A stretch of DNA of 64,000 nucleotides from Sphaerodactylus townsendi (taxonomy: Eukaryota), in the NCBI RefSeq assembly GCF_021028975.2, contig NC_059433.1, forward strand, positions 87,296,001-87,360,000, read 5' to 3'. Numbering within the stretch: position 1 is the first letter of the stretch; each line of letters starts with the position of its first letter. The position numbers and the translations under genes are program-made. This document shows, piece by piece, positions 1 through 64,000 of this stretch. The notes beneath the pieces were generated by a model. The model worked only from the letters and a program-made list of their open reading frames with translations, ran no database searches and had not been told where the DNA came from.

Positions 1-1193
1 CTCCCATCTTTAGAAAGAGATGACTTGTAGAATATGTGTAAGTATCAATGAACATCGCTCATTTCCATAACAGATCCATCTATCGCACATGCTAAAATCA
101 CCCTTCTCTGGAGCTTGGAGGTACAACTGGGACCAGCAAGTATTTTTAATGGATGGTGGAAGGAGGCTGCTTTAAATTTATGATAGATGCTGTAGCATGA
201 CTTTTCCCTGGATGTTCGGAGTAATAAAAGTGGCTCTGATCTGATCTGTTTGTCTGCTTACTCCATCTACCAGTGTTATTCCAACAATGTATCCACAGGA
301 GGTAATGATGCATTTCTGTTAATAAAAAAAGGGAGAACCAAACAAGAGGTATTTTTACAAGATTAAAAAAAATACGGCACACAATTAAAATTCCACTTCT
401 AAATAAAAAACAAGCGTCTGTTTTCTTAGCAGCTGGTTTATATCAAACATCTCTTTTAAGGAAGCCATTTCTGATCTCTGGGAATAAAGAAGCCACAGGT
501 TTTTAAAGCATCATACAATCGTAAATACGTAATTTGCATATTCCCCAGCAGACATAGGCAAGCCATCTGCAAGATGAAGCAACAGCCTCCCTCAGCTTGA
601 GGCTGTCCCGATGGTCGCCAAGACATAACAATCTGCATAAAGATGCCTTTCAGCTGCGGCTTGTTTCAGTTGAACATTTTCGGTTTCTCTGGAAGAGGGG
701 TCAGGTCCCAGCAGCCACGGTTTCCCAACAGAGTTTGTGGCTCTCTTTCTTTCTGGTTTGCATTTCACTCGGCAGCTGTTAAAAGGGGGTTGGTGGAGGG
801 GGGGGAGTTCTGCTCTTCCAATACTCTGATTTAACTTAACAGTAAGCAAGATAAAAAATGTGATCTGATTTCAGAGTCTTTTCTTCTCATGTTCGTGGAG
901 CTCTTCTGCTACTTAGCTACTTGCGTGCCTCCATGACAAATAAGCTTGCCAGACATTATTGTAATAATTCAGTTCCATAAAACTGCATTTGGCCAGGGAA
1001 ATCAGCATTTATTGAGAGCCAGTAAATTGTAGATAGTTCTGGAGGGTAACCCTGTTGGTCTGTGGTAGAACAGCTAGATTCAAGTCCAGTAGTACCCTAG
1101 AGACCAGCAAGAATTTCAGGACATAAACTTTCAAGAGTCAAAATTCCTTTTATCAGATTTGAGTCGGAAGGGAGATTTTCAAAGTCTTTCAAA

Positions 1194-1490
1194 GCAGCAG
1201 TGGTGTAGGAGGTTAAGAGCTCGTGTATCTAATCTGGAGGAACCGGGTTTGATTCCCCGCTCTGCCGCCTGAGCTGTGGAGCCTTTTCTGGGGAATTCAG
1301 ATTAGCCTGTACACTCCCACACACGCCAGCTGGGTGACCTTGGGCTAGTCACAGCTTCTCAGAGCTCTCTCAGCCCCACCCACCTCACAGGGTGTTTGTT
1401 GTGAGGGGGGAAGGGCAAGGAGATTGTAAGCCCCGTTGAGTCTCCTGTATGAGAGAAAGGGGGGATATAAATCCAAACTCTTCTTCTTTA
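1194..1490 (+). mobile_element. tRNA-derived squamate SINE (Squam3-like, CORE/MIR-related), near full length
   Basis: A/B-box-like head, CTGGGTGACCTTGGGCTAGTCAC core, ATAAATCCAAACTCTTCTT tail; several homologous copies in window. Confidence 0.8.
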
Positions 1491-2291
1491 TATCCAAATC
1501 AGAAGGTTTGGGGGGGGGGGGGGGGGAGGTTGCAAATGAAACCACCAGGTGCTGCCTACCCAACACTACAGGTAAAGGACTCTACATGGACCCCCAAATA
1601 TCCAAAATGTGACACTAGAGCGCTCCTTAGAATGTTTTTGCTGCCGAACCCAAACTGATGTGATCAAAAAATATAATCTCTCACAACACAACTTCACACA
1701 CACTGAATGCTACGAACAGCCTCAGAAACAACCCAGACGTCATTTATTAAAGAAGCTAACAAAGGAGGACAAATCAGAATATATTCAACTGGAGGACAAT
1801 TCTCCAACACCACTTTCTATAAGCGACCTGCAGTTCTGCCCACCCAAGTCTCTCTGCTAGGTCCCATCTACCAGTCCTGTCCACTACTTTGGCAGAATAT
1901 TTTTAAAATTAAAAAAAATGCACTTCACTGGTCTTTTCCACACAAACAAGATAAGATATCCTGGAATGTTTCAATAAACCCATCTCCTCATTTTCTGTCA
2001 GGTCAGCACGGACCAGAAAAAGCATCAGAAGAGAACAGTGAGTCCCCCCCCCCCCCATCCGCTTTCAGTTTCTCTCTTCTTCACCCCCGCCAATTTCTGC
2101 AAGTTAACTCCTCCATGCCAACGGCCATTTGCAAAGCCTTGGGATGTTTCTTCTGCTGGCATCACTGCTGACTGCCTTTTTAGCTTATAAAGTACATGAT
2201 TCAACTCAGCATTTCCTGCCGATTCCAGCAATATATCATTTTTCTGGTTTTTAAAATTTGATGGAGATGTGATTCTCATATCACGTGTTAG

Positions 2292-2426
2292 AATAGGTGT
2301 CAAACTCGCAGCCCTCCAGATGTTATGGACTACGGTTCCCATCATCCCCTGCCAGCATGATGCTGGCAGGGGATGATGGGAACTGTAGTCCATAACATCT
2401 GGAGGGGCGCGAGTTTGACACCTGTG
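2292..2426. mobile_element. Palindromic hAT-type MITE
   Basis: Near-perfect hairpin, AGGTGTCAAACT termini, TGTTAG on both flanks. Confidence 0.85.
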
Positions 2427-4034
2427 TGTTAGTGTTTTCAAAACACCTCATCGAATTAAAAAAAAAAACCTGGGAAACTACATATTGCCAGAATTAGCAG
2501 GAAATGCTTAGCTGAATCATGTATTCTTAGTTTATAAAGGTGACCTGCAGCAATGTCTGCACAGCAAATGTCCTGCAGCTTAGCAAATATCCAGCAGCAC
2601 AGTAGAGTTAACCGGCTGAAAATGGCGGGCACGAAGAAGAGAGAAACTGAAAGTGAGAGCAGTGTGATTAAGTGGCAGAAATAAGTTGTCTCCTGAGCTC
2701 TGCACAACAAGCAGGAGACAACTTTAAGCCAACTTCAGAAAAAAAAAGATGGCTAGTTTAGCATTTAAAAAAAAAACACCCTGGGTTGAGCTGAAATAAA
2801 ATGTCCTGAGGACATTTTGGAGAAAAAGCTGTGCGGAGTTCCTCCCCAAAACGCTTCTTTTCATGTCCTCAAGATGTTTTATTTGTGCTGTGCAGAAAAG
2901 ATCAGTATTTGAACCTGTCCTACCCTTGCCATTCCACAGAATCCAAAGCAACCATGACAGTTCAGGTTGAGCAGCAACTACTAGACAACTGCTCTCAGTT
3001 CTCTCTGGACACAAACTCAAACATATGTCTTTAAGGGGTTCCCAGTCACTACCACAACATGCTTCCTGTGGGGTTGAAGCAGACTTGAATGTACTGCACA
3101 TTCACATTTTTAAAGTTCTCTCCAGCACTCGCCTTGATGTTCCTTATCCTGCTCTCCATCTGCTTTCCTTTGGAAAGATCTGGTTATAGGTCTTAGTTAA
3201 TTTGATACTTTTTTGTGATATAATTTGGAGACCCTTGATATATTTGCCAACTAACTTACAAGACCTATTCCACCATGAAAGTATTCAGAAGGCCTGGATG
3301 CAATTAATACGCTGACAAAAATGACTTGCAGAAAGAAGCTGTAATTTTGTTAACTCTTTAATCCTGGCACCAGACTAAACACCTCTGTTGAAATGTCTGC
3401 ATTACAACAGCAAGTTGGGACTCGCTTTGGAAAGTCCTTTTATATCTAAAAATGCTGGCATGCACACAAGAATCTGCCTTACCCTGAATCAGAACTTTGG
3501 TCCATTAAAGTCCGTATTGTCTACTACTCAGACGGGCCACAGTTCTCCAAGGTTTCAAGTGGAAGTCTTTCACATGATCTAAACCTGATCCCTTTAGTTG
3601 GAGATGCTTGGGATTGAACCTGGGACCTTCAGTATACCAAGTAGATGCTCTACCACAGAGCCGCAGCCTGTTCCTAGAGTAGTCAAATTCAATTCACTGT
3701 CAATGCATTTTCGCAATCATTTGCATGTGTATGTTGCCATTTCACAGAGTAAAATCCAGTTGTAAAATGCACTGAAAATGGTTTGAACGTGCATTATTCA
3801 TCATGTTTGAAACGCCTTTATGCATCCATTCCCATTGGTTTGTTCTTTAAGTACACATTTTCACCTCTTCAGCAACTGACCCCGATTTCAGTTGCATCAC
3901 TCCCCATGTTTTGTGAATGGTAAAAAACACAACTTTCCCCCCTTCAGTTAGAAGGTGAAGGAAATCCTGGAGCATAATGATTTCCTCAGGCTTTTTGCCT
4001 CCATCCCAACATCTTTCCCCTTTTTCCTCTCAGA

Positions 4035-4332
4035 GGGCCTTTCTTCCCTCACTTCTTCTCTACTCACTGCATTCGCTCTTGCGTGGACTCACCTGGGCCA
4101 AGATCATTTCTGGTGCGGCGCCACTGAGCTCTCCCCACGACCCCGCGCAGAGCGCAGGGTCATCAAAAGGCCCCGTTTTCTCCAGTGCCAGGAATGACGC
4201 GTGCTGAGGGGGCGCAACAGCATCAGCGTCGGGGCGACTGCATTGTTGCCACCCCTGTAGTGGGGAGTGCCGGGGGACCCCGCGCTACTTGGCCCGAGTA
4301 GCGCGCAGCAGAAGGTAAGTGGGGAAAGGCCC
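4035..4332. mobile_element. Non-autonomous DNA transposon with GGGCCTTTC termini (PIF/Harbinger-like)
   Basis: Imperfect terminal inverted repeats, AGA on both flanks, CpG-rich interior. Confidence 0.5.
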
Positions 4333-7300
4333 AGAGTTTACCTCTACTAGGTGATACCTGGAAGTTCTGAGGCAAGGTGGCCTCTCCTGTTACAAATATG
4401 AAACATTTCTGACTTTTCTATTCAATCAAGGGAAAGTGACCTTTTTTTTAATAATACCATGCTGCCAAATGGCTCTTAGCATAGATGCCAAGATCTGAAA
4501 TCGGCCAAACTTGCTTTGTACTGAACTGCTAAACCTCAAATGTGTTCATTGTATTTACTCTATGGCATCATACTCCACTGTCCTCCCCAAATTTCCAGGA
4601 GTTTCCTAATGTGGATCTGGCAACCTAACCTCCCATCCCCTGCCAGTGGTCAGGGGGACCTGCAACCCAAACTAGCATTAATATAATGCTGGGTTTATAG
4701 TGGACTTCCAACTGTTCTGAAATGTTCATGGGAGGTACAGGCCTCACTTAACTGAAGGGCATCAGAGACTCTAACTCTTAGGGGTTTTTTGTCATCCTTA
4801 GAGCGACGCTGTGAGGTATAGGGGATACTACTAATCACCTGTTCCCAAGGTGGGAAGGTAAGAAACTGACATACTTAGTAGCCATCTAATGTGTTGAAGA
4901 TTGAAACTAAGGACCTTTCTAACTCATAGCTTGTTTTGCTATTACGCTAACAAAGATTAACAGAGCCATCAGTACCAAAATCTCTTAACAGATAAAAGTT
5001 GAGGCCTCTCATGCTACAAGATCAAGTGAATCACACCTGAGATACTAGTCTTTCATCAAACACTCAAATACTTTCCTTCTCAACAACCTAAACAAATGGA
5101 AACCTCATTTAAACAGAACCCCCCCAATCCACCGACCATACTAGAATTGGTGTGTGAACAACATCCTGAAATGATTTATGATCTCAGACACTGGAACATT
5201 CAGGAACTGTCACTTTTGAAGAGAATTAGTGCTATCATGACAAAGACACTTCCATTTCATTTGCCTCAGGAGCTACTCTCAGTCTCTCCTTTGGCTTACA
5301 AAGATTAATTGACTACATTGTAAATGGTCTATGCAAATTTACAACCCTGTTAACAAGAGGAAATGGAATTTCCCATCCTGAGCCTATATATCATACATTT
5401 TTGGTTATTCTAGTTGCCAGGTGAAGAAAATTCCCAGTATAGCCTTTTGTTTGAGGCCAATCTCAAAAAACTCCCACCTCACAGATTTTTTCCCTGTTTC
5501 AGCCTCACACAATGAAGTACAGCTTGAGTCTCAAACACAGGGCTGTCTGCATACCTTGGTGTTACAACAATTTTTTTTAAAAGAAGATCCAGATTTCTAT
5601 TTGAACTCACATATTAATATCAACCTTGTTTTAAATAGCAGCAACGTACAAGCCCTGTTTTCAAGTTACAGTGAACACGTGTACAGTTCTTATACAGCGT
5701 ATACTTGAGTTTTTAAAAAATGTTTGTGTTGAGTAATTCTTGTGTTATATTCAATGTCTGTGTGGCTAAATATGCAATTGAAACCCCATAATCATCCAGG
5801 TACTGGTTCCTGGTTTCATGCATAAAATGAATGTGCATTGGCTGTTTCTTACAAAACAGGTATATGCATATACATTCAAAAGAAATATGCATTTACTGTA
5901 ATGTGTGAGCAGGGGTAGAATGGCATAGCCATAGGACAAGGATATGGGAAACCCAGATTCAATCCCACATTCTGCCATGGAAATGCACTGGGTGATTTTA
6001 GATTAGGCTGAGAAAAGATGGCTACTGAGGGTTAAATGGGAGAATGATATTGTAAACTATTTTTGGGCACCCGCTGAAGAGGGAAGCCCGTATAAATATC
6101 GTAATAAATTCCTGAAATTACTGCACAGATAATATAAGGTGTATTACAGAATTTAAGACCAAACTGGGATATCTTTGCATAACTCACCAGTCTGAAATTT
6201 GAATAATTCACCTGTCTGTAATCCTTCTCTGACCCCCAAGAACCAGAATGACAATCCATGCCTCCTCCTATCCTCACCAAAATACCAGCAATGCCAGCAA
6301 AATGTGCATTTTTGGAGTACTGCATTGTCAAGGGAAATTGTCCCTCATTACGCTGAACTAACTACACCAAATCATCATAGGGAGCAATCCCAAGCAAGTC
6401 TACGCAGAAGTTGTTTTACAAAAGGGGAGTTGCTCTTAAGATGGCAACATAGAGAACAGCTCTAGTACCTGCAGTAAGGCTGTCCTCATGCACATTGGTG
6501 GCATGACACAATACGGTTGTAAACATGACACGTCAGTCTGAAGTAGCAGTACACATCTATTTTATTCTTGCCACAGGATGTGTTTGCATTCAAGTAATAA
6601 TCTGGGCCCTTGTCAAAGGTCAGAAGCAGTGCATTGTCTGGCCGTCTTCATTACCACACAAATGTCCATTAGCATGAAAAACATACCCAAACATCTAAGA
6701 CCCAGGGCTGGCCTATCCCATTAGTCCCATTAGTCAAGGTGGGAGCTACAGAAGTGGACAAAGTGCCACAGTCCAGAAAATGTATTTCAAATTATATCGA
6801 GACAAACAGAGAGCTTCTGCTTATGCCCTACTCCCAGCTTCCTTCCTTCTTCCTGATCATCACATAACAGATCCTGTGTGTTGCAGGATATGGCCAAAAT
6901 AAGATAATAGTAAGTTACCCAAGTCTTCTTTGATTTTATAAGTAGAGAGTTGCAATTAACCTCACTGCCAGCTCTTTTTGACTACTGAGTCAATTACATT
7001 CTGATTGCAGGTGGCTATGAAAGCCATATAAGCATTCCCAGTTGAAGGAATCCACAAGCTATGTGATAAAGAGCTTTGGAGCTATTACTGTTGTAGATGC
7101 AAACTGCAAAGCTGAAATCCTGCATTGTTACCATGAGAAAACCTGCCCTATTGTTTGCACCATTAATATTATTTGCATTAGTATTTCAAATAAGTAAGCA
7201 GCATAAAAGCCAAGATCTAAAATATGGTATTATTTTTCCTGTGGGGACATCTTGTGGCCAGTTTCCATATTACTGTGCTGATTAATATTTAAGACTGGAG

Positions 7301-7693
7301 TTAAAAGTATTGCAGCTGCAGTTAATGTGCAGAAGCATCACCTGTTTTGAAACAACCTGAACAGGTTAAGACACCACAGTTGTGTTTCCCCAGGAAACAG
7401 ATGTACTGTGTCAGCGTTAGCACAGGGGTGACAAATGGAAAGTAACGCAGAAGAATAGAATCAATCCTACCTATACAATAGTTAACTAAGAGAATGCCTG
7501 ATTGAACTAGAAATATACAATAACTCTGAGAATGGAATACATTCCAATAATGGACTTCTCTTCCTTTCCCTCGTGTCCCGTTTCTCTCCCCCCGCCCCCA
7601 CTCCCCAGCGCTACTCCAGGAATCAGGGAACCCTTCGAACACCAACATGGATAGTTGGGGAAAAACTATTACACGGCTTTCACACACTTGGTG

Positions 7694-8468
7694 GAAATGC
7701 TTGTGTGTGCGCACACAAGATTTGTCAATTTCTCCTCAGAAATGCTTGTGTGCGCGCACAAGATTTGTCAATTTCTCCTCAGAAATGCTTGTGCGTGCAC
7801 CCATAAGATTTCTGCCAATTTCTCCTCAGAAATGCTTGTGTGTGCACCCATAAGATTTCTGCCAATTTCTCCTCAGAAATGCTTGTGTGTGCGCACACAA
7901 GATTTGTCAATTTCTCCTCAGAAATGCTTGTGTGCGCACACAAGATTTGTCAATTTCTCCTCAGAAATGCTTGTGTGTGCACCCATAAGATTTCTGCCAA
8001 TTTCTCCTCAGAAATGCTTGTGCGTGCCCCCATAAGATTTCGGCCAATTTCTCCTCAGAAATGCTTGTGCGTGCACCCATAAGATTTCTGCCAATTTCTC
8101 CTCAGAAATGCTTGTGCGTGCACCCATAAGATTTTGGCCAATTTCTCCTCAGAAATGCTTGTGTGTGCACCCATAAGATTTCTGCCAATTTCTCCTCAGA
8201 AATGCTTGTGTGTGCACCCATAAGATTTCTGCCAATTTCTCCTCAGAAATGCTTGTGTGTGCCCATAAGATTTCGGCCAATTTCTCCTCAGAAATGCTTG
8301 TGTGTGCGCCCATAAGATTTCGGCCAATTTCTCCTCAGAAATGCTTGTGTGTGCGCCCATAAGATTTCGGCCAATTTCTCCTCAGAAATGCTTGTGTGTG
8401 CGCCCATAAGTTTTCGGCCAATTTCTCCTCAGAAATGCTTGTGTGTGCGCCCATAAGGTTTCTCCTCA
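7694..8468. repeat. Minisatellite (VNTR), about 17 copies of a 43-47 bp unit
   Basis: Unit GAAATGCTTGTGTGTGCACCCATAAGATTTCTGCCAATTTCTCCTCA with variants. Confidence 0.95.
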
Positions 8469-9711
8469 ATCTTCAGCCCCCTGGTCTGCACCCAAAAGAC
8501 ACAGAACCATTAGAAGCAGTTTTTCACGGTGTGGGGTGGAGGGTTCCAGTCAGATTACTAGACCCATCTGACTGTTCATATGACTTTTATTTAATTATAA
8601 GACAGCATCTTTAAATCTGTTTTCTTCCTTGCCCTACAGTATACTTCTCGACGTGACAAAAAAAAGGTGAGTTGGAAAATAACTTCACAGAAATAGCCAT
8701 GTTGGTCTGCAGAAGAGCTAAATTCAAGTCCAGAAGTACCTTAGAGTCCAACAAGGTTTCCAGCATAACTTCTGAGAGCTGAAGCTCCCTTCGCCAGATG
8801 CAAGTACAAGCTGTTGACTCTTAAGCATGATCAAAAAGGTCACTCAGAATCTGAGACTGGCAATTCATTTCCTCGGGGCAGGAGACAATAACCTCAATCC
8901 CAGACATGCCTTGTTGGTTACTACTTAACGTGCCACAGCAGGCAGTAGGTGTCTTCCTCAAACACATCTTTAGAAGGATTAAAAAACACATTAATTTTAT
9001 ACTGTGAGGAAGTTTATTGCTTTCTGAAACTATATGCAGGTGCTTATTGATTGGAACAGTGTACACCCATGTAAAAAAGTCATAATTTCACATTCCCATC
9101 ACAACATACTGTATGATTTAAAAAGGCAAATCGTCCAGCTTTTACCAACAACGCTGAAGACTCGTCTCCAAAGCAGAAAACAATGCAGGCTACATTCAGA
9201 AGAGTGAAGGCCAGCCCTCATTACAATTGGCTTTTAACAGCTTTTAACCACAGAGCATCCCACTCTTACAGCAAGTTCAGACAAAATGCACTGTTTCTGA
9301 ACAGAAAGGGGGAAATGCATGAAAGTGGGTATCGTTTTGTACGTAGCTCGGTCACAAAAAGCAGCAGATTCAAACAGCCCATTTGCTGTACACAGGGGCT
9401 CAAACTAGTTTGCCTCATCGATACACAGCAGTGAGAAAAAGCTAATTTTTATGTGTCTGGTTTCAGCTGCACAAGAAAAGGAGAGCAGTTCCTTCACCAA
9501 GGCAAAACATTTGTCAATTAAAATGAAAGTTTGTCACAAAAAAATTGGCTGCGTGTTTTTGTTGTAAGAATGCACATAAAAATTCTAAGCAACATGGCTT
9601 TTACACTGATGTCACATGGTACAGACAAATTTTCAGTTTACTGTCAAGTCTATTTCAAACTGCATATGGACAAAAGTGAGATATACTTGGGGGGAAGCGT
9701 TGCATCTAGGT

Positions 9712-9859
9712 CAGGGGTCTGCAACCTGTGGGTCTCCAGATGTTCATAGACTACAAATCCCATCAGCACCTGCCAGCATGTCCAATTGGCCATGCTGGCA
9801 GGGGCTGATGGGAATTGTAGTCCATGAACATCTGGAGAGCCACAGGTTGCAGACGCCTG
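9712..9859. mobile_element. Palindromic hAT MITE in POP1 3'UTR
   Basis: CAGG..TGCAACCT TIRs; 8-bp TSD ATCTAGGT/GTCTAGGT. Confidence 0.88.
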
Positions 9860-9926
9860 GTCTAGGTGAAGAAGCCATATGTTTTCACAGAACAGACTCC
9901 TTGGTAGCAGAGAGTTCCAAGCAAAG

Positions 9927-10575
9927 TTAAACTTCAACAGTAAGTCTAGCAAATCTATACTGAAGTGAGGATGGATTTCTTAACAAAACAAGCCCTTTTT
10001 GTTCTTCTGGCTGATCCAGCAACATCTGCAGTAGTCCTGTCAGACTGACAAATCCTAGAGCCTCTCCACAGCCAAAGGCCAACGAGAAATCCCCCTGAGT
10101 GACAAACCCCAAGAGAATTCTGGAACAGTGGGATGTTACATCTGGCAGCGAGTCAGGCCATAAACCCAGAGTTAGATCTTCTTGCTTGGTTACATGCAAG
10201 GCACTTGATGTGCTAACTTGGGCTGCCTGCCCAGTCTTCTCCCTCTTTTTCATCTCCTTTTGCTTTAAAACCTTTTTCTTGAAGACATCACTATGTTTAG
10301 GTTCCTGAGGGCCGCAGAAGTTTTGATCTTTACTGAGCTGAAGCAGATCTTCTTTTGAAGGGATGCAGACCATGGTGTGCAATTCAGGGCTACCTTTTTT
10401 AAGAAGGGTCAAGCAGACCCAGATCAGTGCCCTAGGAAAGCACCGAACAACAGGCAAGACGGCTTCTTCAGACAATTCCTGTTGATCCAACTTGGATGCA
10501 CGGCGCCTGATTCTCCGAGTTTTCACATGCACAGGCTGACACCAGGCTGATACCTGCCGTAATGTTTTCCTGTTC
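9927..10575 (-). CDS. POP1: POP1 last coding exon (exon 16, ...FARLTVEV*)
   Basis: 649 nt to TAA; matches POP1 C-terminus; candidate AATAAA at 9013-9018 (minus). Confidence 0.95.
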
Positions 10576-13500
10576 CTATTGAAAGGATATCACATGTTAG
10601 CTTGTCCTGTAATGCACTGTGCATCCATATTCTATTGCTGAATTTGCCAAGGATGAGTGTATGCACACAAAATAAAAACCAGCAGGATTGTGCAGATCTC
10701 ATTTAGGGCTTAAGTAAAACAACACACTCCACAGGCGAACAGAAAACAGAAGCATTGTCTGTTGAAGTATGTGGGGTGAGAGAGAGAGTTCGTGTTGAGT
10801 GGACCAGTGGAGTGACTTGGAAGGATGGCAGTTAAGATAATCACAGTTGGCTTGCACCCTGAACGAAATCACTTATTTGCAGGGGGAGGGAGGGAAGAAG
10901 AAAGTTATGAAAAGCAACTATATATATTTCTACCTGTCAACAAAATCAACATTATCTGTTGTGTAACACAGATTGTATAACATTCCCAGGCCTGCTTAAG
11001 CAGTAAGCATTCAGTAGAAAGAAATATGGCTGGACCCAGGCTAAGATGATAGAGGGTTATGACACTAAGCAAACCTTCTGCCTTTCTTGTCCTCCCTTTC
11101 CTCTTCTTCTCTTCGATTTCCTGAGTTCTGCCACTCTTCTTCTTTTATCAGGGAAGCTCCTCCCTCTCCTCACATGGCCTCACCCCTGCTTTTCTTTTTT
11201 CCTTTGCCTTTTCCTATTCCTCACAGGCACATGGGGTGTGGCTGCCTAGGCTGACAGGCCACAGTTCAGCAATCGAGCCCAATCCAGTGGGTGTATTATT
11301 GAGGCTGGCTACTTGCTTGGCCTGCTCCTTTCCAGAGCATACCTGCCATGCCACTCTGGTGTCTGCCAGCATGGCCCTTCTACCTGCTGGAGGAGCTGCA
11401 AGTCCTGCATGGAGCTGCCACAAACACCATTCAGCAGTATCAGAAGAATTCATTTAAAGAGCAGTTGCTTTTCTTTACTGGCCCTAATACTGAAACAAAG
11501 GGAGCTTTTGAGAGCCATGGAGTTATGAGAAGTTTGGAAGAAGTTACATTAGGGCTAGAAGTTAGTTTTTGGTTTGATGATGACAACATGGGTTATCCTA
11601 TATGTATATACTAGAATGCTTCTGTCACAACATTAACAAAACTGCAAGAGAAACTGTGAAGAGCTTAGAACCAGGTTTTGTGGCAGCATTAATTGGATAA
11701 TATGGTCATAAAATACAAAACCCCAAAGGCTGAAAAACAAGCCAGGCTCCTAAATTTTGGAGCTTGCTCTGCGAGTCAAAGGGAACACAAGGTCAGGCTC
11801 AAGAGGATACTGTCCCTCAGGGCTCACTTCTATCCCAAGGCAACACAGGCTAGTCTCCATGAACAATTCTTGGGGGCCAGAAGTATATTTCTCCCATGTA
11901 TGTATCGGAGGTATTTATGTACAGTGGAACCTCGGTTTTCACCGGTAATCCATTCGGTGATGCTCAGCGAAAACCAAAACTGGCGAAAACCGAGGCTACA
12001 CCATTTACGCATGTGCTACACAAACAGCACACCAAATTTGCGCAAAAAGTGTACATTTACGCAAATTGCATAGACAAAAACCGAGGTGCCAGAGAAAACC
12101 AAAGGCAAAAAATGGCCAGGGGGGACCGGCAAAAACAGAAAACAACAATATCCAAAGGCAACGATAACTGAGGTTCCACTGTGCTGCTTTTCTCCTCAAT
12201 GGAGATCCAAAACTGTTTACAGCATTATTCTCTCTTCCTCCACATTATCCTCACAGCAGTTCAGTAAGTAAGATTCGACTGTGGCTGTGGCTGGCCCAAG
12301 ATAACCAGCAAGCTTCCACAGTGGAGTGGAGTTTTGAATCCAGGACATTTAGATCCTAGGATCATAGTAGGCCACAGCAAGCCTTCCACAGGATTCGCTA
12401 GTTCTGCATCATCCCCTGCCAGCAGTGTTCTGGCAGGGGATGATGGGAACTGTAGTCCATAACATCTGGAGGGCCGCGAGTTTGACACCTGTGTCCTAGA
12501 CCTTCCACTACACCATGTTGGCCAATAGAACAATTAGGGATTTATTCCACATACCTGAGGACACAAAAGGCATCGTTTGAAGAAGCTTCATCTTTCTTAC
12601 ATAGATCTGTCATGTCAGTCACATCTTCTGTCTGCATGCTGCTTTGGAAGGAGGCATCCATTTCCTTCCTTAACTGGCCTGTTACGGAAGACTCTGGTAC
12701 AAACACTCTGGGGCCACAAGAAGCATCCTTCTCGGCAGCCATGTCCTCAACATCTAGGACGGACGAGTTCTCATCTTCCTGACCAGCTTCATTCCGAACC
12801 TTCCAATCCAGTGTCAGCTGCTCCCAGGGACAGAAAAATGGTGCCAGGGTCCCATGTTTAATGTAATTTGGTCTTTTCGCAGGAGGATGCCTGTGACAAA
12901 AGAATAACATCTCCTGTTTAGAAGCAGTGACAGAATATTCCTGTGCAAATAGATGTTCTTACAAACTTTTATTTGAGCTAAGATTTTTTAAAATTGGAAT
13001 TTCCCCCTAATGATTAGCTGAGAAAAGAAGAACTTTGTCTTAACATATTGCATTTGCATTTAAAGTGTGTTTGGGGCCGCTGCAGAAAGTGTTATTACAG
13101 TTAAAATGTATCTATACTTACAATCAGTTTGTAAGATGCTTTAAATGTAGAAGTTACTTACTAGCTGCATTTATATGGTTTAACACGACCAGGTCATCTA
13201 CAGATCAAAAAGGAGCCTTTTGAAAGATCAAAACAATTCATTTCAGACATTTACCTCTTAAATTTGTCAAGAAGATACCTCTCTTCTTCTCTGGCAAACT
13301 GGACACCCGCAGGACAGTCTGGGTAATCATTGGGAGCATGAGGAGTTCTCTTATACAGAGAATGTTTCAGACTCTCCTGCAAGCCACCCACTCGGGCACC
13401 TCGATAGATCTACAAGGCAATAGCATTCAATCATCTCAGACACTTCTGAACGAGAGGACATACTGAAAGGACGAGAGGACTTCTGAAAGATTTCCACTGT

Positions 13501-16500
13501 TTCAACTACTCTCCCTCCCTTTCCGTTATGAAGCAGAGGTTTTAAACTAGTGCAAAAAGAAACATTCTTAGTTGAAGACTTTCAGCCTAGTACAAGAGAC
13601 TCAAAGAGGCTTACAAACTCCTTTCCCTTCCCCCGTCACAACAAACACCCTGTGAGGAAGGTGGGGCTGAGAGAGCTACGAAGAGCTGTGACTAGCCCAA
13701 GGTCACCCAGCTGGCATGTGTTGGAGTGTACAGGCTAAACTGAATTCCCCAGATAAGCCTCCACAGCTCAGGCGGCAGAGCGGAGAAAAGGGTAAACATT
13801 CAGATAAGGCCATGTTCCTAAAGACAGAGCTTTCAGGAGATCTAAGGGGAAAATCAGGAATTTCACAAGAATACATTACACCACTGTTCACTATAATATT
13901 CCTAGAGACACATGGTTATATTAGAAGATATTCTCCATTCACAATGTGCAACTTTTGCTCTCTGTTTTTGTATTATTAGTTCCAAACACAGCAATTTATT
14001 CCCTTACAGGGTACCTGTAGAATTTCTGCATCACAATACACACTCCAGCACCTACCATCATGCAAGCACAGGCCATGTCATGCAGAAGACCTTTGACTAG
14101 AATTTATGTTTTTGCAAGATAAATGAACTTCCATGTTAAAACATTAGGCTTTTCTTTATATCCTTATAGAACCCAGTCAACTCAGAATTATCAGAGAGGC
14201 AGCTTTAGACACAGGGTAGGAGAAGCTTCAGAGGCCAACATGCTTATAAAACACATCGAATTTTTATGATTTTTAAAAGAATTAATAGATATTTAAAAAG
14301 AATGTTTTGAGTAATTTACACAAAACAACTAAGATCATTTGGAGTAAGGAAGCTGGGATAAATGTATCCAAGTCAAGCCTAACTGAACTGTTCCCTGTCC
14401 TAGCAGGTGATAAAATACAGTCATTCACTTAAGCTCAACTTCATTGTTGCACCTGCCATGACCCCACAGAGATATCTTCACAGCTTTTGCCTCCAACTTG
14501 CCATTATTTCATTTATTTATCATATCTACTCAGTATCTGGTTACTCTAGTTTATATAGCTTAGATCTTGCAATCCCACCCAGATCTCAGTCAATCAGTGA
14601 GGGCAGACCTACATTTCAGTTCTCAAAACCACCTTTGAGTTGCATTTCTCCAGCCCAGCAAGACATTCGGTCTTGATGTCTCTTTCCTTTGTGTGGAACT
14701 GAGCAGAACTGTTTCCTTCCCCCCCTAAAACCAACCTTATTAAGTGTAACAAGAACCAAATGAGGAAATTGGTGGAAATTGTTCCATTCCTTCACAGGAC
14801 TAATCTAGTCATGGTAACCGGTATTGTAAGCAAATAAAAAAATCAAACACACATCAAAGCAATTAATGTCAATTTCCCCCTGTATTTCAAACTGAAGATC
14901 ACTTACAAGAGGAAGCCAGAAAGCCATGCCCCAACCTTTGGGCAGCAAAATATCCCAGCCACTTCCCCAACCTGGTCGATCTTCTCCAGCTATTTTTCCA
15001 GGCTGCTGAATCAGAAGTATAGGAATCTTGGATTCTTGTGGGCCCAAGTCAAGATATGATCCGGGTACCAAGAGTTTACTTCTCAAACTATTTAGGTTCT
15101 GAGATGATAAAAGCAGACAAGACACTCTAAAATCAAGAACGTTTTTTTCAAAGGAGGTAAAACTCAAAACAATACCACTTAGATTTACATGCAAGTTTAT
15201 TTTTCCCTCAAGGTAAACTGGAATCTGAGAACCATAGGAGTTCTTTGTAAAAAGTGAGGGCAAGCCCCTCCCACATCCATCTGAACAACATGAAAACAAA
15301 GTCCTCTCAGTTTTCTAGGAAAAAAGGAGCAGGGCCTTTGCCTCACACGAATGGGACAGAACCAGCTCACAGTTACCTGCAATAAACTAGCTTCCTAACT
15401 GCCACACAGCAATAGCCTTAAAGCACGTTGATTCTGTGACCAGCCTCAGCCTCCATGGCACCATCTTGCGATGGCGTCTACTCAAAATTCACAGGCTCAA
15501 CAACGCTGTAGATTTACATACATTAATATTTACCTTCTTCATAGCTATTGATGATGTTAAGAAGTTACCTGTTCTGGCATTTTATTTTCTGTGACACTGT
15601 TACAAACGTTCCGGTCCCAGAGAAAACTCTGCGCGCACTCTGCAGAGACACCTCCTAAGGTCAACTGTCTAATTTTCTCACCATCTAAGAAAACAAAGAA
15701 CCAAACAATAAACAAAGGGAGAAAGCACAACAGCAAACTACGGAAAGGTTATGAAACACTCTTAATCTTGTCCGTTTCCAGATTGTAGCCTGAAAGCGCC
15801 TATTGGTAGACTTCTCTTAGAAGAGTAGCAGACACTGTTCTTGATGCGAACGGTCTTAGGATTTTCAATAAAGGGTCATTCAATTTAGGAAGCAGTCAAC
15901 TGCTAAGAAGAACCTTTGAAACAGGGATTAAACACACTTTTATTGTGTAACACCCAACAATATCACAAATGGAAGTTGCCAGGTATTGAGAAGCAGAGAG
16001 GTCTCTCACAAGGCAAAGTGGCAAGGACGGCAGAACTGCCCTTGATTGAAAAGGCAAGGAAGGACCAAGGCACACAGCCAAAGCAGGTGCACTTTACCCA
16101 ACCTTCAGTTCCTGGCGCCAGTTAACAGGATCTCAAGCCACAGAGCAAGGAAAGGTATTCTGCAAAAGAAACTGGAGAATTGTTTCTGGTCAGAAGAGGG
16201 ATAGCTGGCCTTGATGGGACAATTCTCCAATTTGGTTACATTCTCAAGGAAGCAGCAGAGATCTAGACCTTAAATGGGAGAAAAGCCAAAGGGTTTTCAG
16301 ATAGATAAAGTTCTGCAAATTGGTTTTTTTTTTGCCCTTTACTAAAGAGAGGCATTTGCATGCAGAAAAAAAATGGTTAGAAATGAAATCATGACCTTGT
16401 GAACTTATCAGATTGGCAAACAAGGTTGATGTCACTGAATAATGAAATTCCTGGCTCTTAAAATAATTACAGAAAAGGTACCTGAAGCTGAATAAGAATA

Positions 16501-19500
16501 ATAGGCACATTTCACAGGCATGGAACTTTGAGCATTTCCCTAGTTCACCATGGAATTTATGTTCTCTAGTAGGCAGACATAAGCACACCTAAGCACACCT
16601 TTACAGGACTTAACAGAAGCTGAATGTTTATCTCAGGTTACAGCACCTGTTGGCCTCGCCAGGATTCGAACCTGGATCATCTGTATAGCTTAACAGAGGC
16701 TTCCACTGAGCACAAGACCATTTCGGTGCCATACCTTTCTCACAGCTGCTAACTGCCATATAATCCTCATTCATCATGCATGCCTCGACCTAGCAACTTT
16801 ATTACCTGGAACATTTCACAGTCATTAAGAGGACAGTGACAATTCAAGTTATTTTTGGTATTTTAATGCATGAACACTCTTTAATATGGTGGGTTAGTTA
16901 TGTTTCAGAGGACACTTTACCTTGATATTTTTCTGGATTTGGCATGGCTTTTGACCTCTTTTTCGGCAAATTCACTCGCGGATCCCCAACAGTCAAACCC
17001 AATACAGTACCTGACGGAATGTCTGAGGAACTTAACCCTTAAAAACACACACAAGAAAGGGATGCACCCTTAAACAGTTTCACCAATAAATATCAGTACA
17101 CAGAAACATGCTAGACTGCTGCTGCACAGTTCACATTTGGTTTACAAATGGGCAAGCAGCATCCACGCAAGAATGTATTCAATTACACCGTAACCAGGAA
17201 CCTCAATTAACTGTCTTTGGTTATGTGTTTAAAAGAGAAAATGTAAACCCTGAAGGGAGATATAGGAACGTTTCCCAGTCTGGTATTCAACCGACTCTAT
17301 CCCCTTCAGACTTTCGGTATTTCAGGACAAAGGGATGCTCCTAACCACATTCTGAAATAGAACAGACCTCCACTCCTTCCCACTGAAGATGCCCACTTTG
17401 CTTCCTGTCCTTTTCTTGGGATTCACTGCCCCACCCCGCACGGCAATGATTACACCAGACAGGATCCAACCCCATGTACAGTTTGCCAAAAGCAAAACTT
17501 AACACCCTGCCTTTAGATTTCCCCAGCTGAAAATCAAAGTCCTATGGATCTCCAAATGGCAATGAATTACACAACTTCTTTAAAAGATACCTATCTTTGT
17601 GAAAGCATTTTATATTCTCATTCTTTTTATGAGTGGCTATCTGTACCCCTTGAAAACTGCAAAAGTAACATTTTGTTTGAATGCTACTTTATTACACCTG
17701 GATAAACATTCCCTAAGAAGCCACATTCGAAGCCAAATAAATGCTGATTACCCTTTGATGAACTGCGGAATTAAGAATCCATGAGTGAAATCCTCACTAG
17801 ATAGAAGGGGAAGGAGCATGAGCAATATTTACCTTGCAAAAGATCAAAGATGGCTTCTTGACGATGATGAAGAGCCACCTGATCAGGATTTCTGCAATTT
17901 TCTGCCCACCAACTGTTAATTTCAGAATCTGTAGTATCCAGGTCCTAGGAAGACAGCGAATCCATATGAGACAGGGAGAAAAATAAAAGTTGGCTCCTGT
18001 AAAGCATTTCTGCCCATACAAAGTCTTTCACTGGAGGTAGAGGCTTCATACTGTTGTCTAGCTACCCTTCAATGCCTGTATCATGTAGTATTTCACCAGA
18101 ACTAGGGAAGTGGTTCTCAACCTTTCTAATGCCGTGACTCTTTAATACAGTTCCTCATGTTGCGGTGACCCCCAACCCTAACATTTAACCATTTTACAGA
18201 TGGAGAACACTGATGCAGACAGTCTTAGACAACCCCTGTGAAAGGGCCGTTCGACCCCCAAAGGGGTTGCGACCCATAGGTTGAGAACCACTGGACTAGG
18301 GCCTTCCAATCCTTAACATTGCCTAGAAAGCACTCACAAGTAGCTGGTGAGAAGACAGTATTGGGCCTCTCTCTCTTCCATTGACTTTGCACATGATCCA
18401 ACCCTTAGCCTGCTGAATAGCTTGTTGTGTCACATTTGTAATTCTCGCATAGGGCATCAGGATCTACACTAGAGCTGGTTAGAGCATAACTTTAAAAAAA
18501 ATCAATATCAAACTAACAAGTACTGGACAAGGTTTTTCATAAGTATCTCAATCCAAACACGAGCTGACACACTAGGTCGGATCCAGAGATGCATCAGTGG
18601 AAAGTTCTCATAGATTTTCCTTCCCACCCCAAGAAGCTGGGAAAGGGAAGGGGATAAAGTCGCACTTCCTGCCTCTTTGATCAACAAAGCTCTTTTTGTG
18701 GAACAAGAAGGCAGTGATGTTGCTCGCCCCACATCTCCCTCCTCACTGCAGTCCACCAAACCACAGGGCCATGAGTCCTCACAGGTCGCAGGGCCTTGCA
18801 AATAAAGTTCCCCAGAAGTGTAAAGAACTGCAAAGAGTAAGGGATTCAAAATCCCTGTACTGGATACAACACCAATATCCATGCAGCTGCTACACTTAGA
18901 ACATGCTTCTAGTGTGCTGGACGAGAGAGCTAGACTATCGGTCTGCCAGATCATATACAGGAGTGCCAAAGACTCTGGGCTCCAAGCACCATTTGTGGAA
19001 CTTCTGCTACCCAGTGGCCACACAAGGTATACACACAATATTCCCACAAAATCCCGATTTCATTTATTTCTAGAACTGGATTGTACTTTAATCCTTTTAA
19101 GACTCCATTCTTAAGCAAACCTTTACAATGTGAAAGCCCAGCAGATTTTATTAGCCATTCAGAGCACAAAATGCTCCATGGACATTTCTGAAAGGTTCTG
19201 CACTCTTGTATAAACACAAGTAACTAGTTTTACTGTTTCACATGGCTCTGGCATCTATCAGCATAACTATTCTAGCATTTGGGGCTGTGAACAAACATGC
19301 CAGCAATGGATTTTCTTACAGTATGGATGGCAGCAGCTTTGAGTGCCTCTGTAAGGACACAGGTTGAGAGAGGACCAACCAGTCTATATCGGAGGATCTC
19401 CATGGTCAAGTCACTGGAAGAAATAAGAGTTATACAGCAAAAAATGAATCCTGTAGTCATCAGACAGTTCAAGGACAGCGCAAAAGACCTTACAGTGCTT

Positions 19501-22500
19501 AAGTATGTAAATGCTACTACTTTTAAGAAATACCTGATCACTATCCCAGTAGTTTGAGATATCCAGCAATATGGCTGACAGGGGTCTCTGGTTCCATCAC
19601 CAATAATTTTTTTCACAGGGACAACCATTTCTTCATCTTTCCTCTTTCTTTTTTTGCCAGTTTCTTCAGCTACATCAGTTTTGTTTTCTTCTTGGGGCAA
19701 CGTCAGAGCAGGTTTGGGGTTACACAGTTCCAAGGGCTCAGTACAACGGCAGAGTGTTTTCAGCTCAGCCAGAATGTCCTAAGTGAGAGAGATTGAGAGG
19801 AAAGTTCAAATTTGATGAGGTCATCTTCTCAATAGATTAAGGGACATGGTACTACTTGTGGAAAGACTGAAGACTGCAGGAAAAGAGGAAAAGAGGAAGA
19901 CCCAACATGGATTGGACTGTATAAAGGAAGTCACAGCCCTCCAGTTTGCAAGGCCTGCGGAAGGCTTTTAACGCGAGGACATCTTGCAGGACATTGATTC
20001 ATAGGGTTGACATGAGTTGAAAGAACCTGACAGCACTTAGCACAACACACATTACTTGTGGAGTGGGCCTACAGATTGACTTTGAAGGTATGTACGCTTA
20101 ATATCTTGCAGCCTCCTGACCGCATGGCTATTAGACAGAGGCGTAGCTGGGTCAAACTGCACCCGGTGTGCATTCTAATTTTCCGCCCCCATGGCCACCC
20201 CCTCATGGTGCCCCCCCTTCCCACACTTACCTTAGTTCCTTTCCTTTTTCAGAACTTTTTCAGGCTGTAAAAGGCCTGTTCTCAGTAAAAACGGCCTGAT
20301 GGGAACTATACTTCCCAGGAGACCTTGTGAACCCCAAGGTCTCCTGGGAACTGTAGTCCCTCAGGCCGTTTTTACTGCAAACAGGCCTTTTGCAGCCTGA
20401 AAAAGTTCTGAAAAAGAAACTAAGGTGAGTGTGGGAAGCGGGGTGGGGGGGTGCCGCAGGGGGGAAAGGGGGAGGGGCCTGGGGGTGATTTTCCGCACCC
20501 CCCAGGCGTGCGCCTGGTTCACAGCGCACCCCCCACCCCCTTGAAGCTTCGCGACTGCTACTAGATCACACGGGTCCCATGATCCTGGTAATAAGCTTTC
20601 TGTAGGGCCAGAATAGATTGCTGGGAAGAGGGAAATGTGGGAAAAAGATGTGACCATCAGCACCTTCCACTGATGGAATCCAAATTCCACACAATTTCAG
20701 CAGTACAATCCAAGATGAAAAATGTCAGCTCATGTTCATCCTCTTTGGATACTTTCCCCCACCCCCTCAAGATAACACCTGTGCACTGGACTGCCCATGA
20801 CATCTGTCCCTGGGAGGTACTCCAGACAGAGGCTTGCTTCTCATGTCATCACACATTATATAATGTGCATGGCAGAAGAGGAAGATGTGTGAACACACAT
20901 ACAAACCCTGTTCTTCTACCACAGGAAGCAAAGTGACTGCCAGGGAAATTTGGGAACTGGCCCCAAGTTTCTGCTGCAGAAGGAAAGGCTGCTGACATTT
21001 GCCAGAAGGTGACTGCACTTTTCAGTACTTCCTGCAACATAAGCATTTCACAGGTTTTAAGGGAAAACAAAGCAGCAAGGCTTATACCTCCTTAAAGGTC
21101 GGATGTGTCCATATCCACAACTGACGGACAGCAGAATCACTGTTGGATGCATTTCTGGCCTTCCAAAGAAATGTAACCGGACCAAGAGTGCCTTCAGGGT
21201 ACTGATCTTTTCGGTACAAAGTGAGAGCGCCCTGGCGCCTCCCAGCTAAGCAAGGAATAGCTGCAAATGTTGGCCCTGAGGAGGAACATGTTAAAAAAAG
21301 GCAGATGCTGTTTACCTTCCAAGGTCACCCTACAAGCTCCCATCAAGGTAGGGGATGGGCTCAGAGCCTCCTGACCCAGCATTTTTCAAAATATTACCTG
21401 TATCTACATTGCACATTCGAGCAAGGGCTGTTAGGAGTGCTTCCTCTTTTCCTACCAACTCCAGGCAACAGTAGTATGATAAATCCTGACAGAAAGAAAA
21501 GCTATTAAAATTAAATCTGGCATGAGCAGTAAGATAAGGCTAGATTTTTTAAAATAGAGTCAGTTTTCCAGCAGTAGTTAGAGTTCAAGGTGAAGGAAAA
21601 GAGATTCCACCTAAACATCAGGTAAAACTTCCTGAGAGTAAGGGCTGTTCGACAGTGGAATGCACTACCTCAGAGCGTGGTGAAGTCTCCTCCTTTGGAG
21701 ATTTCGAAAAGAGGCTGGATGGCCATCTGTCAGGAGTGCTTTGATTGTGTGTTCCTGCATTGCAGGGGGTTGGACTTGATGGCCTTCGTGGTCTCTTCCA
21801 ACTCTATGATTCTCATAACTAAACCTTACACTTTAGAGAAATGAGCCACATGTTCAACCCAGTGAACTGAAATAGATGGCGACTGAACACATCAAGCAAC
21901 ATTCTACTGAGTGAGACCCTTGCGCCTCCCTTGAGGTCAATACTGTCCAATGTGACTCACAGTAGTTCTCAAGAATCTCAGGCGGAGTCGTTCACATCCA
22001 ATATTTTTAGCTAGACTAAACCTGGAAGTTTTAGGATGCAAATCAGATGCTACAGCACCTAGAAACTGCTCCTTGCCTCCTTCAGCAGTGGCTGGAATAT
22101 GTCTTTTCAAATAAAAAAGGATCTGCTGTTAACAAAAGGCATAAGATGGAGTCAGGCCAAGCTGCCTAGCTAGAGAGTTCTGATAATCCTGCACCACAAT
22201 CACAAAGATGCTGTTATTGTGCCCTTGCAGATCTGTGTCAAAATCCAGGATGTGTTGTAGTTTCATCAACTTTACCTTTACGATATAAGGAAGTCTGTGG
22301 TAGGGAAAAGGAAAAGGTGCTTTTGGTGAAGGTTAAAAAAACCCAGCACTGTGAATTCATCCTGTAAGCTAAACAGAAGTGCTAATCAATCCTAGGTTGA
22401 AACCCTGTACTATTGTAAGAACTGCATTTAGCTACAAACATACAAGGCCAAAAAGTCTTCATTATTAATGGTTAGCAACCAGAGCCAACAGACATGGGGG

Positions 22501-25500
22501 GGAAAGAACAGGACCGCGTCTCACCGTATTGTCCTGCTAGGTCCTGCCACACGTCGGAGGGAAATCTGTTGGAGGTTCCTGACCCACGGGATATCCAGCT
22601 GGCCACTAGAAGGGCCAGGGCTTTTATGACCCTGGCCCCTAACTGGTGGAATAAGCTCTCGAGTGAGATCAGGGCCCTGTGGGACCTAAACTCTTTCCGT
22701 AGGGCTTGTAAGATGGAGCTTTTCCACCAGGCATTTCCATCTGGCCAGCTGGCCTAACCTGACTGTTATTCTCTTTGGCCTTCCATGGGCACAGCAGGGA
22801 GGGAGGGAAGTCCCCATCTGAGCTCATTCTATTGGTTCTATGTATCTGAACTGTTTTTATGACTGTTTTATTGTTTGCTGCCCTGAGCCCTGTTGAAGAG
22901 AGCAGGATATAAATAGAGAAATAAAATAAATAAATAAAATATAAAACTGGTCAGAGGCAGCCAAGTCAGTCAGCTTCATCTTTCTTCCTCCTGGGATGGG
23001 ATCTCAACTGCTCTACTAAAGAGGGCAACGAGTGATTTTAAGACCAACCAGTCACACATCCCCTCCTGCCCAGGTACAACATTCATAAACTTTCAGGGCA
23101 CCTGAAGCAGGCAGTGGTTCGCCATGGCTCGGTAGCAGGCCCGATAGCACTTGGTTGTGGGCCTGTCTCCTAAGCAGTAACCCCATTTCTTCACCATGTG
23201 AAATCGTTTCGCATGCCAGATGTGTGTTTCCAGCCAGATGTTTTTCTTCTGTCTGCGATTGAACTCGGCCACCAAGTTTATATGACGTCGCCTGGCTTTA
23301 CGACACTTGCTTTTTGGGAGTTCTTTTTTCTGATGTTCAGGTTTCTCTACCTGTATAGTTGGGGACATGGAGTAACTTTGTATTGCTGTCACAGGGACAG
23401 GACACCAGAATTATGTACAGCACAACCCCCACGTCAACTACCAAGTTTCTCGGCCTCCTCTGAAAGTGCCAGACTCCACAACTGAAAATAATTCTCTACT
23501 TTGTTTTGCAAAGGTACGTTTCACTGAACCTAATCCTCCTAGTACCCCAAATAACCTCAGCCGACTACCAAATTCTGATCTATCCTCCAATCAGTTGTCA
23601 GCAAACTGTCAATTAGCCACTTCACAAAAATATTTCTACCATTCTGCTTGATGAAACAACCCCTCCCCCAGCAGGTTTACAAGAAAGAAGGTCAAAGATA
23701 TAAATTTTCTACCGAAGGAGCCCCCAAAATTCACCTGTCAATAGATTGGCTGACATGAAAGAATACAGAACAGAAGCAAGCTGCTAAGTGGGCAGAGACT
23801 GCATGCATGTGGGAAGAAAAAGTTGAACTGTGCTTCTTAGCCGGAGAGCCAGCATGGTATAGCAGTTAAGAGCAGGTGGACTCTAATCTGGAGAACCAGG
23901 TTTGTTTCCTCATCCCTCCACATGAGCGGCGGAGGCTTGTCTGGTGAACCAAATTTGTTTCCCCACTCCTACATTCCTGTTGGGCTGGTCACAGTTCTCT
24001 CAGAACTCTCTCAGACCCACCTACCTCACAAGGTGTCTGTTGTGGGGAAAAGAAGGGAGAGAAAAGCTAAGCATAAATCCAAACTCTTCTTCTCTTTTAG
24101 GTGCCAGAAGCCAGTGCAGTTCACAAAGCACATGGAATAAGGGAAAGAGGACACAAGGGCCAAAGCAGAGTATCTGGAGGAGTAATCACACATCCCCATC
24201 CTCCAGAACAAGGGAAGCAAAAGCCTGCCACTTGACCAGATGGTCAACAGCAATGTCAGTTTCAGTCCTGCACATGAAACGGCAAGCAAAGTACACAGAA
24301 ATATCTCCCATAACCAGAGGAGTGGGGAGGGGGAGGGAATGGCACCGGGGCAACACCTGCTCCAGGCCCCCCCCCCCCGCTCCTACTTACCTGCTCCAGC
24401 GGTGGCCCAGCCAGGCTGCTCCTTTGACCAGCAGAGGCCCCACTGGCTGTAGGAGCAGCTGGGCAGGGCCAAGGGGAGGGGTGTGGGGGGCGATTCTCCA
24501 CCCCCCCCCACGTGACCTGCTGGCGTGCGCCTGGGGGCATGTGACCCCCAATTTCCCCGTGAGTGCTCCGCCTCTGCCCATAACCCACAAGACAGAAAAA
24601 CACCTCTGCTTTGGCAAGTTCACGGAGCCGCCTGGGCAGGCGCTTGATATTGTGGCTCATTGCCCGCCTTCTCATGTGCCTCGGCAGAGACTGAAACACT
24701 AAAGTGTTGGAAGACTTCTGCGCAGCTGCCTTCAGCATGGCCTTCATTTCAGCAGCACGAGCTCGAACAAAAGGAGAGACTGAAATTGAGAGGAAGAACT
24801 CCTTCAGAACGTGCAAGACGACAGATTATTCATTCAATTCATATGATATCCACTTACCTCACTGAGATTCAGGATGTATTGAAATATTAGAAAACAGGGC
24901 AACGGAGACCAGTGAAATACCAATAAAGAATGCAATATTTTAAAAAGCTGCCTAAAACTTTTCCTTGACTACAATTCCACCTGATGGGATTCTCCTCTGA
25001 AGAAATCAGTTCATAAAGCAGTGCGGCCAAGGCAATCGCAGCTAACTTCAAATCTCTTAATTAGGTAGAAGTGACTTACACTTTTTCCAGTTTTAAACAG
25101 TTCTATTTTTGTTACCTGCCTTGGGTCCCAGTTGCCTGGCAGATATCGCAACACAAACTGCAATGCTCAGCCAAAATTATTATCCTCCACTGGAAAAATA
25201 AAGCCTATCAAACACTTGAAGGAGCTTAATGTATGAATATAAAAAGCCGTGACAACTCTTAATAAGTTTTGGCTTCTTTCAAATTCTTTTTTTACCCTTC
25301 CTTCCCAGGAAAGTATAGGCTTGTAAATAACCACCTGCATGATTGCCTACACCCTACAGCCGTGGTGGCGAACCTTTGGCACTCCAGATGTTATGGACTA
25401 CAATTCCCATCAGCCCCTGCCAGCATGGCCAATTGGCCATGCTGGAAGGGGCTGATGGGAATTGTAGTCCATAACATCTGGAGTGCCAAAAGTTCGCCAC

Positions 25501-28500
25501 CACTGCCCTACAGCAAGAAAAGAACTGCTACCAGGAAACCAGACAAGGAAGCAGCAGCCCTCCAGATGTTCATGGACTACAATTCTCATCATCCCCTCCC
25601 AACATGAGCATTTTCTATACTGGCAAGGGCTGAAGGGAATTGTAGTTCATGAACATCTGGAGGGCCATGAGTTTGACACCTGTGCCTAAGTATAGGAACT
25701 TGTTCTTTGTTTTAACAGGCCTGACATCATTCTCACAGTTTGCTCAGGCAGAGCACTACAAGCTGTCTGCATCCTAGCACATTAGGTGGGCTTATATTAT
25801 TAAAACCAGCCTAACGGTTATTTACATATGTAAATACATTTTCCCCCTGCCCTTTCCCAAGAAGCACGGGGCTCACTCTGCCTACACAGGTCTCTCCATT
25901 TCGCAGCAACCCAGTGAAGTCAGGCTCAGATAGAATGAGTGGCTCAAAGTCACCCAGTGAGTTTCATGGTAAGGGGAATTTGAACCTGGGTCTCCCTGAG
26001 TTTCGATCAAGTAGCAGTCTAACTGCTAATGGGTACACTAACTCATTTCAGTAGTCATGATTTTCAGCCATATCCAAGCAGCGAGGCAGGCAGCAGCGGC
26101 ATAATGACCATGCTGCCCCTCCCAGAGAGACTTCCCGGTGGCTTGGGGAGGCTGTAAAACATCCCTGGCACAAATCAGCAAATGGCCAGCTCCTCTCCTG
26201 ACCACACAGCTGATCCGCCCCCACTACACCAGCAGCAGAGGTGCAGGGTCACTGCTGCAGCATCCTAAGCCAAGTCCCACTGCCAGGGGAGGCTGATGGC
26301 AGCTGCACAGTAGCGGTTTCACCTCTCTGCCAGAGTAAGTGCCCCGGGTTGAATCTGCTGGCGCTAACCGCCTGCATACCCCATCCATCAGGCAATTTGC
26401 GCCCCCCCCCTCCCCCCGCTTTGGATGGGCTCTGTCAGAAAAGTAACTATGGTAATTCTAGGGGATCTCTAACAAAGAAAAACAATACAACAGATTCCAT
26501 CTTTGCTTTCTACCAACTGGGAAGGGGAATTTTCATCGATTCTCCTCCCTCTCCTCCAAAAATCTTCCCACATATTACCCCACGCTGCTCCTGGGATCCC
26601 CCAAACATGGGGAGAGAGTTGTGAGCTTCAGCAGAAGAGGGAAGGCTGAACAGCTGATTTCTGCACACTGAGGTTTGGATCCAACTTCACATATAAACAG
26701 CAGACAACATCAAATTCCGCTGATAGGCTAAATGTTTCTGTAACAATTAACTATATCCTCTTTAAATCCCTCAGCATGAAGACAAGTTTGTATTTTTAAC
26801 TTGCTACAGCTCTCAAGATTTACAGAGACATAACACATCAGCAGTCTTTCAAAACTGCATTACCACAAACATCTTAGTCTATTAGCCCCTGTAACCTCGT
26901 TTACAGTTTAACATTTAAATACATGGATCTCAAAGCAAGGATGAATATGCCTTCATGGATATTTACCTGTTAAATATTTAGGCATTCCATGGGAAACGCT
27001 TTGATGAGCAAACCCTCGTGAGGTTTCAGGACGCAATTCTATAAAGTCAATGAAATTTTTTTAGAGATGGAAGTAAAACAATGTTCTGATGTATCAGACT
27101 ACCAGTACGTGCACACCATAATACATAAGCAACCCAAATGACGTCAGATGGAAATTACTTAGAACCATTTAACTAGGCATATAAGAAGTTCAAGCCCAAC
27201 TGAATCTTACCTATAGCAATCTGGATTTTATAGGTGCATTTTATTGTAGGCTTGATGTTTTTATGGCACAGTGTGATTTTATTGTATTTTATTATACTGT
27301 GTTGGATTTTATTGTTACTGCTTTTATTACTAATGTTATATTATTATATTGTATTCTGTAAACTGATTCAATTATGACTATAGAAAGGCAGGGTATAAAC
27401 ATTTTAAATAAATAATAAAATAGCACTTCCCATTCCATATCTCTGTGATCACTTTTGCAATAGTGGAGATACCCTATAGGGTAAGGAACCTGCGGCTCTC
27501 CAGGGATCGGTTTCAGATAAAACTAGGAACAATTCCCATCAGCCTCTGTCAGCATGGCCAATTGGCCATGCTGGTAGGGGCTGATGGGAATTGTAGTTCC
27601 TGAACATCTGGAGAGCCGCAGGTTCCCTACCCCTGCCCTAGGGATTAACACCCCTATCCAAAGGGGGGGGGGGATCCGCTGATGGGAGTGGCATGTGGTT
27701 GTGCCAGTGGATTCCTCCTCCCTGAAGCACTTTCCCTGGCAGAGGAGCGATTTTGCTGGTGTGCAGCTGCTGTGGCTCTCCCTGGCACTGGGATCCTGCA
27801 CTGGATGTTGCGCCAGTGTCCCGGGGTCCCTGCCGCTGGTGTAGCAGGGACGTGCTGTGGGAGGAGCCAACAGTAGTCGGCTCCCTCCCAGCCTTAGCCG
27901 GCAGCCTGGGCCGTGGATTTATGCCGCCAAAAAGGCAGCATAGGTCTATTCAGCCTATTGGGGGCTTCTTGGTGTTTGGGAAGCTTTTTTAAGAACATAA
28001 GAACATAAGAACAAGCCAGCTGGATCAGACCAAAGTCCATCTAGTCCAGCTCTCTGCTACTCGCAGTGGCCCACCAGGTGCCTTTGGGAGCTCACATGTA
28101 GGATGCTGTTCAAGGTTTCCCGGGCCACTGGGAAGCCTCCATGGGAATGGCAGGGTTGTGCCACAGAGTTTGGATGGCCCATGTGGTGTTATTGCTTAAA
28201 AAAATTAAAACATGAAAAGGTCTGTGGGATTCTCTTCAGAAGCAGAAAAACGGCCCCAATAACATGTCCTGAAAATACCTCATTCTGTCCCTCTCCACAT
28301 TTTAAAAACATCTAGCCTTTTGTCAAACACTGTATGAAAGCTTACAGACTGAGTGAGTCATTTTGGTTACTCTTAATATACTATACAGATTTAGTGCTCA
28401 GACTTTTCTATTAAGTGCCTAATATTTTATTGGCGCCAAAGCTTTTACAATTTTATGTTAAGAATTGGGTTTTAATTGCCACAGGGCTGAATTTTATTGT

Positions 28501-28759
28501 ATTATATTGTTTGTATGTGAGCTGCTGTGAACCCAGCTTTCAACTGGGGTAGGGCAGGATATAAGGCCAAAATAAAGTAATCTAATATTACGGCTAATAA
28601 ATTATAATGACTACCTTGTTTCCTGCGCTGGTGAGTTCCTTCGCCTCCATTCTGACGCCATATCTCGCGGGGAGTAGGCCCACCATCAGAGGGAAAAGTC
28701 ACACTGGTTGGCTGATTTTTCATTTTCCTGGCCTTCTTCTTTTCTTTTGCATTTGACAT
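9927..28759 (-). CDS. POP1: POP1, RNase P/MRP protein subunit (whole spliced CDS, 15 coding exons, 2934 nt, 977 aa)
   Basis: Motifs [44 protein letters not shown] and C-terminal [12 protein letters not shown] match vertebrate POP1; all 15 exons have AG/GT boundaries with consistent phases. Confidence 0.97.
11922..12181. mobile_element. Tc1/mariner (Tigger-like) MITE
   Basis: TA-CAGTGGAACCTCGGTT ... AACTGAGGTTCCACTG termini. Confidence 0.8.
12555..12890 (-). CDS. POP1: POP1 exon 15 (HPPAKRPNY...FCVLR)
   Basis: 336 nt, AG/GT. Confidence 0.93.
13255..13409 (-). CDS. POP1: POP1 exon 14 ([10 protein letters not shown]...DYPDCPAG)
   Basis: 155 nt, AG/GT. Confidence 0.94.
13585..13785 (-). mobile_element. 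Same SINE family, partial
   Basis: Reverse-complement match to 1194-1490. Confidence 0.75.
14907..15098 (-). CDS. POP1: POP1 exon 13 ([10 protein letters not shown]...GWGSGWD)
   Basis: 192 nt, AG/GT, POPLD region. Confidence 0.95.
15569..15684 (-). CDS. POP1: POP1 exon 12 (EKIRQL...[10 protein letters not shown])
   Basis: 116 nt, AG/GT. Confidence 0.92.
16651..16719 (-). ncRNA. tRNA-like cloverleaf in POP1 intron 11 (not a canonical tRNA)
   Basis: GGUCUUG/CGAGGCC acceptor stem, discriminator A, perfect T arm CCAGG-UUCGAAU-CCUGG, shortened D arm GCU-CAGUGGA-AGC, UCUGU/ACAGA stem with 8-nt loop; no oligo-T terminator and no recognisable SINE body. Confidence 0.8.
16921..17037 (-). CDS. POP1: POP1 exon 11 ([16 protein letters not shown])
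   Basis: 117 nt, AG/GT. Confidence 0.93.
17833..17944 (-). CDS. POP1: POP1 exon 10 (SWWAENC...[11 protein letters not shown])
   Basis: 112 nt, AG/GT. Confidence 0.92.
18108..18293 (+). mobile_element. Non-autonomous SPIN (URR1-like) hAT element
   Basis: AGTGGTTCTCAACCT...TTTAATACAGTTCCTCATGTTG...GACCCATAGGTTGAGAACCACTG; TSD AACTAGGG/GACTAGGG. Confidence 0.85.
19320..19413 (-). CDS. POP1: POP1 exon 9 ([16 protein letters not shown])
   Basis: 94 nt, AG/GT. Confidence 0.93.
19534..19778 (-). CDS. POP1: POP1 exon 8 (GKKRKRKD...[11 protein letters not shown])
   Basis: 245 nt, AG/GT, basic NLS-like stretch. Confidence 0.93.
19830..20052 (+). mobile_element. RTE/BovB-type LINE 3' fragment
   Basis: Degenerate GKRKRGRP-type end and ...TGACAGCACTTAGCACAACACAC tail. 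Confidence 0.55.
20136..20557. mobile_element. hAT-type non-autonomous element with about 100-bp internal inverted arms
   Basis: CAGAGGCGTAGCT / AGCTTCGCGACTG termini; TSD CTATTAGA/CTACTAGA. Confidence 0.8.
21088..21275 (-). CDS. POP1: POP1 exon 7 (...LGPVTFLWK...QLWIWTHP)
   Basis: 188 nt, AG/GT. Confidence 0.93.
21398..21485 (-). CDS. POP1: POP1 exon 6 ([10 protein letters not shown]...)
   Basis: 88 nt, AG/GT, conserved peptide. Confidence 0.93.
21586..21813 (+). mobile_element. CR1 LINE 3' end
   Basis: End of ORF2 plus GGTTGGACT..GATG..CC...TTCCAACTCTATGATTCT terminus. Confidence 0.85.
22505..22940 (+). mobile_element. L2/CR1-group LINE 3' fragment
   Basis: [15 protein letters not shown]...FRRACK.ELF peptide and (AAAT)n tail. 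Confidence 0.75.
23102..23350 (-). CDS. POP1: POP1 exon 5 ([14 protein letters not shown])
   Basis: 249 nt, AG/GT, signature motif. Confidence 0.96.
23845..24093 (+). mobile_element. Related SINE copy
   Basis: Same head, core and tail motifs. Confidence 0.75.
24315..24576. mobile_element. GC-rich hAT-type non-autonomous element, 27 nt into POP1 intron 4
   Basis: CAGAGG...CCTCTG termini; perfect 8-bp TSD CCCATAAC. Confidence 0.8.
24604..24779 (-). CDS. POP1: POP1 exon 4 ([10 protein letters not shown]...[13 protein letters not shown])
   Basis: 176 nt, AG/GT, conserved N-terminal motif. Confidence 0.95.
25360..25505. mobile_element. Palindromic hAT MITE
   Basis: TSD CCCTACAG; a second decayed copy follows at about 25556-25684. 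Confidence 0.88.
26967..27038 (-). CDS. POP1: POP1 exon 3 (ELRPETSRG...MPKYLT)
   Basis: tatag acceptor, gtaaat donor, 72 nt, phase 1-1; PKYLT resembles mammalian PKYIT. Confidence 0.82.
27477..27635. mobile_element. Palindromic hAT MITE (rearranged left arm)
   Basis: GGAACCTGCGGCTCTCCAG / CTGGAGAGCCGCAGGTTCC arms. Confidence 0.8.
27990..28105 (-). mobile_element. CR1-type 3' end
   Basis: (AAGAACAT)n tail and GGATCAGACCAAAG.CCATCTAGTCCAG on the plus strand. Confidence 0.65.
28615..28759 (-). CDS. POP1: POP1 coding exon (exon 2, start codon; [17 protein letters not shown]...)
   Basis: ATG at 28759, acceptor 2 nt upstream, GT donor at 28614; 145 nt. Confidence 0.92.
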
Positions 28760-29200
28760 TTCTGCAATAAGATAACAAGGCTGTTACATAAAGGGGGATC
28801 TCAGTCCAGAAGAAAAGCTCTGAAAGCAGTTAATAAGATGTAGACACACACAAAACACACACACACAACAATTTACCATCATACAATAGGTGCACAGTCA
28901 TTGTACAAATTGATGACACCTTTTAATTAATACAGAACTCAACATCTTTCTTTTGCATTTTTGCAGTGTCATCTCGAGCACTCTCACATTGCAGAGACTG
29001 AGTCAGCATCTACTCCTTACCTTGGCTGCAGTTCATTCCCTCCTGCAGCTGCAGTATCAGGAGATACTGTTCAAAGCTGCTGCTGGCTTTTAGGACCTCT
29101 AAAGGAAGCAGCGGCAAGAACAGTCAGGAGGTTTGAATTAACCCATGAGTACCCACAGCAAGAGAGGCCAGCCAAGGATGTTAGGGCATCCTTCCCACTG

Positions 29201-29322
29201 TAGCAGATTTCTGTAGTGTCCCTGAGGAACACTCATCAATACCCCTGATTATATAACAGAGTAACTGATCAGACACAGGGGTATTGATGAGTGTTCCTCA
29301 GGGACACTGCAGAAATCTGCTA
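29201..29322. repeat. 47-bp inverted repeat with 28-nt spacer
   Basis: 29201-29247 vs 29276-29322, one mismatch. Confidence 0.95.
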
Positions 29323-30289
29323 TATAACAGTGTTCTGGCATAAAGGGCAAAAAAACAAAGTTTTGGATTTCCCCAAATCATTTAGCAGTAGCCCCTGTCA
29401 CTCTTGCTGAAAATCCATACCCTGAAATTTTTCTTCCATTAAACTTTGTACAATAATAAAAGAAGCATATCTCCTTTAACATCTGGTGTAGAACACGTGG
29501 TAACATTTGTTCCAAATAATTTCTCTGCATGCTTCAAACAGCAATAAACACCTTCTAATTACAGACCTAAAAGTAGTATTGTTAGCAACACAGAATCAGA
29601 ATCTTTATTACGGTCATAAGACAATACAGTAGCAACACAGGTTTTGTTTTTTCATCTAAGCTAAATCATCATCAAAGCAACATTAAAGCTTACCCACTAA
29701 CCACTCACGAGCACGTGGGACACTCCGTATGCAAGTGTAATGGAGGGGAATGCTACGCAGCTGCAGTTACTCTTATGTCAATAAAGCCCATCTTTCTCCC
29801 ACCTCGGAGCTCTGGCCCTTTTGCGGAGGAGGGCGCTGACAAAGACGGAGAGTGCTCAGCTTCAGGAAAACTATAGTGTCACTAACCAGTGAAGATGTTT
29901 CGGAGTTGGTGGATGGAAGACAGTGGCTTAAAGATCTCGTGATAGTCTCTCTGATAATATTAGAACGTCACATTGAGATCCATTGTGTAATTATTATGTT
30001 AATACAGCTTGCGTACGATCTCTTTTCTCTTCTGCTCCTATCTTTTCTGAAGTATCTTTTTCTATATCTGTCAAATATACTATGCAAATTAATTGGAAAA
30101 AATGTTGTAAGGAAAATTGCAGCGACACGCACCCCTTCGCCCACCGCAACACACCAATTACCAACAGTCTACGACGTTTCAATGGGACGAGGGGGCGGCA
30201 AACAGTGTTTAGTGAATGAAAAGCCTCGAAAAGACCTTTCTCATACTCCCTCCCTCCCACCACCCCAGTCTCCCACTAGCTTAAGATAC

Positions 30290-30730
30290 GTTTTTGTCTC
30301 TGCCCTCGAGCCTACCCGCAGCAGCTTGGCCGCCCCGTCACTTCCGCCAACAAACCTCGGTTGGCCACCAGCTCCGCTCCTTCCCTAAGCAAAAGTCTTC
30401 CCAACCAACCACGTTGGGTATACTTCCGCCAAGAGCCGCCGCACATGCGCACTCCCAACACCTGCAAGGGCTCCGCTCTTCCTCCCTGAGAACTACATAT
30501 CCCATAACCCTCCGCGAGAAGGGGCGGTTACGAGGAGGAGCAAAAAGTGGAGGCGGATTTTTTGTTTGAATGGCTCTGGGACGGACCGGGGCGTGATCAG
30601 GAGGGGCGGGGCCGGAGTTATGCCGGGGTTGCTGCTGCGAGTCTTTCTGCGCACGGGGTGCAAAGTTCAGAAAAACACAAAAGCGGCTCAGGCTTCGTTG
30701 GACCCCCGAAGAAAAGCTGCTGCAGCTGGC
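30290..30730. promoter_or_regulatory. Bidirectional CpG-island promoter of POP1/RIDA, including probable POP1 non-coding exon 1 (donor at about 30315)
   Basis: CpG-rich; ETS cores (ACTTCCG at about 30340 and 30422), NRF1-like GCACATGCGC, ZNF143/THAP11-type ACTACATATCCCATAACCC (30492-30510), CGCG-like CCGCGAGA, GC boxes; head-to-head genes. Confidence 0.85.
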
Positions 30731-30795
30731 ATGGCCACGCTAGTCAAGAAGATCATCCATACCTCCAAAGCTCCGGCGGCTTTGGGCCCCTATAG
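30731..30795 (+). CDS. RIDA: RIDA exon 1 (coding part)
   Basis: MATLVKKIIHTSKAPAALGPY; GT donor at 30796. Confidence 0.95.
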
Positions 30796-33700
30796 GTATT
30801 GTTACTTACTTCAGTTGGAGCTCACTTTTTTCGCTTATGAGGGCTCCAAGGGCTTATAAACCCATATGTTCTATCCTCACAACAACCCTGTAGGGTAGGT
30901 TGGTGTGACTGTCGCAAGGTCGTCCAGCAGACTTTCATGGCAGAGAGAGGATTCGAATCGAGCCCTTAAGGAACCTAGTCACTTTGACCACTACGCCTTA
31001 TCAGGGTTGCCAGACTGAGGGAAGGAGGAAAGAGTGTGGAGAGAGGATACAGGACCAAGTGACTTCCCCACCTCGACAAGTCCATCGGGGTACCCTACGA
31101 CGCAAGTGGGCTTGGCCCAGTGGCCAGCACCACACAGCTGGGCCACAATTTTTCTGGAGGGGGGAGCTTAAGACAGAGGGGAAGATCCCCAACACAGCAG
31201 GCACCTTAGAAAAAACAGGTGGCTGAGGTGATGCAGTGTGGTTTTGCCTAGGGTTAGGCTAGTCCAACAACATCCATTCATGGGCCAGAGATCTAGCCAC
31301 AGTGACCCATGCCCTAGTTAAGTGATGGTGAACCTTTTTGAGACTGAGTGCCAGGGGTGGAGCAAGGGGAAACTGCACCTGGGGCCCCTGCCATGCCCCC
31401 ACCCTGCCTTGGAATGCCCTTGGAATGTCCAGAAACACCCCTGCCCCGCTCCCGGAACACCCTCGCCACACCCCCGCAGGGGCGCACGCCCAGTACATCA
31501 CGCACCCCTCATCCCCTTGGTGCTATGCCACTGCCGAGTGCCCAAACTGGGGCGACAGCTTGCATGCCACAAAGAGGGCTCCGAGTGCCACCTCTGGCAC
31601 CCGTGCCATAGGTTCGCCACCACTGCCCTAGTTGCATCTAGACTGGACTACTGCAACACACTCTACTTGGGGCTAATTGTGAAGAGTGTTCAAGGACTGC
31701 ACAGAGAGAGCACAATATCTCAGTTTAAAATGACTATTCCTTGTGCTCCTGAAAAGTGAATTCAATCCTACATGATCATCAGCTGAAGAGATAATTATTG
31801 GATGGCAATTTGTTTTAATTGCTCTAATTTTCAATATTGTGCTGTAGAGAGCAGCATGGTTGCCCTAGGCAGGCCTTATGTCACTGAGGTTTGCTTGAAA
31901 GTCTACACAATTTTAACTAAATGAATTGTCGTCTGATGCTCAGAATTAATTGGTAGCACAAAAATCTGTCAAGCTGGCTTATGCTGGAATACAGGAGACT
32001 CTACAGAAATACCACAAGAAAATGTGTAACTTAATTTTCCAGAGTAACCATTTCAATTAGACTGCTGGATTGTCTAGCTTGAACTTGTTTGTTTTTTATG
32101 AGATTGACACAACATAAGAATTGCCATGATAGATCAAAGGTCTACCTAGCACTCTGACACCTATAGCCTTTAATTCCATAACCATCACATTTTATCACAT
32201 AAAATCCATGTTGTATTGGATCCCCAGATGTCCTCAGTTTCAGAATTTCCACTGCTCTGGCTGCCAAAGCTATCAGTCTTGGTGATAATGTGGTTGTAGG
32301 AATGTTGATACTGTCGGTATTGCTAGAAGGGCAGTAAGTAGATCAGCAGTGTACTAAATAAAATGTTTGCGGTGTACTCCCAAGCAGAGTTGCCTCTAAG
32401 TCCACTGACTTCAACAGAATTAGAAGGGTGTAGTTTTGACCTTGGAAGACCCATGCAGGCACCTGTCTAGAGGTAGTGTTGGTTTGTACCAAGGGAAGGC
32501 AAATATTGCAAAGGTTGCATAGAATTCTTTGACCTATCATTATTGGATATTAAAAGATGAGGAAGTTTAGCTTAGTCCTATTAATGATTACTACATGCCA
32601 GGCAACTTAAATGCCAGGCAACTGCTATGCAACTAATTGATGTTGCAACTTTAGTGTTATATACATATGCTAAAATGGGTGGATTCCAGTTAACACATGC
32701 AAATTACACTTGCAAAATTGCACCCTTAACACTTTTAACCAATGCAAATGGTTCTTTCTACCACCCTGAACATTCCACAGGTATATATACTCCACTTGCT
32801 TTACTACCATCAGATCCTCTGAAGATGCCAGTCACAGATGCAGGCGAAACATCAGTAGAGAATGCTGCTGGAACACAGTCAAACAACCAGGAAACCCCTA
32901 ACCCTAATGATTACTACAGCCTGCTGTTTTTAAAATTAGCAATTAAATATATTACAGTATGTTTCTTAAGTGGTTTGGAGAAAGTGCTGAAATTGGTAAT
33001 CTTAACCTGATTAACTGTATCTTGTAATCTGTCTTGACACTGCAAGTTTGAAGCCTTTTGGTTAGGGACAAATTACACATTACATATTATTATCTTTCCC
33101 TGCCTTAAAAAAGATCACTGCCTTTAATAGAGTGCTAATGGGGAGGGGCTGCTTAACCCCTCCCCTACATTTTCCCTTTATTAGTATTAGTAAATCACTG
33201 TATTTCTCAAAGGCTAGAAATGTTGCATACTCATGGATTGGGGGTTGACATTTTTTATGAAATCCAACCATTTCAAAAGGAAAGTGCTAGAAGTGAGATA
33301 AGCACTGCCCAACCGTGAATCTCTGCCTCTCTCTTTTGATACTTTACTATTGCACATTAGTCAAGCAGTGCTGGTAGACCGGACCGTGTATATTGCGGGA
33401 CAGATTGGCATGGATCCTTCAAATGGGCAACTTGTACCTGGAGGAGTAAAGGAACAAGCTAAACAGGTAAAACATTATTTCAGTGATTCCAGTGATCAGT
33501 CTGGGGCCATAATCCATGCTGCACACTCAAAAGCCATATTTGTGACCCAAAATTTGTGACCTTTTAGGATGTGGAATTAGCAGGGCAGACTTTGGTTTGT
33601 GAGAGGGGGTAACCAAGAAATCTGCAGGGGTCCAAAAATAAAGTTTAAGTTTTTTATTGGAAAATAAAATAATGAGCGTATACACTCTCAGTTGGTAAAA

Positions 33701-36700
33701 CACAAGCACACAGAGGCCTAGGATTTAGCAAGAGAGGAGGGGATAGGTCTAAAATAGAGCAAGTTGTTGCCTGAAGGATGATAGCTACCTTTCTTGTAGA
33801 GGAGTAGGCCCAGAAGTAGAGTCCAACACCTGCATCGGATTCCAAAGAGACAGGGTGAAAAGCAGCTGGCTCACAGTGGAACTGAATCAAAAGGCGGACT
33901 GGACACATTACACATAATGTAACTAGACTAGAGTTTAGTCCAGAAACACTGAGCAAGACTGCAGGGTGATCAGCCTAGTTATAGGAAAATTTAGCCCTCT
34001 AGTGATGTTAAGAGCTTAATCTTCCTAAACAAATAATTTTGTTCTCCGGGAAAGGACAATGAGGTGGATATTGGCTTAATGTCTCAAAACCAGGGAGTGT
34101 CCAACGGATGATTAGATTTAGGGTGAAACTGCTGAAATCACAATTCCAGGGTTATTCCAGTTCCAAGTGATGCAGTGGCTCCCAAGAATAAGGCAAGAAA
34201 AAGGACTGGTAGGATTAGAAAGGCAAGAAACTTTGATTGTACCAGTCTAGTTGGCATGTAACAGATCTTTTGTGAAAAGGAAGGCAGGTGTTGCTGAGTC
34301 CAAGGACAGTGGCCGTTTCTAAAGGCTTGGCCATTGTTCTCCAGTGAGCATTAAGAAAGGTGTAGCTGGTTGATGTGCATTCCAGTGGGGGGCTGAGTGA
34401 CCTGTCCAGACAGATCCTTCTCCTGTAGGCAACACAGTGCAAGGTTGGAGATGGCATCCATTTTAGTCTGTATTGCCAGGGCATGGGAGACTGGCAGAGC
34501 TCTGCTTCCTAAAAACAGGCGCCCCTGTCCCAGCACAGGTCTGCCTGGTAACATATTCACAAGGCTCTGTTCTAGTGGATCACATTGAGTTCCTGCTGGA
34601 ACACAGGTAGATGCAACAACTTGTTTCCCGGGGGGTGGGGTGGGGTTGCCATTTTTTTAATGAAATCAAACCATAAAAAATGTCAGCCGCATAGTTGCCA
34701 GGGGAATACTGTGGACATGAGTGCATACTCCAGAGCTATTCTACGTGGCCTCTTTTGGGACAAGTTCTGCCTCCTCGATTGTGTGCTACAGAACTGAGCA
34801 AGAGCACAGCAAGTTTGCCACATTATTATCTTTCCCTGCCTTAAAAGCCGAAGGAGTCAGAAGAGCTGCTGAACAATTTCCCTCCGTTGTCATTCGCACA
34901 TTTTGTTCCCACAGGAAGGGGATTTGAAATTAAAGAGCAATTGAGTTGTTCGTGTCTAGCGTGCCCAATAGACTTTAATGAATCTTCAGGATAACTTTTA
35001 TTTGCTATATTATTCAATTCATCTTTATATGTGTGTTTTGTCAGCAAGCTACCATTTGCCAGTAGGGAGAAATACAAATAACTTGTTTCTCCCCATTAGG
35101 CACTTAAGAATATGGGGGAAATTCTGAAAGCGGCTGATTGTGACTTTGGCAATGGTGAGTTAACTTATATCAAAGTGAGTCACTTTGAGGCAATCTAATT
35201 TTTCATATTTGGACAGGAAGTTTCTGTCTTGGCTGCCTGTCGTCTGTATATGATTCCAAGTCTTCCAGGGCCAATATTCCTTTTTTGCATGTGCACACAA
35301 GTGGGCATCCTTAACATGCAATTCTTCTGTTTGACTAAACCATCTTCCCTGTTCTGTGGGTGTTAGATTTTTGAAGATCTGCAGTACTTTCTCATCTTCT
35401 TTTTGGATAGATACCTTCATGCAGATTCAGGTGTAACCCTAAGCAGAATTACCCATTCTAAAAAGACTGGTATCAGTGGGTTTTGAAGAATGTGACTCAG
35501 TTTAGGATGACCGTGTGAATGTATACATTCTGGCATTGAGATTAGCTATTAATTAAAGTTTTGTGTGCCGTTCAGGCAAACAAAGTGCCCTACGTACACA
35601 GAACTATCAGGCAGTTGGCGGGGTGTGTGTGTGTGTGTGTATGAAACAGGCAGACATAGCTAGTCAGCTTACCACATTGCTTCAAAACTTGCAGCCTTTT
35701 ACACGAAGAAAAACGTCTTAAATCATTGTGCATCTTGGTGTGTCTGACACTGCTGAAAGATTGTCATGGTGCTCATCACTTGGAATGCCCTTTCTAACAG
35801 TGTTTTCTGACTTGTAGTGGTAAAGACAACTGTTCTGATGGCTGACATGAAGGACTTTGATGATGTCAATGAAGTATACAAGCAGTGTAAGTATCACTTG
35901 TACTGTCAAGTGCCTACCAACTGTTAGCTTGGAGTGAAGTCCTGTATAAAATATACTGGGAAGAAACACAGGTGGTTGTTAATGATGTTTGATTGAATAT
36001 ATACAATGACACACACAGATTTTCACACACAACTCAGGGACTTGATGTTAACATGCAGAAATCCAAATCCAAAAGTGTTCAGTCTTTTCCTCCTCAGAGA
36101 GATATCTCCTCCCTCTATTAGACAGCTTGATGCTTCACCAATCAGAGTGCTGTCCAGTTTCTAGGAGGTTTTTTCCCCTTACACTCTGTGACTGCCCTCT
36201 ATTTTTGGCTGCATTTTCAAACCTTGTTTATCCATGCAGTTCCGTCACACACACATACACAAAAGTATATGATTTGGACAAATTCTCACTTGTACTTTGT
36301 AGAATTACCTGAATATTTAGATATCTGGATAAATTTCAAGTTGAAAACAATGAACAATTTTAATAATGTATAATTCAACAGGTTATAGCATATTGGTGCC
36401 AGAATTATTCTCATTTACATAAATGATTTTTAAAAATATGTGCATATATCTGCAGTATGCAGAGAAATTATTTAGTGCTATAGATTCGTTTTAAACAAAA
36501 TTTGCAAATTACACATTTTAGCTGCACTTTTCTGGGAGCAATCTCTGTTGAATAAAATGGAACTTAATTCCAAGAAGACTTGATTGTGATTGCTCCCTTT
36601 AGGGGCGTATCTACTACAGATGGTGCCTAGGACAAACACTGCCCAGTGTTGTTGAACGTGCTGCCCGCCCCGCACTCAATACAGAGTTTTTGGGGGGGGG

Positions 36701-38192
36701 GCACAGTTCAAGAGTGGGCATGGCCAGCTCCACCTCCAAAGCCTGCAGTTTAAAGCTGGACACAACTAGGCTGAGCCCAGCCTTGAACTGTGGACTCTGC
36801 CCTGGCCAAGTCCAGCTTTATACGCTGGCTCCACCTCTGAAGTTCTGCCTCCAAAATCACATGGGCTTTGAAGATGGAACTAGCAGTACAAAGCAGAACA
36901 TGGCCAGGGCAGAGTCCACAGTTCAAGGTGGGCCTCTGCCTGACCATGTCCAGCTTTAAATTGCGGGCTTTGTGTGTATATATTGACTTAATATAGTCCA
37001 AATATTCATTCAGTTTTGCTTTCTACATATAGTTTTCCAGGGTGACTTTCCAGCCAGAGCAGCATACCAAGTTGCAGCTCTACCAAAAGTAAGTGTGGTA
37101 TTTCAGTAAGACTGGACTGACATTTCTCTGATGGAAAAGTTTTCCTACGTAGACATGGGCCATTCACACTAAAATCCTGTGCAGATCTACACTAATCTTA
37201 AACCGCTAATTTCAGTGAGTTTATGTAGGACTAGCTCTGTGTTTGGTTTCACTTTAAAATACCTTGTAACATTGGCTGAGGCTATTGTCTTCTATGGAAT
37301 ATCCAATTATGTGAAAATACAAACTTCTAGTAACTCCATTGGGTTTGTGATGAGTGGCAAAACAGAAGCAAGTCTCCTCTACAGAACTCAACTAGATTCG
37401 ATTAGATAGGTGCTAGATTTGTGGTGCAATCCTAAAGAGAATTACTCTAGTACAATTCCAGTGAAATGGACTGATAGGATCAGAAGTCCCACTGAAGTGT
37501 TGTGTTGCTATGATGAAATTAGAGCCCAGAAAATATCCATAGATAACATTATGCTGTGAACGCTCTAAAGCCTAATTCAGTGACTTGTTGAAGTTATACA
37601 TATTTTTATATTTTCATTTTTAAACGGAGATATTCCATCTTCCATTGCCGTTAAATAGGCATGGGGCATACTCAAAGAATGGGAATTCCCATGTTTTTCA
37701 AAGTGCACAATACTCCTTTCTTGTTCTGCTGTCCTTTTATATACCGGGAGTATTTTATAGATATACCCCAAATGCAACTCTTCCCTCCTCCCACCTTCAC
37801 AGTTTAGTTAGGGCTTCCCATTTGAGTCTGCTCACTGCATTCCTTGACCTTCAGAGATAGTGTGGTACAATGGTTGAAGAATTCAACCTTGACCAGAAGA
37901 AGAATAGGTTCAGTTTCATTGGGGAAGACATGGAGTACTGTTGTGAAAGCAAAATAAAACGTGAAAAGCACTTTCTACATTGAAAGTCTACAGAAATGTT
38001 AAATCCCACCTTTTTATTGTGCCAAAGAATATCTTGTGAACGCACAGAGCTCCTAAGGAGAAAGGGTCACGGTTCCTTTTCTAATGTACTTATCAGACAT
38101 CTTCCTTTCAGGGTGCACGTGTTGAGATTGAAGCTGTTGCCATCAGTGGACCGCTCCGCGATGCCAAGCATGACACTAAAGGCAATCTTTAA
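30731..38192 (+). CDS. RIDA: RIDA (HRSP12/UK114), reactive intermediate imine deaminase A; 6 exons, 143 aa
   Basis: APAALGPYSQAV, YIAGQIGMDP, VKTTVLMADM, FPARAAYQVAALPK, VEIEAVA motifs; exons 65+106+55+69+56+81 nt = 432 nt. Confidence 0.97.
31320..31625. mobile_element. hAT non-autonomous element
   Basis: AGTGATGGTGAACCT / AGGTTCGCCACCACTG TIRs; TSD CCCTAGTT. Confidence 0.85.
32745..32905 (+). mobile_element. Penelope-like element terminal fragment with minimal hammerhead ribozyme relic
   Basis: TCCT-CTGAAGA-T-GCC..GGC-GAAA-CA-TC-AG core at 32814-32858, downstream of a TATATATA box. Confidence 0.7.
33361..33466 (+). CDS. RIDA: RIDA exon 2
   Basis: QAVLVDRTVYIAGQIGMDP...; 106 nt. Confidence 0.95.
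35100..35154 (+). CDS. RIDA: RIDA exon 3
   Basis: ALKNMGEILKAADCDFGN; 55 nt. Confidence 0.95.
35818..35886 (+). CDS. RIDA: RIDA exon 4
   Basis: VVKTTVLMADMKDFDDVNEVYKQ; 69 nt. Confidence 0.95.
37033..37088 (+). CDS. RIDA: RIDA exon 5
   Basis: FFQGDFPARAAYQVAALPK with catalytic Arg; 56 nt. Confidence 0.95.
38112..38192 (+). CDS. RIDA: RIDA exon 6 (coding part)
   Basis: GARVEIEAVAISGPLRDAKHDTKGNL*; AATAAA at 39075-39080. Confidence 0.93.
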   Translation, partial: GARVEIEAVAISGPLRDAKHDTKGNL

Positions 38193-39887
38193 CCAGGGTT
38201 TGGGTTCAGTTGAGCTTGGTTGGTCATGGAACTGGTGATCTCTTTCAGATACAACTCCTACACAAGTAGTTATCCCCCGCCCCACCTCGGCCATTCTATC
38301 CTATTAAGGCTCTAGGCTGATGCACAATTTGATAGGAATAACACTTATTGTACAGCTTAATGTCATAAGCTGTTGGGTAACATTGTATTGTTTCAAGTAG
38401 TGTTTTGACGGAGAGCGGTTAGTGGTTTATCCAGAAACTGTGAATAGGATGCTGATATAACATGAGCTGTGGCCTGTAAAAGGCAAGCTAGCTTTACAAA
38501 TTATTCTATTGAATCAAACCTTTAGAAGGAAAAAATAATGAAGGTTACACTGGAAATACAATAGCAGGGAGCTGAAGGTTGGTCAATGGGCAGCCCAGTC
38601 GAGAGCCCTGGGCCATGGGATGCAGCACTCCTGCCACGCTGCCTTCAAGAGGGCTTCTCGGCAGCAATGGGGAGGCAAAAAAATGGCATAAGTCCAAGTC
38701 CCATAAGTCCAAGGCAAAGCCAGATGGAAGCCAACTGATCTTAGCTCCACTCCCTGGGCATTCCCCTGCTACCCTGGCAGAGGTTCAGAAACACTGGCCA
38801 CAATGCAGAGCCACGGTGGCCACCCACTGACAAATTTGCCTCTCCGCCAAGATAAGTGCCCTGGGGAGGGAAGATCTGCTGATGCGGCCCCATGGGCGGA
38901 TTTGGGGGCCCCTCCTTTGGATGGGGCTGTTAATGTTACCAATTTACCTCTAAGCTTATTACTATCTACTGGACGAAAGTTGTGTTCTAACATGAAAACA
39001 TCTTTTAAATTCATGTTTGCAGATCATTAACCAGCTGCAATTCATCCTGATTTACGTGTTTTTGATGAAATTTTAATAAACCATGGTTATATAACATGTC
39101 ACTTGAGTCTAATTTTTTAAAGGAAGCTATATCTGCTTTCAAATACTACCGGTAGCCTATCAAAAATATAAAAATCCACACTGGTGGATTTCAAGTTGTA
39201 CTAGAGTGGGGGTTTTTTTGTCACCTGTCGCCACACTTCCGCTAAGATTATAAAGTAATTTTAGGTTACTTGTAAACTTGTCATTTGGAAGAAGACTGTT
39301 TAAGCAACGTATTTGATGCGTTGTAAATAATTCTTTTAAGCCAGCCAATTTGGAGTCCGATCCATAAACAGCAGTGAAAACTGTCCTCCAGTATAAGGAG
39401 CTTTCCCTTAAATTCAAGAAGCTCTTGTGCCAGAGGAAAAGTGTAGCAACATACATTGTCATGTTACTGTTTTGTTCCTTTGCGATGTGGTGGAATCACA
39501 CTATAATGCAATCGTTATGTAGAAATTTGTCTGTGTTAAGTGCCATCAAGTAATTTAGACAATCCTATGAATTAACAACCTCCCAAAAATCCTGTTGTTA
39601 GCAGCCTGGCTTTTGTCTTCTAAACTGAGGGTATGACTTCCTTGATTGATTCAGTCCACCTGGAAATTTATAAGATTAGAGCCAAGATTTTTCTAAGAGG
39701 CTAAAAAAATCTTGTTTTGACTGATACACTAAACTACATAACTGTCTGCCCATTCACTAGAACTTAATGGACAACATTAGTCTTATGCATGCAGCTTGAA
39801 GGCATGGATATTTTCTTCAAGAGATTCACCAGTACTCCAACTCATCTGTACAAAAATTATGCTCATTTCCAATTCTGTATTGTAATA

Positions 39888-40143
39888 CTGTGTTTCCCCA
39901 AAAATAAGACAGGGTCTTACGGTATATTAATTTTTTCTCCAAAAGATGTGTTAGGGCTTATTTTCAGGGGATATATTTTCCCCCCATGATTTTGCCCCCC
40001 CCCCATGTGATCAGATCAGCTTTGCCCGGGAATCTGTAATGAGGGCTTATTTTTGGAGTAAGGTTTTCAAGCATACTCCAAAAATCCCAAAAAATCATGC
40101 GAGGGCTTATTTTCGGGATACTTTTTATTTTCAGGGAAACGGG
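39888..40143. mobile_element. Tc1/mariner-type MITE
   Basis: TA-CTGTGTTTCCCCAAAAATAAGAC ... TTATTTTCAGGGAAACGG-TA. Confidence 0.7.
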
Positions 40144-41741
40144 TACATTAGTATGTTACTTTCTATAATGAATAAAAGTTACTTCCATGATAACTTTCAA
40201 TCCAATTCTAAGCAAAGTTACTCTATTTTAAGCCCACTGAAATAAATGGTCTTAGACTAAACTAGAGTGACTTTTCATAGGATTACACTGTTTGTTTTAG
40301 ACTTCTGGATATTTAAAACAAAGTAATATTTTTGGTATGAAGGAAACTTGCAATCTGACAAATAGCATGCACTTTCATGTGAAAACTACAGATCTTTCCA
40401 ACTGGCTGGTTCTCAAATTATCATAAAAGACCCCAAAAGCAATAACCCATCATAGGGTGCTTAGATAGCTACAGTGACAATACAATCACGACAGTTTCAT
40501 TAATCGCAGCATTTTATTTCAGTGTTTAAGATCAGGGTGTCAGCTTGCAAAATGAATACTGTTTGCAGTACACTACTTCAAAAGGCACAAACCCAAGCCA
40601 TATTAACATATGATTGTTGATCAATGCATGTCCAACAGATGTCCTATATAATACATCACTGCCCTGGCATAAAAGAATTAAAGGGTACCTGTGCCAGACC
40701 CAAAACCCACCTTTGCTCAGGCTGCTCTCTTCAAGCCAACAACCAACAAAGTCTCATGGTCAACAGTCCTCTTTTTTTTACAAAAAAAATGTAAAACTGA
40801 CTGTCATATACAGTATGTACTTCAGGACTTAAACATAAGGAACCTGACTGAATTATCTGCTTTTTGTACTGTACCATAGTTTTCTAATAGTTGAGCAAAT
40901 AGAATCCACAAATATGTGTAGAGGCTAGAAAGTGTTCCTGGAAGGCATACCGGTACTTATTGCACACAAAGAGCAGCTGAACTTTATTTGGCTGCAACTT
41001 TTACTTCTGTAAAAACTAAATACTATATGCTGTAAAGTGCAATATTCAGCCTTAATTCAATTAGAATCTTAAATTATAGGTGCTATTATTTTTTCAAAAT
41101 ATATTACTTTTTTAAAAGTGTTATCACCGTACTATAATAGTGACCAAGCATGCTTAATTGCAGTGGTAGATAAATCAATGTGTTTTTTTAAAGTACAGAA
41201 ATGTTGCTGATCATAACTGTTGAAGGTGGCTATTTCCTAGGTTCAAAATTTGTGTATCTACACAAATTAGAGAACAATATTAAGCTTAGCTATGGTAAAC
41301 ATGTATGAATAAGTGAAGCTTCACACAGGAATTGTTCTACTACATTAAATAATTTGTGACTGTAAGATCATATCAGAATCTAAGTAATTTTATCCCAGTT
41401 TAGAACACTGGGGCTGGGGACATTCATATGATTTCAAAATTCATGCACCCTCTTCTGTAACTTCTGTAACTATTTTAGTTAAGCTATTGCATTGCAACAT
41501 ACAATTCTACTCAAATGAAGTTTACAGAAGGCACTATGCAGCAGACCTGTGAAGGTTTAACATTGCAATTCCTCAATGGTGTCTTGGCAACTTGACTTCC
41601 CAAAATAAAATCCTTTCTCCCTATTGCTTGAGTTGTCATGGTAAGTCCATAACAGCTTTTCAAAAATCCATATTTTCTCAAATTGGATTAATAGTTATTG
41701 GAGTACCTAGACAAAGATGAAGTCCATGCAGAAACCATGAT

Positions 41742-41764
41742 TCACTCTTCGTTATTAGTAGCTT
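41742..41764 (-). CDS. ERICH5: ERICH5 probable terminal coding exon (EATNNEE*)
   Basis: ttacag acceptor, phase-compatible, TGA stop; AT-rich 3'UTR with AATAAA at 40513-40518 (minus). Confidence 0.6.
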
Positions 41765-44700
41765 CTGTAACATTAAAAAAATTCTATAAGGATTTTTATA
41801 GAACATATTTTAGGAACAGATCTTTGAAATGAAGATGAATTCCAAGAAATTGTTCCGTTTCAATATTTTTGCATTATTCTGCAGCACTACTGACACAAAA
41901 AGCTTACCCAAACAAACCTATTCATTGGAGGAACAAGATCACAATCAGAAAGTAAAAATCTTTCTTAATCAGACACTTAAGTGTATTTCAAAAACATTAA
42001 ACATTGACAGTGATTTCTAATATAATAACAGAGAAGGCACTTCTGAAGTACTTATTAAATAAAAAAAATACACAGATACGAACTAGTTTCTGAACAGGAT
42101 CAAGTGTTGTGAAAGTTTTGCTTTGCAATATAAAAAGGAAACTTTTCTCTTGCATTCTGTATAAGCATTCAAAAAGAACACCCACCCACAGTCCTAATAG
42201 TTAAAATAGAGGATTCCCAAAAGAATACTTTAGGTATGATAAAGTAAGCATCCTCCTGCTATTTGGGGTTTAATCCCAGATACTAGTTTCCCTTAAAGAT
42301 AATATGGTGCCTTCAGTTTCACAGAAAGAAAATATCTACCATCAAGTGTGATTGATGGAAATTAAAGAACAGTGCTTTAGCTGTAATTTTAGATCTTGCA
42401 TGAGTGATGAACCCTTTCGCTCTCCTTTCATCTGTACTTTTTGTCTTTCATCGGCCTGTACTTTGTTTTGTCCTCCGTACAGTCAAGAAAATGAGTTCTC
42501 AAACATCTACCCATCCCAGAGGCCTGACTGCCAAAGCAAGATGCCAACACAAGAAGTAGAATGGGGGGGGGGGGGGGGAATTGCAAATCCTCTGCAATAA
42601 CAAAATGTGTTTGGCAAACAGTAACTATGGGATTAAACATATTTAATTAAGCTTCTTATTTTCCAAGGTTACGTCTTTAACATATTTTCTCCAAGCTTAT
42701 CTACTATGGCAAATGTAAGACCAAACCAGGTGCAAGAGCAGCACCGCAGATCAGTGTTTAAGCCTGGATCATCCCAATCATGCAGAAAGTTGAAGAGAGA
42801 ATGTCCTACTTTAAACAGCAAAAGAGGAGCACAGACCGGCTGAGCTCCCATACAAGGAGAAAGGGTGCAGCCAGTATCTGCATTGCTCCCCCACTCATAT
42901 TTTGCTGTGCAGGTCTAATCCACCCCCAGAATCTGAATGCAGTTGGGACATTCTGTCACTATTATACCTAGTTTGGCTTTTACCCAAAGGAATCCAAGCC
43001 AGTGTGGTTTAGTGGTTAAAAGTGCCAGACCACTATCTGGGAGACCCAGGTATGAATCCCACCCCTCATGCCACGGTAGCTTGCCATGTGACCAGTGGTG
43101 GGATTCAAATAATTTAACAACTGGTTATTTACAAGCACCATTTTAACAACCAGTTCTGCCGAAGTGGTGTAAACCTGCTGATTCCCACCACTGCATGTGA
43201 CTTTGTTCTAATCACACACTCAGAGCCTAAACTACTTCAGAAGGTTGTTGGAAGAATAAATGGAGAAGAGAATGATGTGAGCCACTTTAGGTTTCCATTG
43301 GGAGAAAGGCAGGGCACAAATGAATAAAGCAATTAGGGAGTTGCTAACACAAGGTTATAAATATCAACAGTTTTTTTTAGAGTTCCTAATATTTAGCCTT
43401 TCACTACTCCGTCAACATACCTATCTCTGTTGCTGCTGTAGCTTCTCCTGTTTCTTCTTCTTTTGTTTCAGAGCCCTCACTTACTATCTCAGAGTGCATC
43501 TCAGTTTCCACCTTTTCTACCATCTCACCTGGAACAGTAACCATAGAGATCGAGTTAGGGAACACTGAACAAGTATTGAGTGCTGCAGCACCTTACACAC
43601 AACTTGTGCTGTCCTGTAATATCAGCAAGGGCAAAAACTATAGGGACAGATTCAGCCCCTGCCGGTTGCTGAGTAGGCATTTGTTGTGTTCTTTAGCAAA
43701 TTATGTCTCTGCCTGTGGCTTAAATTTACAGCGATCTCCCTTATTCAGCTTAGTTTGAGCTTTTAGGAAAAGCACTTAATGTCACAAGTTAACAGAGTTC
43801 ATACCGCTAAAACCCATTATTTGAACTTTGACTCTGTGAATCAACAGAATCAGACAGGGACCTTGATGTAAACAGAGTTCTCTTTCATCCAAGCATCTGA
43901 TCAGTTTGGATGACCTTGAGGCCTTCAGTAAATAAGTACAACTGTGTTTCCTACCCTATGCGTTTTGCAGAGGTCTTGCTACCCACACCATATACAAGCG
44001 GAACTAGAGGATATTTTGAAGGAAGAAAGTTATCAAGGCTAACAATCAAATTAAACAGTTTAAATCACAGGTGTCAAACCCCCGGCCCTCCAGATGTTAT
44101 GGACTACAGTTCCCATCATCCCCTGCCAGCATGGTGCTGGCAGGGGGTGATGGGAACTGTAGTCCATAACATCTGGAGGGCCGGGGGTTTGACTCCTATG
44201 GTTTAAATGAACCTATGTTTGGAGTCAGTATATGTCTTTTCCCCAAATGCTGGGGTCAAACAACAAGGAGTAGTCATCATCTTCATAGCCTTTCACTTAG
44301 GATGTTGGACAAGCAGGACTTTTGATTTAAGGCAGCAGGACAGTTCTTATAAGCAAAGTTCTATTAAAGCGACACCAAGCATTTCCAACCTGAAGATAGT
44401 GTAGTTTAACTTTATTATACCCAAGAAATATGAGGATATATTGACTGAGCTGGCCTGGAACTGAGCAGGTTATTTTGTTGCTGTCAGAGTGGGTAAAAAT
44501 GTTCTATAAATAAGTCACAAGGTTCATTCTTCTACAAGTTCCCCACTATATAGTTATAATCATAACTACTATACACTCTACTTCAGAAAATGACTGAAAT
44601 GGGACTGTAGGGAAACTGAGCAATGAGCTCAATCATTCAAGAGAATTCATAGATTTAATTCATCCCTATACAATACTCATAACTCCATCATTTACAAATG

Positions 44701-47700
44701 CTACACACAATCCAAACTCACTGGACAAGATTCTGCCCTCAGATGATCGTGTACACCATCTCCACTGAGCCTAGTGGAATTTGTGTACAGCTCAGAACCT
44801 GACCTTCTAAATCTGTAATAACTCTGGTTACCCTCAGTTAGCTGTTCCTCTTCGTCTATCAGTAATTCCTTCACCATTTCTGCTACAAGGTTAAGGGCTT
44901 CCTCTGTCATCACCAAAGGCTCAGGTGTTCTCTCCTCCATTGGTTTGACAAGCTCAGGTTTAGCATCCTGTGAGATTTCTGGAAGCTGAAGGTTGGCAGA
45001 TTCTGTGGCAGGATGAGGTTCATCATTCTCTGTTACTTCCACAGGTTGAGGCTCCCTCACTTCTACAAGGCCCGTAGCCAAGGGTTCGCTTCTGGTGAAC
45101 TTCTCTTCTGATGCCACTGGCTGAGGCTCTGTACCTTCTGGGTCTACTCTTTGACAGGCAGAAAGAGCACATTTTGTTATTTCTGGAAGCAAAGCATCTG
45201 TCTTTTCTTGAGTAAGATTCTCACTTAATTTTGTTCCATCAGATGCAAGATCCATTTCATCCATTCCTCCAAGTTTGGTCTGGTCAGGTATGGTTTCATT
45301 TTCATCAGTGATGGGTAAATTGTCATCTGATGTAGCTATGTCATTCATGATGCATTTTAAAGAAGAAGAAGGGGCGGGGGAGAGAGAGAGAGAAATAATA
45401 AAGTTATTATCCAGAAAGTTCAGCAGTGAATTCATAGTACTTGCATTTATGGTATGGTGATATACAGTGTGTTGGGGAAATATCTAGAACAGGGGTAGGG
45501 AACCTGCGGCTCTCCAGATGTTCAGGAACTACAATTCCCATCAGCCCCTACCAGCATGGCCAATTTATCTAGAAGGATAAAGGTCCAAATACCCATAATG
45601 CCATGAAGCTTTCTAAGTGATCTTGGGCCAGTCTTTCAGCCCAATTTACCTCAGAAAGTTGTTAAAATGTAAGGGATATATATCACCTTGGGTTTCTTGA
45701 AGGGCAAAAAGGATAGTGCTAGATAGATTTTTAAGTTTCACATCCCAGTTTCTACATATTTGCTGACATGACTACTGTTCTTCCATACATGCATCTAAAT
45801 GGATTAATTACAATAGCTACATAGGGGATACACCACTATCTCTCCACCTGCTTCTTAGTGCTATGATTACTGCGGCACATGTTAACATACGGTAGAAATT
45901 TAGCTCATTTGTTCTGGGCCTTTATGTGATGGGTAAGACTGGCATTATTTTAGATAGGTTTTTTTTTTAAGTACATATACATTAATTTTCATTTGTACAT
46001 GGAGTTTAAATGGGCAGAAAGTCTCCTTTTTAAAATTTGTTTAAGAAGTCTGCTTATTTATGTAACAGCTACTGGTTGTTTTTATTTGGTTTCTTTTGGC
46101 ATGTTTGGACTTCATTATGAGCAAGCTGCTTTGCAAACCCAATTGGTCTAAACAAATTTCAAATAAAAGATTCCACATGTCCGTTATGGCATATTCCATA
46201 GTCTCACACTCAGTTGTGGAAATGTGCCAATGCAAACATTTGTGAGGATCATACGCAACTTCCCCTTGTTCAGTTCTTTTGAGGTTCCTCCTCCTTTACA
46301 CTCTGTCACCATCTTCTTGCTAAGAAACTTGCAACATGGAGCAACCAAGAGGCCTGAAAGTTATAGTTACCGTAATTCTCAACTTTAGAGTAGCATTTGG
46401 CCCCAATAAGCAAACACCCCACTGATGGGAATTTTTTGGCTTTTTCTTCCATCCCACAGCAAATGTTTATGAAAGATGGTTTTTCATTCAAGCTTGTATC
46501 ATTGATTTTCAAGACAACGCTACCATGGCTTTTGCTCCACCAAAACAATCACCACCAATTGAAACAAGCAACCTCAATAGCATACAAATTACAGATACCA
46601 TTTATTCTCTTATAACATGTATATCCCGGCTTTTCTTCCATCATGGAACTCAAGGTAGCCAGAAGGTGCCCATCCAGGCATCAATCAGGCCTAGACATTC
46701 TCAGCTTCTGCCCGGCTGCTTTATCTGCCCAATAATACCCTGGACTCTAGTGTGATTGTTCTTAAATTATATTTAGAAACTGGCAGCTTACAAAGAATGA
46801 TGGGCCTGATAACACCACATTAATAACTTGAGTGGTTTGTAAGAAGGAATGAGATCTGCAGAGTTGCAACACCTCTCCCACCTTCTGACTGAGATATAAG
46901 GATTCAGAGATCTCCATTCCCACTAGCACCTGATGAAGGAAGCTTTGTAGTAGTAGAAGAAGAAGAGTAGGTTTTACCCAGCTTTTATGTACCTTAAGGA
47001 GTCTCAAAGTGGCTTACCACTGCAATCTCTTCCTATCCTCAAACAGGCACCTTGTGAAGCAGGTGGGGCTGAGAGAGTTATACCCCCAAAATCTTGTTGG
47101 TGTCTAAGGTGCTAGTGGACTTCAATCTAGCTACTCTGGTGTAGCCCAACATGGCTATCCTCAGAAAATATTCCTATGACTGCTGTTATAGAAGTTCCTA
47201 TGTAGAGCTAAATCAAACACAGGTTGACCATGCCACAGTACCAACAGCAGAAGAAGAAATACCCAAGCATCCAGCTAGTTATTTAAGTCATACACTAATG
47301 TAAAACATGACTTGGCATTTCCCACTAAAGACTACTACAGTTCAAAAGCCTTCTTCAACAAGAATCTACCAATAAACAAGCTCAGTCTGACAAAATGAAA
47401 CCAGTGTACTTAGTATCCTTGAATTAAGATTTGCTTTGTTTTCTGTTCCAGAAATAATAAACGTTAGTTCTTGTGGGTTAAAGTAAATGAGATTTAGAAG
47501 ATCTGTGATTGGAACCTACCCTGGGGGAAAAAGGAAATTGGGTCACAGTCATGACACTAGGGGAGAGGCATCCATCTGCATGTCTTTACCTCAAAGAGGA
47601 ATGTTCTTCTGCAGTCAAATAGCAACATGGGGGAGTAGATATGGGAAATAGTTTCACAGACAGGACAGCCATCTTCCCTGACACCCTAGTTCTGGTACAG

Positions 47701-50700
47701 TTCATACCAACTTCCTCCATGGCTGCATTTACTATTAAAATAAACAAAAAATAAACCCACAGGAGATCCTGATCACAGATCTTCCATACAGGAACTAGTT
47801 GTGTTCTGCAATTTGATCAAGAAACTTAATCCAGGCAAAGCTCAGATCTTCCATTGATTCCAGTGGTACAAAGTAAACAAGCTCCAATTTTGACAGCTGT
47901 GGACATGTATGCAAAGCCTGCCCCAGCAGCGAAGTCACTAGGATTAAGCTTAACCTCCCTGCCCAGTGTCCCCAAAGGTACTTTTTTACTTTTTTGCCAT
48001 TGTAAGTGAATGACTGTCATCCATTGCATGGGGAACTCAAACTTTGTCATTCTGCCTGGGATAATGCAGACTCTAACCTCAAACAACATGTACTTATTCA
48101 AATGTTTATACCCTGACTTTTTCCCTAGCAGGGACCCAAGGAGACTTATGACATCATTCTCCCATCTTCCATTTTATTCTCACAAAAACCACTCTGTGAC
48201 TGGCCCAAGAGGTCACCCCTCAAGCCACCATGGGAGAGTTTGGTTTGAACTTGGGTCTCTCCAATAGCAGATGGACATTCCAACCACAATGCACATGTAG
48301 GCCTTTGATCCATGCATACCCTGCCTGTAATAATTATAGCTACATCATTAATCCTCCCGCCCCAATGTTTAGAAGCAAGGACACAGAGCAAATATCACTT
48401 TCACGCTTCAACATGCTAGAGGGGTGGGGAAGGAAAAATCTCTCAACAAGCCTCCACATTAGGTATAACTTTCTAGTCAAATTAATCCTGACAAGTAATT
48501 GAGCTGTACTTTATTGTGCATGAAGTGTCATGAGCAAAAAAGCTTTAAGGGTAAATGTCAATACTGTAATTGCAGGATTTGACAAGTTTGTTTTTTAGTA
48601 AAATGATTATAAATTTTTGAGTCAATTATATCCAGCTTTACAGCTTCAGTACCCTCCATCCTCTCCCATCCCTGAAGGTCCAAAAAGTTTGAGGAGAGCA
48701 GTCTGCTGATACCACCCGCAAACACTGCGATTTCCACACTTTTATCTTGGTTAATCTTTACAAATATGGGCTAATGATTTTACACCTTTGCATGTTTAGA
48801 CTTGCTATTCTTCCTTATGGATAAAAGAAAAATCCAATAAAGATATTTTAAATGCACCTTCTAAAGACATCATTTGGCATATCTATACTATATTTTATTG
48901 AATGTGAAGAAAGGTATGTCTTGGACTACTGATACTTTCTTTTTCTTTTTTACCAGTGCAGGTTCTGCTGAGTGAAGTCACTGGAAACTATGCAGGGAAG
49001 GTTCATACAAACACAATGTTGCTCTACTAGGATAAAGTCAGCAATTGGTTTATGTTACGTTAGCTTACAGTTAAAAGAAGGAGGAGGAGGAGGAGGAGGA
49101 GTTTGGATTTATATCCCCCCTTTCTCTCCTGCAGGAGACTCAAAGGGGCTTACAATCTCCTTGCCCTTCCCCCCTCACAACAAACACCCTATGAGGTAGA
49201 TGGGGCTGAGAGAGCTCCAAGAAGCTGTGACTAGCCCAAGGTCACCCAGCTGGCGTGTGTGGGAGTGCACAGGCTAATCTGAATTCCCCAGATAAGCCTC
49301 CACAGCTCAGGTGGCAGAGCTGGGAATCAAACCCTATTCCTCCAGATTAGATACACGAGCTCTTAACCTCCTACGCCACTGCTGCATGATCCAGCAATGC
49401 TGCTGGACTTAAGCAGATGCAGGTCTGGCCAGTGCCTGGATGAAAAGGCCCAATGTATGCGGCCTTGAGTTCCACAATGGAAGAAAGGTGCGATGTAAAT
49501 TAAAACAAAGACGACGGGTGCCAGTGCTCAGCAGCTGCTGGCAAGTTCTGTCCATCAAGAGGCAAATGAAGTCTTGGGAAATCTGGGGGTGCTGGAACCT
49601 GAAAGGAAGCCTCACACCTGGAAGCCCTTCTAAGAAAACATGCATGCAACCAGCCTGCCAAGGATAGTAATTACAAGGGCACTAAGAACAGTATTAGTAA
49701 TAATGCCAAGGTATTATTTTTTTCCTCACAAAATTAAAATCTTCAGACAGGTGAATCCCCCTCAGAAGCCAGTGCACCTTTGTGCCGGCATCCCACTGAC
49801 ACAAGGAGCAAATGTGCCCGTGAGGAGTTACCTGGGTGCAAAAGGCTGCTCCAGAGTGGCCGGGGGGTGAAGCCAACCTTCCATTGCCCACCCAGCCCCC
49901 GTGAGTCAGCAAAGTTGGCAACAGAGATACGCCACTTTTTGTGGCATATCTCTGTAATCCTCTGTGAGGGAATTAAGGGGTGGTGTTTTGTTTTGTCTTC
50001 AACTCCTTTGGGTTTCCTGCACTATGGAAAAGCCCTTTGGAGAGGGTAGGATGGCGCCACAGCCGTGCCATTGCCATCCACTGGCCCACCCTGGATGCGA
50101 CTGTTGGAGTGCAACCCAGAAAGGGGGGGCAAAAGGGCTGTGGAACAGGCATGACCCCATGGCTGGTACAGATGGCAGTTCATATGGCATAAGTGGAATC
50201 TACACTGGCACTGGGCCACTTACACCGGTGCTGGGAAGTTGCATGGGGACACTGTGCCCAGGTGTGAATGCTGTGGCTGCAGGACTACCATACCAGTTGT
50301 TCATGCTGTATTTCTATTCACTCCAGTAGCCAGTGTGGCATAATGGTTAAAGTGTGTGATTGGAATATGGGAGTTTCAGGTTCAAACCCACCGTTAAGAT
50401 GGCAACTTGGCCTCCCTTGGTAGCAGGGCATGTAATACCAGTAAAATCTTATCATTTAGTCTCCTGCATGAATTTCCCTGATAGCTGAGAAGACATTTCC
50501 CCAAACCAATACCTTAAATTGAACTTGGAAGGTAACTAAATAACAGAGGCATTCCTGCAGAATCATGGTCACTGGTTCTAGCCTATGGCTCCACACCTCA
50601 GAGCAACCACATCCTGGACTGGAGGACATTTTTGGGCTGACAGAAAACATATTAGTGTAATCAAGCCGACAGGGCTTATAAGGTCCTTATGATTTCATTT

Positions 50701-53171
50701 CATTTCATTTCACTTTATATTTACACCCCGCCCTATCCCTGAAGGGCTCAGGGCAGCTAACAGCATAATAAACAGATACATTATACCAATATAACAATGA
50801 TAAATTACATAGAACTAAAATAGGACCAGAATGGAGCCCAAAAGCTGATGTTCTCCTAGCCACGATCACCTGGCAGGCCAGAAGCAAAGCCTCAACAGTA
50901 TTCTCCAAGTTTATTTTTCAGAAGAAAGGGGAACCTCTTCTAAGAAGAATTGGTCTGCAGTGTTCCGATTGCTCCACTACAAGCAGCTCTGGCAACTTTT
51001 ATGCAATGATGGTGGTTTTTTCCATTGCTGCTGCAGCTGCCAAATAACTGCAAGACCACCAAGAATTTCACTGGTCCCCTGCAACTTGCTAGAGACTGGG
51101 ATTAAGGTCATGTCTGGGTAATCATGGGATCCTCACAAGTTTGTTGTGAAGAAAAAGGGAAGGGCACTATTTACAGTATAGCTAGTGTGGAATAGTAGAC
51201 TCTAATCTGGAAAACTGGGTTCAGTCCTCCACTCGTCCACATAAAGCCTGCTGGGTGACCTTGGACCAGTCACAGAACAATCTCAGTCCACAGTCCACAC
51301 AGAGACAAGCAATGGCAAATCACCTCTCAACATCTCTTGTCTTGAAAACTCTATGGAGTCGCCATAGGTCGGTTGTGACTTGACGGCACACACACTATTT
51401 ATACTATGAGCTCCACTGGAAAGTGCAGAACAAAAATATAATAGGGAGGATAATGCTACTTTGGCCATTTTCCGACAAAAGTCATCTGTAATAACAGCAG
51501 GAACAATGAATGTATACATGGAGGGAAACTACTCTAAACACCATCAGACTGAAATGTAAAACAGGAGCCATTTTGAGACCTGTCGTGTAAAAGTTGTACT
51601 GTTTCAGTCTTCACTATCCTGTGGCATCATTTTTATAAAGTTTGCGGACAACAGCAAAATCATAATCTCATGGAAACTGAAGTGACATTAATTCAGAAGA
51701 GTTATTTCACTCAGGAAGCACAAGTTTAGAATCCAAACAAATACTTCAGTCATGCAACTTTATGGACCTCATAAAAATAAGCAAGTATCTATGTAAGAAC
51801 ATTAGATCAACCATTTTTTAAAAGTCTTAAAATTTTGTTCTCCTAATGCTAAGATTGTAGAAGCAATAGTTATTAAGCAGTGGATGCATAAAAGGGTAGA
51901 TTGAGATACAATCCAGCTGTATCATGTTTGTTGCAAAAAATTAGCAGTTAGGCAGAAAGGCCAATTAATAACACACACATAAACACACACAGAGCATAAG
52001 AATGAACACTTCCCCCACCAGAAGATTATCCAGTGTTGGAACACAAACATGAGAAAACTAAATACATAAGCTCGGACAAAACTACAAAGCTTTGACCTTA
52101 AGCTAATTTCCCCCCTACCCCCCCCAAACATTTTTTTGGTGCTTAAATTTATTAGGGTGTGTTTGTATAAACATTTTCAAGCAGACATTGGTTCAACTCA
52201 ACATTTTTTTAAAGGACTGTGGTTGAACTGAATAGTTTAAACTTTAGCAATCTGGTTTCACATTAAAATCTGTGGGTTAAACTGCCAAATTATGAAACAA
52301 ACTGCACGCAATAACAACAGTCTTCAGTCCTATACAATGTTAAAGAGAGTACAGTTGGGAGTTACTAGCTGGGATCAGGTGGAATGATTCAGAACTTTAG
52401 GAACAAGCCTTAAGTACAGGCACATGTAAGCAGGGCTTTTACCTTTTCCCTCTATTCCTCATGGAATGGGAACAGAATGGGGAATGGGATGGGACAAAAA
52501 GAATAAAGTATCAGCAGCTTGTGGTCCACAAACAACATAGCCAAGGACCACAAGGCCAAAAGCAAGAAAAAAGAATAAACAAGACTACCAGCAGCAAAGC
52601 ACCATTGCCTTTAACACTGCTACAAAAGGGAATTTCCATAAGTGCAACTTGTCACCCAAACCCAACAGAAGTTGCAACTGTGGAAATTCTCTTTTTCATG
52701 ATGGGGTACAGAATGTCCAGCCCTCCTTCACCCTCTGGAAGGAAAGTCAATGTGGTTAAGTCTTGGGTTCAGAGGACTCAGGAGTCCCACGTTCAACTAT
52801 CCGCTCTTCCATGAAACTTGGGGGTAAACTCTGGCGGGTCAATTTAGTTCAACCTAGCTTACTTCACAGGGTTGCTATGAGGAGGAAGGAAGGACCACGC
52901 AAGCCAGCCTGAACTCCCGAAAGACGGGATTCCAAAATAACAATTCAACAAAACAAGCTACCATTTGAGCGCTCTTCTTCCCCCCCTAGCATTATTAAAT
53001 GGCACAGCTGCCGCACACCGCTCTCCTCCTCCTCCTCTGCTCTTGCTAATGAGAAGAGCCCCAGCCGGGAGGGCGCTCACCGCATTTCTGCAGCCCGTTG
53101 GTGTCGGGGGCCAGGGGGCTCGGCCGGCTGCCGTCCTTGACTTGGGTCTGAGCGCTGCTGGAGCAGCCCAT
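41742..53171 (-). CDS. ERICH5: ERICH5, glutamate-rich protein 5 (about 241 aa, 4 coding exons)
   Basis: MGCSSSA N-terminus, acidic low-complexity middle and GEMVEKVETE...VSEGSETKEEETGEA block resemble ERICH5; syntenic between RIDA and RPL30. Confidence 0.85.
43093..43193. mobile_element. 101-bp hAT MITE nested in an older SINE
   Basis: CAGTGGTGGGA / TCCCACCACTG TIRs; perfect TSD CATGTGAC. Confidence 0.85.
43421..43528 (-). CDS. ERICH5: ERICH5 exon 3 (GEMVEKVETE...EEETGEA)
   Basis: 108 nt, AG/GT, conserved C-terminal block. Confidence 0.85.
44066..44200. mobile_element. Palindromic hAT MITE
   Basis: TSD GTTTAAAT; same family as 2292-2426. Confidence 0.88.
44832..45335 (-). CDS. ERICH5: ERICH5 exon 2 (acidic region)
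   Basis: 504 nt, phase 1-1, within ORF 44701-45435; an in-frame alternative acceptor lies 9 nt downstream. Confidence 0.82.
49080..49385 (-). mobile_element. Same SINE family, full length
   Basis: Reverse-complement match to 1194-1490 with (CCT)n tail. Confidence 0.8.
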
Positions 53172-53620
53172 GGCGTCGCAGGGCGAGAGCCTCCTTCCTT
53201 CCTTTCCGGCGGGCGCGCCAACTTTTCCCTTCGGCTCCCGCCGGGCGAATGCGCGCAGGTGCCTCCTGGCCGGCCGTTTAGCTGGAAAGCGCCAGATGGG
53301 CTGCGCGTGCCGCTGGACCTCCCCAGCCTCGCGCTGGAATGTTTACCGCCGGCGCTCGGTTGCCATAAGAACGGCGCGGTCAGGGGGAGCCGAAGAGTTC
53401 CACCACGGCAAACTTTGGGCATTCTTTGCCAGCGGCGCAGGCGCGGCAGGGGGACGCTGCGAGGGGAGGCTCGCCAGGTGATGCCTGGGGCCATGCCGCC
53501 TCCGCATGACAGCCGGCTGCACGGGGGCGCCAGGCAGCGGCAACCCTCAGCACCGCCGCCGCCGGTTTACTTTGGGCCTCCTCGCCGACCTTTGCGCCCG
53601 CCCGTGATAAAGTTTGGAGC
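52980..53620 (-). promoter_or_regulatory. ERICH5 CpG island / promoter
   Basis: High GC and CpG density around exon 1. Confidence 0.75.
53081..53171 (-). CDS. ERICH5: ERICH5 exon 1 (MGCSSSAQTQ...)
   Basis: Kozak gccATGG, donor GTGAGC, 91 nt, within CpG island; myristoylation/palmitoylation-type MGC start. Confidence 0.88.
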
Positions 53621-56600
53621 AAAAATAAACCGGAATCCAGGCTTTATTCCACAACAACTGTTTAACAACAGATGAAGCATTAACGGTGGTATTTGCAACA
53701 TATGGCTGGATCAGTATGAAATGGCCAGGATACTTAGCTGGTGGGCAACAAGTGTGTGTAAAACTACAACAGCTTTTTGTGTTCTCCCGGAGGCCACTTT
53801 TCTAACACCCAAAGAAACACACACTCAACACACATAAGAACTTCAAACCTGGTATATTAATATAAACGAATAAATCCTCAAAAAGGCTTCAAAAAACAAA
53901 ATACTGCTACCACAGCAAATAACCTTACGGCACTTGGAGAGAGTTTAGTAGTAAAAGCTACCACCTCATTTTCGTTATCTAAAATGAATTTGAAGGACTG
54001 TGCCATAGGTCTGAATGGGTTTCTAAGAACAGAAGGATGTGAATTAACCAAAAACAAGCTTCACAAGACAGAGGGTTTTTTAAAAAAATGTTGGACAGCA
54101 TGGGTACTGTCCTGATAACTGTATATGTTACCATGATTTGACCAAAAGGAAAACCAGGGTTCACTCAATTAGGGCAGATGCACAGTCTAAACAAGGACTG
54201 TAGGAGAAAAGTGTGTATTTGAGATGCCATTTAGATCAGAACATGAGCTTACAGCTCACACCTTACATTATGTGTTTGAGTTCACGACTCCTAAGAGTGA
54301 AACATTTTTTTAAAAGAAGCTTTTCAAAAGAATAACGCAAGTAACTTGCCAACTGGAAAATGTGGGGGGTGGGGGATGAACCTTGTCTCTTTAATAGAGG
54401 CTTAATGGGTGGGAATGAGAAGCTGAAGCTTTTCATGGCATGGAGGAAAATAAAACTGCTTGAGAAATGACATCCCATTAAATGTAAGGTGTCCAGGGAT
54501 GGGGCGGCCTCCCAGCACCTCACAGCCTGCTCCACCCTCCTCCCTGTCACAGGTATCTGCCCAGGAACCATGGGAAATCCCACAATGGCAGTCCTACCCT
54601 CGGATTTACCAGCAAGATGGGGATTGTATTATCTAAACCATCTGTTTGTTATCTATTAGACATTGGAGTTTTATTGTTTTTAATGTTTGTATTGCTATTT
54701 TTAATGATTTTATTGATCATATATATTTTATGTTGTGACCCACCCTGAGCCCTGGGGCAATAGGCCGGGATATCTGGGAGGTCAGAAGTTGGGAGCAACT
54801 GCAGAGAACAGGCAGGAGGGCCTGAGCAGCAGGAATAGGTCTCAGCCATGGAGAAGGATGGAGCCACCACAGCCTCGATCAGGATGCAATCAAGGGGGAG
54901 GGCCAGGAAAACTGAATGGCCAATCCCACACCACCAGGGCTCGACAGATAGCCCATTGGCCACTAGTAGGCTAGAGCAGGGAGCTGGGGGGGCATCTGTT
55001 GAGAGATATAAAAGGGAAACAGGAGGGGGGAGTTAGGTTGGTGTGTGGGTAGGAAAGGATGAGATGAGTGTGATGAGTAGAACATGGGCTTAGTATAGCA
55101 GCAGTGATGTTAGATCTTGTAAACAGAAGCCAGAGTTGTCTTCTTTGATCCCAGTGACAGCCAATCTCCTATGAGACTCAGGTGACCTGTCCTGCAGACA
55201 AAGAGGGTACTCATATAAGGGCTTTTGGGGGGATGTAGTTAGCAACTTTGCCTGGAATTGGTGTTCAAAAGCCAATAGAGGGTGGTGCTTGTGATTTAAA
55301 CCAGACATCTTCAAGAGCAAATGATGCTCCTGTCTTCTCTTGAAAGCATAAGAGGGAAAGGTGGTAGTTTAAGAATACAAGAATATGGTTGGGCAGAGTC
55401 ATTGCAGGCCAGTAACCACCCAAATAGATCAACAGTCAGACTTGCTTAGATAGTTCTTTTGTTAAAACCTACACAAGCCCAAGACTTGTTCTGAATAAGG
55501 TGGACTTGCACAACACTTTTTAAAATGTTCAATCCAATTATTTTCCCCCAGATGCTACTGAACACCCCTATGTTATCACACTGAGAAACATGTTATGCTA
55601 AAACATCCTCATCTAATTTTTGCCCCAACTCCTTTGCACCTAGTATCATTTCAGATGGCAGACAGACATGATTAGCAGTGTGTGGTAGTATTACACAGAG
55701 AGGAAATAACTCTGTAAGAAAATGTAGTTTCTTCAAACCGGTCAAAAGGATTAGGCAAGAAGCAAGAGAGAATATAGCTGGAAAAGCAGCAACTAAAAAC
55801 AAAGTGAAGCAGAGACTTTGGGCAGTGGTGATGTAAACGGGTTTGAGGAGGGGTTAAATTGATCGGCAAGGTGCAACCTGTTGAAGGTAGCTTCTGAGAT
55901 TGGGATGGTGTTTACTTGATTTATATACTCCACCCTTCCCCCCATAATTATCCTCTCCATAGTATCCACAACAAACCTATGAAGTAGATTAGGTTTATTT
56001 ATTTATTATTTATTTATTATTACATTTATATACCGCCCCATCCCCTGAGGGCTCTGGGCGGTGAACAACAAAATAATATTCCAGAAACAATAATAACAAT
56101 AAATAATCAATATATCAACCCATATCAAGGTTGAGAGTGCAAACTAGCCCAAGGTCACCCAGCAAGCTTTCCTGGCAGACTGCAAATTCAATCTCAGGTC
56201 TCCCAAACCTTAGCCTGACACTCTTAGTTCAACATTCCCTGACCCTAGACTGACAGCATCCAATAGGGATGTTGTTGTTCCTTATAACACTAATTAAGGA
56301 AAGGGCAGGCATTTATAAGGTCTATTATAAAGAAGGAGGTCTAAGGACCGTACTCTGATATAACATGTAATCTTTTTTGCAAGGTGGTAATACCCATATT
56401 GTCAGCTGGACTTTGTAAGCATTTGGGCTATGCTGAAATAGACAATTCCAGTTTGGGATTTTCTCTACAGTCCAGCAGGCAGCAGCCCTTTCTATGCTTA
56501 AAAAAAACACCTTGTTATTTGATTGGGTGGCTGAATGACAAGAAATGTGAGTGCCTATTCAGCAAATGCCTGCCTCATTAGAGTCCCAAATACTGCTTTG

Positions 56601-57381
56601 TGCTTTGGAACAATGAGGTGAATTTGTTTTTCTGACAAAAAATGAGTAGGACAGCGCATGGCCCAGGGAAAATTGGATGAGCATGTTTACACATGCTTTA
56701 AATATGATTGTTTTCATAAAGCTCAGACTGTCGCTTTGAATATCCATTGAAAGGTGGATGAGGATGAAATAACAGCATTCTAATAAAACTCTCTGTGGTA
56801 TCTGATGGTGAAAAGTGTTCAAAAATATTAATATTTCTGCTGTCTTAGAATATGCCAACTCAGCCTTGGAAGATTTAGAATATAGTTGTAAAATTAAGGT
56901 ATTCATATTGATCAAATAACACTGAACTAAACTGACTTTGTAATTCTACCCACAGCATCTCTATCCATACTTTTTTAAAGGGTTGCTTTACATATTTGGG
57001 GAAAATAGCGGCAGGACTTAGTGCAGACTGAGCTTTTCTGACCTCTAGCATGGGCTTTTCTGGATTGGAGGTGGGGTCAGTTCTGGCCCCCTGTTGTCTC
57101 AATTTATCCCCTGATTTCTGCACACATTTTTGAAACTTTAGTTTTCACTCCAGATTTTGTGGAAGTTTTCCACTTCTACCATGATGTTTTTCTTGAAGCT
57201 GATTTTGAATTACTTTTTTTCTCACGCATAATGTTGCTCTTGGTTTTCTTTGTCCCATGGATTCCCACCCACCTCCAGCCCATTTTTCCATGATTGGACT
57301 GTTGTCATCATCAAACCACTCCTTCTGCTCCACCCCCCTTCCAAAGACAAGTGGTTTTGTTGTCAATTTCCTTTCTGAATT

Positions 57382-58416
57382 TGTTACCGCTGTTGCTCAG
57401 GTAACAATAAGTGATTTCAGCTCAGCAACGTAATGAGGCGCAGGAAGCCAGCATTCTTCAAAGCAAAGGATTTTATTTGGAGGTGGTGGCCACAGCTCGG
57501 GCAGGAGAATCGCGCCTTGCAAACAAGGGCAAGAACTTTTATTCACAAACATCAAAGGGTGCAAAGGGGCAGGTAAAAGGGGCAGGTAAGGGGGCAAGTC
57601 CATCACCAATAAGGAAACATCAATACAAAAGCCAGATACAATTACAACTTTTGTGAATGGGATCATGAAATCCCACTGTCAAGCGTCTTCCCACAAGATC
57701 TCGCAATGGTGCTGAAGGGAGAGCGGAAAAGGTCCATTCAGAGAATCTGGGTGGGTTTGCTATCACACCCAGTTATCTACTTTATCAGATGACTGTTTCC
57801 TTCGGTTATGACCTGAGGCTCCCGTGCCTCAGCTCTGCAACAAAGGAGAGTTCAAATTGTCCAGTGGTGGTCCTGACACGTCTTCCAACGGCTGGAACCT
57901 CTGGGTGCTGCTATCAGATTTTAATTTGCAAAACCAAAGGGGGTCTTTGTCTTCACTAAGGAATTGGCTGGGTGTTGGTGTAAGCTGCATTCCAGGGCTA
58001 ACTTCCTTGTCCCTTAATATCAGCTTCTACAGGCTACTGTTTTTACTAACATACACAAATATAAAAAATAACATTTCTAAACTTGAACATTAGGGAAAAC
58101 CTTAAGGAATAAACACATATACTTATAGGCAAGAATATCCTAAATTAACAATAACAAAACCTTAAAACTAGAGAACCTAGCTAAAATATAGCCTTAAACA
58201 GCGGGCAAATCATAAATTCAACACAAAAGGGGCTTTCATTATATCCAAAAAGGGCAAAGGCAAGAGGGAAACCATATAACACTGGCACAATCACATGTTT
58301 ACATCCTTTGCAAGCCTTATGGAGGCTTCTGAACCACACAAGTCTCTTATGGAACCAGTGTAGTCATGTAACTTGACTTCAAGAAAATATTTTGGCTATT
58401 TTCTTGGGCGGTAACA
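57382..58416 (-). mobile_element. Probable solo LTR (1035 bp)
   Basis: TGTTACCGC...GCGGTAACA termini, 4-bp TSD AATT, minus-strand AATAAA near the left end. Confidence 0.7.
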
Positions 58417-59099
58417 AATTCTCTTACACCGTGTTTTGCCTTTGTCTGCCTCCACATGGGCTGAGCATGTTCTGAGAGGTCTGAGACTGGCCCATGGTCA
58501 TCCAGCTGCCTTCATGTTTTGGACTGGGGAATCAAACCCAGTAACTGCTACACCACGCTGGTGCCCTTAAAAAGTTACATTGTTTTGTTTCTTTGTTTAC
58601 TTAAATACAACTAGTTAAAATTATTTTATTCCATTATAGTCTTTTGCGACTAGATCCTTGAAATAACGAGTCGTCTTTTTGGTTGACTGACAATCAATCA
58701 GCCCTTGGGGGGTTGGGCGGTATATAAGCCTAATAAATAAATAAATAAATCCTATGCGGGGTGAGATTTGGCTCTTGGAGCTGGCGCTGGGCTATGGGAC
58801 TTATGCAGGTGGAGAGGGCAAACGAAGAGATGGGCAGGACACAGAGCTCAGTGGTACCCAACCTGGAAGAGCCTAGGGTGCCAGAGGGGAAAGAGGCTTG
58901 GAAAACCTACAGGGTGGCCATGACAGCACGTACACACGCACAACAGGAACACTCCTACAGTGAGAGGGGAAAGAGGCTACACACAACCTTTACAAAGCCC
59001 ATTTGGAGGGCATCACCACATACAGAATAAAAGCTGCATGAGATTTTACAGAGGTGACGACCGGTCCTCATGCAGCTTCCTCTGTATAACTACTGATCT

Positions 59100-59265
59100 C
59101 TTCCGCGCATGCTCATTGCAGCAAACCTTTTCGAAAGGGAGGGGAACCGTTTCTCTTCTCGCGAGAGTAGTTCTTTGCCGTGGTTACGGCGCATGGTTAA
59201 GCGCGTTGCATTGTGGGCGCTCCTTCCTTTCCTCGCTGTACGGCCATCTTGGCGGAGCATCTCTG
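59100..59265 (+). promoter_or_regulatory. RPL30: RPL30 promoter and non-coding exon 1 with 5'TOP tract
   Basis: Perfect TCTCGCGAGA (59157-59166), pyrimidine initiator CTCCTTCCTTTCC (about 59220), YY1 site GCCATCTT, donor GTGAGC at 59266. Confidence 0.85.
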
Positions 59266-59399
59266 GTGAGCGGGTCTCCGGCGTGGGTGCGGGGAGCGGA
59301 GCCGGGGCGGGCGCGGGGCTGTCAGGCCGCGGCTTCGTTGTCGCGCTGACTCTCCTCTTTCCTCTTCCCAGGTAACTGCGGCCTTCGTGAGCCACAAGG

Positions 59400-63056
<3,657 letters not shown>

Positions 63057-63752
63057 TAGGTTGCCTTTTAGACTATACTTATTTAAAGTTAATTCTGTTT
63101 ATTTGCATTATTTATAGTCTTTTTTCCACTGAGACTCAAGGCTGCGTATCTTGGTCCTGTCAGTATTTTCCTTGAAAGCAATGCCGATTTCAGAATTTAT
63201 GTTGTGACTACTTTCAAGTCACTAAGCGGGAAAAGTAACCGCACATGTGCTGAATGTGTGTTAGATTCAGCAATATAGATCTCTCATAGAAGTTACTGGC
63301 TCTTTCAGTACACTGAAATCGGCCATGTGATTTCTGAAGATGGTATTTGCAGTAAACTGGTATTTGACAGCTGCCGTCTAAATTGAGTATATAAAAACAG
63401 TAAAATAAAATGACTAAAGGAGTTAAATATATTTCTGATTTATTCAGAGGAAATTGAGTTCCTTTTAAGTGCTTCAGGTAAACTAGATACTTTAGGAAAC
63501 ACATTTTAAAAAAATTAGTGTAGAGTACCCTGCTCTAAGGAAAATCTGAAGGGGCATTCTGGATCGAGTGCCTGGCTTCTATAATTCTGGGTGAACTTAG
63601 TTAAAACATTTGCTCTTGTTATGGCCTAGAGGGTCATTGGAAATTATTTGACAGGGAAATGAGATCATAAGCTTTTTCAGAAGCATTGTGAAATATTATG
63701 CCATTACACGTCAACTAAGAGTCTCATTGTGATACCTGAACAAGCATAAGCA

Positions 63753-63886
63753 CTGCGAATATTCTCGCTGTCCTGATCGTCCAGTGGTCATGGCAGGCTA
63801 GACATTCGCTATAGCAACACTATGCAGTGTGTCCCCAGTGCTAGTTTGTATTGTCTACCTCTGGTTTTTAACTGCTAGTGACATTC
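63753..63886 (+). ncRNA. SNORA72: H/ACA snoRNA SNORA72 (U72) in RPL30 intron 4
   Basis: Begins CTGCGAATATTCTCGCTG as in U72; H box ATAGCA between two hairpins; ACA box 3 nt from the end; RPL30 is the known host gene. Confidence 0.9.
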
Positions 63887-64000
63887 TGGAATAATATATG
63901 CTAACTGGGAATCTAGAAATATCTTTTAATGACGTAGGAAAATGTAAAATGAGTGAAATGTGCAGTGTGGATTACCCTTTAAGAGAAGGGACTTAAATAT

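Follow-up and report, generated by a model that had tools for sequence, protein, structure and literature searches.

A tRNA-like cloverleaf conserved in an intron of vertebrate POP1, a candidate substrate of RNase P

An intron of the lizard POP1 gene carries a 69-nt tRNA-like cloverleaf (16651-16719, minus strand, which is the sense of the POP1 pre-mRNA) that is almost certainly a conserved, orthologous and structured RNA element. POP1 is the large subunit shared by RNase P, which cuts tRNA, and RNase MRP. Both enzymes are essential, and how vertebrates adjust the amounts of the subunits that the two have in common is, to our knowledge, poorly understood; the POP1 pre-mRNA, with a tRNA mimic kept for more than 400 million years, offers a concrete candidate for such control.

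Location and host gene of the element

The window (the whole 64-kb stretch of lizard DNA analysed here) contains POP1 on its minus strand, as identified by matches of the Pfam families POP1_N, POPLD and POP1_C to minus-strand exons and by an exon map made with tblastn. The tenth coding exon ends at 16921 and the following intron begins at 16920, which places the start of the element 201 nt into that intron, in close agreement with an earlier note on this DNA that had put it about 200 nt into an intron of POP1. The 5′ splice site of exon 10 reads GTAAAG, lacking a G at position +5, and is common to all five amniotes compared below. The element and its surroundings are as follows; R1 denotes a custom model of the element.

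16921..17037, minus strand: POP1 coding exon 10, hamster residues about 492-531 (tblastn and sequence)
15692..16920, minus strand: host intron, about 1.23 kb, with an approximate 3′ end (tblastn places the next exon at 15691-15566)
16651..16719, minus strand: whole cloverleaf (Rfam tRNA, 34.7 bits; minimum-free-energy fold; R1, 88.8 bits; orthologues in nine other vertebrates)

The motif of the T arm occurs only once within the 64-kb window. The nearest run of at least four T downstream of the lizard element lies at +175 nt, which bears out the earlier remark that an oligo-T terminator is absent; across species the first such run falls anywhere from +17 to +465, so that its position is not conserved. 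Since no conserved oligo-T Pol III terminator was found downstream of the element among the ten species, the element is most simply regarded as transcribed within the Pol II pre-mRNA.

Structure of the cloverleaf

The Rfam tRNA model (RF00005) matches positions 16719-16651 over its full length with 34.7 bits, above the gathering score of 29 (E = 0.0016 for the window), and the minimum-free-energy fold of the lizard element is the cloverleaf. The folding energy is in itself unremarkable (z-score -1.0), and ARAGORN called no tRNA. The parts of the cloverleaf, with their state in the ten species, are listed below.

16713..16719, minus strand: 5′ strand of the acceptor stem, pairing with 16652-16658 (98.6% of cells paired, 10 species)
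16699..16711, minus strand: D arm, with three pairs and a C-A mismatch in tetrapods, four pairs in fishes, and a 5-nt loop with an invariant GG (alignment and pair counts)
16680..16697, minus strand: anticodon-like arm, with a 5-bp stem and an 8-nt loop at 16685-16692 (alignment and pair counts)
16659..16675, minus strand: T arm, with a 5-bp stem and a canonical 7-nt T loop (invariant in ten species; sole copy in the window)
16651..16658, minus strand: 3′ strand of the acceptor stem (16652-16658) and discriminator base (16651) (alignment and pair counts)

All seven pairs of the acceptor stem form in the lizard element, two of them as G-U, and the G at 16719, which opens the 5′ strand, would take the +1 position if RNase P cut here. 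The lizard D stem consists of three pairs and a C-A mismatch, and the D loop retains its GG. The description in the earlier note (seven acceptor pairs, T arm, D-loop GG, short D arm and 8-nt loop) thus holds in every detail when judged by the sequence, the Rfam match and the fold. At the DNA level, the region of the T loop is a perfect B-box consensus.

Measured against a canonical decoding tRNA, the element reaches the Rfam gathering score but departs from the expected loop and connector geometry: the connector between the acceptor stem and the D stem is a single base in all ten species, compared with the standard two, and the anticodon loop has 8 nt in ten of ten species, compared with 7 nt. 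Nor does the element form a Pol III unit of its own with a nearby terminator.

Orthologues in tetrapods and ray-finned fishes

Orthologues were compared in a set of ten vertebrates: lizard, hamster, echidna, alligator, turtle, eel, arowana, piranha, a Danio and tilapia. The set includes no amphibian, bird, snake or second lizard, and no human or primate locus was compared. Sauropsid POP1 proteins were sought with a profile in which hamster POP1 and the exons of the window formed separate rows; the matches of that search also included primate POP1 proteins.

Each of the ten POP1 loci gave exactly one match to R1, with scores of 75-96 bits and a next best match of at most 21 bits. All ten copies share the intron, which follows the exon ending at hamster residue 531, and the orientation of the host gene. 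Their distance from the 5′ splice site is 151-247 nt, while the remainder of the intron varies between 137 nt and 9.4 kb. Within the element, pairwise identity averages 84% (range 74-99%), compared with 32% in the 5′ flank and 25% in the 3′ flank, values that are at background level; lizard and hamster elements are identical at 61 of 69 bases. Beyond the lizard, the orthologues thus span two mammals (a rodent and a monotreme), two further reptiles (a crocodilian and a turtle) and five ray-finned fishes, so that the element is neither restricted to amniotes nor new. Judged by this distribution, it is shared between tetrapods and ray-finned fishes and is more than 400 million years old. The earlier note had looked to the orthologous intron for conservation, which is present there in nine other vertebrates, from mammals and reptiles to fishes. 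Its suggestion of an amniote-wide element was right with regard to orthology and too modest with regard to extent, as the five fishes also possess it.

Selection on the fold

Across the ten species, 96.7% of stem cells are paired, compared with 30-50% when the pairing partners are slid along the alignment. Both sides of the pair have changed at three positions (4:65, 5:64 and 27:36), and the observed covariation score was reached by no shuffle. RNAalifold recovered the cloverleaf independently in the amniotes and in the fishes. In the acceptor stem, two of the seven pairs show compensatory changes and three show one-sided, compatible changes; the anticodon stem is closed by U-A in all five tetrapods and by C-G in all five fishes. 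With three compensatory pairs and 96.7% pairing in ten vertebrates, the substitutions support the cloverleaf. Taken together, the location in the intron and in host sense, the orthologous position and the pairing-preserving substitutions are those of a POP1-intron RNA element, and the comparison presented here shows that selection acts on the RNA fold.

The conservation is unevenly distributed over the cloverleaf. In the ten species the T arm, the T loop and the GG of the D loop are invariant, and the acceptor stem is either invariant or changed in a compensatory manner. The rest of the D loop drifts, as does the 5′ half of the anticodon-like loop, the 3′ half of which is nearly constant. All five tetrapods have A as the discriminator base, four fishes have C, and the Danio has U. 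This pattern shows that selection keeps the minihelix formed by the acceptor stem and T arm, the elbow of the D and T loops, and the U(-1)/G(+1) step, and that the anticodon loop is left non-canonical at 8 nt. The proposal that the parts relevant to RNase P are kept and the decoding parts are not, which the earlier note had put forward as a structural argument, now has the ten-species comparison behind it.

Leader and trailer sequences

Four features lie immediately outside the cloverleaf.

16720, minus strand: U at -1, directly 5′ of the element (invariant in ten species)
16725..16729, minus strand: leader strand GCACC of a possible 5-bp leader-trailer helix (RNAalifold on five amniotes, an independent prediction)
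16643..16647, minus strand: trailer strand GGUGC of the possible leader-trailer helix (RNAalifold, amniotes)
16734..16743, minus strand: purine-rich block upstream of the leader (conserved among amniotes in the alignments)

The complementarity between leader and trailer is invariant in the five amniotes save for one G-U in the alligator; the putative helix shows no covariation in these five species and is absent in the fishes. The lizard has a GT after the purine block (16733-16732) that is missing in the other four amniotes, and the region upstream does not align. The complementarity is reminiscent of MALAT1/mascRNA, where a leader-trailer interaction promotes processing by RNase P (PMC8457004).

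Candidate function and alternatives

The explanation that we favour, with a confidence that stops a little short of even, is that the element is a substrate of RNase P through which POP1 expression is placed under feedback. The tRNA end-processing machinery would recognise the nascent intron, with RNase P cutting at the U(-1)/G(+1) step and RNase Z just after the discriminator base. Cleavage in competition with splicing of the host intron would lower the amount of productive POP1 mRNA under excess RNase P activity and, since POP1 is itself a subunit of RNase P and RNase MRP, would form a negative feedback loop. The invariant T arm, T loop, D-loop GG and U(-1), together with an 8-nt loop that varies in its 5′ half, suit RNase P and RNase Z as readers of the element and not a role in decoding, and it is this pattern of kept and drifting parts that makes feedback on POP1 plausible. 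The leader-trailer complement conserved in amniotes points the same way.

A number of points count against cleavage with feedback. RNase P might recognise the element less well on account of its one-base connector, short D arm and 8-nt anticodon loop, and pairing between leader and trailer can also hinder the enzyme; the lack of covariation in the leader-trailer helix and its absence in fishes also tell against the mechanism. A cut within an intron need not reduce the output of mRNA: the hosts of intronic miRNAs and snoRNAs are still spliced when these are cut out. By analogy, the intronic cloverleaves of mitochondrial type studied by Hoser et al. would also argue against cleavage, as these were reported to enhance splicing in spite of not being processed as tRNAs (PMC7722341).

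A more specific form of the RNase P explanation, possible but doubtful in our estimate, is a co-transcriptional kinetic switch. With the element about 150-250 nt behind a suboptimal 5′ splice site, free RNase P would cut the nascent intron before commitment to splicing, such that the output of POP1, and hence the assembly of RNase P and RNase MRP, would track spare tRNA-processing capacity, the leader-trailer helix of amniotes tuning the cut. Were this correct, it would show, for the first time in a vertebrate, a ribozyme RNP that controls one of its own protein subunits by cutting a substrate mimic in the pre-mRNA of that subunit. The outline of such a loop was reportedly published in 2011; what would be new is the positional and kinetic logic, and experimental proof.

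A serious rival, to which we nonetheless assign a rather low probability, is that the cloverleaf is an enhancer of splicing that acts uncut, a protein-bound intronic structure that tunes the nearby, suboptimal 5′ splice site; its ligands could be tRNA-binding or splicing-associated factors, possibly RNase P itself binding without cleavage. The GTAAAG splice site of amniotes, which lacks the usual G at +5, fits this proposal, as does the finding that intronic tRNA cloverleaves raise splicing efficiency while remaining unprocessed (Hoser et al. 2020; PMC7722341). In that work the effect required the cloverleaf, peaked within 50-200 nt of the 5′ splice site and grew when that site was weak; intronic cloverleaves of mitochondrial type were reported not to be processed as tRNAs in 293T cells (PMC7722341). 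However, those effects on splicing were obtained in reporter assays with mitochondrial-type tRNAs (nimtRNAs), and an uncut enhancer leaves unexplained both the choice of POP1 as host and the strict maintenance of U(-1), the acceptor stem, the canonical T loop and the elbow over more than 400 million years. The host and the distance also bear on a further and improbable reading, in which POP1 hosts the gene of a stable, small tRNA-like RNA that is freed by RNase P and RNase Z and acts in trans, perhaps after CCA-tailing and export by analogy with mascRNA, and in which residence in POP1 reflects co-expression rather than feedback. The features that favour RNase P and RNase Z in our preferred explanation would serve such a product equally; the 8-nt loop, to judge from its near-invariant 3′ half, may do more than serve as a handle for processing, and mascRNA provides a precedent (PMC8457004). 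Against this, the constant spacing between element and 5′ splice site, like the identity of the host gene, suggests a role in cis.

Action at the level of the DNA is still less probable, indeed markedly so: the element would be an extra-TFIIIC site or a Pol III tRNA-like gene in its own right, acting through the exact B-box consensus of its T-loop region, which is invariant in the ten species, for instance by influencing chromatin or interfering with transcription. The compensatory changes in the acceptor and anticodon stems point instead to selection on RNA pairing, the A-box-like region of the D loop is not conserved, there is no conserved oligo-T terminator, and the orientation is that of the host gene in ten of ten species. 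Finally, an origin as a decayed tRNA pseudogene, as the head of a tRNA-derived SINE or as a cloverleaf formed by chance might be entertained on the grounds that tRNA-derived SINE heads occur elsewhere in the window (that at 61705-61776 scores 27 bits on the Rfam tRNA model) and that the folding z-score is just -1.0. We regard it as so unlikely that it can be set aside, since the element is single-copy at the orthologous position in each of the ten POP1 loci, between flanks at background level. It is the orthologues, and not the thermodynamics, that refute SINE, pseudogene and chance alike. The earlier note had considered the element distinct from the SINE tRNA heads of the window, and on R1 those heads score 13-17 bits, against 89 bits for the element; the dispersed copies with SINE bodies that it had named as evidence to the contrary are not seen in the window, where the T-arm motif occurs once, and no SINE body accompanies the element.

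Comparison with known systems

A tRNA-like structure in an intron of POP1 has reportedly been predicted before, by the EvoFam screen of a vertebrate multi-genome alignment (Parker and co-workers, 2011), which is said to have proposed autoregulatory feedback. The lizard element is presumably the orthologue of that prediction, sharing its host gene, kind of element and hypothesis, and we infer its identity with the human EvoFam element from the hamster and echidna orthologues. On this account both the element and the idea of autoregulation are already known, and the lizard copy, though real, represents no new class of element. Measured here, and not attributed by us to the EvoFam paper, are the pair counts over ten species, the constant spacing from the 5′ splice site, the invariance of U(-1) and the leader-trailer complement of amniotes. 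A full-text search, the scope of which did not extend to the text of the EvoFam paper, found no paper discussing POP1 together with an intronic tRNA-like element.

The nearest structural parallels are mascRNA and menRNA, tRNA mimics within the Pol II transcripts MALAT1 and NEAT1 (RF01684), which likewise combine a degenerate anticodon arm with an intact acceptor stem and T arm. mascRNA is cut by RNase P, aided by the leader-trailer interaction (PMC8457004). They differ in being located at the 3′ end of lncRNAs, whereas the POP1 element lies in the intron of a protein-coding gene and has a full-length anticodon arm; by sequence it stands outside that family, since RF01684 has no match in the window at E up to 10 and the tilapia orthologue, at 24.4 bits, falls short of the gathering score of 42.5.

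The nimtRNAs resemble the POP1 element in being intronic cloverleaves, with an effect on splicing that depends on the fold and on nearness to the 5′ splice site (PMC7722341). They are, however, recent and weakly conserved insertions of mitochondrial DNA (PMC7722341), whereas the POP1 element resembles a nuclear-type tRNA (it passes the gathering score of the Rfam tRNA model and has a canonical T loop), is more than 400 million years old and resides in the gene of an RNase P subunit. The canonical, nuclear-type T loop and the great age would argue against an origin by insertion of mitochondrial DNA. Whether read as a signal for cleavage or for splicing, the POP1 element offers a clean natural case of how tRNA-shaped structures are read in Pol II transcripts.

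Autoregulation by a mimic of the substrate is known from the hairpins of DGCR8 mRNA, which are cut by Drosha, and from the tRNA-like operator of E. coli thrS. SNORD86 in the NOP56 pre-mRNA belongs to the same kind of autoregulation (PMC7722341). Those loops have been shown experimentally, whereas the POP1 loop is a proposal; the likeness lies in the logic, in which an enzyme or RNP recognises a copy of its own substrate in the transcript of its own subunit.

Position of the element in the POP1 gene

The cloverleaf sequence quoted in the earlier note is confirmed on the minus strand as an element of 69 bases (16719–16651). Pfam searches of minus-strand open reading frames in the window identify the POP1_N, POPLD and POP1_C domains, and tblastn with fish and hamster POP1 queries places the exons between about 28.8 and 9.9 kb. 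The exon encoding hamster residues 492–531 ends at 16921 (minus strand) and is followed by GTAAAG; as the next exon begins near 15691, the element starts 201 nt inside an intron of about 1.23 kb. The earlier designation of this intron as intron 11 agrees with the exon map, provided that one non-coding first exon exists. The 5′ splice site reads GTAAAG in all five amniotes compared (lizard, hamster, echidna, alligator and turtle) and GTAAAA in tilapia; the usual G at +5 is missing, so that a conserved suboptimal donor adjoins the element.

Features of the POP1 locus
About 30700–33560, plus strand: RIDA-like gene (Ribonuc_L-PSP; Pfam E = 7e-09 for the exon 33350–33559)
28759, minus strand: start codon of POP1
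16915–16920, minus strand: 5′ splice site of the host intron
16734–16743, minus strand: purine-rich block, about 15–25 nt upstream of the element
16651–16719, minus strand: tRNA-like element
16685–16688, minus strand: 3′ half of its anticodon loop
7694–8463: tandem array past the POP1 3′ end (16.7 copies of a 47-nt unit, 93% matches)

The RIDA-like gene lies head to head with POP1, an arrangement which must be old, since tilapia POP1 also has a RIDA-like neighbour so oriented. Spurious ORFs pile up on both strands of the tandem array.

Other RNA-like features

60497–60666, plus strand: U2 snRNA match (46.8 against a gathering score of 46)
63753–63886, plus strand: full-length SNORA72 H/ACA snoRNA (105 bits against a gathering score of 43)
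2318–2400, 9739–9832, 20292–20368, 25386–25479, 25565–25657, 27525–27601 and 44092–44174, both strands: palindromic hairpin repeats of about 85 nt
Hamster locus 23801–23870, plus strand, just downstream of POP1: AT-rich tRNA match (46.6 bits)

The SNORA72 copy presumably sits in an intron of a neighbouring gene. The U2 match has a perfect 5′ 37 nt and a diverged middle, and is therefore probably a pseudogene or a U2-derived repeat. On both strands the mir-5408 model hits the palindromic repeats below its gathering score (24–66 bits against 90); they form a family that looks like a MITE-type repeat rather than miRNA genes. The hamster match looks like a mitochondrial-type tRNA, possibly originating in a nuclear insertion of mitochondrial DNA.

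Fold of the lizard element

The Rfam tRNA model matches the element end to end (34.7 bits, gathering score 29, E = 0.0016 for the 64-kb window). The cloverleaf is the minimum-free-energy fold of the RNA folded in isolation, with a folding energy that is ordinary for its composition (z-score −1.0). ARAGORN called no tRNA at the element, which fits its departures from a decoding tRNA.

Departures of the element from a decoding tRNA
Connector: 1 base, against 2 in a decoding tRNA
D stem (lizard): 3 pairs and a C-A mismatch
Anticodon loop: 8 nt

Orthologues in tetrapods and fishes

Golden hamster POP1, reached by searching protein representatives with the final POP1 exon and then looking up the cluster, carries an almost identical sequence in the same intron, on the sense strand (Rfam tRNA match, 36.1 bits). 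When the lizard and hamster introns are aligned, identity falls to background soon past the 5′ splice site, and then reaches 61 of 69 bases across the element. The element is also found in the POP1 loci of echidna, Chinese alligator, an Emydura turtle, piranha, American eel, Nile tilapia, Asian arowana and a Danio, so that the comparison covers a lizard, two mammals, a crocodilian, a turtle and five ray-finned fishes. The sauropsid POP1 proteins were reached with a profile of hamster POP1 and the exons of the window, each exon forming a row of its own. Six copies of the element went into a covariance model, which gives exactly one strong match per locus (75–96 bits), the runner-up in 248 kb scoring 21 bits.

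The orthologous position is occupied in nine further species, and in all ten the preceding exon ends at hamster residue 531. Measured from the actual 5′ splice sites, the element starts 151–247 nt into the intron (201–247 nt in the five tetrapods and 151–193 nt in the five fishes, with less certainty about the splice site of the Danio), whereas the next exon follows at anything between 137 nt and 9.4 kb. Averaged over species pairs, identity reaches 84% in the element, against 32% and 25% in the two flanks of 90 nt. The element is therefore common to tetrapods and ray-finned fishes. The earlier suggestion that it may be amniote-wide rather than wholly new holds as regards novelty, but the limit to amniotes falls with the five fishes.

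These orthologues rule out a SINE, a pseudogene or a chance cloverleaf, a reading to which we assign a negligible probability. Within the window the T-arm motif occurs once, and the SINE-like tRNA heads, from which the earlier note had distinguished the element, are indeed distinct: on the family model the element scores 89 bits, the head at 61705–61776 (27 bits on Rfam) 17 bits and a third site 13 bits.

Selection on the RNA fold

With the cloverleaf imposed on the ten-species alignment, standard pairs occupy 96.7% of 210 stem cells, compared with 30–50% when the 3′ partners are slid by one to three columns. Three pairs have changed on both sides with pairing kept: acceptor 4:65, acceptor 5:64 and the anticodon-stem closing pair, which is U-A in tetrapods and C-G in fishes. 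A one-sided change through G-U is seen at three further acceptor pairs. None of 500 shuffles reached the observed covariation score, a control recognised as lenient when the sequences are related; the fold owes most of its support to plain conservation. RNAalifold recovers the cloverleaf unaided in amniotes and in fishes.

The whole T arm, including the canonical 7-nt loop, the D-loop GG, three of four D-stem pairs and the U directly 5′ of the element, U(−1), are invariant in all ten species. The D loop outside the GG and the 5′ half of the anticodon loop vary; that loop has 8 nt throughout. As the earlier note had held, the parts read by RNase P are kept and the decoding parts are not: the RNA fold is under selection, which preserves the acceptor/T-arm minihelix, the D/T elbow and the junction of U(−1) with the first base, G(+1), but no usable anticodon loop. 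From fish to mammals the 3′ half of that loop hardly changes, a constancy that none of the readings considered below explains.

Processing or splicing

The minihelix, elbow and U(−1)/G(+1) junction are the features recognised by RNase P and RNase Z, which together excise tRNA mimics from Pol II transcripts such as MALAT1. A link between the element and RNase P is plausible. In the mechanism we tentatively favour, at somewhat under even chances, the nascent POP1 intron would be cut at the element by RNase P, and probably RNase Z; the cut would compete with splicing of the intron, and POP1 output would drop when RNase P is in excess. The leader GCACC in amniotes is complementary to the trailer GGUGC, and RNAalifold pairs the two in a helix of 5 bp that lies outside the acceptor stem; in MALAT1 a leader–trailer interaction promotes the RNase P step (PMC8457004). 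The helix shows no covariation among amniotes and is absent in fishes, and so stands as a proposal only. The purine-rich block is likewise conserved in the five amniotes and not in fishes; in the lizard it is directly followed by GT, which is absent from the other four.

An uncleaved splicing element, which we consider rather unlikely, would account for the fixed spacing from a 5′ splice site whose +5 position, in amniotes, is not G, and has a precedent in intronic cloverleaves that enhance splicing in a fold-dependent manner, most strongly 50–200 nt from the 5′ splice site and more at weak sites, and are not processed as tRNAs (Hoser et al., PMC7722341); the choice of POP1 as host would be left unexplained. 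Release of a small RNA acting in trans, sharing the cleavage step with the RNase P mechanism, appears improbable. Least expected of these is a DNA-level B-box or Pol III function, against which stand covariation in the stems, an A-box region that is not conserved and the lack of a terminator: across the ten species there is no conserved downstream T run (the first lies at +17 to +465), in keeping with the earlier remark that an oligo-T terminator is lacking.

Relation to known systems

Among the papers covered by full-text searches, none discusses or tests the POP1-intron element. The abstract of Parker et al. 2011 (EvoFam, Genome Research) reportedly describes an intronic tRNA-like structure in POP1, a gene of tRNA maturation, and the authors are said to have proposed autoregulatory feedback. 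The lizard element would connect to the human one, and with it to that prediction, through its hamster and echidna orthologues, and on that basis is already known. This analysis itself yielded the pair counts in ten species, the constant spacing to the 5′ splice site, U(−1) as an invariant base and the leader–trailer complement confined to amniotes, none of which is attributed to Parker et al. The element is genuine, structured at the RNA level and deeply conserved; it is biologically attractive yet the orthologue of a published prediction.
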